Position numbers and translations under genes: made by a program
Notes under the pieces: generated by a model
Told to the model about the DNA's origin: nothing
The model's input: the letters and a program-made list of their open reading frames with translations, nothing else
Databases searched by the model: none
Assembly (NCBI RefSeq): GCF_022539665.2
Contig: NC_081332.1
Span: 3,844,001 to 3,908,000 of the forward strand
Source: Daphnia carinata
Taxonomy: Eukaryota
DNA: 64,000 nucleotides
Direction of reading: 5' to 3'
Shown: positions 1 to 64,000 of the stretch, piece by piece
How the letters are laid out: each line of letters starts with the position of its first letter
Numbering within the stretch: the stretch's first letter is position 1

Positions 1-1543
1 AGGACGCAAAGTTGCTTTATGGTTCGTCAATCGGTTGGGTGTGGATAACCTTTACCACGTTGTGCCCGGTACACGCTAAATTACAGTCAAAGGCATCTTC
101 AACTGACCAAGAAAAGAGTGGATGTAAAAGCGCTTCAGCTTTTATACTGGTAACAGGCACCCATGTCTGAAAAATTAAAGAAGAAAGGGAAAATAATGAC
201 ACTGATTAAAAGTTTGAAGCAATTTATGGCTTCAGGGCTAAAAATTATTAAGCTATTTTGGCGAGGAAAAACGTATCGAAATCTGGAAGAGTAGATTACA
301 AAATGTAGGGTGGTCCCAATCGAAAAATGATGTGCATGGTACTAATTTACACTTGCAAAAGCGGAAAAAAATAAGTCTTATTGCTTACCTCAGTTGGCCA
401 GATCTAATATTATATTCGCTATCCATCAATGCAAGAAATGCCCACGGTGCGGAAATGCAAGTGAATTTACGCATCCCCGGTTTTCGTGATGAAGGCGCTG
501 TATAATATGGTGTGTTTCCAAAGGTTACAAATATAAATGCAACCGTTATCCGTTCCACTGAATGAAAAGAAGAAAAAATCGCCTTTGACTGTGAAACAAG
601 GAAAAAAATATCAAACAAATGTCTTTTATGCTTTACCAAGCAAAAATAAAGTTTTCTGTTGACCAAATCTGCAGTGGAAAGTTTTTTTGAAATGAACTGG
701 AAGTTCTTGTCAACAGGTTGACGCCATTTCAAACCGTATATGGGGCGCAACCTTGATGGATCCACCGGATGAAAAGTGGAAGGAGTTCAAACGCGACAAC
801 CTAACGTTCAACTGCATTTGTCAACTGAAAAAGCCCGAGGGTTTCACCTAATCTAACAAAGTAATTTAAAAACCACCTCTATTATCACTATCGTTTTATT
901 TTATTTCTCACCTGCTTTATGGTTCCGAATATCAGACTTAATCTGTTTACCATAGTTATCCTACTGGAACGAACAAGGTAATTAAAATGCTAAGCGTAGA
1001 TAAAATATATGTTAATACCAAGAAACAAATGCCACTATGAATTGTATGATTTTACCTGAACAGTTACAAACAAGAATACTTCCGAAAATGGGAAAATCAG
1101 CGATGACTGGGCAGCTCACAAGCATCTTTTCTTTTTTCGAGATATGGAATAACTTGTAAGTTAACGCCTGGCCGACATCAAATGCTTACTCGGGCAAGCA
1201 TAAATTTGTTCTTCACACCAAAGACTAATTTCCTTTTTCGCTGAAAAAAAAAAAGATAATAAACAAATGCTACTGCAGGTGAGAGACAAGCTTCACGGTT
1301 TACGAGGAAACGTGAACCCTATACCTGTCGTTCAACATATGCCGCACGTGCCCTTTTTGTTTAACGGTAGTTTGACTTTGAAATTAAGTACTTGTTTTGT
1401 TTCGATTCGGAAAACCTGAATAGTTAGCTTTATAAGCTCTGGTACGGTCTAAGCGTTATAAACATAACCAGAAATAAAGACCAGTCGCTTTCATCGAAGG
1501 AAGCAGTGAAGAAGCTATTACAATCTCTTTCTCGATCCCGACA

Positions 1544-2645
1544 ATGTTAAACCATTTGAAATTTTTTTGTTCTTTATTGATAATGATGTCTTGCTATCGA
1601 CCGGTGGCGCATGGACAAGTTTACGCACTGGGTTCTTGTCCCAATCTCAACGTCGTCTCCGACTTCAAAATCGATCAGGTACGATTCCCCCGATTTTTTT
1701 GTCTTCCTTATTCGTCCATCAAGATAAAAGCATTAAATCCAAATACGTAAATTACGTAACACTATGAATCATATTTTCACTCAATAACGTGCCAAGTTTG
1801 GAAATGTGGCTTATCGCGCAACCATCCCGTCTAGCACCATTTCAAGGATATTATTAGATTTTCCAAAGCTTTAAAGTTTCAAATTTGAAAATAAAAGAAA
1901 AGAAAAGTGTAGATTTAACCATGGATAAGACACACACGTGCAACTCTTCTTTTTCTTTTGATTCCCGAAACATCTAAACACCAAATTCGGAAGTATTTGG
2001 GTAAATGGTACAGCAACCGCAGCTATTTCCCATTTTCCCAGTCTGGATTGGAATGTATAACAGCCGAATACGTAAAAAATGGAGCAAAGATAACCATGAA
2101 AAATGTCGGAATTAAAAAAATGTCAGTAAATAATTTTATACCGTCTTCGATTAAGTTACAAATAACTCATGAAATTTCGGTAACAAACTTTTAGAACGAG
2201 AACGAGATCGACGACGTCAGGTACTCTACGCCACGTACAGCCTCCCAACGGCAAACTAAGCGTGTCATTTTTCGGCGATCGTAAATATTTTTAGCAAATG
2301 CAGTATCTCGCAACTAACTTTCTAAATGGCAATATAATTTTTTCTTTCTGCAAAGCTACACAAGGGAACGCGAATTATTGGGTGCTGGACACGGATTACA
2401 CTTCGTATTCTGTTGTATGGAGCTGCATGCACTTTGGAATTGAGCCCATCAATACACGTAAACAGCTTAATTATTTAAGGCCAGCTCACAAAATACGAAT
2501 ATCTATTATTGATACAGGAATTGTGTGGATCCTAACTCGCGAGCAGCATCCCTCAAACGCTACAGTGAACGCTGCATTGACGGTACTTAGGAAAAATGGG
2601 ATCGATCAAAGTAAATTGCGGTTGACGAATCAACAGGACTGCTAG
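1544..2645 (+). CDS. ApoD: Apolipoprotein D-like lipocalin, copy 1. Exons 1544-1678, 1994-2121, 2195-2280, 2356-2457, 2518-2645
   Basis: Phase-consistent GT-AG splicing gives a signal peptide, GSCP, YLGKWY (lipocalin SCR1 GxWY), YWVLDTDYTSYSVVWSC (SCR2), WILTR (SCR3) and a C-terminal Cys. Confidence 0.92.
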
Positions 2646-4407
2646 CCGTGCAACTGAAACTCATTTGGTACAATCTTGGTGGGATGGGGTGTTCAAATTG
2701 GTAAAAGAAAACGTTTTATTATTATTTTTTTTTAACCCAAGGGTATTTAAATGGTCATTCTGGAAAAGTTCTTTTATATTCCTGGAGGAAATTGTATGAT
2801 GCAAAATGTTAATTTTGAAAGTTCAAATGTACCTTGTTTAACGTTATTTTTTTAAAATCCTGTGTTAACTACTAAGCCACCCCTTTAATGAAGATTTTCT
2901 GCACCTATGTAACTATAACATAAGTGTAAAAACCCAATCAGTTAATACATAAAATACGGGTATAGATGACGCAGTGGTCAGTTAACGGTTGTTTGATGGT
3001 AACAAGTTTCATCAGTGAAAGGCAGGTTATTCGGGAAATCGTTAAGTGCATATAGGGATAAATGTGGGGGTCAATTAACGGGTGCTAGGGTTATCTGGAG
3101 GCTCCTTTATTTGTGTTTTCTTAAATGAATTTTGAAGACACTTGGAAGAGATTGAAAGACCGATTGAAAAGCGTCATCACACAACTCCTGAACAACCGCA
3201 TTTCCCTACAAAGCCCAATTATACTCCGAAATTGTACATGGTAAATGAAACTGTTCGATCGTGTACGAAAATACGAAATTCGAAAAATAGTCAGCGTCGT
3301 GCCAACACGAGCAGAGGCGTGAAAAATAAACTAGGGTGGGAACAAGGGGATTTGATTGAAATCGTAACTAAACATTTGCCTTATACCACAATGGAGCGCT
3401 TAGAACGCGAGTGCTAGAGAATCGGAAAGAAGACACAGAAGATTAAATATAAATGATTGCGAAAGATTCCTACCTTACTCTGTCGCTTCCACGCCTTTCA
3501 TTATGCTTTCATAACAGGCAGTTGTCGCGGAAACACTCATTCAGGGAAACACGAACCAATCGTCGCAGACCACGAACCAATCGTTGCTGGGCGATTGTCT
3601 GCTGTGAGCCTTAAATAGAACAGTAATCGAATACCATATCGATTTCCATTTCTAGAGAATGCACACCTACATTTGCACCAAAATGAAATTTTCAATATAA
3701 TAATGAATATAATAATAATGAAATTTTTACTTGGAATATAGCCTTAATTCCTTTAAAACGTACATTCCATATCCGTAGTAGCTAATGCGTTCCTGACCTA
3801 AAAAAAAGAAAACACCGTCAGTAATAAAATTAAGTTTAACTTAGTTGTTTGCATAAGTTTAACACCGTGAGCTCATGTTTGTTTAGTGATTAGCCAACTT
3901 TCAAAATAAAGGCTAAGAAAGTAGGCAACATAAGAAAATGCGGCCGTTTCGAATATTAAGAGATGAGGAAGAATTACTTTAGGGACTCAAAGCCTCTCCT
4001 AGCGTATGTTTGAAATTGTCGGTCAAAACGCAGCCATCTGATTTGGCACATCTTGAATGACCGACATAGATTCCTCTTGAATGATAAAAATGCAAAACAT
4101 GTAGAACCCAATTGCCAGAATCATCTGAAGATAGAAAACCGGTATTGCCGTTCCCATATATGTTGGTGATTAACGGTTGTTTCTACTCAACCTTAAAACA
4201 TCTTCTCTTTTTCTCTAAGCAAGCAACGTCACAGGAAAAAAAGTCATTCATATTGAAATAAGAAATAACCCCAATATGAAAGAATCCTACTTCATAAAAG
4301 GTATGAACGGTGTAACGGTCAGTCGACGACGGAATTTCTGCAGAGACAGACACCGCAGAAAATTTAAATTTTCGATTAACGTTTTTTAAAACTTATTTAG
4401 TGACGAA

Positions 4408-5325
4408 ATGGTTAATTACTTCCCTATTTGGCTTCTGTTCACCGCCGCGTGCTACCATACATTTATACAGGCGCAGTTGTTTGAACGTGGTAATTGTCCG
4501 GATGTAAAAGCTGTCCCTGATTTCAAACTAAGTGAGGTAAGTCCCGCAGCCCATGGCAGGAAGTTAATATTAGTGCAAATTTTCTTTTTTTTCTTTAACT
4601 AACTTAAACGGATTACCTCATTTGACCAAAGTACACTGGGAAATGGTACGAAAATAGAAAAACCATTTCCAGGTTTCAAAACAGCATGGCACAAAGCTGT
4701 GCGACTGTCACGTTCAACGAAACGGATGGAAAACTGGTCGTCCAAAACAGGGGATTACAAAGACTGTAAGCCTGAATTGGATTAATTTTAAGTCAATCAT
4801 TTGATTAAGATATTTAGAAAATGAAAGCAGCAAATTGGATAACTAACAACGCATTCTGTTTTCACGGTGTAAGGACCAGGAGAAATATCGTACTAAACGG
4901 AAAAGCACGTCATCCTAATCCTTCGAAGGGCGAGTTTGTAGTCAACTTCCTTGGAAATGGTAATTATGATCTATAAAGAATGAAGTTTAAAATGTCTACG
5001 ATTGTAAAACTTTTTAAATCGCTAGCTTCCTACGGGGACGAAACGTTGATGATTTTAGGGACCGACTACAATTCATACTCTGTTTCTTGGAGTTGTGTTG
5101 GCGCAGGGCCAATGCATCTTTGTAAGAAGGATTACAGTAGTGGTTTTCTGCTGGAAGAAAAGTTAATTGATTAGAAATTGTATCATACCATTTTCAGATA
5201 CACTTTGGGTTCACACTCGTGATCCAAATCCATCCAGAGAGACAGTAGATTTGGCGTTGGATGTAGTGAAGAGAAATGCCCTGGACGAAACTAAGTTGCT
5301 GATGACCAACCGTCGGAATTGTTAA
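4408..5325 (+). CDS. ApoD: Apolipoprotein D-like lipocalin, copy 2. Exons 4408-4536, 4632-4765, 4874-4959, 5026-5121, 5198-5325
   Basis: Spliced product has a signal peptide, GNCP, YTGKWY, ILGTDYNSYSVSWSC, LWVHTR and a terminal NC. Intron positions and phases match copy 1. Confidence 0.92.
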
Positions 5326-6787
5326 ACTACGTTTACATGGTAGAAACTCTTCATAGAACCTGCGGACGAAGAAAAACAACGTAATGTAATTAATTATTAA
5401 ATGTTATTGTGTATCACTAAAGAAACATTAGTAAGATTTGAGCTATGAAAATGAATGTAACTCGCAAATATTATTTCACGTAGTAAAATATGCATTTTAT
5501 GGCTCTTGCAAGGTTTTAGTTAATTAAAGAGAAGGTAATAAAGCTTAGAACGTCAAATCATTTCGTAATACACCTAGCTCTTAAACATATGAATACAATT
5601 CAATTTCACATATCAACGTTGTGCCCTTTATCTGGAAAAGGCGAACGTCTTCGTCGGGAGAGTAGAAACATATTTTTAGGTGCATATCATTGACCCAAAA
5701 ACTATTGTTAATTTTTGGGAGGGCTTTCCCCCCTTAAGCAAGCGAGATAACCCTCTTACAGCTATATGTCATTCCACTAACATACTGCAGATTTGCATCT
5801 TTGCAGTATAACGAAGAGGAGATGTGAACTACTTTAAAAGAAATAATTTTTCTGTGTCCCCAAGTTGACTAGGATTCAGGCATCTTAAACAGGTTGTTTG
5901 TACGTCTAATAGATGTTGGTTACAAAATTTGTCAGAGACCCCTTACAAGAAAAAAGTACCTCAAGATGATGTCAGAAAATTTTCAGTCTCCGCCATTTCC
6001 AATTTGGGTTTCTGTTTATAGAGGAATCTTTGTGGAATCGTCAATGTCAATGGCTTCAACATCCCTTTACTGGCTAAATCCACTGAACATACTATAAAGC
6101 AAAAGAATTGACAGTGAAAATGTAAACCAAGGAACAAGAATAACAAGGTGAAAAGCAATTACTATAGAACATGTTTGCAAGTTGGTGCCTGATTTCAAGT
6201 ATCAGATAATAGTATTATCTAATTAAAAGTAAACTTGGGCAAGCATCATTTATTTATTAACAAACTAGAGAAATACTTGAAGTGTTTGTATAACACAATA
6301 GAAGTTTTGAAAAGAATGATTACCTGGCTCTTAAATACAGTGGAAACTTTGTCACAATCCTTTCCTCAATTTTAGCTTAAGAAGCAAGAAAGCAAGTGTA
6401 AAAAGGTCAAGCCCTATGTACATGTCATCTGTAAAACTGTACAAAACAAATTAATCAACATGGAAAACAATTAAGTCCTTCCGTAACGAACAATCTTTCG
6501 CGTTTGCAATTAAAGTCCACGAGCTCATCAGCTTACTTTATTGGGCTGATCGTATCTTTCGCGTTTTTTTTTTACGAAAAGGTAGCATATATAGTAACAT
6601 GAAAGACCGTAAACGTTTATGCTTACCTGGAAGCTGTATGACTTTAGGCACGTGGTGAAACAAGAAACAAAAGCCATAGAACAAAAGGATCAAAATTTAG
6701 GTTACAATTCGTCTCAGAACGATTTGTAGGTATTCACTAAACATGTGCTCGGCAGGAACTAAAACACGTGCAAGTGTGCAACTAAAA

Positions 6788-6888
6788 ATGTGATGTAACG
6801 CGCGCCAAAATGAACATCCAAGAACAGCCATCTGGCGCCCGCGATGTGATGTAACAATCCAACGGCGCCAAATGGGTAAAAATTCAAA
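6788..6888 (-). promoter_or_regulatory. E2F-like sites plus CHR-like element upstream of a putative minus-strand transcript
   Basis: Minus strand reads TTTTGGCGCGC (6800-6810), TTTGGCGCC (6864-6872) and TTTGAA (6883-6888). A 12-nt direct repeat ATGTGATGTAAC occurs at 6788 and 6844. Confidence 0.35.
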
Positions 6889-7198
6889 CATTGTTTTCTT
6901 TGACCAATCTGAGTTGGTCGTTGTATTTGAGTAAGAGGATTTTGCAAAAGTTAGTACACAGCAACTTGTTTAACTTACTGAATTTCATTGATGCATTAAT
7001 ATCATATGAGGTACTGAAGAAACGTACACTAGATTTTGTCTTAGTTTACCGAGATCCAAAAATGAATTTCAACAGAAACATCTGTTTCACAAGGTTATCA
7101 AGTAAACACAAAGTCAAATGATTCTTTTAGGCAGCAAGGCTCCCACACATTCTTGGTGTTGACCTTTGAGAATCGTATCTGTTGCGCTTCTTGCGCTT

Positions 7199-10100
7199 TT
7201 AAAAACTATCCTGCTTGCGTACATACTCAGGAGTTGCGCGCCAATTTCCATTTACTCCCCGCTGACCAGCGTATCCAGGTGCATTCGGTTTAGAATATGT
7301 CGATTCGTTCCTACGCGATGAGTTATTTTGACTTATAGGAGAAGGACGGTAGCAAGCAGCACGGTTCTCGAAGCGGCCAAATTTCACCTCACTGTCGGAT
7401 CCTTCGTCTGATGGACGTTTGTAATTCTATTTAAAAATTTTGAAAATTTACTATTAATAACAAGTTGATATTTACAAATGTGAATTTTTTAGAAATAACA
7501 ATTTTACCTGACTGGCTGGCGAGCTAGGATATTCGGCGGCATGGAATTCACACAATCGGGAGATCATGTTAACAAGTGGACTCTGCATAAAATCGGGAAC
7601 GGATTCGGGATCAGCAGATATTCTGGCAATGACTTCATCAAGAGCAGGTTTCAAAACCAACATATTCGCTACGGTTTGTGGATTTATCTGAAGATTAATC
7701 CACCCATCAAGGCGTACTAAACACATTCCTGATTCTGGAATGATCTGAACCCGTTTAGCGCCAAACAGAATCAAATGAAGTGGTGTGACTAACGTCACGT
7801 TCTTGCAAACGACTGTTCCAGCACGTATTTTTTCGCTGAAAACAAAAAATGGCAACGGAAATTCAATTTCATCTGATGAGCCGATGCAGTTGACGGAAGA
7901 CTTATGGATCAGCGAAGGTCCTAAGCGCGCCTCGGCCATTTGTACTTTTCGTTTTTCTCTGTGGACGCATATGTTGGGGTAATGCCCGATTCCGATAAGG
8001 CCTATCACCGTATCTAATTCAGGATCATTGCCGTTCACCCTATAAGCCTTTAAAACAAAATGTTTCGTGAGTGGTTGTAAATGAACACTGCCAGAAATAT
8101 AAGAATACCTTTGGAGTAAGACATGATTTAGGGAAGCCGAAACCGAGTAAAATGTCACGAAGTTGGCAGCGAGCATCGTGCAAGGCGCGGAGTGTTGAGT
8201 AGGACAGGCCTTTGGCTTCACAAAAGGCATGCAGTGAGCGAGGACCAGATTCGATCCGTACTTGATCGTAGGCGTAGAATGCAGCGAGCATGGCTACATG
8301 ATCAGAACAACGGTTACCGGTAAACGATCGCTGAGTATTGTTGAGTCGTTTGTTAAGACCGAGGTAGAAAACATCAGCACTGACGGACTCACTAGCAGCA
8401 AGAACACACATTGCATCTCCGTGGCCGAAAAGGGCTCCAACGATAATCATTTTGGCGAGAGATGGTTCTACAGGAATTCGAGCCACTAACCTACCAAGGG
8501 CAGTTAATTCCTCTTGTGCGTTCAGGCACTTCATCTCTCTAAAAAAAAAGAAGAGCCCTTAATTACTTTTCCATTTTGAAATTTGATATATCATACCTGA
8601 GCATAACTTCAGCTTCTATAATTGCATCTATCGGAGGTGGCTCTAAAGCTTTACTTAAGAAATGAGCGATTGAGCCGAGACGAAGAAGTTTAATGGCTAG
8701 TGCGGTTTCATGAAGCGGTGAGCGGAGGATTTCAGCCTTTAAACTTTTTTCCAAAAGTTGAAAACGACTATAGCTGCATAATCGAAAAGCATATCCTGGA
8801 CGGACTCGGCCGGCTCGACCACGTCTCTGCTCCAGATTGTCTTGAGCTGCCCAGACAGTTGCATAATTGTGCATATTGTTGTGCGAAGTAAAATGTTTGA
8901 CATTGGCGCGACAAGAATCGATGACGAAGACTACATCATCGATGGTGATGGAAGATTCAGCAATGTTGGTGGCCAATATGACTTTCATTCTCCGCTCGGG
9001 GGCAGGTTGAAAGACACGTCGTTGATCTTCTCGCGGCAACATCGAGTGCAATGGCAGTAGGAGATAATCACTAGCATATCGGCTTTGTTGCAAATGACGT
9101 AACAATGCGAAAATGGTACTCCACCCAGGAAGGAATATAAGAACAGCCCCAGGAATTTTCATTTGCCTTATGTGAATAAGTAATTCTTCAACCAATTCGA
9201 GACAAATTTCTTTCTCATTCAATAGAGCCATAGTTTTTTTAGTTTCGGGTGAATATTTTCCAATCACCTAAAAGATAGCTTATTAGTTTCATCTAAAATA
9301 AAGGGCACAACAGATTTCACCTTCAAATTCATATTTTCCTCTTCTTCCTCTTCTTTACGCTGGTAGTTCTTTTTAACCTCCTGTCTTGGCCGAAAGCGAA
9401 GCATTTCGACGCAGTCCTCCAAGTAATACAGTTGAACAGGGTGAACTCTACCGGGAATGTCGACTACTGGGCACCTGCCAAAGTAGCGGCTAAAGAGCGA
9501 TGTATCAATTGTGGCTGACATTAAAATGACGCGAAGTTCTGGATGCCGGTTCACCAAATCCCGCAGCATTATCAATAAGAAGTCGGTGTTGGTATCACGC
9601 TCGTGTACCTCATCAACGATAACCTAATAAGTTTTATTGGTTCACAGATTAAGTCCGATCTCTCTAATTGACTTTTAAATAGTCATATAAATTACGTGCG
9701 ATACACCATGAAGGCCACGTTCTAATCTCCGGAGAAGTACCCCAACCGTGCAGAAAAGAATTGCACCATAAGGACGGGGTAACGTACTTTCAAACCGAAC
9801 GCTGAAACCAACAGATTCGCCCACCTCCTCACGTCGTTCTGATGCGACACGTTCAGCCACGGATATTGCCGAGATTCTACGAGGTTGTGTCACAATCACA
9901 GAACACTGTGCACCCTCCTTCCATCGTAAATAGTCGTCTAGAATATATTGACAGACCTGTAAAAAGAAGACAGGAAAAGGTTAGAGTCCATTGGAGCTAA
10001 TGTTTTCCATGGGGGCTTACCTGTGTAGATTTGCCGGAACCGGTGTTGCCACGGATTACGACGACCGAATGGTTATACAGGGCATCCATAACAGCGTTTT

Positions 10101-12005
10101 TGAAGGCGTAGATTGGTAAAGATTTACGCTCTTCTAATGCCTTCTGAAGACTGACATCGGATTGTATGCGACGCTCTTGCCTTTGCCATAAGTCTTTGCT
10201 TATCGTATCCATTGACGTCTAAAAATAAAATGTTTAATTTGGTTCAATAAAACTTATTAACTCTTTAAATACCGTAGCAAAATATCCGCGTTCAATAGTA
10301 CTAGCGGTCCAGGTGTTCCAGTTGGCAGAGGGAGGAGACCATGGAATGTCAATTGAGCTACAACGTGAATCGCCTTCATCCCCGAGGCGCATCGCTTTCG
10401 GTGCAAGTCGCTCATCCAACAGAGTTTGTGGTTCTATTGGATTTCTCCTCTAAAAATAAATTCAAAAGGAAAAATGAACACCGTTCCGTCCGATAGCTGC
10501 TCGCATTTAGAGGGACTATAACTAAAGTGGAGCACAAAACAAACTAAAGCTGCTTCATTAAATGTCAAAACATTCGCAAATGCTGTTTTTACATTTGAAA
10601 GTATAAAGGCTTCGTATGGTACGAACACTAATTGTCCTTATCAAGTGGGAGCTCAATACTCAAGGATCGTCTGGTGAGAGTATTGATGCTGAAACCATAT
10701 TAAATCACCGTACCCGGCATTACGTCCGTGGTACAATTTTTGGAAGGCCCTCCTTACTTTACAGGAGGGCAAGCAAATATTTCATTCTAAAATTTAAAAG
10801 TTAGCAGCTATTTACAATAATTTAAATAAAGAAATACGTACCACAATGTTGGGTAACAAACGATGTTCCATTATTGTTCTATTTAATTCTTTTTCCAATT
10901 CGTCGCGAAGAATTACGGGAAAAGGTTTCGTTTCCACTTGCACTTTTTTGCTACTCACAGTAGTTCCAGCCGGGCCGATGAATTTCATTTCATATAACTG
11001 TCTTACAATCGACAGGGCACACGATTTGGAGGCGAGAGCCTTTGTCCACCCTTTTTCTCGTGCGTATATCTCTAGAGCATAAAATCATTCTTTTTAAGTA
11101 TGTAACGGAATACGGGACAAAATTATTGATTATCTTACCTCTACCACGAAAAATAAAACTCATTTCGGCAAAGAAGTTCCTGTGAAAAAATTCAATCATG
11201 TTTTAATAAAAATTCAATCATGTTTTAAGAGTTCTAAATATGATTGTCTAGGTTAAAATTAATGTGTCGAAATCTATCCTACTATCAAACTGAATGACAA
11301 AAATGGGGGTTAAATACACAAATTTACTTTTGATGATCCGGGCCGTATGATTCGTAAACATAATCTGCTTTAATTCTATTTTCCATCAGAAACGGGTGCA
11401 GTTTAGCCTTGGCATTTTCAACCGAGTATCCTCCAACGCTGGATGGAGCAGGTTCTCTGCATAATTGCGAATATTCATCCGTTTGATGGACGAATCTTCC
11501 AGTAGTGGCAGTGTCATTACCTATTTTTAGAAAATTGGAGAAATCTGTCAGCATAGTTCTATGGCATGTTTTACCTGAACTACAATGTAGACCCATTTGT
11601 CTCACTATGCTTGCGGCATTTCTATTGGGAATCTCTTCTGCTTTCATGGCTCCCTTGTAAACCAAATGAGCAACAAAGCTGTTGGCTGCATTGGCTTGTG
11701 CATTCCTTTTTGAAGTTGATCTTCCAGTTGCAACATAATGAAATCCTAAAAAACCGACAATAAACAGTGATGTTTGAACAAAATCAATACAGTTGGAACA
11801 CTCACCATTTACACGTAATTCACAGTAATAGCCATTTTGATCTCCTAAAGCACCAAACAGGATCATAGAATAAACTGAACTTCACAGTTAGAAAAAAAAC
11901 GTAAGATTTCTTGATACCTAGGGACTTGACATCATAAACTGGCGGAATTCTGTAATTTTTCATCAAAAAGGCATACAAGAACTCTTTGATATCTCGCTCT
12001 CCCAT
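7199..12005 (-). CDS. DHX9: DHX9/maleless-like DExH-box RNA helicase (two dsRBDs, helicase core, HA2/OB region), multi-exon
   Basis: N-terminus [13 protein letters not shown]...[11 protein letters not shown] (dsRBD1) and ENAKAKL...GPDHQKNFFAEM...[11 protein letters not shown] (dsRBD2). Core motifs [38 protein letters not shown] and QRRGRAGR. The last exon starts at 7426 and the stop is at 7199. Confidence 0.93.
10570..10590 (+). promoter_or_regulatory. PSEA-like snRNA promoter element
   Basis: ACATTCGCAAATGCTGTTTTT resembles the insect PSEA core (TAATTCCCAACTG, recalled; 9 of 13 identical). It lies at about -61 to -41 from the inferred snRNA start, the canonical PSEA position. Confidence 0.55.
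10631..10770 (+). ncRNA. U4atac: U4atac minor-spliceosomal snRNA, antisense within the 392-nt helicase intron 10450-10841
   Basis: The 5' TCCTTATCAAGTGGGAG is near-complementary to the conserved U6atac CTCCCCTTGACAAGGA segment (stem II). The 5' stem-loop TCAATACTC/GAGTATTGA (10653-10686) carries a kink-turn CTC-AAG-GA...GA-GAG. TGCTGAAACC fits stem I. A hairpin at 10710-10734 precedes the Sm site AATTTTTGG (10735-10743) and a terminal 8-bp hairpin GCCCTCCT/AGGAGGGC (10747-10770). The layout follows Drosophila U4atac as recalled. Confidence 0.85.
11186..11228. repeat. Intronic 21-nt tandem duplication (AAAAATTCAATCATGTTTTAA x2)
   Basis: Exact copies at 11186-11206 and 11208-11228, next to the helicase acceptor at 11180. 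Confidence 0.85.
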
Positions 12006-13929
12006 TTCGACGCCCTTACGAAATGGGAAAGCTGTTCTATAAACCGTAGGTCACTTTATGTCGTTTGGTTATCCTAAGATTTGATGTTATTATAAGTAAT
12101 AACAAGAAATATGTGCAGAATTCTTTTCTGTGGAAAATGTTTAACTGTCAGGACTGAAATGCTTTGAGCTGTTTCCTACATTCGTCTGCAAAGGAGTAAA
12201 TCAATGGTAGGACTAAACAGACGGCATCAAGGATGGAAAATAAATTACTCTCAAAAGTTTGAATAGATCGAAATATTACTGCCTAGGAGAGAGCATGACT
12301 AGACTTTGTCGTGTTAGGGACTTCAACTAACCTCAATAGAACAATGAGATAACCATAGAGAGGAGTCATTCACTGGGTTTCGTTAAAAATTACGTTATGC
12401 TTGATTGCGCAGTCTGTCATAACCTCATGATGTTTCCCTGTAAGGTACTAACAAAGTGGTAAGCTCCCACGTCTATTCTACTACTCTTTTACACCAGGTG
12501 GTCAGATATTATGGGTTCAACACGCGATACAAGATAAACGATGTTAAAGGCTGAGATTCAAACGGCACTTCTTAGCAAATCAAAATCTTCCATGACTATG
12601 TTCGTGACTATGTCCGTACTATGTTTTTAATAGCAAACGTTGGTAGCGAGGAAATACAGCATAGTCGGGGAGAAGATCGATAATCGTGAACCGGTTTACT
12701 TTGGGAATGAGTTGTGCAACTTGCTTGGCAATTTTTTGCATATCTTTAACACCTATTGAGGGCTTCTCATTTCTATGCATATTAACTGGAAGTCCTGCTA
12801 AACTTGAAGCTAATTACTATTGGTTCCCCATTTCTTTAATTACCTTGAGAATTTTTAGAAGCAAAGCTACTAGAAGTAGACCTGGTAGATAGATTTCCAT
12901 TGTACAATTGAGACAAATTTCATCTTAGATGATGTTCAGGTTCTATGATGTGAATTGAAGTATAAGAAATGTTATAAGGTAGTAAAGAAAGCACTGTAGG
13001 GACAAATGAAATTTGTTTACTTGTGCAATATAATTTTTCAGAATGGCCTGCTGGAAAAGACCTATCATTGGTTCAGTGTTCCCATTTCTTGTCAATGTTA
13101 CACTTGTTGTGGAGACGAATGTTTAAATTTGATATGAAACATTTGTGGCATTGTGTTGACCTGTAAATTTTCCAAAATAATAGTTGAACCTGTGACAGAT
13201 TCCTTGATTTCAAAACAGAGCTACAATATAACCTGAAACAACAGCTATGTTGCTGGTTTTATTACCAAATGGTTATGAATTTCCTTACTAATCAAACTTG
13301 TTAGGGCTAAAACGGTTAATGAGGACTTGAGGCAAAGAAACCAAAACGTGCTTCTTTATGAGTAGACGACTGTCCACGTTTAGTTGTAGAAAATCTGATA
13401 ATTCGCTACACGAAAATGGAACAACATACTTTTTGCTGCTTGCATTTTGAGAGACACATCGGATTCATAATTGCGAACTATGAATACCAATCTACGGTTG
13501 TATTGTGGCTAATGAAAAGAACGATGAAAAAGGACGAGTGTGCTCGTATTTGAAAACAAAGAAGAAACAAAAACCGCAGGAAAACGCAAACAGCGAGAGT
13601 GCCTAACTTCTTTAAATTGAGCACTATAAGAAACAAAACGCACAAGGGGTAAAAATTTCTTTATGCGAAAAAAATCACATTTTACATTATTTTTTTGGCA
13701 TTTCTAGACAATTTTTGTAAAACAAAGAAATTAAAAAGTTCTACTTGTGATTTTCAGATACTGTTTAGCATTAGAGTCCTGCATGACACTGCGGACTTTG
13801 CCGAGAAGGAAAAGCGACAAGGTTTTCCTACTCAATAAAATTTTTAAAATTTTATTGTCACTCGTTAGTAATTGAAGCAGCAAAGAAGCAATAAATTAAT
13901 ATTGCGTCATTGAGTAAATAAGCAAAAGA

Positions 13930-15821
<1,892 letters not shown>

Positions 15822-16949
15822 TTGTGACTGGAATTTGTATGGTAAAAGTACCACGGTTAAACTTGGAATAAATACGAAAAATTTGAACAATTTAGAAGTT
15901 ACCAATTTTGCAATCTTCTACGTACAGGTCTCTCTGCTCTACTTTCACCAATATGCGTCAAGTTTGCTGCATTTTGTATTTCTGGGCTCTTTCCTGAGAC
16001 AAGTTAAAAATTGTGCTACCGAACTAAGCGATAGGCTGGCATTAAGATGGGTGGAGGAAGGGAAAAAAACGTTACATATCACATGAAAAGATTCAAGAGG
16101 AAATGAAGGTGTACATGTCCGACTGACATGTTCTATAAACGAACAACCCCTATGTTAAATTCGTTTATTTTTGGGGGGCAAAATTTCCAAAAAGGAGATA
16201 ACGAGATCTTGGCCATGTATTCTTATTTACTTTGCAAAGATTGTGTTTGATAACCCACCCAACGAAGAAGTAGATTTGTTTTTTGTAAAAAAGATAAAGG
16301 GGGGAGGAAGTAAGACAAGTATTACAAGTCAACGACAAATCATCAACCGCTTCGACTATATCATCAATCATGGTCAAGATACGGATAAACCCTCTCCCCG
16401 TGAGACACAAACAAGATGATAAAAAAAAAGGAAATCAACAGTGCTGGCGAGAACGATAACAGGAGAATTGTGTTAAATGGTTTGTTTTTATCTCCTTTTG
16501 TTTTGCTACTGAACAACGGGAATGACACATGCGTGTAAAATGAAAATGTGTTTTGTGTGTGTGTGGGTACACGTTTAAGAAATGGAGTCTGTAAAGAGGG
16601 GAAAGGATGAGCAAAACAAAATGAACAATGATCATCATGACAAAAGTCAGCAAGTACGACATTTGATAAAGGCACTTACGAGGGGGATAGGGTCTGTTGG
16701 ACCTATAATGCGTAGGAAACAAGAATCTATCTCTCGGCAAATATTTTCGTGGAGACTTCCAGGCAAAAAGAAAACAACTTGTCAACCATGATTTTTGCTC
16801 TAGCTAAGCAAGTAAAATTTAAACAACAGAAGAATTGGGGGAGGAAAGTGATGAAGAAATGGCGAAAACAAAATTGTAAGTTTTTTTTTTTAGCTTGTGG
16901 TGTTGGTTTTCTGTCAACTTACCTGCAGGGTAGGTTTGCAATACAAAAC

Positions 16950-19900
16950 CTAATGAGGTGAAGTCGACTTAAGCAGCAGTCGATACCGGTCGCTAGTTTG
17001 ATCTGAAAAAGAAAAGATGTTTTTAAGAACCACTGGATATTGTAGATCGTGACGTCATTGGTGTTACCAGGTAGTAGTTCGACAGTGTACATAGATTCGT
17101 CCTTCATGTTTTGAACGACTTCGTCAGTGACGAGGACGTGGATTCCGCAAGGTCCTTCGATGTAAACGTCCAAGACGTGCTGGGACGACAATTGCACAAG
17201 GGCGGCTAGTTTGTTTCCGATCTCGACGCAGGACAAGTTTTCTAAAAATATGGCATGGAACACCTGGCTCTGATCCTGCGTCAAGTAGAGGGTCAGCCTC
17301 GGCGCCAAGGCTCTATTTAAAAACAATAAACGATTCATAAATCAATCACTGTTGAGAGAAAAACAATCAACTCGACATACTTGGCGTGAAGAGCGTTGAA
17401 AAGTCGGATACCGTCGGCCAGACCACAAATTTGAATAAGGTCGTCGCGTGTCAACCTGAGAATGTCGGCTCCGGCAAAGCGAGAAAATGTGCGGGCGTGG
17501 CTTGAGAATCTGTTCGTTTGCAGCCACTGGGCCGTCTGCTGAGCGCTTGCCTCGGCGCTTAACGGCTGTAGGTAATACTGGTAAACGGCACTATTACCAC
17601 TTCCGATCATAGATGTCTATTGATACATAAATATGATAATAAAAACATAATCATGAACATCTCGCAAGCGAATTTGACTTACAGGGCTTTCGACATTGTC
17701 TGTATCGTGTCCAAGAGGACTTTCACTCGGGCATCCTTCACTGGTAAAACTTTGTGATTTGCTGCGATTAGGAACGTCATTTTAAATCATTAATAGATGT
17801 TGAAAAAAATAAATAAATAAAAAGCGCTCTTACTGTAATTCAGTAGGGCTGTACGTTCGACTGGCCAAAACAGCCGGTGGAGTAACCACAGTGGTTGCGA
17901 CAGCCACCACTTGAGTCGTCTGGCTGCTGCTACCGTTGCTGGTTGCCGTGCCTACGGGCACGATTGCTGACGTATAAACTAATTCCAGCGGTATCTATTG
18001 ATACAAAATAAACATTTATGAATAATCTAAATTCATACATGGTAGAAATATGAAGGACTTACTTCTGCTAAAATGGTGCATTCACAAGATGGTTGGTACT
18101 TTTCCTGTTCGGCCATCGGTCGCTTATAAATCTTTTCTCTGTCTTGTTTATGTTTTCGATCCGCTCCTTTCAACTACAATTGCAATTTAAAAACCAAGAG
18201 TCATTAATCATGTAATTAAAAAAAATAATAAAATAAAAAACGCAATACCTTAAAAACTTTAATCTGGCAACCTGCAACGTGCAGACGCTTCGGGGTGCCA
18301 TCGCCATCACCGTGAGAATACGTTTCCACTTGAATGCGGAATGGAACACCCTTCTCACCGCCGTGTTTCTTTGGCGTGAACTCTGTGCTGATGCAATTAA
18401 CTTTGATGTAGACGCCCACTTCCTTGGTGGGATCCCAAGCAAATTCGACGACATTCAAGTTGCTATTGTCCTGGACGACTTCGTAAATGCCGTAGGATAA
18501 GGGCACGTCTATCTCGACGATGCGATCGCCCGGCCGCGACATCCTCCACGCAGCGATCTGTTCACGTTCCATGTACTGCAGTCTGCGTTCGTGAAAACAC
18601 AAACGTACGACGCTCTAAAACATAATTCAATTAGAAATTGTGGAATTTTTGGAAAATTAAATTTCAAAAGAAAACTTACTCTGAGCAATTTTCCTCTAAA
18701 GTTGGACAGATCGCCCAGCTTCTTCATTTTAATCTCGTAGGGTTGCCCCTGGTTCAAATAAGTCAGAGACTCTTCGTTGACCTTGGTGGCAATCGACGTC
18801 GCAGCAGCCAACACGTACTGGAATCTAAACGTAATTCAGGTCAATTAGAATCAGACTTTCCAAACTTGATAAATCATTCATGAAGTGGAAATGACGAAGG
18901 GGACGGGGGAATTTTTCCAACCTGTTGTCGGCATTAGCGTCGGCCTCGTTGAGTCGATCGTATTTGTACTTTTCTCCGTGATAATTGGTAGCTCCGACGC
19001 CAGTTGAACCTCCTTGCTGATGGAGTCCACCAGAAGAGGACATGCCTTCGTTGGATGATGATGACGTCAGGCTGGAAGCGCTACCCGTACCAACACCGCC
19101 CGTGATGGGCCCAGCTCCTCCAACGGCTCCACCGCCTACTCCGCCGTCCTGACCACTCCAGCTCGAATGTTGGTGCAACATGTGCTGGAACGGATGCGAA
19201 TAGCCGCTCTGGTCGCCACCGTGCCCGTGTCCAGTCAGATGCGTCACGGTACGGCCTTCGCTGGATGCCCTTTCCGTCGTTTGCGGAGGCGACGGATTGG
19301 CTCCGACCCTTCTGTCATGTGAAAAATAAATTAAATGATGTCTCCAAAAAATTTTAAAATCCTCTTAGAAAACATACCCATGATCTCCATTGGGAGGTGA
19401 CGGCGCCTCTTGTTTGAATCCAGTCAATGTAGGGAGGGCCAGCAACGCCTCACTAGAAAAAGAATTAAATTTATTTAAGTCGCGTACCGATACGACAAAA
19501 ACTATCAATTACAATAAAAAAAATTTCAAGAGAAGAAGAGGGAAAATATTTTCTGAGAAAATACGCCGAATAAAAAAATCAAGAGACACACAGAGAGAGA
19601 GAGGGCTCCAATAAGAGCGGAGCATGTGATATCGAATACGACTAGCTTCATTTTCCATGCATTTCACACAGGCAGCGGGTCGAAAAGAGAGGCCCGAATC
19701 GTGGCCGGGAATGAAAAACTATACATCACACATAATCAAGTGGATAAATAAAAAGGTCTGCAACGGCACGGTGGGGCCAAAAAAAAAATTAAATAAAAAA
19801 AAAAAACTCGTCCCGAAAAGTTCGGCGATCGTAATTGGACGTCTACTCTCTTCACTACTTTTTTTCTCTCTTTCCCCGATAGCCATTGGAAATTCGGTTC

Positions 19901-22900
19901 ACACCAGTTTTGCCTCCCCCCATTTTTTGTATGCAAACTGTGTTTGGATAAGACGGAAAAAAAAAAAATTGATGACGTGATTCGAATGCCCTCAATTTCT
20001 TCCCACACCACACGCAAAAATTGAAGTTGATGGTACATGTCGCTATACCCTTCCATTTCCCATGGCGATGGCGAAGTGGATCTCCACGAGGACGACACGG
20101 GACTCGACCGTGAAATCATCTTGCGCCGTGTCAGCTCGAGAGCAGACGGTGACGAAGAAGGGGCCGGATAGTGGGCGTAGGCCGAAGACGAGCAAGCAGA
20201 CGATGTCGGATGATGTCCGTTGGTGGTGGCCGAACCGCCGTTGCAGCCAGCGCTACTGCCGTTGCTGCTGTAATTGTACGAGTAAGGATGGTAAGCCGTA
20301 TTGGAAGTGGCAAAGTGATGGTGGTGATGGTGGTGGTAAGCTGCAGCTGCTGCGGCCGCCGCAGCGGCTGCCACGGCCACCGACGGATGGCCCGAGTAGT
20401 GATGGGGCGAAGAAGAGGATGAATACGGCGCCGGAGAGTTACTGGCGCAAATGGAATTCGACGACGAATTGAGGGTGGACGACGTGCCACACAGGGGGGC
20501 AGCACCACCGCCTACACCACCATCAGCCACGTGATGAACGTGGTGATACGGCGTGTAATGGTGCAGCGGCCCTGCCGTACCGCTGGCGCTGTTGCCGGCC
20601 AGTCCAACGCCGGCTGATGACGATGCGAATGAAGACGTTAATGAACCGGGCGGCCCGCACGGCATAGGGGCCACCGGCGGGTACGGTGAAGGTATCGGAG
20701 CCACAATTGAAACTAATCAAAACACACACACCTCCTCTTTTCGCTAATTTTCTTTCGAGTTTCACGCAGATTATTCGGACTTTTTTTCTTTCACTAAATG
20801 GCGAACTCTTCACTTGAAAATTTCTTAACGCCACATCGTTTTTAAAAAAACTGCGCGTTTCAATTTCAAAGGGTTGAAATGTCTAATGGTCAAAATGGAT
20901 TTTCCTCAGTTTTTAACCCGAACTGTGTGGCGCTGTAAAATGAAAGCAGAGAGCCGATCGCCGTGGTCAGGCACGTTCGGAAGTCAGGTAAAGACTAACA
21001 GACAATCTAAAGGACTGGCAGTGCCTTTCTCCCTCAAGCCTTGCACCACACGTACGTACACATGTAGACGACCACAACTACATCAAAACAAAAGCTAGTT
21101 AAAAATAAAAAAAAGGGCAAATGAGCTCGTCCCCTTTTCAACATCCGACTCCTTCATGAGAAGAAGAAGAAAAAATTAAAACGAAAGGAGCTTCTTCAGG
21201 ACTCTATCGATGTAAGCCATCACCTGTTGATTGGCATGGGTATCAGTGCTGTGTGAGGGGGGAGGATGGGTCGAACCTTAAGGCCATTAAATCGATTTTA
21301 AAATTTAAAACGAAATCATTTAACGACTTCATTACAAGAAACAAATAGACAAAAGCTCAAACGATTTGAATTGAAACACACGGTGGAAATGAGATGCTGA
21401 TGCGATTAGATGAATTAATCCCTACGCCCTATGCTGACAAACCGGAAGTCCAGCGTGATCCGGTGTAAACAAGATATTCCGACGATTGTGTCACCTCAGT
21501 AAAAAAAAAAATATCAAGAAGTTTTGAAATTCAAGATGTTGAAAAAGAAGAGAAAAACGTCCAGAATACGTAATGCGAAAATCGTTAACAAACTCGAAAA
21601 TCCTATCGAAAAATGAGTACTAATAACAAACTAAACAGAAGATAAAATAAAACAAACGTCTGGACCTCGTAGAGAGAAAGTTTCACGTAAAATAGACGAA
21701 TAAAAAAATTCATTTAAGAGACTTGATTAGCTAATGAAATAGCGAGCGCACAGCTTCCTGATGGAAGTATATTAAGGAACTTGGAAAAAAAATATATATA
21801 TAAATACAACTCATTAAATACCACAATGAGTCGGGATCTCTTTTACGAACGAACGAAGCGCCTCTGAAAAACAAAAAATTAATTTATTTGAAACAGAAGG
21901 CTCGGCTGACCAGACCCGGTGAGAGAGGTAGTCTCGGGACCGACGCAATTAAGAAGTCGGCCAGCCGGTAACGAGCCTCGGATAAATCATATACGTTTTG
22001 CTGCCTGGCCCGTTCACCATTAAAAAAAAAAAAAAGAATTTTCAAGAAATATCCCCACAAAAAAAAAAATCCCTCATTTGTGAAGGATATATTTTAACGT
22101 TTCCGGTCGGGATAGCCCGTTAGTGTAACTCAACCAAAAAGAAAGAAAAAACTTCAATGGAGTTTTGATCGAATAATTTTGTTGTCCCTGAACGTACGTA
22201 AAGGTCCGTCCTGCGTGAGGAAGTTGTAGCTTCCAAATTTTCGTATCATTAGCTGCGCGGACTTCAATTAGGGAAACGAATCGAAACTGGCGATAGAACA
22301 AAGAAAAACAAGGCGCTGCAAAAGCGACAAAATGTGTCCCGACATTTCGATTTTCTCATTACCAGAGACAGGGAAAATGAGGGAGAACAACAACTGGAAA
22401 CTGTTGTGCAGAAAGGAGATGACACGCGGACTGGATAATAAACCTTTTTGCGGCTCTTGCTGTTATCCTGTTGGCCGTCTCCAATTTCAATTTCGGCTCA
22501 TTACGGAAGCGAAAATAATCAAAACAAAAAAAAACTGGAAGGAAAAGCGGGGACCGTGTGCAACAAGAAAACGCAGTAAAAATCAGATCTCTGCCCTTTG
22601 CCAGGGGTTTCAAATGATTTGGCCCCTTTTTCTTAACCGACATCTCGTTAGTGGCTCATTAAAAGAAAATAGACTCGAAAAGAAAATGAAAGGGCGTCAT
22701 CTTTGAGGGCCACAGACGTACGGTAGGCAATGAATAAAAACGACAACGCCTTCCTCCACCCTACTACCCCCTTTGTGAAAACAAGAAAAGTCCCTTCACA
22801 ACATTCACAACTCGAAAAAAAAAAGGGTTTACTATCAATGACTTCATTTGTTATTCATTTTTCCTCGTAAAAGAGCCAACTTCCTCCCCTCCCCTTGTCA

Positions 22901-23465
22901 ACGAGTATGGCCGTGTCGAATCATAACATGTTCGATTTCTTTCTTTTTCCGAAAGCCAAATGCGTCGTGATTATGGCGTTCATTAGTCAAACTATCGTTC
23001 AAGAGAGAAAAACGTGCCATCCCACCGTGAAAATCTAAAAATCGGAGGAATTCAGTAGCACTTTTCAAATCGACCGTATCTTATTGCCGTGTGTGATGTT
23101 TAAAGATATACTACTACGAATAAATCAAACATGTTGCTGCTCATTTAGAAGAAAAAAAAAATGCTGAGATCATTTTCTGGATAGAGCTAAAAATGGGGGG
23201 GGGGGGCCTTTTCGTCTAATGAACAAGTGTTATCTGCACGGACTATCAATTTTCGTCTTTCAACAGACGACGAAACTAACCAATGAAGCTCACAATGGAT
23301 TGAGGTGTAGGGTGGGAAAGAAAAGAAATGACTTTGGAAGACTGACCTCATGTTGTACGATGCGACGCTGAGATCAACTCCCAGGCCGGATAGGCTACCG
23401 TCAAAATCAGCCGCTAGGTTGTCGTCAATATCTTCTAATCTCCAGCCGGCCACTCGGTTGTTCAT
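16950..23465 (-). CDS. TFCP2: CP2/LSF-family transcription factor (TFCP2/UBP1, Drosophila gemini-like), multi-exon, with alternative 5' exons
   Basis: [10 protein letters not shown]...[13 protein letters not shown]2 DNA-binding domain ([66 protein letters not shown]), a SAM-like region ([30 protein letters not shown]) and C-terminal [16 protein letters not shown]. Stop at 16950. The true start may lie upstream. Confidence 0.93.
20049..20665 (-). CDS. Alternative first coding exon of the CP2 gene (His/Ala/Ser-rich)
   Basis: GC-rich open frame from ATG 20665. The donor AAGG|GTATAG at 20049/20048 is phase 2, matching the acceptor of the EALLALP exon near 19452. Confidence 0.6.
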
Positions 23466-24700
23466 CGACGTCCCATGAAAATGTCGTTCACCTGCACATA
23501 AAAACAATTGCACAAAATTGGAATAAAAACTGTTTCGAAATTACTTTGAAACTAAACAAAAAAAACAAAAACAAAAAAAAAATCAAAATTGCAACAGGCG
23601 ACACCAGCGCCAACAACATTAGCGGCGAGGTTATGAACTAAATGAATTACAAGTCAAACTATCAAATCTGATGTGTGTTTTGAAGTTTTATCGTTAGACA
23701 TACCAAACACGACCCGTCTATTTTTTCCTGCTTTTATTTTATCTTTTTCTTCTCAGAATCGAAGACGATGACTTTCATATGGTGAACATCTCTACCATTG
23801 TGTGATTAGTAAAGCACGACAGGTACGAATCATAAAGTTAACCAAAAAAACTAAAATAAGGGTGGACGCGAGTAAAAAAAAAAGGAGGGGGGAAAGGTAA
23901 AAGAACAAAACGTCATTAGGGACATTTATAATTACCCGACATGTGCAATGGCGGCGTATCGCGGCAAGACGCGCTGGCCCGGTTTCGAATTTCCATCACG
24001 TCCGAAGCGTGCACCTACGCAGCACAAAATAAATAACAATGAAATTGATTTCTTTTTTTTTTTTGTTTAAATTCAATTCAACACTTTGGAAAGTTCAAAG
24101 ATTACAATATTATCGACCCCCCTCTACAAACGCCAAATAGACCGCTGTACAAAAGGGTAAAAAAATAAAACAGGAGAAAGAAAAGGAAAATGCGCGTTTG
24201 ATTTTTTATCACGACGCGTTTATCCTGGACGTAATCTCGCGATACAAATATTAGCCAACTCGTGTGATAAACGCATCAGATAATTAACCTCTTTATTTGC
24301 TTGTTAAAATATGGACGATAAGCTATCACCATCGCCGACGTGAATTAACTTGAGATTCCACCAACGCTACCAGTCACCCAAGGTTTGTTAAAGATTATGA
24401 CGTACCCAACAAAACAAAACAAAAAACGAGATCATTTAAATGGACCATCCAGCGCCATATAGTTAACAACGAACGGCCGCAATCTGTTCCCGTCATAAAA
24501 TCATTCGAAAACGTTCGGAAATTTGGTAATTTCGTCAGGCCCGTCCGCTCTCAACGGCACACGGTGGCGTCTTAACACTCAAGGACGAACATGCAACGAT
24601 TGCGTCAGGTATCTCGCCCCCCCCCCCAAAAAGGTGTCCATTTTTTTTTTTACAAATGACTACATTAAAAAATTAAAATAAATATGAAAAAATCACTCAC

Positions 24701-25480
24701 GTCCACGGGTGGTGCTGGCGTTGCCAAGTTGCCGTCATCGGGCAGGTCCGGAGGATGGCCGCAAGCGGAATCTGCCGTGCTGCTGCACAGGCTCTCGGTG
24801 CTGCCGCCACCCGAGCAGGAAGGCGGCCCGAAAGAGCGCGATTGATAGAACGAGAAGCTGGGCACGTAATTGGAGGCGGCCGAGAAACTGATTCCTGCCG
24901 ACAACGCGCTGCTGCTCGTCGAGGTTAACGTCCGCGAGGAAGTCGAAGTCGTTCCAGTTGCAACTGTCACCGCTGGAGGGGCAGTGGTAGGAACGCCGGC
25001 GTGATTCGTCGGCTGAATGGAAGCCGAGGGACGGGCCTGTCCCACTAATCCCATATGACGCATGTCTGACAGTGATATGGTGTTGCTTCCGCCCGAATTG
25101 GCCGCATTCTCCGGCAACAGAAACTGTTCCAAAAGCTTCCTCTTGCGCGACGCCGCGCTTCCAGTTTGGCTCTGCGTCAGACGGGAATTGGCCGTCATCG
25201 ACAAGGCCGAAGAACCGCTATCACTGCGGGCCAAGTGCCTCTCCACGCCAGTGGTCGTCCATTGAAACAGATCCGAATTGTCGGACGCGTTATCGCTGGA
25301 CGAATCCGGGCTGGGCGAGGCGGGTGCGATGCAATTGGCCGATTTGGCCGGACGCGGTCCGCGCAAACTGCTGCTGCTACTACTTCCTCCTCCTCCTCCA
25401 CTAGTCGTCCCACCACCAGCCACGGTGGATGAGCCCATAGCGTGCAAACTGCTGGATGCCGATGAGACACGTCGAGGCAT
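24701..25480 (-). CDS. Large Ser/Gly/Thr-rich upstream coding exon of the CP2 locus (MPRRVSS..., 260 codons, NLS-like RKRK)
   Basis: Long GC-rich open frame ending at the strong donor GAC|GTGAGT. How it joins the main frame is unresolved (see findings). Confidence 0.6.
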
Positions 25481-28240
25481 TATTGTGACCACGGAATGGA
25501 TGGTTGCTGAACCCGTTCTCCAATTAACAAATTTTTTTTTTTGTACAACAGCGAAAAAGAAGCAAAAAAAAAAAAGATGGGATTTCACTTTGTCCTCACT
25601 TTGTCCAACTGTTTACAACACATTATTTCCAGTTTTTTACGGTAATTGTCTTCTTCCGATTTTTTGGCGTCCGCCCGTTCGAAAAAAAAATGAATGACGC
25701 AATAACGGGTGGAGTGGCGCTAAAAAAAAGGCAGCGAATAAACGCAGCCTTTATGGTAGCGATGAAAGAAGATTAGGATGGAGAACAAAGAGAAGTGGGA
25801 AAGAAAGAGGCGAAGGCGGACGCGCAGATGACGCCGGGACGGAAGGGCAATTCAGGAGCGGCCCAGCGGAGATGGGTGGTGAGCCCGGGCCGCGAGTCCT
25901 GAACATCCGGCGTGTCGTCGACGTCGCCTTCGACGGCGTTCGCACAACAACTCTGACCCGCAGAAGAACCGCACATCACGGCCGGATTTGCACTTTTTCG
26001 ATTCTCAAGCCACACACTTGCGGCGTGTTGCTCCTTATTTTCTTTTCTCTTCAAAACACTAAACGATCGGCACACTCACGAAGGAAAAAAAAACGATATA
26101 AAGAAAAAAGGGGGAGGAAAACGAAATGCGGGAATTTCTGATGGATGACACCCCCTCAAAAAAAAAAAGTCCTTATCGGCTGCTGGTCAATAGATAATCT
26201 GTAAAAATATCAAACAAAAAATGGGGTTTTAATACGTCAACTGCAGAAAATGGGTGTGTAGATACATGTGCGTAAACGGTCACAGATTTGCAACAATCAT
26301 GGCCGACGACATTGATAAGAAAAACGCACCACTTGCTGGATAGCAACAGAGGCAGACAAGAAACATGCAACAAACTAAAGCAGCAAGTTCTTTTTTGTCT
26401 TCTATTGTTTTAGAAAATGGGCGAAGGGTTTCCCCCAACGCCTCGGGCGCGTTCGTGCCACGAAGCGGGCTGATACGGTTCCCCGTGGGAACGGGTCAGA
26501 CGTGAAAGTCCCTTGATTTTCAATTCAAAACCATTTTATGCAAAAATCTACAAAAAATCGCGGGAAAGATGGGGAGGGGGAATTAAATTCCCATCCATTT
26601 TTCTTACTTTACAAAATCAGGTTTAGTGGTTTTTAATTGGTTTAAGAGAACAAAGTGAATTCAAAACGTGTCCTCTACATTTACCTTCGGGAGTCGGGCA
26701 AACTTACGTCCGAATGCGAGAATCGACTGACAGACTGTGAAATGAATTTTTCGTTATGTCGACACCTTCCGAGAAGAGCATCGACTATACATACTACTAG
26801 ATATCGACAGAAATGTATTGGTGCTAGTGTGCGTTGGACGTGAAGGATGGGAGGGGGGGGGGGAGGTGGCCTTTGTCAAGTAATCAGCACACGTCATCTG
26901 ACCCGCAGAGAAGAAGGTGTCCATTTCGATGGCCAACCATTCGATATAGGACCTTCTTTTTCTACTCTTAAAAAACCTTTTTCTTTATGTAACTTTGAAA
27001 GTTTTAGCTGTGGAAATCAATGGTTGTCTAGAAACAGAGACTGTGTGTGTGTGTGTGCGACGAGGGTCGATTAAAATAAACAAAATAGAAGACATGGGCA
27101 GTCCCCACCGCATTTTTGGTCTTCCCCCAAGCAATTTTGTTTTCAAACTTCTTATATACCTGTTTTTTTTTTCTTATTTAGATTTTTCTTTTTTGTTATT
27201 TTCGAAAAAAACACACGAGCTTGTTGCTAGGGCTCCTACGAGACATTGAAAATGGTTATGTACAATGGGGAGGAGACTGAAATGGGAGCCATTTTCTTCC
27301 AGGAAATATTTTGCTACTTGTTTCTAGTACGTGTGCAAAATTGTGACGTTCATTCGGCCAGATGTTCAATGTTTCAAGTTATGGAAGAAACGAATCGACA
27401 CTCAACACACACACACACACAATGGCTGACGATCAAAACATGGTTTGCCTAGTCTGACTGAATTGTTTGGTGTAGGAAAAAAAATGGCGTAGAAATTCTT
27501 ACCGTTTTGGATCGAGCATGCAACGATGAGCAGTGAAACTGTAATGTTGGCGGAAAAAAACAGAAAAGATCAAGTTGGACCGTGTGACTTATCGAGGCCA
27601 GCAGACCCGCGAAACGGGAGAGGGATATGCACGTCCCTTCGTCTAAGCGAAACTTTTGCTCCATGCCAACAACGTTGCCGTTTTCCATTTCGTTTTTGAT
27701 AATCATTTTTTTCAGAAAATAAAATATTCAGACAAATTACAGCGTTTCCAGTTTTCACTCATGAAATTATCGAATTACAATTCAGTCAAAAAAGAAGCTT
27801 TTAAATTTGATTTATTATTGAATTATTAATGAGAAATTATATTCATAAAAATATCAATTGTTAGCCGAACTACGAGGATGTCATTACCTAATGTGGTTTA
27901 GCCTACAAAAAGCGGAATTAGGCTCGAGACTTACCAATGCAAGTTAAAAAGCTTCTCAAATGCCTTTGCCCTCTGCTTTCAAACAAAAGACTAAAGAAAT
28001 TCTGGGTTATCAAATAAACAAACAAAGCCTAGCAACAGACATCCGGCGAAGTGTCACATGTTCTCAGCAGTCCTTGATGTAGCTGTAACATTTTTTTTTT
28101 ATATCACCACATAACAAAGAATTAGGAACCGAACATCACCTTGCAAAATGGTGTAAAAATCTGAGGCATGTATTAAAAAAAAAATTTGTCACAAGGTACA
28201 CTGAAGAGTGACCAAAACTTTATTCCAAAAAGAAGTTTTT

Positions 28241-29776
28241 TCAAGGCTTCCGGCAGACGAAAAAGACGCTCTCGTATTCATATTTGAGCATGGAACGGAC
28301 GTTTTGAGAATAAGTGGTCTTAACTCCCGTTCGTTCCTTCTGTGAAAGCAGTTAACAGAAATGAATGTCAGTTATGAACGAATGTGAATGTTTTGTTCGA
28401 TAAGCTACCTCAATGATAAAGCCAAGGCCTTGCACGATTTCTCTGACCATTTCGTAGGTGGGCTCGATTGAGTTCTCGCCCGGAATGTCTGAATAATGAT
28501 AGAGTAATGGACCCAAATTGATCCAAACGCCACCTGTTTCGAAATCGAGGGATTAAATTGTTACAGATGCATGACTACAAGCAAAACGAACCATTCTTCA
28601 ATATTTTGTAAATGGTTTCGATGAAACTAACGATATTATTCGCGCAGTCTATGAAGAAACATGTAGCAATGCAGTCCCAAGTATTAGCTTCAGTATAAAC
28701 CTATGTGGTAAAACGAAAATTTATTACGTAGTTGATTTTTTTTTAAATGGGGACAAACGATAATGATTGATGTACTTCGAGAAAATCGCCAGCAGCCATA
28801 GAAAACTGAGCGTGGCGTGGTAGTGACGATGGATCAAGATCAGGGAAGGAAGACCCTCTAGTTACATCAGCAGCTGATAAGGTATTGACGAACTGTTGCG
28901 TCCACGGGTAAACACGAAACGTCTCGACCCCCTGACATCTACAAGAGTGAAGCGAAATAAAGCATAAACACTGGCCATCTTATTGAACCCACATCCGTGT
29001 CCGTACTTGTTTAGGACGAAGTTTGACGCAAAAAGCATGAAGAGGCTGAACTCGTTGCCTTGACAGCTGTAACCTCGTTTAGCTATCTCGAACGCTAGCC
29101 GGCCAAGCCCCGCTCCGGGAACTAGAATTTGTACTTGCTCTAGGGCCCTAGGATACCAATGAATATTAACACAATACTTTCACAATCCTCTTGCCACTGA
29201 TAGACAAACCTCTCGCTAGGTGGGAATTTCTGTTCAATTTCTTCAATGATAGGGTCATAACATGCAGCTCTTTCTTGTTCACCATCCTTGCTCCAATCCC
29301 TGACAATCTGTTTCAATGTTGATTGGACCTTCTCCATATCGCTCATGGTGGGATGAACTTTAGACTTGACCTATGTTTACTGTACAAGGAGAAAAATGAT
29401 TTTTCAAGCTAGTTTATGGAAAACATACTTGGCCAGCATCATGTTTCACATTTTCAAACAAGGTGGCTACATCAGCTGTGATGAGCTTAATAATTTCATA
29501 GTTGTGCTCGACACAAGTCCGAATGTCTTCCAAATGAGAACGATAACTTGTCAGTAACTTTTGGTGTTGCTGGGGGAGTGTAGAGACATACGTTTCTGAG
29601 GCAGCAAGACGTTGTAACGAGAAAGACCTAAAAGAAAAACGTGAGACACCAGATGCACGAAGTAAAGCTCACAGAACCATGAAAGGCTGTTCTAACCTGT
29701 AGTAACGAAAGGCATTGACGATCCTCTGAAAATGTTCTTTTTCTTCGACATCATCAGCAGGCCCGTTATTCCCCAT
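28241..29776 (-). CDS. CARNMT1: Carnosine N-methyltransferase (N2227 family), multi-exon
   Basis: Spliced product [27 protein letters not shown]...[17 protein letters not shown]...[11 protein letters not shown] (SAM motif)...QGNEFS...[10 protein letters not shown]...[11 protein letters not shown]...[14 protein letters not shown]...FFVCRKP-stop. Confidence 0.93.
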
Positions 29777-31131
29777 AATGCAACGATAAGATTGCTGTCG
29801 CTTGCTATGACAGCAATCCTTCAATTCAAATCAAAACTCTATGTTTTATGTAATATTTCAAAGTTATCCAAGTCTTTTCAAGCGAATCTGAAGTAGGCGA
29901 GATTCTAATTCAACGTTGTCATATCGTTTTTGAATTTGCTGTTGTTTTCCCTCTCCTTCTTCTCTCGTAAATCAATAATGACTCATACCTCAGACGACAA
30001 CATGCTTTATCTTTGTTTTAACATTTATTAAAGAGACAAGTGTTACATGTGATTGTCGTCTCTAGCTGCCCAAGGAATGGTGGGACTTTGTTGACCATGC
30101 GCAATGGAATAAGGAGGCACGAAACTGCAGGAAGACCATCGATTCAATACGGTTTAGCAGTTGCAGGACACGCACTCTGGCTTTCTCTGCAGCCGGGGCT
30201 TGTCGCAGTGTCCCGGCTGCTTTTGATGCATTGCGGAGCTTTGACTCTCGAGTCAGGTACACAGACAGACACAGTCGTTACATAGCGTCGCCTTGTAGCG
30301 TAAACAAGCCCCAAAAAACCGAGTGTTGTGTGTAACAGAGAAAGTCATCTAAACAATTCAACAATAGCAAACCATTGTGAAAGAACAACAACAAGAATCG
30401 ATGCTTTGTTGGCGATGCAATTATAAAGTGTCTTCCCGACTGCTTTGGCCTATAACACAACACACAATTGTGACTCGGTAGTGGTTTATTTTGGATGTGT
30501 TGCCAGTTGAGAGAAACAGTGGCAACCTCTCATTTTTTCCTTCCAGTGTGACATGTGAAAAGAAGAAAAGAAAAGCCCCCGTGCGTCGTGTGTGTTTGAG
30601 TTTTCGTTTTTGTTTTTCACTTTTTACCTCCACTTTGTTTGCTGCTGCTGCTGTTCTTACCAAACGATGCGGGATCGCAATTTAATTGGGTTCCTTTCCG
30701 TCTTCTTTTCCATCACTTTGGGTTTGCTCATTTTTTAAAATTTTTCGTTTGTTGTTTTGGTCGATGAATTCGTTCAACGAGACTTGCTAAAGGGCTTGCC
30801 CACAGACTTGTAAGTGGCCATAGAAAATGGGCGCCAATTGATGATCAAAATTGAGCTCCTATATATAAACACGAGCATTTTTGATGATGCGCGCGCCTCT
30901 TCGTCTCTCCTAACGACTGGGTACAACGATCCTATAAATAGGAGCGGTTCCAGAGGACCTGTTTTTTTTCTTTTCGTTTTTTTCACAACGGGCAAAAAAG
31001 GCGACTCTGCTAGTTGTCACGTGACCGGAGATCCCAGCCAACGAAACAATTACTTAACATATTATTTTATTTTTCTCTCCCGACTCTCTTTTTATTTCTC
31101 GCATTTTGTTGTGTGTGTCGGGAATGTCGAG

Positions 31132-31761
31132 ATGATTAAAAAGTCCATCTTGCAGTGGGTCTTACCCTTTTTTGTTTTCATAGTTTGTCTGCAGGCCAAC
31201 AGCATCTCGGCCGAAGAGGAATGCATAAGTACTGCCAACCATTTCAATTTTTATCTCTCTCTTTTTCATTATTAAAAAAAAAAATTGTTTTCATTACAGA
31301 TCGTTCCGGCCGCACAATTTTGTGTTACGATTGCGACAGTTATCATAATCCTCTTTGCAAACATATCAATGAATCTGCTCCGGCCAATGAACAGCCTCCG
31401 TTCAAGACGTGCAAAGGATGTTGCGTCAAAATAGTTGAACACCGCTATTCTCGTAAGTTAATTCATCCAATTCTAAATTTAAAAACGAAATAATCCATTC
31501 ATAATTTTACCTGAATCAGCCAAGGAACGCGTGAGGAGGATGTGCACGGAGCAGCTGATTGTCAACTACTTTATCGTCGATCACGTTTGTTTGAAGGAAG
31601 GAAACAAACGCAAGGGAATGACTTGTTTTTGCGAAGAGGATTTTTGCAATTCGGCGATCTCAACACAAAGGCATCAACGTCGCGATCTCTTCTGGTGCTT
31701 GGGCATCGTCGCTGTTATCCACCTCATTTTAGAAGAATGGGCCATCTTGCGATGGTGGTGA
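31132..31761 (+). CDS. qvr: Quiver/sleepless-like Ly6 three-finger protein, probably GPI-anchored. Exons 31132-31228, 31300-31452, 31520-31761
   Basis: Signal peptide, CYDCDS...[13 protein letters not shown]...VRRMCT...VDHVC...CFCEEDFCN and a hydrophobic C-terminus, closely paralleling Drosophila Quiver as recalled. Confidence 0.85.
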
Positions 31762-33082
31762 CGATTTTTTTCGCTTCATCAATTTTTGCCGTCACGTTTC
31801 TCTTTTGCATATGATTTGAAATGCCACCCAACTAAAGGAAAATACCCGCCATCTATCCGCGTAACATCGTTAGACGAAAGCCTTTAAGCGCTCAAAAAAA
31901 AAAAAAAAGACACAAAAATTCCGGACAAATGGCTTTGTACGTTCGGCTTTACCCACCTCTTTCTCTAAAAAAAAATTCTCATTTTTTATAAAAATTCAAA
32001 GTAGAGAAGATGAAAAACAAAAAGTTCGTGTGTGCACCGTCAAGAATCAGTCGCCAAGCAAACAATCACGCCCAGCTGATCACCATTTTTTCCTTTCTCT
32101 ATTTGTCCGTTTTCAATAGCAATTTTTATGGCTGCAAGATCAATAATCTTTTGAATCTTTTTTATTATTTTTTTGTGTGTCCATTTCATTTTTGTGTTGT
32201 CGTTCTACCCATTTAACAAGCCACATTTTAAACCGGCTCGTCATTCAAAAACCATCAAATACATGCTAACGATAACTCTGAAAAAAATTACATTTTGAAA
32301 TTAAATTAGAATGATTTCGCATTTCTGTTCTCGTGTGGGATGATCTCGATGATCATTCCCTTTGTTTTGTCTCTTTCAAAATTCGAAAATACCTTCATTG
32401 AGTTTTAATGAAATTAATTTAAGTTCTTTTTGTTGTTGTCTTTTTTTTTTTGGAAGAAAAATGAGAGAAAATGAGAGACATCGCGGATTATATCAATAAA
32501 TAAAAATCTTCCTTCCAAAAAAAAAAAAGTGATAATAATAAAAACACGGCAAATTAAAAAATAAGAGGAGAGGATTTCTGAATAATGAAGTGTGTGTGTG
32601 GGGGGGGGGGAGTTTGAAAGATCAAAAGAAAGGAGAAAAATAATTGAAAAAAAAAATTATGAAAAAAAAAATCAATTACACACAATGCCACAGTAACTGA
32701 AATTAATAATTTTGGGTGGGAGAGGCGGGTTTTTTTGTATAACAAAAAAAAAAAATTAAAAAATAAAACACTCACGCGCATGATTCGAAAAAAAAAAAAA
32801 GATAGAACTACTACGAAAAAAAAAAAAAAAAAGAGAATTTGTTTTTTTTTTCTTTTCCTATGAGGGAGCCGTGGGAAATACTACACACAAACATATTCTG
32901 GATAGAGAAAGCGCAAAAAAAAAAAATTAAACAATAATAACCCCACACCAAATTTGTAATCTTGTGAAACATTTATCCGCTTCTTTTTTTTTTTTTAGCT
33001 TTTTCAAGAAAGGGAAAAATAAAGAATTCAAGAAAACTGCCAGTCTCAACATTTATATATATATATGTATATATATATAACG

Positions 33083-33113
<31 letters not shown>
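33083..33113. repeat. (GTA)n microsatellite
   Basis: About 10 perfect GTA units. Confidence 0.9.
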
Positions 33114-34363
33114 ATAGTAATTAATAGCGGATGAGGAAGGTCTGGAACAGTGCGGAAACAAGAAGGGGGCGGGGCGAATTTCATCATAATGTCTCACATT
33201 GAAAAATAACAACCATTGAATGAATTTTTCTCTTTTCGACGAAATTTTTAAAAGAATTTTCTTTTTTCACAAAAAAAAGGAGGAATTATATAATAATAAT
33301 TAAAAAAAAAAATTCAGAAAACTTTTTTTGGGGGGAATTCTTTTTTTATAGTTTTCGCGAGAAAAACAAAAAAACGAGGCGGAGGCGAAGGCAGCGTATT
33401 ACAGAATTTGCGTTGTAACAACGAGATAGTGGTGGTGGTGGTAGTAGTTTTTGTGTGTGTGTGTGTGTGTGTTCCTTTCCTCTAGCTAAAAACAAAAACG
33501 AAATTTAAGAAAACAAAAACGAGAAGAGAGAAAAAAGTAAAACAAATGAACGTTTGTTTTTCCTTTTTCTCACCTTCCCATTGTTTTTGTTTTGTTTTTC
33601 GCCAATAATTCAAAAAAAAAAAAAAAAATACCTGGTCGTCTAACATTACATATATATATACTGAATACATTGATGATTGGCGGGATTCGCGCGGGAATAT
33701 TTGAAATCAAAAACATTTTTAAGAAAAACTGATTCCAAAAAAATTAGTCCTGCTTTTGTTGCCCAATTGCGTTTGATAATGAGAGGCGCTTTCAATTTTT
33801 AAAATAATAATAATTTTTTTTATCTTTTCTTTTTTTTTTTTTTTTTTTTTTTTTGCCTTTTCAAAGATGAAATCCGAAAAAAATAACACACCCATTTATA
33901 AGAGAGATAGGGGAGATAAAGAGGGGAAACAGAGCTAAGAGGGGGGGAATGATTTCATTTAAAAAGCCATGAAAAATGAAAAAAAAAAAAGAGCAAATAT
34001 AGATCCTGAATTTTTGTCTTTTTTCTTGTCTGTTGTCCGATAAAATTGTAAAAGGAGGGAAAGGGGGAAAGTTGAAAATAAAAATATTTGTCGCCAAAAG
34101 AAACCCGAAAATGTGGCTCTAAAAACGGTGGCCTGTCGGCAAACCCACACACACACACACACACACGCGGGAGGGAGATGTTTCAAAACAATCAAATAAA
34201 AACATGATACATAAAAGATTTTTTGTTTTTGTTTTTTTCTTAAGAGAAGAAATCCGGTGGTTTCACAATTTGTTTTTTTTTTCTCAATCCATTCCCACGT
34301 TTACATCTTCTTTCTTCTTCACGTCTTCTTTCTCTCTCTCTCTCTACGTTCAATTTGTATGTA

Positions 34364-34394
<31 letters not shown>

Positions 34395-34557
34395 CCTGAC
34401 GTGCGCTATCGACATTTCCCGCGCGTTCACTTTAAAATCATAATAATAAAACACAGTTAGTTATGATTCCCCCTTATTTAAAATGTGTGACAAAAAAATA
34501 TTAATTGAAAAATAAATTCCAATAATGTACCTGGACTCTTTGAGGTCGTGTTTCGTC

Positions 34558-37500
34558 TTAACTGTCGACAGAAAAGAGTTCCTTGTGCAGGGCGGGGAAT
34601 TCCAGGTGAGGCGTGGCTCGTTTAAACCTGGCCAGCGCCTCCATGTGAAGTCCGGAGATTTCCCTAAAAACATTGTGGGGATTAAATGAGAGTGTCACAT
34701 TTAAATTAAGTGAGTACATTAACATACCTAAGAGCCGGAAGTCTGGCGGCCAGGGAATCGGCCACGGAGATGTCGCCTTTCAAAGGAGTTCGATGCGTGC
34801 GAGACAATTCAAGACGCAGCGCCCGCAAAACGGCCTGGCCCAGCCGTTGGATCTCCAGCGTACCTCTCAGTCCCATTCGATCTGCTTTCGCCAAAAAAAA
34901 AAAAATAAAAATAAAAGACAATTGGTATCAATAATTTGAACGAAACATCGTAAAACAAAATGGAGATAGACATGTCAAGAACTGACCACTGGAGAGGAGG
35001 ACGAAGGCGGAGTAGAGTGCCAGCTGGATTTCACTGAGCTTGAGCTCGGCTAAGCTTTTGGCAAAATCGAAAACGGAAGAGACCAGTTTGGCCTCGACCG
35101 AATCGGGTGTCAGAAAAGCCTCGACCGGCAGGAGCGTATCGCCGAACAGCACCGCGTTCTGGCTCAGGTCGTAGTAGCGACTCATCCGCAAAACGGCCAA
35201 TTCGAAGCTCCCTGTTTGATTTTCCAAAACAATTTCTTATTAAAAAAAAATGAATCAAAATAGGTGATTGAATACAAAGTTACCTGTTTTCAGAAGAACA
35301 ATCTGATCATCCTGAGAAAGTTTCATGAATCCGGGAACCATTTTGGCAAATTCGATAATTTGCTGAATAACAGCTGTCAATCTTTGCGCGCACTCCAACC
35401 AGAGCTCTTCTTGTGCCTTTTTTTTTAATGTGGCCGATAATCCAAGTGGAAAAAAAAAGACAGAAATAAATGAATAAGATTTAAAAAAAAAAAATGAATA
35501 ATTTAATTTAAAAAAAAAAACTGTAATTAAAAAATTGCGATTATTTTAGCGATGACCCCCCACACGAAGGGAATAAATAAAATCAAACAACAACTGACCA
35601 TGTTTTTGTAATAATGCACTTTAGAAATATCCTGCGGTTTGCGCAACATGTCGGCGATGTGCTCCCCGCTGAAGAGACACGTCCGGCTGTGAGCGTCGCC
35701 GATGGTCTTGGCCAACAGTTCTGAGATCTGAACGGGATCTATTTCCAATGCGGATGTTTTTGCAACAAAACATTAACATTTTATTTTCATTTCATTTTCA
35801 AAAATTAATTAATTCAACTAATTTTTTTTTAAATTTCTTATCGCTGTCCATTTCCAATATTTTTTTTTCTCTTTGTCTTTCTCTCTCTCTTACTCGGTTC
35901 AAAGTACTCTTCGTCATCGTCAGTCGATGTGGTCGCGACCTTGCCGACGTTACTGCTCCCAGCCACCACCATCAGTGCGCCTTTGTTTTTAAATAGTTTG
36001 ACCGAAGAGGTTAAAGTTGTTATGTCATCAGAAATACAAGTGTAAAGTGAGAGAAAACATCCACCAAAAAAAAAAAATAAAAGAAAAAAAAAAAACAAGT
36101 TAATTGTTGTAACACAATCACCGAAGAATTCTTTAAAAAGATCAGGAAAATTGAATTAAAATTTAAAAAAGTTTGTTTTATAGATGGGTGGGGCTGAACG
36201 AGCCTACCAGAAGGAGGAAGAGGAGGAGGCCTTGGGTAAGAAGTTTGTTGTTGATGAGAGGCAGACGATGATCGGTCGTTCAGATGAACTTGACCGAGAC
36301 TAGTGTTACCACCACCACCACCACCGAGGACGACCGATTGAGGAGGAGGAGGAGGTCCATTGGCACGACCTCCACCAGGATCGGGACCCGGCCGAGGATT
36401 CTTGGCCGGAAAGAGTGTTACTCCGCCCGGATAGTCGGACATCATCATTTTTGAAGAGCCTACACACAACAAACCCTCGGGCTGTCTTGTTTTTATTGTG
36501 TCTCAATTTTTTTTTTTTTTTTCTTTTTCGTGTGTCTTTTTTTTTTTCACGCGTTCAATTTTACGTCAGTTCTCCCGAAGGGGGAGGGGGGGGGAAGAAA
36601 AGTGTGTTAAAAGTTAAAAAGAGGGAGGGAGTGCATTAAGAATCCCGTTACCATTTCATAAGAAATCGAACACGACGTTATCAAGAGTGAAACTTTGAAC
36701 CCGAAAAAAAAAGATTGTGTTTGTTTTTCGTAATAGAAAAAGATTGACATTTGAAACTCGATTTTTCTTTTTAAATAACTAATAAAGAGATCCCCCCCCC
36801 CCACTCTCAAGTTGTCAGCGTATTTTGATTCATATCTCTGTCATTCCCCTATTTTTTTTTTTTTATATTTCAGAGCTGCCGATTGAGTTTTGCAATATTC
36901 AAAATGAATTTCAAGGAAAAGATTTAAAAAAAAAATCAATTCAAGGTCTTCCCCCCTCCCAAAATTGTTATGCGAATTATAACTGAATTTCCAAAGGCTT
37001 TTTCTCAAACGAAAAAAAAAAAAAAAAAAAATTTAAAGTTTGAAATATGAATCTTATAAGAATAAACTTAAAAAGACGAATATAAAATGGCGCGTTTGGT
37101 AAATGTGTTGATTTGTTTTTCTTAATGCAAATGACGTTAGTGTTACCGGTGGAAACGACGGGCGAAACCAGATTGCTGTCCGGCAACGGCTCGATGGGCG
37201 TCTGTCGTGGGTCGAAGGTTGTGCTGTCCACATAATCCGTCGTGCCGCTAATATCGTAACCTCCACTACTCATGCTGCTACCTCCGCCGCCAGTCCCTCC
37301 GCCGGCTCCTCCACCACTGCCTCCACCAGGTACTGGTTGATTGGTGTGGGGCGTCGGTGTGAAACCGTAACCGGACGGCGTGTAGGGGCTCATGTCACCG
37401 CCGTAACTGGAATACCTAAAAAAAATACAACAACAAAAAAATTGTATTAAAAAAAAAATAATAAATTGTGCGGAGTACGTGTGTGGGTGTAGGAAGCCAG

Positions 37501-40281
37501 AGGTCATTGCACTCGGTTTTTTTTATATCCTCTTGTTACACACACGTCACGAAAGATCGATTTTTCGATGTTGATATTTTTTTTTTTTTTTTTGAAGATG
37601 ATGTAATAAATATTTGGAGAAGTGCCATCTTGCGTTGAAAAAAATTGTTCCTTACCCGCCGGTGTAGGGCGCCAGTTGGTCGGACGATGACGGCTGTTGG
37701 TTATCGAAGACGCTGCTGTCGGGTGACGTTTCAGCCTGCTGGGCTTTCATCTGCGCCCGATGGTAGCGCACTTCATCCTCGACCTTTTCGCGTTGTTTCT
37801 TCGACATCCGACCGAATTTCACCGCTGAACAATTGAAAAACAGAAAACGAAAGTGAATCAAATTACTCTGACCGTTTTATTACTAAACAACTCAACCATT
37901 CTTATTCATTTCACCCCCAATTGTTGTTGTACTAAGCTCGAAAAAGCAATAAGGTGTACAATTTCCCGACACACACACATTTTCTCGAGCTTCTTTCACG
38001 AGAAAAAAAAAAAAAAACGAAAATTGACGGACGCGAGCGCGTGTGTGTGCAATACACACATACAATAATGTCGACGTGAGCCAAGACGATACACACAAGG
38101 GTTTACTAGCGGTCATTGGCCCACAAAAAAAAAAAAAGCCCCAGCTGTGTGTAGCAAACGGGTCCCGAACGCGGCTCTTTGCTATCTCTCTCTCTCTCCT
38201 CCCGACTACGTCATCGTCTAGTCTGGTCGGCTATCATCGTTTCAATGATTTCTTCTCTTTCTCCCTATCACCATCATTAAAAAAAGAAGGAGGCAAAAAG
38301 AAAAACAAAACGAAAGAATTCCATTTGGTCAAATCAACTCGTACCGTCACATTACCAACGTGAATTCTGCACAAAACAAAAAAAGAGAGTCAAAAATAGA
38401 TGACTATGCTAAAGGATTGAAGTGGCAAAGGCAACGTTTGAAAATAGATATGAAAAACTCGGAGAAAGAAAAAAAAAAAAGGATCCTAAACTGCTGCATA
38501 CAATGTCGTCAACAAGAAGAAGAAGAAGAAGAAGAAGGGAGCCCAGCTCTTTTTTTTTTTTTTTTTTTTTTTTTTCTTCCTCCTCCCACTGAGAGAACTT
38601 TTTGGCTCTGGGATCCGTTCGTCCGTCTCTCAAGTGAGTACAATCCTCCCGGGCTAAGGTCGGTCGTTCACCCCAACAAAAAAAAAAAACTGGCGGGCGC
38701 GCGCGCTTGGCTCAAAGTCCCGTTAGGAGGCGGAAAAAAGGGCGGTGACTGGTGGGGTCAGGCGCGATGAGAAGCGTCGTTCAAAAAAAAAGGGGGGAAG
38801 AAGGCAGTGAGTGTGTGTATACAACTAGTACCGCTATCTTTTTTCTTTTTTTTTTTTTTCTCTATAGCACACCCTTATATTCATCCTTTTTTTTCTTATT
38901 TTTTTAAGATGCACACACACACAGTGTCGGGTGTGAGAAATATATACACAGGGTCCATCGACCGTGTCAGGTGAAGTCTACGGTGATTGGCCCATACCTG
39001 GAGGCGGCTTCCCATCTACAGAGCCCGCCCCATATGGCTAAGAAAAGGGCCTTACTTTTAAAAGAAAAAAAAAGGGGGAGGGGGAATTAAATATTTTTTT
39101 TTTTTTTTTTTTTTTTTTTTGGGAGACGACTGACCTCCAGCCGGCGGGCCTTTAAGCTTCCGTGATTTTCCGGCGTGATGGTGTTAAAAAAGAAAAAGAA
39201 AATTACCATCTCTGGACATGCCGAGTGCCAGACATTTTTGTAGCCGACAGTACTGGCATCGGTTGCGGTTGACGCGATCGACGACGCAATTCTTTTGGCG
39301 CGGGCATTGGTAGTTGACGACGGAACTCTGCGAGCGCCGGAAGAAGCCCTTGCAGCCTTCGCAGGTGATGACTCCATAATGGACGCCCGAACTCTTGTCG
39401 CCGCACACCTTGCACGGGATGATCTCGATTTGCGCTAGAAAAAAAAAAGAAAAATCACAAAATTTGTTTATTAATTTGAATTTTTAGTTTGAAACAGCGT
39501 TGCATTTATTTTTTATTTTTCGATAAACCAGGTAAAAAAAAAAAAAAAAAATATCTTCCGGGGTCTCAAAAGGTCAATAGCCTTCGTCTCTTCAACATAT
39601 AGGGGGAAGGGAGTGAACAAAAACGTCATGTTTTCTTCACCCCTCTAAAATAAAAAATACCTCGAGGGTAACAACACAAGAAAAAAAAATCACATGTTCT
39701 CTCTCTCTCTCTCTCTCTTTCTCTCTTTGTCGAAATTTCCAAAGAGGGAAAGCGATAGAGAATCAAAACAAACCTCGGATGGAATTGTTACTATTTCTTC
39801 TGGGCGGCGGAGTCGTCGTGTCGGCGGCGAAATCAGATCCCGACTTGCTGTGGAGGTTGTTGTGGTTGTTGTGTTCGTGCTCGCTAATGTCTTGCGCTTC
39901 GTTGTCATTGTCGTCGACGACGCTGCTCGTCTCCTGACTGCTCGGAGCAGCCGGAGAGAAGCACGACTCGACCGTGGTCGAGTGTTGGCTCAACGTCGGG
40001 CCGGGAGTGAGGCACGTCGGCGGATGTTGTTGTTGTTGTTGTTGGTGGTGGTGGATCGATTGGAGGGGCGGCGGGGCAGTTGCAGGTGCCGATTCGGAAC
40101 AGCCACCTTTGCGACGCACCGCCAAATCGGTCCGTGAATCGACACCGCCACTCACCACTAACAATCGTTGTTGGCTGTCGGCTCCCGGCTGCCCAGCCGA
40201 CCATTCACTACCGAAAATCTCATCGAGAATATCCATCGAATGATGCGGATTGGCCACCGGGACGGCCGGAGCTTCCATCAT
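34558..40281 (-). CDS. HR3: Nuclear receptor HR3 (NR1F, ROR orthologue). Exons 40281-39774, 39434-39207, 37824-37656, 37415-37147, 35738-35599, 35416-35284, 35211-34987, 34881-34728, 34663-34558
   Basis: [36 protein letters not shown] zinc fingers, the [15 protein letters not shown]-terminal extension, and a ligand-binding domain with [24 protein letters not shown] and AF-2 [10 protein letters not shown]. All junctions are phase-consistent. Confidence 0.97.
35894..35980 (-). CDS. HR3: HR3 hinge cassette exon (87 nt, symmetric phase 1)
   Basis: AAAG acceptor, open frame [29 protein letters not shown], donor GTAAGA. Confidence 0.55.
36208..36459 (-). CDS. HR3: HR3 hinge cassette exon (252 nt, symmetric phase 1, Pro/Gly-rich)
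   Basis: TGTAG acceptor, GC-rich open frame [13 protein letters not shown]...PPPLPPS, donor GTAGGC. Confidence 0.55.
37501..37513. promoter_or_regulatory. IR1 ecdysone response element (EcR/USP)
   Basis: AGGTCA-T-TGCACT, a consensus half-site plus an hsp27-type half-site, in an HR3 intron. Confidence 0.6.
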
Positions 40282-41776
40282 CGCGAGATCGCGGCTTTTT
40301 TTTTTTTTTTTTTCGAAAACAATAGAAGATCGTCTAACACTCACAAACGCACACACGCAAAATAAGACAACGACACCACAAATTTGTTTTTGTTTGGATT
40401 GTTCTTCAAAAAACAAAAAAAATTTCGCCAAATTGGAAAAGAGGGTCCGTTGTTGGGGGGGGGTGGGAGCTCAACCCGAGCTGGGCAAGTCGGGCCAAAA
40501 AAAAAAAAAGAATAACGGAAGATTATTTTTCGTATTCTTTTAATTTCTTCCCTTTCACCCTCTTCCTTCCCAACACAAAAAAAAAAAGCACCTGCTCTTT
40601 TTCTTCCTTCAGCTTCCAAGTGATTTTTTCTTTTCTTTCTCTTTCCAATACACACACACACACACACACACAACTCGTACAGGTGCGCGCGCGCGCTTGT
40701 AAAGCTCTGGGCCAGCCCCACCCCGAGAACGGACGGATCACCCCCCCCTTTCCGAGAAATGTGTTCACCCGACAGGATTCATTGCCGTTGTTGGGGTTTC
40801 CAGGTGATTTTCGATGCCGGTAGTGATGAAGAGTCGAGCTCCCTTTGAACGACGATCAAGTCCATCGACCTTTTGTTTTTTATTTTTTTTTTTCCCATTT
40901 GAGAGAGACAGAAATAATTTGTATTATTTCAAATAAAGATGATGTAATAATTTGTTTTTAACTCTGTTTCGTTAAAGAAAAAGCTCGATCGCAAAGATGG
41001 TTGAATACAATTTCATTTTGTGTGTCTAACGGGTGTGTGTCAACCTGCGGCTATTATAAAAGAAACGGTACAACGATACGGTAGACGAAAAAAAAAACGG
41101 AATATACATAAAAGATGTACAGTAGAAGAAGAACCGGTCGAACGAACATGGGGGAAAAAAAAAAGAAATGCCTCCGAGCTGGAGGACATTTTTTTTTTTT
41201 TTCTACGGGCGAATACCGTTAGATTTCTTAAAGGAGAGAGGGGGGAACATTGTCGGAGGGACTGTATTTTTTTTTTTTCTAGCTAAACCTGTATAATTTC
41301 TTGTAGGGAAGAAAGAAATAAAAAAGACGAAATTATTTATTATTCGAAGAAAAAAAAAAATCACCGTTAAGTTTTTATCCCCTCACCACTTTTTTTTTTC
41401 GATGATGGAAAGACGTCAACCAGGTGTCTGGCCCTTCCCAAATGACACATGTTTCATTTCTCTAACGGGATCTCTTTTTTTTTTTTCTTCAAAATTAAAA
41501 CCGAAGATTACCTTTTGTTATCAAAGACGGTGGCATTTTTCTTTTAAAAAAAAAAAAAATTCGAACACCATTTTGAAAATTTCAGGTCTTTCAGATTTTT
41601 TCTTTTCCAACGAAATAAAAAAGAAAACTATTCAAATGTTGGTGGATTGAGAAAACAAAGAAGAAGAAAAAAAAAATGGCTAGAGAGATAAGGCTCGACT
41701 AGCGAGCTGAGCTCGGGTTTGGCCCGCCACCAACCACACTGTGAAAGGAAAGAGAGAAAAAAAAAAAGAACTCGAG

Positions 41777-41789
41777 GGTTCAATGACCG
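41777..41789. promoter_or_regulatory. IR1 ecdysone response element candidate
   Basis: GGTTCA-A-TGACCG, upstream of the proximal HR3 first exon. Confidence 0.5.
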
Positions 41790-43844
41790 GCCGCTAGTGC
41801 ATACACACCATACAACTAACTCCGTGTCTCTGTAGGGACCCCAACTCTATCTCACTCCTGACATGGAACACACATACAAAAAAATGAATAAATCAAATCT
41901 TTTTACCATTCCTAAAGATTACAATGTGTTTGTCTTTTCAAGTTAAACATTTTTAGGCGATTGGTCTAACGAGATACTGGCAAATTCGATTGCAATATGA
42001 ATTTTTCTTTTTTTTTAACGTCTAAACAGAAGAAAAATGGAATGCCAACACGTCGTGTGCTGCCGTTGCCAAGGTAACCCGCCCGAAACGTTCCCGAGTT
42101 TTTTCAGATACACACACACACACACACCACTACTGCTGAGACGTACACACTGGGCCAGGCAGGAAATCACCCCCACACACTCACACACACACACACACAC
42201 AGTTCGATGAACTCTCCTTCGCTCGGGTTCGGCTACTTCGGCGCGGCAACAAGAAATGTGTGTGACTATTTCTTCATTTTTTGTTTTTTGTTTTTCTACT
42301 TCTTTTTTAATTTTACTAATCGTTTGAAGAAGAGGAGGCAGAGTAACGAAACAAATCAATCGATCTATAAATTATTTGACTGTACGACTGGTTCAACCAT
42401 CTTGTTTTTTTTCTGCCTCGTGTTTGATCAGACTGCTTTAACGAAACAGAGCCAAATTTAAAAAAAAAAATGTGTGAAAATCAAGAGGATACCGTACTTG
42501 GATGGTGTTGGGAACAATTTTGTTCGTGTGTGAGTGAATGGGGAGGAGGGGTGGAAAAAAAAAAGATGACGAATCAATCGAATTTTTCACGCCCAGACAA
42601 GTTTGGGGCTCACAAGAAAACCGAAGAAACAATCACCACCATTGAATGGGGCGATATTTTTCGTTTCACAAACACACTTCACTAGTTTTTTATTTTTCCT
42701 TTTCTGTCTCAAAGACACAGTCACCACGCACACACCACGCACACGAGAATTTCGGTTGGGTTGAATAACCTCAAACGTGTTTTGCCAAACTTAAAGTTAA
42801 AAACATGAGGGTGGTTGAAATTAAAAAAAAAAAAAAAAAGGGAGGAAAAACAAAAAAAAAAAAGAAGAATAAAAAATAAAAAAAATAAAAAAAAATGTCG
42901 AAAAAAAGGAGGAGGTGAACACGAGTGGCACACGCACAAAACGATGCGACCCCGTCGACGGTCGGACACCAACTGAACAGGAGGGCGGAGTGTGCGTGTC
43001 CTACGCGGCTGGGCCTGGTGGTGGCAGGCCGAAGTTTTACAACGGGCACTGCCGTCGTCCGACCTTCGCCTCTTCACCACCAACCCACCCGACCACCGCC
43101 TTCTCCCGAATAGCGGGATTTTTAGGTATTTCGTGTGTGTGTGTGTGTGTGGTGTGTTTGTGTGTGTATATACTGTACATAAGGTATAGGATATACTGTA
43201 CGATGAATCCTATAAGCATCATTTCCTTCTTTCGATTCCCTTTTGAAGAGGGTGGGGAGGGGAAGGGTATCGGTCGTTGGGGCCTATCTACGCCTCTAGG
43301 CTTGTATGGACAAAAACTGAAGACAATGAAACAAATAAAACCTTTTTTCTTTTTGTTTCAAGTGGTTCGTAATAAACATAATATTAATTCCAAAACAAAA
43401 ACACACAAAAAAAAATGGGAAATAAAGCTAAGAAAAAACAAGAAAAACAGTCGAACATGACCTGGCGAAATTGGTTGTGCTACGTCTGCTAGACCTTTGT
43501 ATATAGTTTGTGTGGGCCCACCTGTTTCAATCACTTTCAGATACTTCGCCATTTTGTATTCTTTCCCAAATGGTTCGCGGAACACTTTTCATCGACTTTC
43601 TGTTGCCGTTCATCATTTGCTTTCTTTCTTTTGTCTTTCTTTCGTTTGATGATTTTCGCATTTCTTCGTCTTGTCCATTTGCTTTGACAAATGATCCTCC
43701 CGTCGTGCGGTTGAGGACATTGCCGTAAGATGGCGTTGCCGAAGATACCGTTACTTCGTTCAGAAAAAAAAAAAAGGAGAGAGAACGAATAAGAAAAAAA
43801 AGAGAGAGGAAAATGGGTCACTGTGTAGTTTGGCTCGGATCCAG

Positions 43845-43857
43845 CGGTCAATGACTC
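43845..43857. promoter_or_regulatory. IR1 ecdysone response element candidate
   Basis: CGGTCA-A-TGACTC, with a RORE-like AAAATGGGTCA just upstream at 43810-43820. Confidence 0.45.
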
Positions 43858-45113
43858 GTTCGCTGTTGTTCATGTACCTTCTCTTCGCTAGTGTCTCGAG
43901 TCGGCGTCTTCCACCAGACTTTTTTCAGAAAGAGTTTTCGCATACATGTTCTTTCAATTCTTTCACTTCAAAAAAATAATAATAATAATTAATAATGAAA
44001 ACGTATTTTTTTTTTATATTAACCAGCGTTGCCAGTCTATCAACCTCCTCAAACCTCATCAGCTATTGCCACCAGACAAACCAACAAAAAGTAAACAAAT
44101 TCAGAGTTGCCAATCGCCACCGCTACGTCAAAAAAAAAAAAAAAGGGGGACTGCGCGGGAAATTTTGAAAAACATAAAAATACAACTAGAGAAATCCCAT
44201 TTCTGGGAACAAACCCAAGAGGCACTATAGAGAGCATATCCTAGCATCGAGATAGGGTTTTTTTTTTAATTTTTATAATTCCCTTGCACTTTTTTCTTCC
44301 ATTTATTTTTAATGTACAGACACAAGAGCCGTTGAAAAAAGACGGGGGGGACAAGGATATTTCGTTTTTCTTGGAATTGAAAGAGAAAAGCTCTAGCCAA
44401 CTTTCACTCCAAGTATGAACGCGCGAGCTGACTTTGGGGCTTGCATCTATACAAGTATAAGAAAAAAAGAGAGAAAAGAGAAAAGGTTTTCCCTTTTTTT
44501 TTTTTTCCCCTTCTTTTCGCATGCTCCGTCCGTCTCTCCCGAATAATCATCGCCCACCATCGTCTGTGTTTTTCATTTCGAAAATATATTTAAAAAAAAA
44601 AAGAGAGGAATATATGCAAAAATAAACACGTCTCGAATGTAGAGATCCCTTCGGTTGGATAACATTTCAAATCGCTCGTTCCTTTTTTCTATCCACATAC
44701 GAAAAGAACAAATAAAATTGCAATTGATGGAGTTTCTGTGCGGATCGAAAAGAGAGAGAGAGAGAGAGAGAGAGGGACCAGGTGAGTGAACGGAACGGGT
44801 CCTTATACCACTTCAAGGTGGAGTAGTATGTAGTGCTACTAGAGAGACTTTCTCTTTTGCTGCTGAAGAAAAGAAAAACAAAACATACACGAACTTTTTT
44901 TTTTCCTTTTGGGTGTGGATCGCGTACATACGCACAGGGAGTGGCGGTAAGAAGAAAAAAGAAAAAAATAAATTGTAATACAAACTTGTGGAAAAAAAAA
45001 AAAACCTTTCTCTCTTTCGTCAGAGTGTACGACATTAAAAGCCAAAAAGAAAAAAAAATAGATTTTCTGTTTTTTGTTTGATTCCTGATTTTTTTTTTTT
45101 GATTTTTTTTTAC

Positions 45114-45555
45114 CTTTGATGGAGCCGATGGCGGAGGGCGAGAGAGCGTGAGAGAGATCGTTGTGTTCGGCAAGAGCCGCGTGATTGGACGACGCGGACG
45201 CGTCGTTGTTATCGTCTTCGTTGGCATCTTCGGCCGTGCTGTTGTCGTCGTTGTTGTTGGTCGCAACAGGTCGGCCGTTGTTGTTGTTGTTGTTGCTACT
45301 GTTAGCGCTACTACTACCACTACTACTACTCGTATTCCACAGGTTGAGCATGGAGACGACCGGAGGACCCGCGACGCCATTTTTCATCGCCACCTGATGG
45401 TGAGCGTGTTGCTCGTCGGGATGATTGGCGTGCTGGTGATGGCCATCCGAACCTCCATGATGATGCAAATGATGTTGATGGTGGCCAGGATGATCCGCCC
45501 AGGACGAGTAGAGACTCGGCTCGCTGGGCGAAGACAGTCGACTCGGTTTCACCAT
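45114..45555 (-). CDS. HR3: HR3 alternative N-terminal exon (His/Asn-rich, MVKPSR...MLNLWN...GSIK)
   Basis: Open frame ending TCC ATC AAA G|GTAAAA. Phase 1 joins the DNA-binding-domain exon at 39434 to give [11 protein letters not shown]. Confidence 0.8.
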
Positions 45556-47949
45556 TTCGCACGCTGAACGAACGTCTTCGATTGGTTGCAAGTTTGTGTT
45601 TCTATTCTTCCTTTTCAGAAAATTGCCAAAGCGAGAAAACGCACGACAAATCACATCCGCACAGGCCAATCCAAAAAGGCAGAGGGAACTTTTTTTTTTT
45701 TTTTTTTTTCAATAATCGAGCGAAGAAAAAAAATGAAACGAAAACGCGCACTCGAGTCCGCAGACTTCCACTTTCACGACGATCCGCGCGGCTACTGAAA
45801 GCGCTGGAGAATGCCCCCCTCTCTCTCTCTCTCTACAACACACACACACACGCACATAAGCAAAATCTTTCGTTGTGTATTCTCCCTCTAGCGTTATTTT
45901 TCAAGTTTTTGGTCGTGTCGTCGTCGTGCAGTTCTCAGTTAGCCGATGTGTTTTTTTTTTGTTTTTTTTTATTTCAGCGACTTTCACTTTCCAAACCGAA
46001 AGAGCTTACACGAAGAAGAAGAAGAGGATGGCGAATAGAATAAAGAGAAAAAAAAAAGGGAGAGAGAGAGAGAAATTGAAAGCACCGGTCACTTGTATCT
46101 TGCAAGTAATCGAATCAATTTCGAACGAAAAAAAAAAAAACAAAAAAAAAAAAGGAAATATTCACGACCGATAGGTTTGGCGGTTGTGATCGTTCTGAGA
46201 TCGGCAAAGGGGAACACACAAAAATAAAAAAAAATAAAAAAGGAAATGATTACACGGGGAGACGGGTGTAATATATCTCTTTTCACTATTCGGTTCGTAG
46301 CGGCGCATTGACTTTGTGTCACATCGACACCCACCTCCTTTCCTAAATAATATTACCATACCAGAGAACTGGGTGGGTGGTTTGAGGGTTGCTGGCCTCA
46401 TATATAATAAAAAAAAAAAAAAAAAAGCCAGTCGATATTACGCGCTAAAAAACTGTTTTTTTTTTTTTTTTTCTAATAAAAATATATAAGAAGAGAGGGG
46501 GGGGGGAGTGGAAAAGGAGTGAAAAACGTCCAGGAGCGTCGAATTTCCGCGTCCGCGCGCGCTTCTCCGCAACCGACGACAGGGTGCGTGCACGACTCAC
46601 GAGAGAGAGAGAGAAAAAAAAAAAAAAAAAAAAAAGACATCACCGGATATTTGTCAGCGGTTCCGTTTTTTTTTTTTTTTTTTTTTATTTGATACCGGCA
46701 TCACCAGTCGTATAATAAAAATGTAGGACGAACGAGAGTCTATTAACCCTGGCCCTCACTCCATTTCTTTTTTTTTTTTCCTTTTGCTCTCATTTGTTAT
46801 CGTTTTTCTTTTTTGACGATGATGAGCAATTCCTCGATTTTTATTTGTTTCCTCCGCAAAATATTTCTTTTTTTTTTTTTTCAACCCACCATCAACTTTG
46901 TTTCTTTTTTTTTTATTTTGGCACGATAATAAATAAATATTCGCGTGAACTTTTCTGCCGCTTCGTTCGGTTTGAATTCAAACGGAAACAAATTACAAGA
47001 TTTCAATTTTTTTTTGAAAATAAAAAATACATGATTCCCTGGAAGCCTATCGTACTTCATTTGTGCTGATTGGATGAATGTAAAAAAAAAAAAAAATAGT
47101 AAAGAAAAAAAAAAAAGAAAGGGGGCGGTGCTGAAAAAAAAAAGAGAAATAATTGAAACGGAATCGCAGGCAATGGAAGAAAGAAAATAAAATACAACAG
47201 GTGGTTGAACATGAAAAGAATTAATGAAGAAAAAAAAAAAAAAAAAAGAGATTCCGGGTCGGGTTATGGTGACCCAGTCCCCTCGTGCCGTTCGTTCGTG
47301 AGTTGTACCGCAATGTCTTCTCCGTTCCCTTCCTCCGCTAGCAACGGTATATTTAAATCGAACAAAAAAAGATATAGAGTGAGAGAAAAAAAAAGGCAAC
47401 GCGTTGCTGGCTCATTTCAAGGTGTGTGCATCGCTGTGACGTCACAGCGAACGGTAAAAAAAAAAAAAAAAAAAGAATATTCAAAACGCCTGAGGGAACG
47501 GAATCTCTTCCATCTGCGGCATTGTCGCTCCATTGCCAAAGTTAACAGCAGCTTTATAGTAGTCGTAGTTGTTGTTTTGTTTTTTTTTTTCTTTCGTGAT
47601 TTAGCCTAAAGGGAAGAACGAGGAGAATAACTTGGTGAAAGACTAACGGGACATGCACTCACGCACCGCGAACGAACGAAGACAAAAAGAATTGTTTGAA
47701 CTGTTAAGGTGCAATAACGTGAAACGGGCTCTATAGTAGTGCCGGGCAGATAAAAGAAAAAAAAAAAAAATAAATCCTTGGGGCGTATATATATATATAT
47801 ATACCGTACGCGCTCACATGTCCCACTAATGTACATGTACAGTGAAAAACAAAATGTAACATGAACTAAACGACACGATGATGGTGGAATCACTTCTTCC
47901 GCTTTCAATCTTCCAATCAACCGTTTTAAAAATCAAATTGAAAGGGTCC

Positions 47950-47985
<36 letters not shown>

Positions 47986-48857
47986 AATGATGAAATCCAT
48001 CGGTTGGGTTCGATTTGTTTTGAAAGCTATAAAAAATAAAAAAAGAATGCCGTCTTCTTCGAATTGAAAATCGACACGGAAGATGAATTTCAATTGGGCA
48101 GCTCAGAGTCGACGAAGCGCGTTTTATATAAAATAAGTTAAACCGTTTTAATCCTTTTTTTTTTCCTATTTATCGGTCAGAAATACAAAAGTGTCGAAGA
48201 ATATACTCTTATATAATTCCAGGTAAGGGGAAAAAAAAAGGGGGGGGGGGAGGGGAAGAGCCGTATATAACAGCTCGAGCACGTCCTCGGGAGTCCTACT
48301 GACCGCGGACGAGCCAGCGGTTATTCACCTCCCGCGTTCAATTTTTTTTTTCTCTCTGTGTGTGTGTCTATATGTTATTTTTCTTCTTCTTCTTCTTCTT
48401 CTTGGTTCTTATCCCGGTTTGTACCGCTAGGCCAACTGTTGGTTTCGGCAACCAGTTTGAGGCATTTATTGCAACCGGCTTTTCCATCGTGTAGAGTGTT
48501 GGACACGGCGGGTTAGTAATCGGCTATTATAACTGTACAATCGTTTCTTTTCTTCTTTTTTTTTCGAATGTTATTCGTGTGTAGACACGATAAAAAAAAA
48601 AAAAAAGCCACCACAAAAACACAAGACATTTTTGTGTGCGTCTCTATAGGATAATCGTCAAGGCCTCACCTTGGAATCAAGAAAAGAAGCCTCACATATC
48701 GGACAGGATTATCGTACAATTTAAAGGCAATGGGGGAATATAGATTCTTGGCTATTTTTTTTTTTTCGATATATACCACGAAATCGCGTAGATTGGCCGT
48801 CATCTATCGATGCAAATAATAAAAAGGCCAAAATCGAAAAATGTTCGAAATCCTTAC

Positions 48858-48876
48858 CTCTGATGGTGCTTGGCAT
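48858..48876 (-). CDS. HR3: HR3 third (distal) alternative N-terminal exon, coding part MPSTIR
   Basis: ATG CCA AGC ACC ATC AGA G|GTAAGG is a strong phase-1 donor giving [14 protein letters not shown]. The frame stays open upstream to a possible acceptor at 48965. Confidence 0.65.
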
Positions 48877-49452
48877 CACTCCCAGGTCATTTGGCCAAGC
48901 CGAACAATCTATGTTTCTTTCAAGAAGATGAATTGTTTCTTGTTTTCTTCCTCTTCCGGCCGGATCTTGTAGAAGAATGTTGTTCAAGCACTTAAATGTG
49001 TGTTTTGTTGTTAATGAAAGTCGAATTTTTTTTTTTTTTTTATCCAAAAAAACACGAGGGAAGAAGATGACACTAAGATCGAGAAAAACTAATAAACAAA
49101 CGATGAGCAGCAAATGATGAAAATGTTGGTTGAACTCATGAAGCGCTCGTTCCGGTCAGTAGCACTGATGATGTCGATGTTAATACAACAAATGACGAAT
49201 CCATTGCGCGCGAAAGCTTCCGATTTTTCCCTTTTTTTTTTTTTTTTTTTTTTAATTTTTCTTCAAAGAGAATCGAAGCGACTAGACACAAAAAAAGGTG
49301 GAGGGAGAAACAAGTCAGAAACGGTCGGTGATGTAGTCGAATGTCGTTGATGTTGTCGAGGAGAAATAAATACGAAGAGAGTCCTGGAAGACCTGTTGCC
49401 TCTGTGTCGCCACAAGTCTAACTGTCTGTCTTACTGTGCGTGTGCCGATCTC

Positions 49453-49453
<1 letters not shown>

Positions 49454-49488
<35 letters not shown>
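49454..49488. repeat. (GT)n microsatellite
   Basis: About 17 perfect GT units. Confidence 0.9.
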
Positions 49489-49490
<2 letters not shown>

Positions 49491-49559
49491 CCGCAAGAAC
49501 TTGAACCAACAACGGGCTTTAGCGCAGCACAGCAAAATGTAATATATTTTTGAAAGCCA

Positions 49560-49590
<31 letters not shown>

Positions 49591-51780
49591 AGAGAAAGAA
49601 GAGGAGGAAAAAACAAAACAAAAAATACGAAGCGAAAAAGAAAAATGCACTTGCGAGCTCCTCCTACCTGGAACCTTTACCTTTCAAGCTGCTGGCGAAA
49701 GGTACCGTTGCGTCGAACCTTTTGCTACATAGCCTTGCTGTGGTGTCCCAGACTTTTTTTTTTTTTTTAGCGCCCAAATGCACACCGTCCTTTATGTGTA
49801 AAGAGTATAGGCCAAATAAATAAAAATTAATTTTTATTTTTTATTTTTTATTTTTTTCTTGCCATTACCCCCCCCCCCCCCACGTTGCCAGTTTTTCTTT
49901 TGTGCGATTTTCGTTTCAAAGGGATTGAAAATGTCGTTTTCAAAATGAATATGACGTCATAAATGTGTGGACTGTGTGCAAAGGCAAGGCGAAGAAGGGC
50001 TTCGAGAATAGTCACGCGTGACCTCACGCTTTAGGCGATCTTTTTTTTTTCTTAAATCTTTTTCTTCCGTTTAATGCAAAAAAAAAAAAAATAGTAAATC
50101 CTTTACACGGTGTATCTGCTTTTTTTTTTTTTTGCTGGCGGTAGGATAGGAAGACTGTACAGACATTAAAAAACAAATAAATATATAAACCTGTGCACGG
50201 AATGCATAAGTCCAACGTTTGGCAAAATGCCACAGCATGAAGAGTGCTGATGAAGCCCCTTCTGCGTTCATTATTCTAGCCAACCAACAACAACAGACGC
50301 CAATAATGTCCATGCAGACATATAGTCAGTCTCTCTCTCTATGTGTGTCTAGTTTTATACACATACCCAATTCCTTGTTGTTGTTTTTTCTTTCCTCTAT
50401 GGCCCAGTAACCTGCAGACAACAGCTGATTTTTTTGTTTTCCCCATTTTTTTTTAAAGAAGAAAAATAAAATAATACGAGTTGGGTAAAAAAAAAAAAAA
50501 AAAAAAAATACAAGGCACAATCGTTTACGTAATCGCCTCTTCGCGCTCCAATGCCGTTTCGTTATTGTGTTGGCAACGTCTTGCGGTTAACCGCGACACT
50601 CTTCGGGTTTTTTTCTTCGTCTTCTTCGTTGCCTCTCTGCGAACGTCTACCAGCGAAACGATCTTTGAATTCGTACACAATAGCCAAATGGGTAGGCGAG
50701 ATGGTGACATTGTATTATATATTTATTATTATTTTTTTTAATTCCTTTTTTCTCGGACGAGAAATAAATAACGGGTTTTTCTAGTTATTTCGAATCTTAA
50801 TGGACGCATCGAAAATAAGAAGCAACGGGCGTGTTACGCAGATAAATGAAATGGTCGGTCCGATAAATTATTCTCGTTATTTTGCTGATTGAGACTAGGG
50901 TGATGTAGCTTATGTATCTCTACGACGTGTATTGAATTACCATTTTTTTTTTTTTTTTTTTTTTTGGAGGAAAGAAAAGGATCTGCAATGAAAGGGCAAC
51001 AGAGAAATAAGAAAAAAAAAAAAGAAATGGGTTATCACGCGCGGAAGCAACCGACTTTGACATTCTGGTAATGTGGCCATTACCAAAGAGATAAATGAAG
51101 ATGAGCTCGGGCTTCCTTTCGGAGAGGATATGTACGTGCGTATACTACTACCACTACCATGTGATACACAGCCAAGAGATGGATAATATTCTCGTTCGAT
51201 TTCGGCGCAGCTGATATTGCGATACAGTCGTATATAACGCCATTTACGTGGCTTTCTTTAGTAGGTCAGTTAGCTTCGACTAGCACTTTGGCCGAACGGG
51301 ACAGCCTTCGTGACTTTGCCGGCCATGGATTTCGGGGAAAAATAGCCGCTTTTGCGCTTCGTCCGAAGATCGTACGGAATTTTAAACTAAACAAGAAGTT
51401 TCAGTCTATGGCCACCAGATGTCTTTTAAGGAATGGATTATTCGCAGTGCTAACTATAAAACCCAACATACGAGTTTTAAAATCTTGGCTAACACTTCTT
51501 TTTTATTTTATTTCAATGTTCCACAGTTGCATAGAATATGTACGTTTTAAATCAGGTTTGCGTGCCAACTACGATCAAGTACCCTTGAAGTAAACAGAGG
51601 TACGAAACTGTTGGCAGAAGGAGTTAAGATGGCTGCCAACTGGTGGCTGCAAAGTAAAGCTCTTCTTGGGACGGGAAATTCGCTGTATCTTGAAATTAGT
51701 TCTTGATTCGGCTACTACGGCGCTAAAGGCTATAAACTAAATAAAGTTTCCTTCCTGCTGATCTGTATTTGTTTCTGCCA

Positions 51781-51790
51781 GTCACATGAC
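51781..51790. promoter_or_regulatory. CLEAR/M-box (MITF/TFEB-type) element
   Basis: GTCACATGAC (reverse complement GTCATGTGAC), 130 nt upstream of the V-ATPase H start codon. Confidence 0.55.
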
Positions 51791-51910
51791 AGAAGGTCGG
51801 GAAATCAGCCGTCTTCAGATCCCGTGATCTGACACAACTGACGGTTTCAGTTCTTTGCAGCTTTGTCGATTTGACGACAATTTGACTGTAAAAGTTAAGC
51901 AAAAAGCACC

Positions 51911-53984
51911 ATGCCTGATAGCAAAATTGATTCCATGTTGATGAAATTGCCTGATGAGACAGGCAAAGGAGGTATGTTCAACTTCTTGTTTTACCATTAA
52001 ACAGTTTAACAACAACAATGGCTTTTATGTTTAATTGAAGATGTTATGGCTGCCACTAGTGTTTTGCAGCAAAGGGCCAATGAGATCAGGAATAATTCCA
52101 TCAATTGGCAGTCGTACCTCCAGTAAGTTGCTGATGAATTTTGACATGTTCCTTGCGTGGTGCTGTAAGAGCTTGATAAGTAGTACCCGATTTTTGCCAG
52201 TATTATGATAGTAATCACATTTTACAGTAAACAAAGTCAACATTAGTCAGTTTTGATGCATCAGTTTTTGAAAACTGCTAAATAGGTCTCTTATTTAATT
52301 TCAGGTCTCAGATGATTGGTGATGATGACTACCGCTTCATCACTGAATTCCTGTCATCTGATGGAAGCAAGAGAGACTCGTTGCTTCAGAACCAGAGAAC
52401 ACAATGTGCCAAGACCTTCCTGAGTCTCCTAGAGCACATTTCTAAAGATCAGACTGTTCAGTACATCCTTACAATTATGGATGACATGCTTCAGGTAAGA
52501 TTAATATCCACCATGTTCTTTGCAGTCCATCTCTGAACTTGCACCTTTGGCCCTTTAAATACAGGAAGACATGAACAGGGTTGAGATTATCCGAGAATAC
52601 GCCAAGAAGAAGCGTGAAAACGTTTGGTCTCCCTTTCTGAATCTGTTGAATCGCCCTGATACCTTTATTCAAAACATGACCTCCCGAATCATAGCTAAAC
52701 TTGCTTGTTGGTCACGCGATCCAATGGAGGGCTCTGATTTAACCTTCTATTTGACTTGGTTGAAGGATCAACTTCAAACTCCGGGTAACGAGTATGTTCA
52801 AACCACAGCCCGCTGTCTTCAGATGATGCTTCGGGATGAAAAGTACCGCCTAGTATTTGCTGGTATGGAAGGTGTTTCCGTTCTGGCAAATATCTTGTCT
52901 GGACGTATCAACTTTCAGGTGAAACTCTTACACATTTATCTGTTTTGCTCTAGACACACTGTTTCCCTTTAATGAACAATCTGTTTTCCTTTCTCCGTGA
53001 ACAGATTCAATACCAGCTATCTTTTTGCTTGTGGGTGATGACATTCAGCCCGCAACTAGTGGAACAAATGAACAAGTATGTGGTTGAAAAGGTCTAAGTG
53101 CCCGAAGAACGTAAGTTTTGAACGCGTTGTATTCTTCTATCTTTAGACACAAAATCATTCCCATTCTCGGCGACATCCTAAATGATAGTGTCAAAGATAA
53201 GGTCACTCGTATTATCCTAGCCGTCTTCCGCAATATGATCGAGAAACCCGAAGACGCCTCAATGGTCAAAGAGAACTGTGTAGCCATGGTCCAGGCTAAG
53301 GTGCTGAAGCAGCTGTCTATCTTGCAACAGCACAAATTCGACGATGAAGACATCATGGCCGACATTGAGTTCCTCACTGAGAAACTTCTCGCCTCTATCC
53401 AAGATTTGAGCTCCTTTGACGAATACTCGACCGAAGTCAAATCTGGTCGGCTTGAATGGAGCCCCGTGCACAAATCGGAGCGTTTCTGGCGTGAAAACGC
53501 TCCACGTCTCATTGAGAAGAACTACGAGCTGTTGAAAATGCTGGTTCACCTCCTTGAGACCAGCCGTGACACCCTGGTGCTCGCCGTTGCCTCCTACGAC
53601 ATTGGCGAGTTTGTCCGACACTATCCCAGAGGAAAGAGGTGATTTAAATTTAATAATTAATATCCATATATTTTTGCGTCCCCATAACGTTAGTTTCGTA
53701 CTCTACAACCTCCAGCATCATAGAACAGCTTGGTGGCAAGCAGATGGTTATGCAATTGCTGGCCCATGAAGACCCAAATGTTCGCTACGAGGCTCTCCTA
53801 GCCGTTCAGAAGCTAATGGTTCACAATTGGTTCGTAAAAACTGATAAAGCTGTTAATTTAAAAGCAATTGAAAAGCCTTTTTAACGTTCGCATTATTATT
53901 CTACGCAGGGAATATTTGGGCAAACAATTGAAGAAGGATCCCACGTCTGAAAGTTCATCCACGGGCGTGAAAACTAAAGGATAA
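51911..53984 (+). CDS. ATP6V1H: V-type proton ATPase V1 subunit H (VhaSFD), multi-exon
   Basis: Spliced product [17 protein letters not shown]...[12 protein letters not shown]...[16 protein letters not shown]...[31 protein letters not shown]...[14 protein letters not shown]...[21 protein letters not shown]. Stop at 53984. Confidence 0.97.
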
Positions 53985-55024
53985 AAGTTGTAATAAAACT
54001 TGGTGACATTGGCATGTCGTTCCCAAATTGTTGATTTATCACCTTGGTCATTCCTCTTTAACTTGTGTTAATTTTGTCGATTACGTAGCGATTGGTGTTA
54101 TTTAGGTATTGCCATTTAAAATATAGAAAAAATTGTTCCGTGATAAATCATCCAATGCCCAACACCGACTCATAGCATTCTAGCCGTAGCTTCAAAAACG
54201 TGCAGCTTCCAATTCGTGGAATGAATTTGTGATAGAAAGACGCAGTAGTTAAATAGACCGCGCTGTACCTATCGATTCACTGCGCATTGTGAATTTGTTT
54301 GCCTGTTGCGTTCATACGTCCTAAATTCAAAGAACAGGGTACGGTCGCCACCTATTTAAAATGCAGGGGCCAGGTATTTTTGTTTTTGTACTGCGGCAAT
54401 GTAAACCATATCGGAACAAGCTTGGCGAGGGACAATACAGTAAGGACACCGTGCGGCACACGGACGAACTGGAGACTGGACCCGTGGGAGTTCATTTCGG
54501 TTTTATGTAAGCAAAAATGCAACCAAAAATCGGGAAATTTTTCGAGTTTCATCATTACTTTATCTCAAGAGCATTTTCTAATAAAAAAGAAACTGGAAAA
54601 TTTTTACAAAATCTATATTGGAAGTCTTCTAATTCTCTAGTTACACAAGTCACAATACCACATGACGTGGTGGCGCTACCGATATCACCTGTGAAAAGGC
54701 AGGTACTTGTTTGTGCGGAGATTTGAAGGTGTGTATAGAGACTAGACCTTGTTTAGTAGAGGAGTACAATGTTACTATGTTGCAGTGTTGACGCTTTACT
54801 TGCTACAACAAAATAGTAGTTTGACAGGAAACTCCTCCCTTCATGTTACGGATACACTGTCACTGTGCGAATTCTTTATTGTTCCATTTGTTTAGTTAAG
54901 CAATTAAACAACAGGGACGTGATTCCTTCGTGAATACGACACTTGCTTTAGCAGTGGAATGGACGGAGGATGTTTACCGTCAGGGTAATGTGACTCATCG
55001 TTCAGGGTCGATTGCTTGGCAAAA

Positions 55025-58000
55025 ATGCAAGAGGACGAATCCAGTCAGGAAAATTTGGAAGCTGGGTTAATGTTCCAAAGTATTTTAGGATTAATTTTTG
55101 GATCAACAGTTATCATTCTGGCTCTGCTGCTGTGTGCGTGCTTCAAAAAAACAAGGGGGTGAGTGCCTTCTTAAATTCATGCTGAAGTTAGTCAACTGTT
55201 GCATGACCGATGATCTAATTGTAGGAATGCTGATCCAGAAGAACATAAGAATGGAAATATCTTTGGGTCATCAAGACATTCAGCCACTCTTGATACTGAG
55301 TTTGACGAAGAAGGCCTTAAAGGAGCTAGAGCGACAAGTCACAGAAGGTTACCTGATCTACCAGATCCTCTACTCAATGGATCAGAAAACCCTGTTGCTC
55401 GTCACAGCAGTGTAAGAAGTAGTCAAGACACCTCTTCGGAACTGTATGCTCAGGTTGAAATTGGAGCAATTGCAAACTCATGTATGTCAGCTAAAATATC
55501 AGTAACCATAACAGATTTATAAGACCTGTTTTCTTCCCTAATATAGTCCCAGTGAATACTAATTTAAATGAAGATTTGGAAGCTTTGAGACTTTCTACGA
55601 CGACTTTTATCACTCAGACGGAAGAAGTACCGGAAAATCACCCGTATGACAAAGTTAAATCTAATCACGGGTACTCCAAAATTAAAAAGAAAGGTATTAG
55701 AAACAGCTTTGGGTAGATGGCGTGGCCTTATTGAGTTTATGTTTTTCGTTGAGTAGCTGAAAATCCTTACGCTAAGGTAAAGCGTAGCGATACTATGGAG
55801 AGTGAACCTGCCGAGGCTGATGAGAACGAGACGGATACAGACAACTACGATGTTGTTTACACAATGCATTCTGTTGATGAAACGAGAAAAACCGAGTCTT
55901 CTCCTAATGGAACAGCTATAATTGGAGCCAACAACGACAGTGCGCCTCCCCCCTTACCTCTTCCTCTTCGAGGCTCTCATAGTAGTTTGGCTAGCGGTGG
56001 TGAATCAAGCAGCCATGGCCCTCGACCACCCCCTCGAGGCAGACGTGGTCACAGCATCATTTTGAGCCATACGTCCTCGAATGGAAACACTCACAGACCC
56101 AATAGTCTGATCTCAAGTGATCAGGATGTAGCTGAACCTGATTCTATCGATGGCGCCGCAGTTGTTCAAGACGACGTCCTTCCCGAAGTACGCGGAACCG
56201 GCGTGGCGCAAGTTCATTTCAGTGGCGATTCTCAAACGTCTCAGGATTCTAGTAAGCTAGAATTGCATCTTTTATCATGATTTTATTAGCATGCATAAAA
56301 ATTATGATTTTACGTAGAGGGTTATTCAAGTATAAGCGTCCGCGAGCCATTGGCCAACTTAAAGGCGTCGAATCCTGGAGTTCAGGTGGGTAGGCAGAGG
56401 ACTGGATCTTCCTCACAACAGCATCGCCATACAGATTCTTTGGATCCTCATTATGCCACCGTTTCGGATGCCGAAGATTCGGATGAGATGTATGCCGCCA
56501 TCGCTGAGTTACAGCCAATATATGACGGAGGCGCTGGCTCTGATACCTACGCCAAAATCAACGAGCGTTCAGAAGCTGTTTCCGCTGCATCAAATAGCGG
56601 AACTGTTGCGCCTGTCGTATCTACTGCCACTGCTGTTTTAACTCTTCCAAGCCCCGCCAGCCCTACAGTCCAGTACTTTCCATCTGAAACGGAGCGAATC
56701 AGTCCGTCACCGGTCCCTCCCACGCCTCCCAGCGTTGTGTCTCTCAAACAGTTATCAACTGGGTCGAGTAGATTACACGGTAAGATTTAGACATACTGAC
56801 ATTGTAAGAAACAAAAACAAAAAAATAGTTAATGACTTTTAAATGTTTCTTTCTTTCCAAATAGCGTCTACATTGAGCATTGCCAGTCAAACATCCATCA
56901 TGGGATCTCCAAAACCGGAAAAGCGACAAGCGAATTCGCCCTTACCACCTCCACCAGTCCCGTTAGATTTGAGCGATAACCTCGATCGGTCTAGAAAATC
57001 TATGAATGTTGAAGAGATGTACGCCAAAGTTATGAAAAAGAAGGGTTTCTCCGTTCACCCGTGGACGGTAGGAGTCGGAGAAACGGGAGCTGGCAAAATG
57101 CAAGCCCATCGGGGGTCCGTCGACCTTGGATTCTTAGTTTCCAGAGAAGGAGAATCGCTTTCGCATAACCCAAGCCGCCGAAATTCCGCAGACTCAACAC
57201 CTCAGTCGTTGAGCATGGATGTTAATGACAATGGACATCAAGGTTGTATTTAAGAGCAGTTTGAGCACATGTTCAGGCCGCTAATAAAATTGAATTGCTC
57301 TGGTTGCTTAGTTGGTGAGGCTCCTGTTCAAGAAATCGTTGCACCCGTTGTTGAGGAAGACGACGACGACGAAGATGATTTTCGGTACGAAATGCTTCCC
57401 GCACCGAGGACGAAGCGAGTCTCTGAAACGGACCCGGGTTACGAAAAGATACAACTCAAAAGTGGCGATTCATTTAACGACCCTCGCTATGAGCGGATTC
57501 ATTTAAGAAACGATGGAGAAACAGAACCAAACTACGAAGTTGTTGGATTCCGGTAATTATCTTAATGATGCGCCACACGTCGTGCAGCGAACGCCTTATT
57601 TATTTGTCATTGTTTTCAATTTTCTTTTTCTTCAACAATAGTAGGATGAGGTTAAGCGAGTCTAGTGAACCCGGTTATGAAATTGTCGAATTGCACCAGA
57701 ACCCAAGTCCAGGATTCAGCCGACAAGATCCAAATTATGAAAGTTTGCATTATTCCGTCCACCACGTCATTTCCGATCCACCATACGCCAGTATTGCAAT
57801 CCGAGATGACGATTTGAAGGAAGGAGAACTGGAAGTTATGACGGAAGAGGTCACGGCTGAGCTAGTCGTCAATAATAACACGGTCGGTATTCCCGTTTAT
57901 GCTCAGGTGATCAAATCGAAGAAAGTGATGGCGCAAACCAACGTCGTCTCGGTTATGGAATCTCCCTTAACATCGCCAGATGAGGTGAATCCATCACCAC

Positions 58001-58152
58001 CAATAAGCATTGAAAATCAAGATTATTCCGTTAGCAGTAGTAGCAAGAATACGACAATCATTCGAATCAGTACTGACAGCCGGCCTCCTATTCGTTACTT
58101 TACCGAAGAGGATAGTTTCGGAGTCGAGTTCGGCGAGCCCGAACAAGTATAG
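55025..58152 (+). CDS. Uncharacterised single-pass membrane adaptor-like protein with a long disordered, Tyr-motif-rich tail. Exons 55025-55158, 55225-55481, 55547-55693, 55757-56251, 56318-56779, 56865-57242, 57312-57552, 57645-58152
   Basis: Eight phase-consistent exons. Short acidic N-terminus, transmembrane segment ILGLIFGSTVIILALLL, then CACFKK, RRLPDLP, many Yxx[V/I/L] motifs and C-terminal EQV. Confidence 0.8.
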
Positions 58153-59980
58153 CCTCAATTAACTTTATGTATTTTTATGAACAGATGAGACGGAAACAAA
58201 CGTAACAAGTCGAAGAATTAATTATGAACAAATGTGATTGGGCCTTATATGTTTGTTTAAGATTACTTTGATACCTAGTGTACAGATTTGGCACAATCGC
58301 AGTGCCATTGTTACATTCGCAATTTATCAAAATTTCGATGCATCGCTCTTATTTTTTATTTTTATCTATTCCAAAACGAAAACAATACTTTTCCTTTTTA
58401 TTCAGGTAACTATATATTTTCTACGTGAAATCGGTTGACCATGTATTTTTTGAGAGTAAAAAAATCCGGTTCTTTATCAATACACTTTTCAAATGTTTTT
58501 GTTACTCCAAAAATTTCTGTTGGAAAGTTTTGGCTCCTCATTTTTCTTTTGTTGATTGTATGGATGGTTACATCATCAGGCCAGTGAAAGTATGGTGAAA
58601 GAAAGTATAAAGTATAGCATTCGAACCTCAAAGCTCGAGCGACCATGTCAAATACGTTTCATCTAAATGATTTAACATCCTTGTCATCGACAAATCTGAT
58701 GAAATGACAAGAAAAAGTTATTATCTTGGGTGTACTGGTATTCATAACCGAGGATGCCAAACTGTTTTTTCTTTTGCTATAAAAAAAAAAATGACTGGAA
58801 CAAATGCTCTAAACCATGAAGATAACAAACGAGCTCGTGTGCAAGAGTCTTCATACTTATTCAAATCGCGATCGTTAACCAGGAGCCCACAGTAAAACCA
58901 TTTTGCTTAGTTTATTTAACGGGTATTAAAAAATGCCAATTAAGAAGGAAAAGTTGTTCAGGTTGTAGTTTGAACCAGACTATTTCGAGATGATTAACGT
59001 TACCAATGTAACTTGCAACCACTGGCTTATGACGTATGTTCGGCATTAACGACTTCCGACTGGATTGGCGCCAAACTAGTTTGCTCTGGGTGGAACCCAT
59101 TGTCTAAGAGTTGAGATTGTGAAGTCATTTGAGTGTCATGATGATACCATTGAATGTTTATGTGCTGCATGAACCGAGCCTTATTTGGACTTGTTTTTAA
59201 TTTATTTTTATCGTAGTTTAAGAGAAACTCTTTTACTTGGTGCAAACATTTTACAACAAAGAAAAAACTGCGTCATTATGTCACTAAAGCATTCCACTAC
59301 ATTATTTGGTAACTGACAGGGGTGTCTGACTGTAAAAAAAGTGCAACACATCAAGACAGCAGCATGCCCAGTTTTGCTGTACCCTTTTCTGGTATTTTAT
59401 AGGCATTTGTTTCTATTGTCTCAAACCCTTTGTTTTCTCAGCAATGCAATTTCACTCCTGATTTGAGTTGCATATTGTGAGATCATCGCAACATCGTATC
59501 ACTTCCGATTTATATCGCAGTAAAAGAAAAAAAAAGCATTAATCTGAACGTGACGACTAGTTTGTAGTGTCTGTGAAACCGACATTTCCCCTCATTCCTC
59601 GCTGTTCAAAAGGAAACGAATTAGGCAAAGAATACTTAATGACACTTGGCAACACCACACACATTGGACAGTGGATGAAAGCGTCAAACTCTAGAAAATG
59701 CCTGTTTTCATTGCGATGCCGTAGATGAATTATTTCTAGAAACGCAAGGAAATCAGTCACTGTGGACTTTCTCTGGAATACATTAAATCTCATTCGTTCG
59801 GTCAATGTGAGTTTTCGTTTGCATCTTTACTGATCCGTGATTGGCATGCCGTAAGCAGACGCCATATTTAAGCTTGTAAAATAAGTTGTAGTCTAATTCT
59901 TGGAGAAATCACATTCTGACATCTTGATTTTGAGAAAAAAATCTTGACATTGATTTGTTCCAACCAAACCTATATTTCAG

Positions 59981-60123
59981 ATGCCGCGTTCTAGGTATTG
60001 CAAATCCAGATCCAGAAGCAGATCCAGATCACCCAGATCCAGGTCACGATCATGGGACAGAGGTAGAGATCGTGACAGGAAAGAAAGACAAGAAAGGAGC
60101 CAGAGGAGGAAGAGCTCTTACAG
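59981..60123 (+). CDS. First coding exon of an RS-domain (SR-like) protein. The rest of the gene is not resolved in this window
   Basis: TTCAG|ATG CCG CGT... encodes MPRSRYCKSRSRSRSRSPRSRSRSWDRGRDRDRKERQERSQRRKSSY and ends at the donor AG|GTATGT (phase 2). Confidence 0.75.
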
Positions 60124-60138
60124 GTATGTTTAAATGCC

Positions 60139-60328
60139 ATATCCTTTCTATCTTTTCTTTTTAATGCAACATGTTAGTTCCTGTGAGAGTAGCAGTGTAA
60201 TGCTGCAATGGTTTTCGTGTGACTCTGATGTCATAGACACCACTTCTGTGTCATGCCTATTGCCATACTCATCGTGAAGGTTACCGTACCTACAAAGGTT
60301 ACTCCTTAATGGTTTTCTCATTGTGTAC
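60139..60328 (+). other. U12-type AT-AC intron nested in the U2-type intron 60124-60335 (twintron)
   Basis: 5' splice site ATATCCTTT (60139-60147), branch point TCCTTAAT (60303-60310), and 3' end TAC at 60328, about 19 nt after the branch A. Confidence 0.65.
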
Positions 60329-63300
60329 GCTTCAGGCTTGTTTTACTATCTCCTCACTTGTACCTTGTCAGCTGGTGAGTCATATTTCATTCTGTGCTTA
60401 CTGAAGAAACACAGTGGCATAACATACTCATTAGGGATTGTTACCAGCATCTTCTTTTTACATAGGCGAAGCAAACATGTTTGGTGCTACCAACACTGGG
60501 CTGGTATTTCAGTTACTTTCATTCATCAAAAGCATTGTAATTACAGAAGATAATGGCTTCAGATTTTTGCAAACTTTGAAACGCATTTTACAGATACGCG
60601 GAAATGATCGAAAAGCGTTAGCTTTTTCTTTTTTTACGATTTCGGCGGTCGTCTTCTTGAACGTTATAAGATGGCGTTGCGTGTTGAATAGTGATATTCC
60701 ATCAGCGAAGGATACTAGGTACGCAAAACTAGCCGCACGAATCGGTCTTCTTACTGTTCACGAAATGGACATTGATTTTTTTATTTTTTACCATTTTGTA
60801 GCAGTCGCAATGCTACGTACGTCTATCGATTCTTATTATTAGAGCCCTTGAGAATGCTAACGAGAGAGACAAGATGCGAATCGATAAGTAAACAGCAGTA
60901 ACAGCAAAACACGACATGTAATAGAGCCGTTTCAAAAATAGCCATTTCCTCCTTGTGCCAGTTTCATTGAAAATGGGGTGGGCGTCCATTTAGCCGAAAG
61001 AAAAAAAAATTCGCATGCCTTATTCGTTATTCCGCATGATTTTCAAGGTAGCGCCCTCCACCTTCCTTTTGACTGGTTTGGTCATGAAAACTTAGAGAAA
61101 CTATGGACAACACGTAGCACGAGAGAAAGTCAAACGGGGGGTGGGTTCACATCGGTTGAAAAGCGTGAGAGATCCTTTTGGTGGTGTGTGTACAGTCATA
61201 ACGTGCGAGCAGCTGGCATTGACCTACTTAAAACGTAAGAGCACTAAAGCAAGTAAACGAGCAAGTGCGAAGGAGCCCAGTGTTGACCGTGATTAATATT
61301 AGCAGATAACTGCGAGAGAAATAAAGGCGACGTGACATGTAAAGGCAACCTGAACGAAGGGATGTGGAGGGTTGGGGTAAAAAGAAAAGCGTGTGTTTCG
61401 TCACACACACACGCAGAGGACACCTCCCGGATCAGACCGCCTTCTTTTTTTGCATCTTATCGGCTAATCCTTTGACACCTCACCGTGTCTTTTGTGTCCA
61501 ACATTCGATTTCGCCGTACTTGACCCGTTTCGTAGATGACAGCGCCACCTTTTATGGGAAATGATTTAACATATTGTTTCGTAAACATCTTGCGTCGTAA
61601 AAGAAGTTTTTGTCGTTTGAGCACAATAGATGCGGCCCCTTCTCCGCCAAACAATGAAAGATTCACTTGATTCGTGACTTTAGGACGCATCGTCTATGTG
61701 TCCCCTAGGCATTTTCTATCAATACGAAATGATGTCGCGGTCGCATCAATAATAATGGTGAATCGCTGCAGCAGCCTCCTCCTCATCGTCCGGCGGGGAT
61801 ACCGCAGTCGCACATAAATTAAAGCGATAGATGTATGTGTTACGGTGTTTTGCGGGGCCCGTAATGGTCTCCCCTCTTGTGTTAGCGATTCTATCCAATT
61901 GTCGGTCTCGTTGTTGTGATATATTTCCCGTTCCGAGTTTACTGGAGCTAGACAACGGGGTCGACACGCAACAAGACGTGCCTACTACCCGCCCCATCGT
62001 ATCATTTAGACTCTTGTACAAACATACGCCAGACATATTTCACCTACATTTTCCGTATTCACGTTTCTTTCTTTTTTGTGTCATACCTCTTAGCTGGCGA
62101 ACCGCATCCCGTAACATGCACCGTATCGTTTCTTTTGTTACGTTCCATAAAAAAGAAAAAAGAATTTCTTTAAGTTTAAAAGCACCCTAAAGCTCAACTT
62201 GGATCGTCCGTTTAATTTTGTTTGTTGTTGACTGTTGCCTGGATGCGGTTCTTCCGAATAAAAAAATAAGAGAAAATAAATAAAAACCCTGGTGAGGCCA
62301 AGGGCATCATAAGAAAATAGGGGATGTGTCATAATGCCTTGCCCGAGTATCCATCAACATCCATCACGGCATCCGTGAGCGAGTAGGTCTAGTTAACACT
62401 GGACAGTCGGGACCCTTTTCGGAAGATGGAGGCAATAGTTTCCAATTACCGAAAGGTTGAATAAAAAAAAAAGGGAGTTGTCTTTTTGCGCCAGGTGCGC
62501 GCGGTCAGCAAGCTTATTTTTGTTGATGTGATCGATTCGTCACGAGCCAAAAGTAGTTTTCATACCATCACGAATGAGGAAGCCCTGAACATTTTTGTTT
62601 CATTTTGTCGGCGATATCCTTGAGACAGAGGCAGTACTCCGAGTAGAAAATCAAGTGTGGTAGTAGTAGCGGCAGCAGCAAAATAGCCGTTTTGGCACAT
62701 TTCCCGTTTCGCTTTATGGGGTCTTACGTGTTCGTTTCAATAGGCGGGGGGTCCCAATTATAAATAAAATAGACGGGATCTCTGACTCATTTTATTTTTA
62801 TTTTTTTTTGCCAAAATTCAAAAAGAAAATGAGTTGCAGATGAATAATCCGATGATTAACCCTGACCGTCTTTTTTCTTCCGTTTTTCTTTTTTTTTTTT
62901 CGGCCGATCTTCACTGCCTTGTACTTTTTCTTCCGGTGTCAGACGATTGATTATTTTTTTTTTTTAAACGGGGGGCCCCCTGAGCGAAAGGTGAGAAGCC
63001 CCTGACAGAGTCATAAAAAAACGCCATCAATTTTTTTTTCTTGTTGTGTGATGATCCTTTAATTTATTCGCAACCATCAAACAATCCGTCGATATTTACA
63101 ACATTCCATACGGTTTTTTACACGATAACAACGATGCAATCTTATCTTTTCCTCATCTCTTTTCGACACGGACGCTCTTGAGCCGCATGTTTTATTTACC
63201 ACTTTGTAGGAAAAGGAATGTTTTGGTTTTTATTTGATTTTATTTAAATTTTAAGTCCCTACCCCCTCCCCTAGACTATGACCAAACACGGTGTTGGGAG

Positions 63301-64000
63301 AAGAAAGAGAGACCCTCTGTGGAAGATGTTCTCCTTCATCCTCCATGGTTTTTAATGTTTTTACCCTTGAGGCAGAATTTACAATACCACCTCTAGAGAA
63401 GCACAAGTTTGTGTTGTAGTCGATGCAAATATGACGTACGATCATTTATTATTCTTCTACAATTTGTTTAATGTTATTGTCAAGTTCAAGGCACACGTAA
63501 ATCGCAAAAAAAAACAAAAATTCTTATTTATTTTGAATCGTCTAATACTTTTTCGGGATTCAGAAACAGCACGCCGACAATATTTTCGTTGTCATTTGTT
63601 TTGAAAAAAAAAAAAAGAAATGGTTGCTAATGCAAATAGGGATTCCCTCCTAAACCTGTTCCCTCGCGGCAAGATTTGAATCTCTTTCGACTTGAACTTG
63701 CACATCTGGAAAACGTTGGCGGACACTTTCACTCCCGTAAAGATTCAAACGCACAGGCAAGACACACAACACGCACACATACAAGCGTCCAGGTGTTGTC
63801 GAGTCCCGCCTCCTCGAAACAGCCGAAGACCAATAGCCGCTGCCCAAGAAGGAGAGTCCGGGGCCACGCCAGGTGCCTTTGGGGTAGACGGTGGGTTGTA
63901 GTGATAGCCGAGTCGCTACGTCGATATCGTTCCATTCGGACGTGTTCACTCCCGAATGAAGAACGAACTCGACGCATTATTTTTTTGCATCCATGTTGAC

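Follow-up and report, generated by a model that had tools for sequence, protein, structure and literature searches.

The window, i.e. the whole 64-kb stretch of Daphnia carinata DNA that was analysed, carries on its minus strand a gene for the helicase DHX9/maleless and, on the opposite strand within the sixth intron of this gene, a gene for the U4atac snRNA of the minor spliceosome. The locus is composed of the following features:

7199-12005, minus strand: coding gene of DHX9/maleless (RNA helicase A), 14 exons, ATG at 12005, stop at 7199
10450-10841, minus strand: intron 6 of the DHX9 gene, 392 nt, GT-AG, major-type ends, phase 0
10570-10590, plus strand: PSEA-like box spanning -61 to -41; its positions 3-10 hold the fly core ATTC-CAA
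10599-10607, plus strand: -30 element at the place of PSEB, with TATAA at 10602-10606; positions 30-37 read AAGTATAA
10631-10770, plus strand: U4atac snRNA gene of about 140 nt, delimited by the Rfam match and the conserved block 10630-10770
10633-10651, plus strand: stem II arm, which pairs with U6atac in 13 bp and 5 bp separated by the bulged U10646 (co-folds)
10653-10686, plus strand: 5' stem-loop with K-turn and a 5-nt loop (Rfam alignment, co-folds)
K-turn of this stem-loop: bulge A10662 A10663 G10664; sheared pairs G10665.A10677 and A10666.G10676; U10667.U10675; C10668-G10674
10687-10693, plus strand: stem I arm pairing with U6atac (co-folds)
10710-10734, plus strand: 3' stem-loop ahead of the Sm site, -11.1 kcal/mol
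10735-10743, plus strand: Sm site AATTTTTGG (Rfam alignment and sequence)
10747-10770, plus strand: terminal hairpin 3' of the Sm site, -16.2 kcal/mol, beyond the Rfam model, with an insect-type loop

A preliminary description of this DNA had placed an antisense U4atac gene in a 392-nt DHX9/mle intron, a reading on which the Rfam match, the gene model and a spliced contig agree. In the comparison with the Rfam covariance models of U4atac and U4, the U4atac family RF00618 matched positions 10631-10747 of the plus strand over the full model (positions 1-132) with 63 bits, i.e. above the gathering threshold of 53 bits, and with an E value of 2.8e-08 for the whole window. U4atac was the best match of its clan at the locus, one overlapping match of the same clan with a lower score being dropped by the Rfam search, and no other Rfam family reached its gathering threshold in the 64 kb; further U4atac copies were not detected in the window. 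A match to SmY (RF01844) was rejected, as it reached 28 bits against a gathering threshold of 39 and spanned the Sm site and the terminal hairpin alone; matches to SL1, snoR120, JA02 and SpR18 from a permissive Rfam search were likewise discarded, all of them being under gathering. The K-turn stem-loop, the Sm site and the terminal hairpin that had been claimed beforehand were each located by Rfam alignment and folding, and the fold of the whole U4atac RNA yielded a z value of -2.56, with 3 of 200 shuffled sequences folding equally well. The remark that U4atac is often missed by annotation is untrue of this copy, which exceeds the curated Rfam threshold with default filters and is presumably marked already, via Rfam, in RefSeq-type annotation. 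The D. pulex orthologue was found in a screen of 2008 and has been in print since then (Davila Lopez et al., PMC2396436); yet, according to the portion of the literature available, blast missed the U4atac of Trichoplax.

The spliced 14-exon model of the host gene maintains an open reading frame of 1189 amino acids, and 1189 of 1189 residues match a Daphnia carinata record designated 'dosage compensation regulator-like' in the protein comparison. The D. magna counterpart shows 94.4% identity to the deduced protein, and the DHX9 proteins of beetle, prawn and abalone show 48-51%, the top matches being DHX9/mle. The protein comprises the parts of DHX9/mle, namely two N-terminal dsRBDs, a DEVH helicase core, HA2 and an OB fold, and a domain search of the 94%-identical D. 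magna protein returned two dsRBD stretches along with DEAD, Helicase_C, HA2 and OB domains. The C-terminal glycine/RGG-rich tail is missing from the window DHX9 in an alignment with Tribolium DHX9; this tail is a secondary feature, and its loss leaves the DHX9/mle assignment unchanged. The dsRBD model score of D. magna DHX9 amounts to 41 bits, compared with 99 bits for the beetle and 68 bits for the prawn protein (window regions 7199-7426 and 11575-12005). Divergent from the helicase gene lies, on the plus strand at about 13930-15820, what we take to be a 26S proteasome AAA-ATPase gene of the Rpt2/PSMC1-like type, and short minus-strand reading frames are present between the two genes at 12600-13260.

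The introns of the DHX9 gene measure, in order, 73, 60, 54, 148, 67, 392, 54, 64, 72, 53, 58, 61 and 81 nt. The earlier statement that the introns other than intron 6 are mostly 55-70 nt long is therefore roughly right, 11 of these 12 having 53-81 nt and one having 148 nt. Intron 4, with its 148 nt, owes some of its additional length to a perfect 22-nt tandem duplication (11186-11228). In run X1, contig 1, which is 99+% alike, omits exactly 392 nt at a 10449/10842 junction; the run is labelled 'DNA?', and its contig behaves like a transcript. Accordingly, intron 6 is genuine and spliced, and it contains the whole of the U4atac gene on the opposite strand. The gene and its promoter form a unit of 202 nt, with 120 nt to the acceptor and 71 nt to the donor of intron 6, and the length of this intron is explained by the unit inside it. 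A crude screen for U12-type introns yielded ten [AG]TATCCT[TC] sites, none of them with a branch motif within 400 nt.

A search for U6atac was carried out with a pattern that was derived from the 5' end of U4atac and allowed an optional base at the bulge, and this resulted in 78 metagenome matches (L001-L078). Sixty-three of these are of the U6atac type, each with an upstream AAGGAGAG box that is absent from the search pattern; among the 20 of the 78 loci that were tested with the Rfam U6atac model, all 15 with a AAGGAGAG box passed and none of the five others did. The 63 loci contain 14 distinct U6atac cores, all of which co-fold with U4atac into the Y shape. The energies of the stem II duplexes lie between -23.6 and -30.3 kcal/mol, and 0-5 of 500 shuffles are equally good; the stem II pairing is partly given by construction, the loci having been chosen by complementarity. 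The pairing core of locus L053 is that of the published D. pulex U6atac; in its co-fold with U4atac, stem II consists of 13 and 5 bp and stem I of 7 bp, and the pair has an energy of -88.5 kcal/mol, compared with -44.6 and -28.0 kcal/mol for the two RNAs apart. Co-folding with U6atac, which had been proposed as a check, thus produced the expected Y shape, also with the congeneric core of L053, the partners being metagenome loci. The U6atac segment with an extra A (CCCACTTGA) that had been predicted as the partner did not stand, as it occurred in 0 of the 63 loci though the pattern allowed it and D. pulex U6atac is also without it. The corresponding site has no insert in 62 loci and an extra C in one, and U10646 is a bulge in stem II. 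Many of the 63 animal U6atac genes have TATA-like boxes on their 5' side; the locus L053, which is near to D. pulex U6atac, has AGTATAAA about 30 nt 5'.

The conservation of the locus was analysed in relatives, with 8 of 24 runs compared, all of them as assembled contigs. U4atac and DHX9 exons share one contig in X14 (organism E), X4 (organism C), X3 (organism B) and X6 (organism D), and a check of synteny accordingly places U4atac next to the same DHX9 exons in four other organisms. The stretch 10237-11084 aligns with X14 as one piece with 102 other letters and 18 gaps, and the whole stretch aligns in one piece with X6; the spacing between exon 7 and U4atac is 196 letters in X4 versus 197 in the window, and that between the exon pieces and U4atac is 339 letters in X3 versus 333. 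Run X2 comes from the same sample as X3, X5 has U4atac and the exons on separate contigs, and X7 is without cover over U4atac; X5 and X7 were left out of the linkage count. A second, non-syntenic U4atac locus, as suggested by X2, was rejected, X3 having the same block on a 14.5-kb contig with DHX9 exons. In X3, the U4atac block 10630-10770 differs at 0 of 141 sites, whereas 60 of 318 sites are changed in two DHX9 exon pieces, which are thus only about 81% alike; at this exon rate, the absence of differences from the block has a p value of about 2e-13. The intron flanks around U4atac are unalignable in X3, the block stands out in X2, X3 and X4, and the terminal hairpin is identical in X2/X3. 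These data clearly indicate that selection acts on the U4atac RNA from end to end, and the limits of the conserved block correspond to an RNA of about 140 nt. One U4atac-bearing record each was detected in X2, X3, X6 and X14, with a record filter that could hide others, and U4atac is probably a single-copy gene. In the metagenomes, five matches were obtained in U4atac orientation, none of which was U4atac-like, and the three that were tested had no Rfam match; a tblastn comparison with DHX9 gave no match at any locus of the metagenome scan.

The PSEA-like box that had been claimed at -61 was recovered with the core of the fly element: ATTC.CAA begins at 10572, and PSEA position 1 is thus located at 10570, 61 nt 5' of position 10631. 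According to the accessible text of the study on fly promoters, the ATTC-CAA core is kept in 23 of 23 fly PSEAs (PMC1761439). The comparison of PSEA and PSEB employed the fly consensus, which may not be that of Daphnia. Across 128,000 strand positions the core turned up 17 times, and at this locus alone is it followed by TATAA 22-24 nt behind. A TATAA in the same register (to within 1 nt) recurs in X2, in X4 contig 6 and in X4 contigs 7/8, each time in a loose-end flank, and part of it can be seen in X5; the letters between TATAA and U4atac are unalignable among those relatives; X2 and X4 contig 6 count as one lineage because their flanks are alike. The PSEA core is missing 5' of all 55 U6atac loci inspected for it, the D. 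pulex-like L053 included, and no clear 3' box was recognised on reading the downstream sequence at 9-19 nt past the RNA end. A T5 run, as in the Sm site, is expected to stop Pol III. Since the hairpin beyond this run is nevertheless conserved, the U4atac gene would be transcribed by Pol II, and the promoter geometry, as far as the sequence goes, fits the fly Pol II layout. In fly numbering, PSEB occupies positions 30-37, the Pol II snRNA genes being non-TATA and a TATA box marking Pol III genes in the part of the source available (PMC1761439); the -30 element of the window differs from the PSEB of fly Pol II snRNA genes in being TATA-like.

Taken together, we regard it as highly probable that this snRNA gene, which lies in reverse orientation within intron 6 of DHX9/mle, is expressed from a promoter of its own and is the source of U4atac for the minor spliceosome. 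Pol II would transcribe U4atac from its own -61/-30 promoter to give an RNA of roughly 140 nt, which would take an Sm ring, bind 15.5K/Snu13 and Prp31 by its K-turn and hold U6atac inactive until the minor spliceosome is activated, as outlined for the U4atac pathway in the available portions of PMC4114687 and PMC7337319. An alternative is a functional U4atac with an added link to the host gene, in which convergent transcription, or duplexes of U4atac with the helicase pre-mRNA or lariat that the helicase itself unwinds, would tune the levels of DHX9 or U4atac. The geometry allows such a coupling, the helicase pre-mRNA containing a full antisense copy of U4atac, and the helicase has two dsRBDs and the position of U4atac is kept in four other organisms; a perfect duplex would moreover be far more stable than either fold, which is true of any antisense pair. 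We nevertheless consider this coupling very improbable: both strands are tightly self-folded (-44.6 and -45.8 kcal/mol), conservation is limited to the snRNA and the -30 box while the rest of the intron is not conserved, and humans have the same layout with an unrelated host. Nesting is also common, comprising 47 of 120 snRNA genes (39%) in C. elegans, and single-copy minor snRNA loci stay put in Drosophila (4/4, and 3/4 with one undetermined), as given in the accessible part of PMC3342880; U4atac is not mentioned among the DHX9/maleless literature matches listed. Nothing that was found suggests a regulation of the host gene by U4atac, and the gene probably entered this intron long ago and stayed there because it is essential and present once, without any particular tie to the helicase.

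Human numbering was mapped onto the window via the Rfam alignment, and the offset was verified on 13 published variant positions and the human sequence. The window letters 30A, 51A and 53U are letters of human patients that are Watson-Crick compensated here, the compensated stem changes relative to human being 30A-53U, 32U-51A and 28A-55U. The protruding base of the K-turn, 10664, is an unpaired G (36G) and thereby carries the letter of the human allele n.36T>G, and the third K-turn pair is U.U (10667 = U39). The available text of PMC13087456 reports n.36T>G as homozygous in one child among 12 with likely pathogenic/pathogenic genotypes, and 17G>A/36T>C in another child of those 12; an allele-specific assay was not found in it. 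Changes at position 3 of the K-turn, at which U is preferred, harm 15.5K binding (PMC1874613, in part). These reports, along with the presence of both types in run X4, would agree with a window copy that is weakened or silent on account of G36, the work being done by a U36-type copy elsewhere. This explanation is very improbable in view of the 141-nt identity with a distant relative in which the G36 copy is the only U4atac record detected, and of promoter-like boxes, Sm site and stems that are intact. Additionally, G36 occurs naturally in 5 of the 38 U4atacs aligned in PMC2396436, as far as that alignment was accessible, i.e. in the distant lineages of lamprey (Petromyzon), two Ciona, Aplysia and Lottia. 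Because of these five members, G36 is, on the sequences aligned, a recurrent natural variant and neither a sign of decay nor specific to Daphnia, and its uniqueness to Daphnia was rejected as an explanation. A compensation of G36 by the U.U third pair was weakened by the same alignment: the lamprey U4atac combines G36 with U at the third pair, like the window, but the other four of the five G36 members, Ciona (2), Aplysia and Lottia, have A or G there.

The G36/U39 type is letter-for-letter the same in the window and in the distant organism B (X2/X3), and X4 contig 6 and X5 contig 6 represent this type with one difference. The closer relative E (X14) has T at 10664, A at 10667 and C at 10686, which are common to X4 contig 5 and D. 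pulex among the differences listed. Run X4, which carries a one-organism label, contains at least three U4atac haplotypes at unlike depths, which may reflect a mixed sample, a hybrid or paralogues; X5, for its part, is a metagenome. The distribution of the G and U types does not follow the divergence of the host exons, a pattern that may originate from paralogue conversion, old polymorphism or repeated reversion. That closer X14 has the U type while distant X2/X3 are identical to the window could also be read as an assembly chimera, the G-type middle of the gene having been assembled from reads of another species, and the DNA runs of the same species do not span intron 6. Such a chimera is extremely improbable, as the flanks are continuous with the close relatives X14 and X6 and the swap of a single syntenic snRNA would require a contaminant at a depth near that of the host. 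A more specific proposal, namely that two old U4atac types swap at the same DHX9 intron by gene conversion or trans-species polymorphism and that G36 is the sole working U4atac of its carriers, is conceivable though rather doubtful; if true, animals with G36 would provide a natural and tractable model of how the human patient allele is compensated.

The analysis of this locus is mostly of annotation value, as it defines where the Daphnia U4atac gene begins and ends, its promoter and its host. A variant of DHX9 intron 6, or an edit made there, can damage an essential snRNA, which is the same trap as that of RNU4ATAC in CLASP1. Moreover, it seems that a genetically tractable crustacean operates its minor spliceosome with the K-turn letter of a human patient, and the case of G36 bears on the judgement of snRNA variants by conservation; the term compensated pathogenic deviation was absent among the literature matches listed for snRNA, U4atac or the K-turn. 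The U4atac types, finally, do not track the divergence of the host gene.

No paper on the placement of the Daphnia U4atac gene in DHX9 was found among the matches listed, which cover mostly non-subscription literature, and the supplement of PMC2396436 may give the locus. In that publication, the D. pulex U4atac agrees with the window in 57 of the 63 letters of 10634-10696; the stem I arm and the bulged U in stem II are among those shared. It differs from the window in having U at the protruding K-turn base and A at the third pair, where the window has G and U, and at the further positions 10652, 10653, 10671 and 10686. The terminal hairpin, with a nearly identical loop, is present in five of seven insect U4atac entries (Apis, Bombyx, Tribolium and two Drosophila), whereas the two mosquito entries stop before it (PMC2396436). 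The bipartite promoter of fly snRNA genes would likewise have its counterpart here, the ATTC-CAA core being found at -61 in the window as well. Human RNU4ATAC is located antisense within intron 2 of CLASP1, according to the available portions of PMC12703291 and PMC13484765, and thus also occupies the opposite strand of a protein-gene intron; it shares the Y-shaped duplex, the K-turn and the Sm site, but its host is unrelated and its RNA ends just past the Sm site, where the Daphnia RNA has the further hairpin. With an orthologue known from D. pulex, an antisense precedent in human and minor snRNA loci that stay put in flies, the arrangement of the U4atac gene in D. carinata is an ordinary one.
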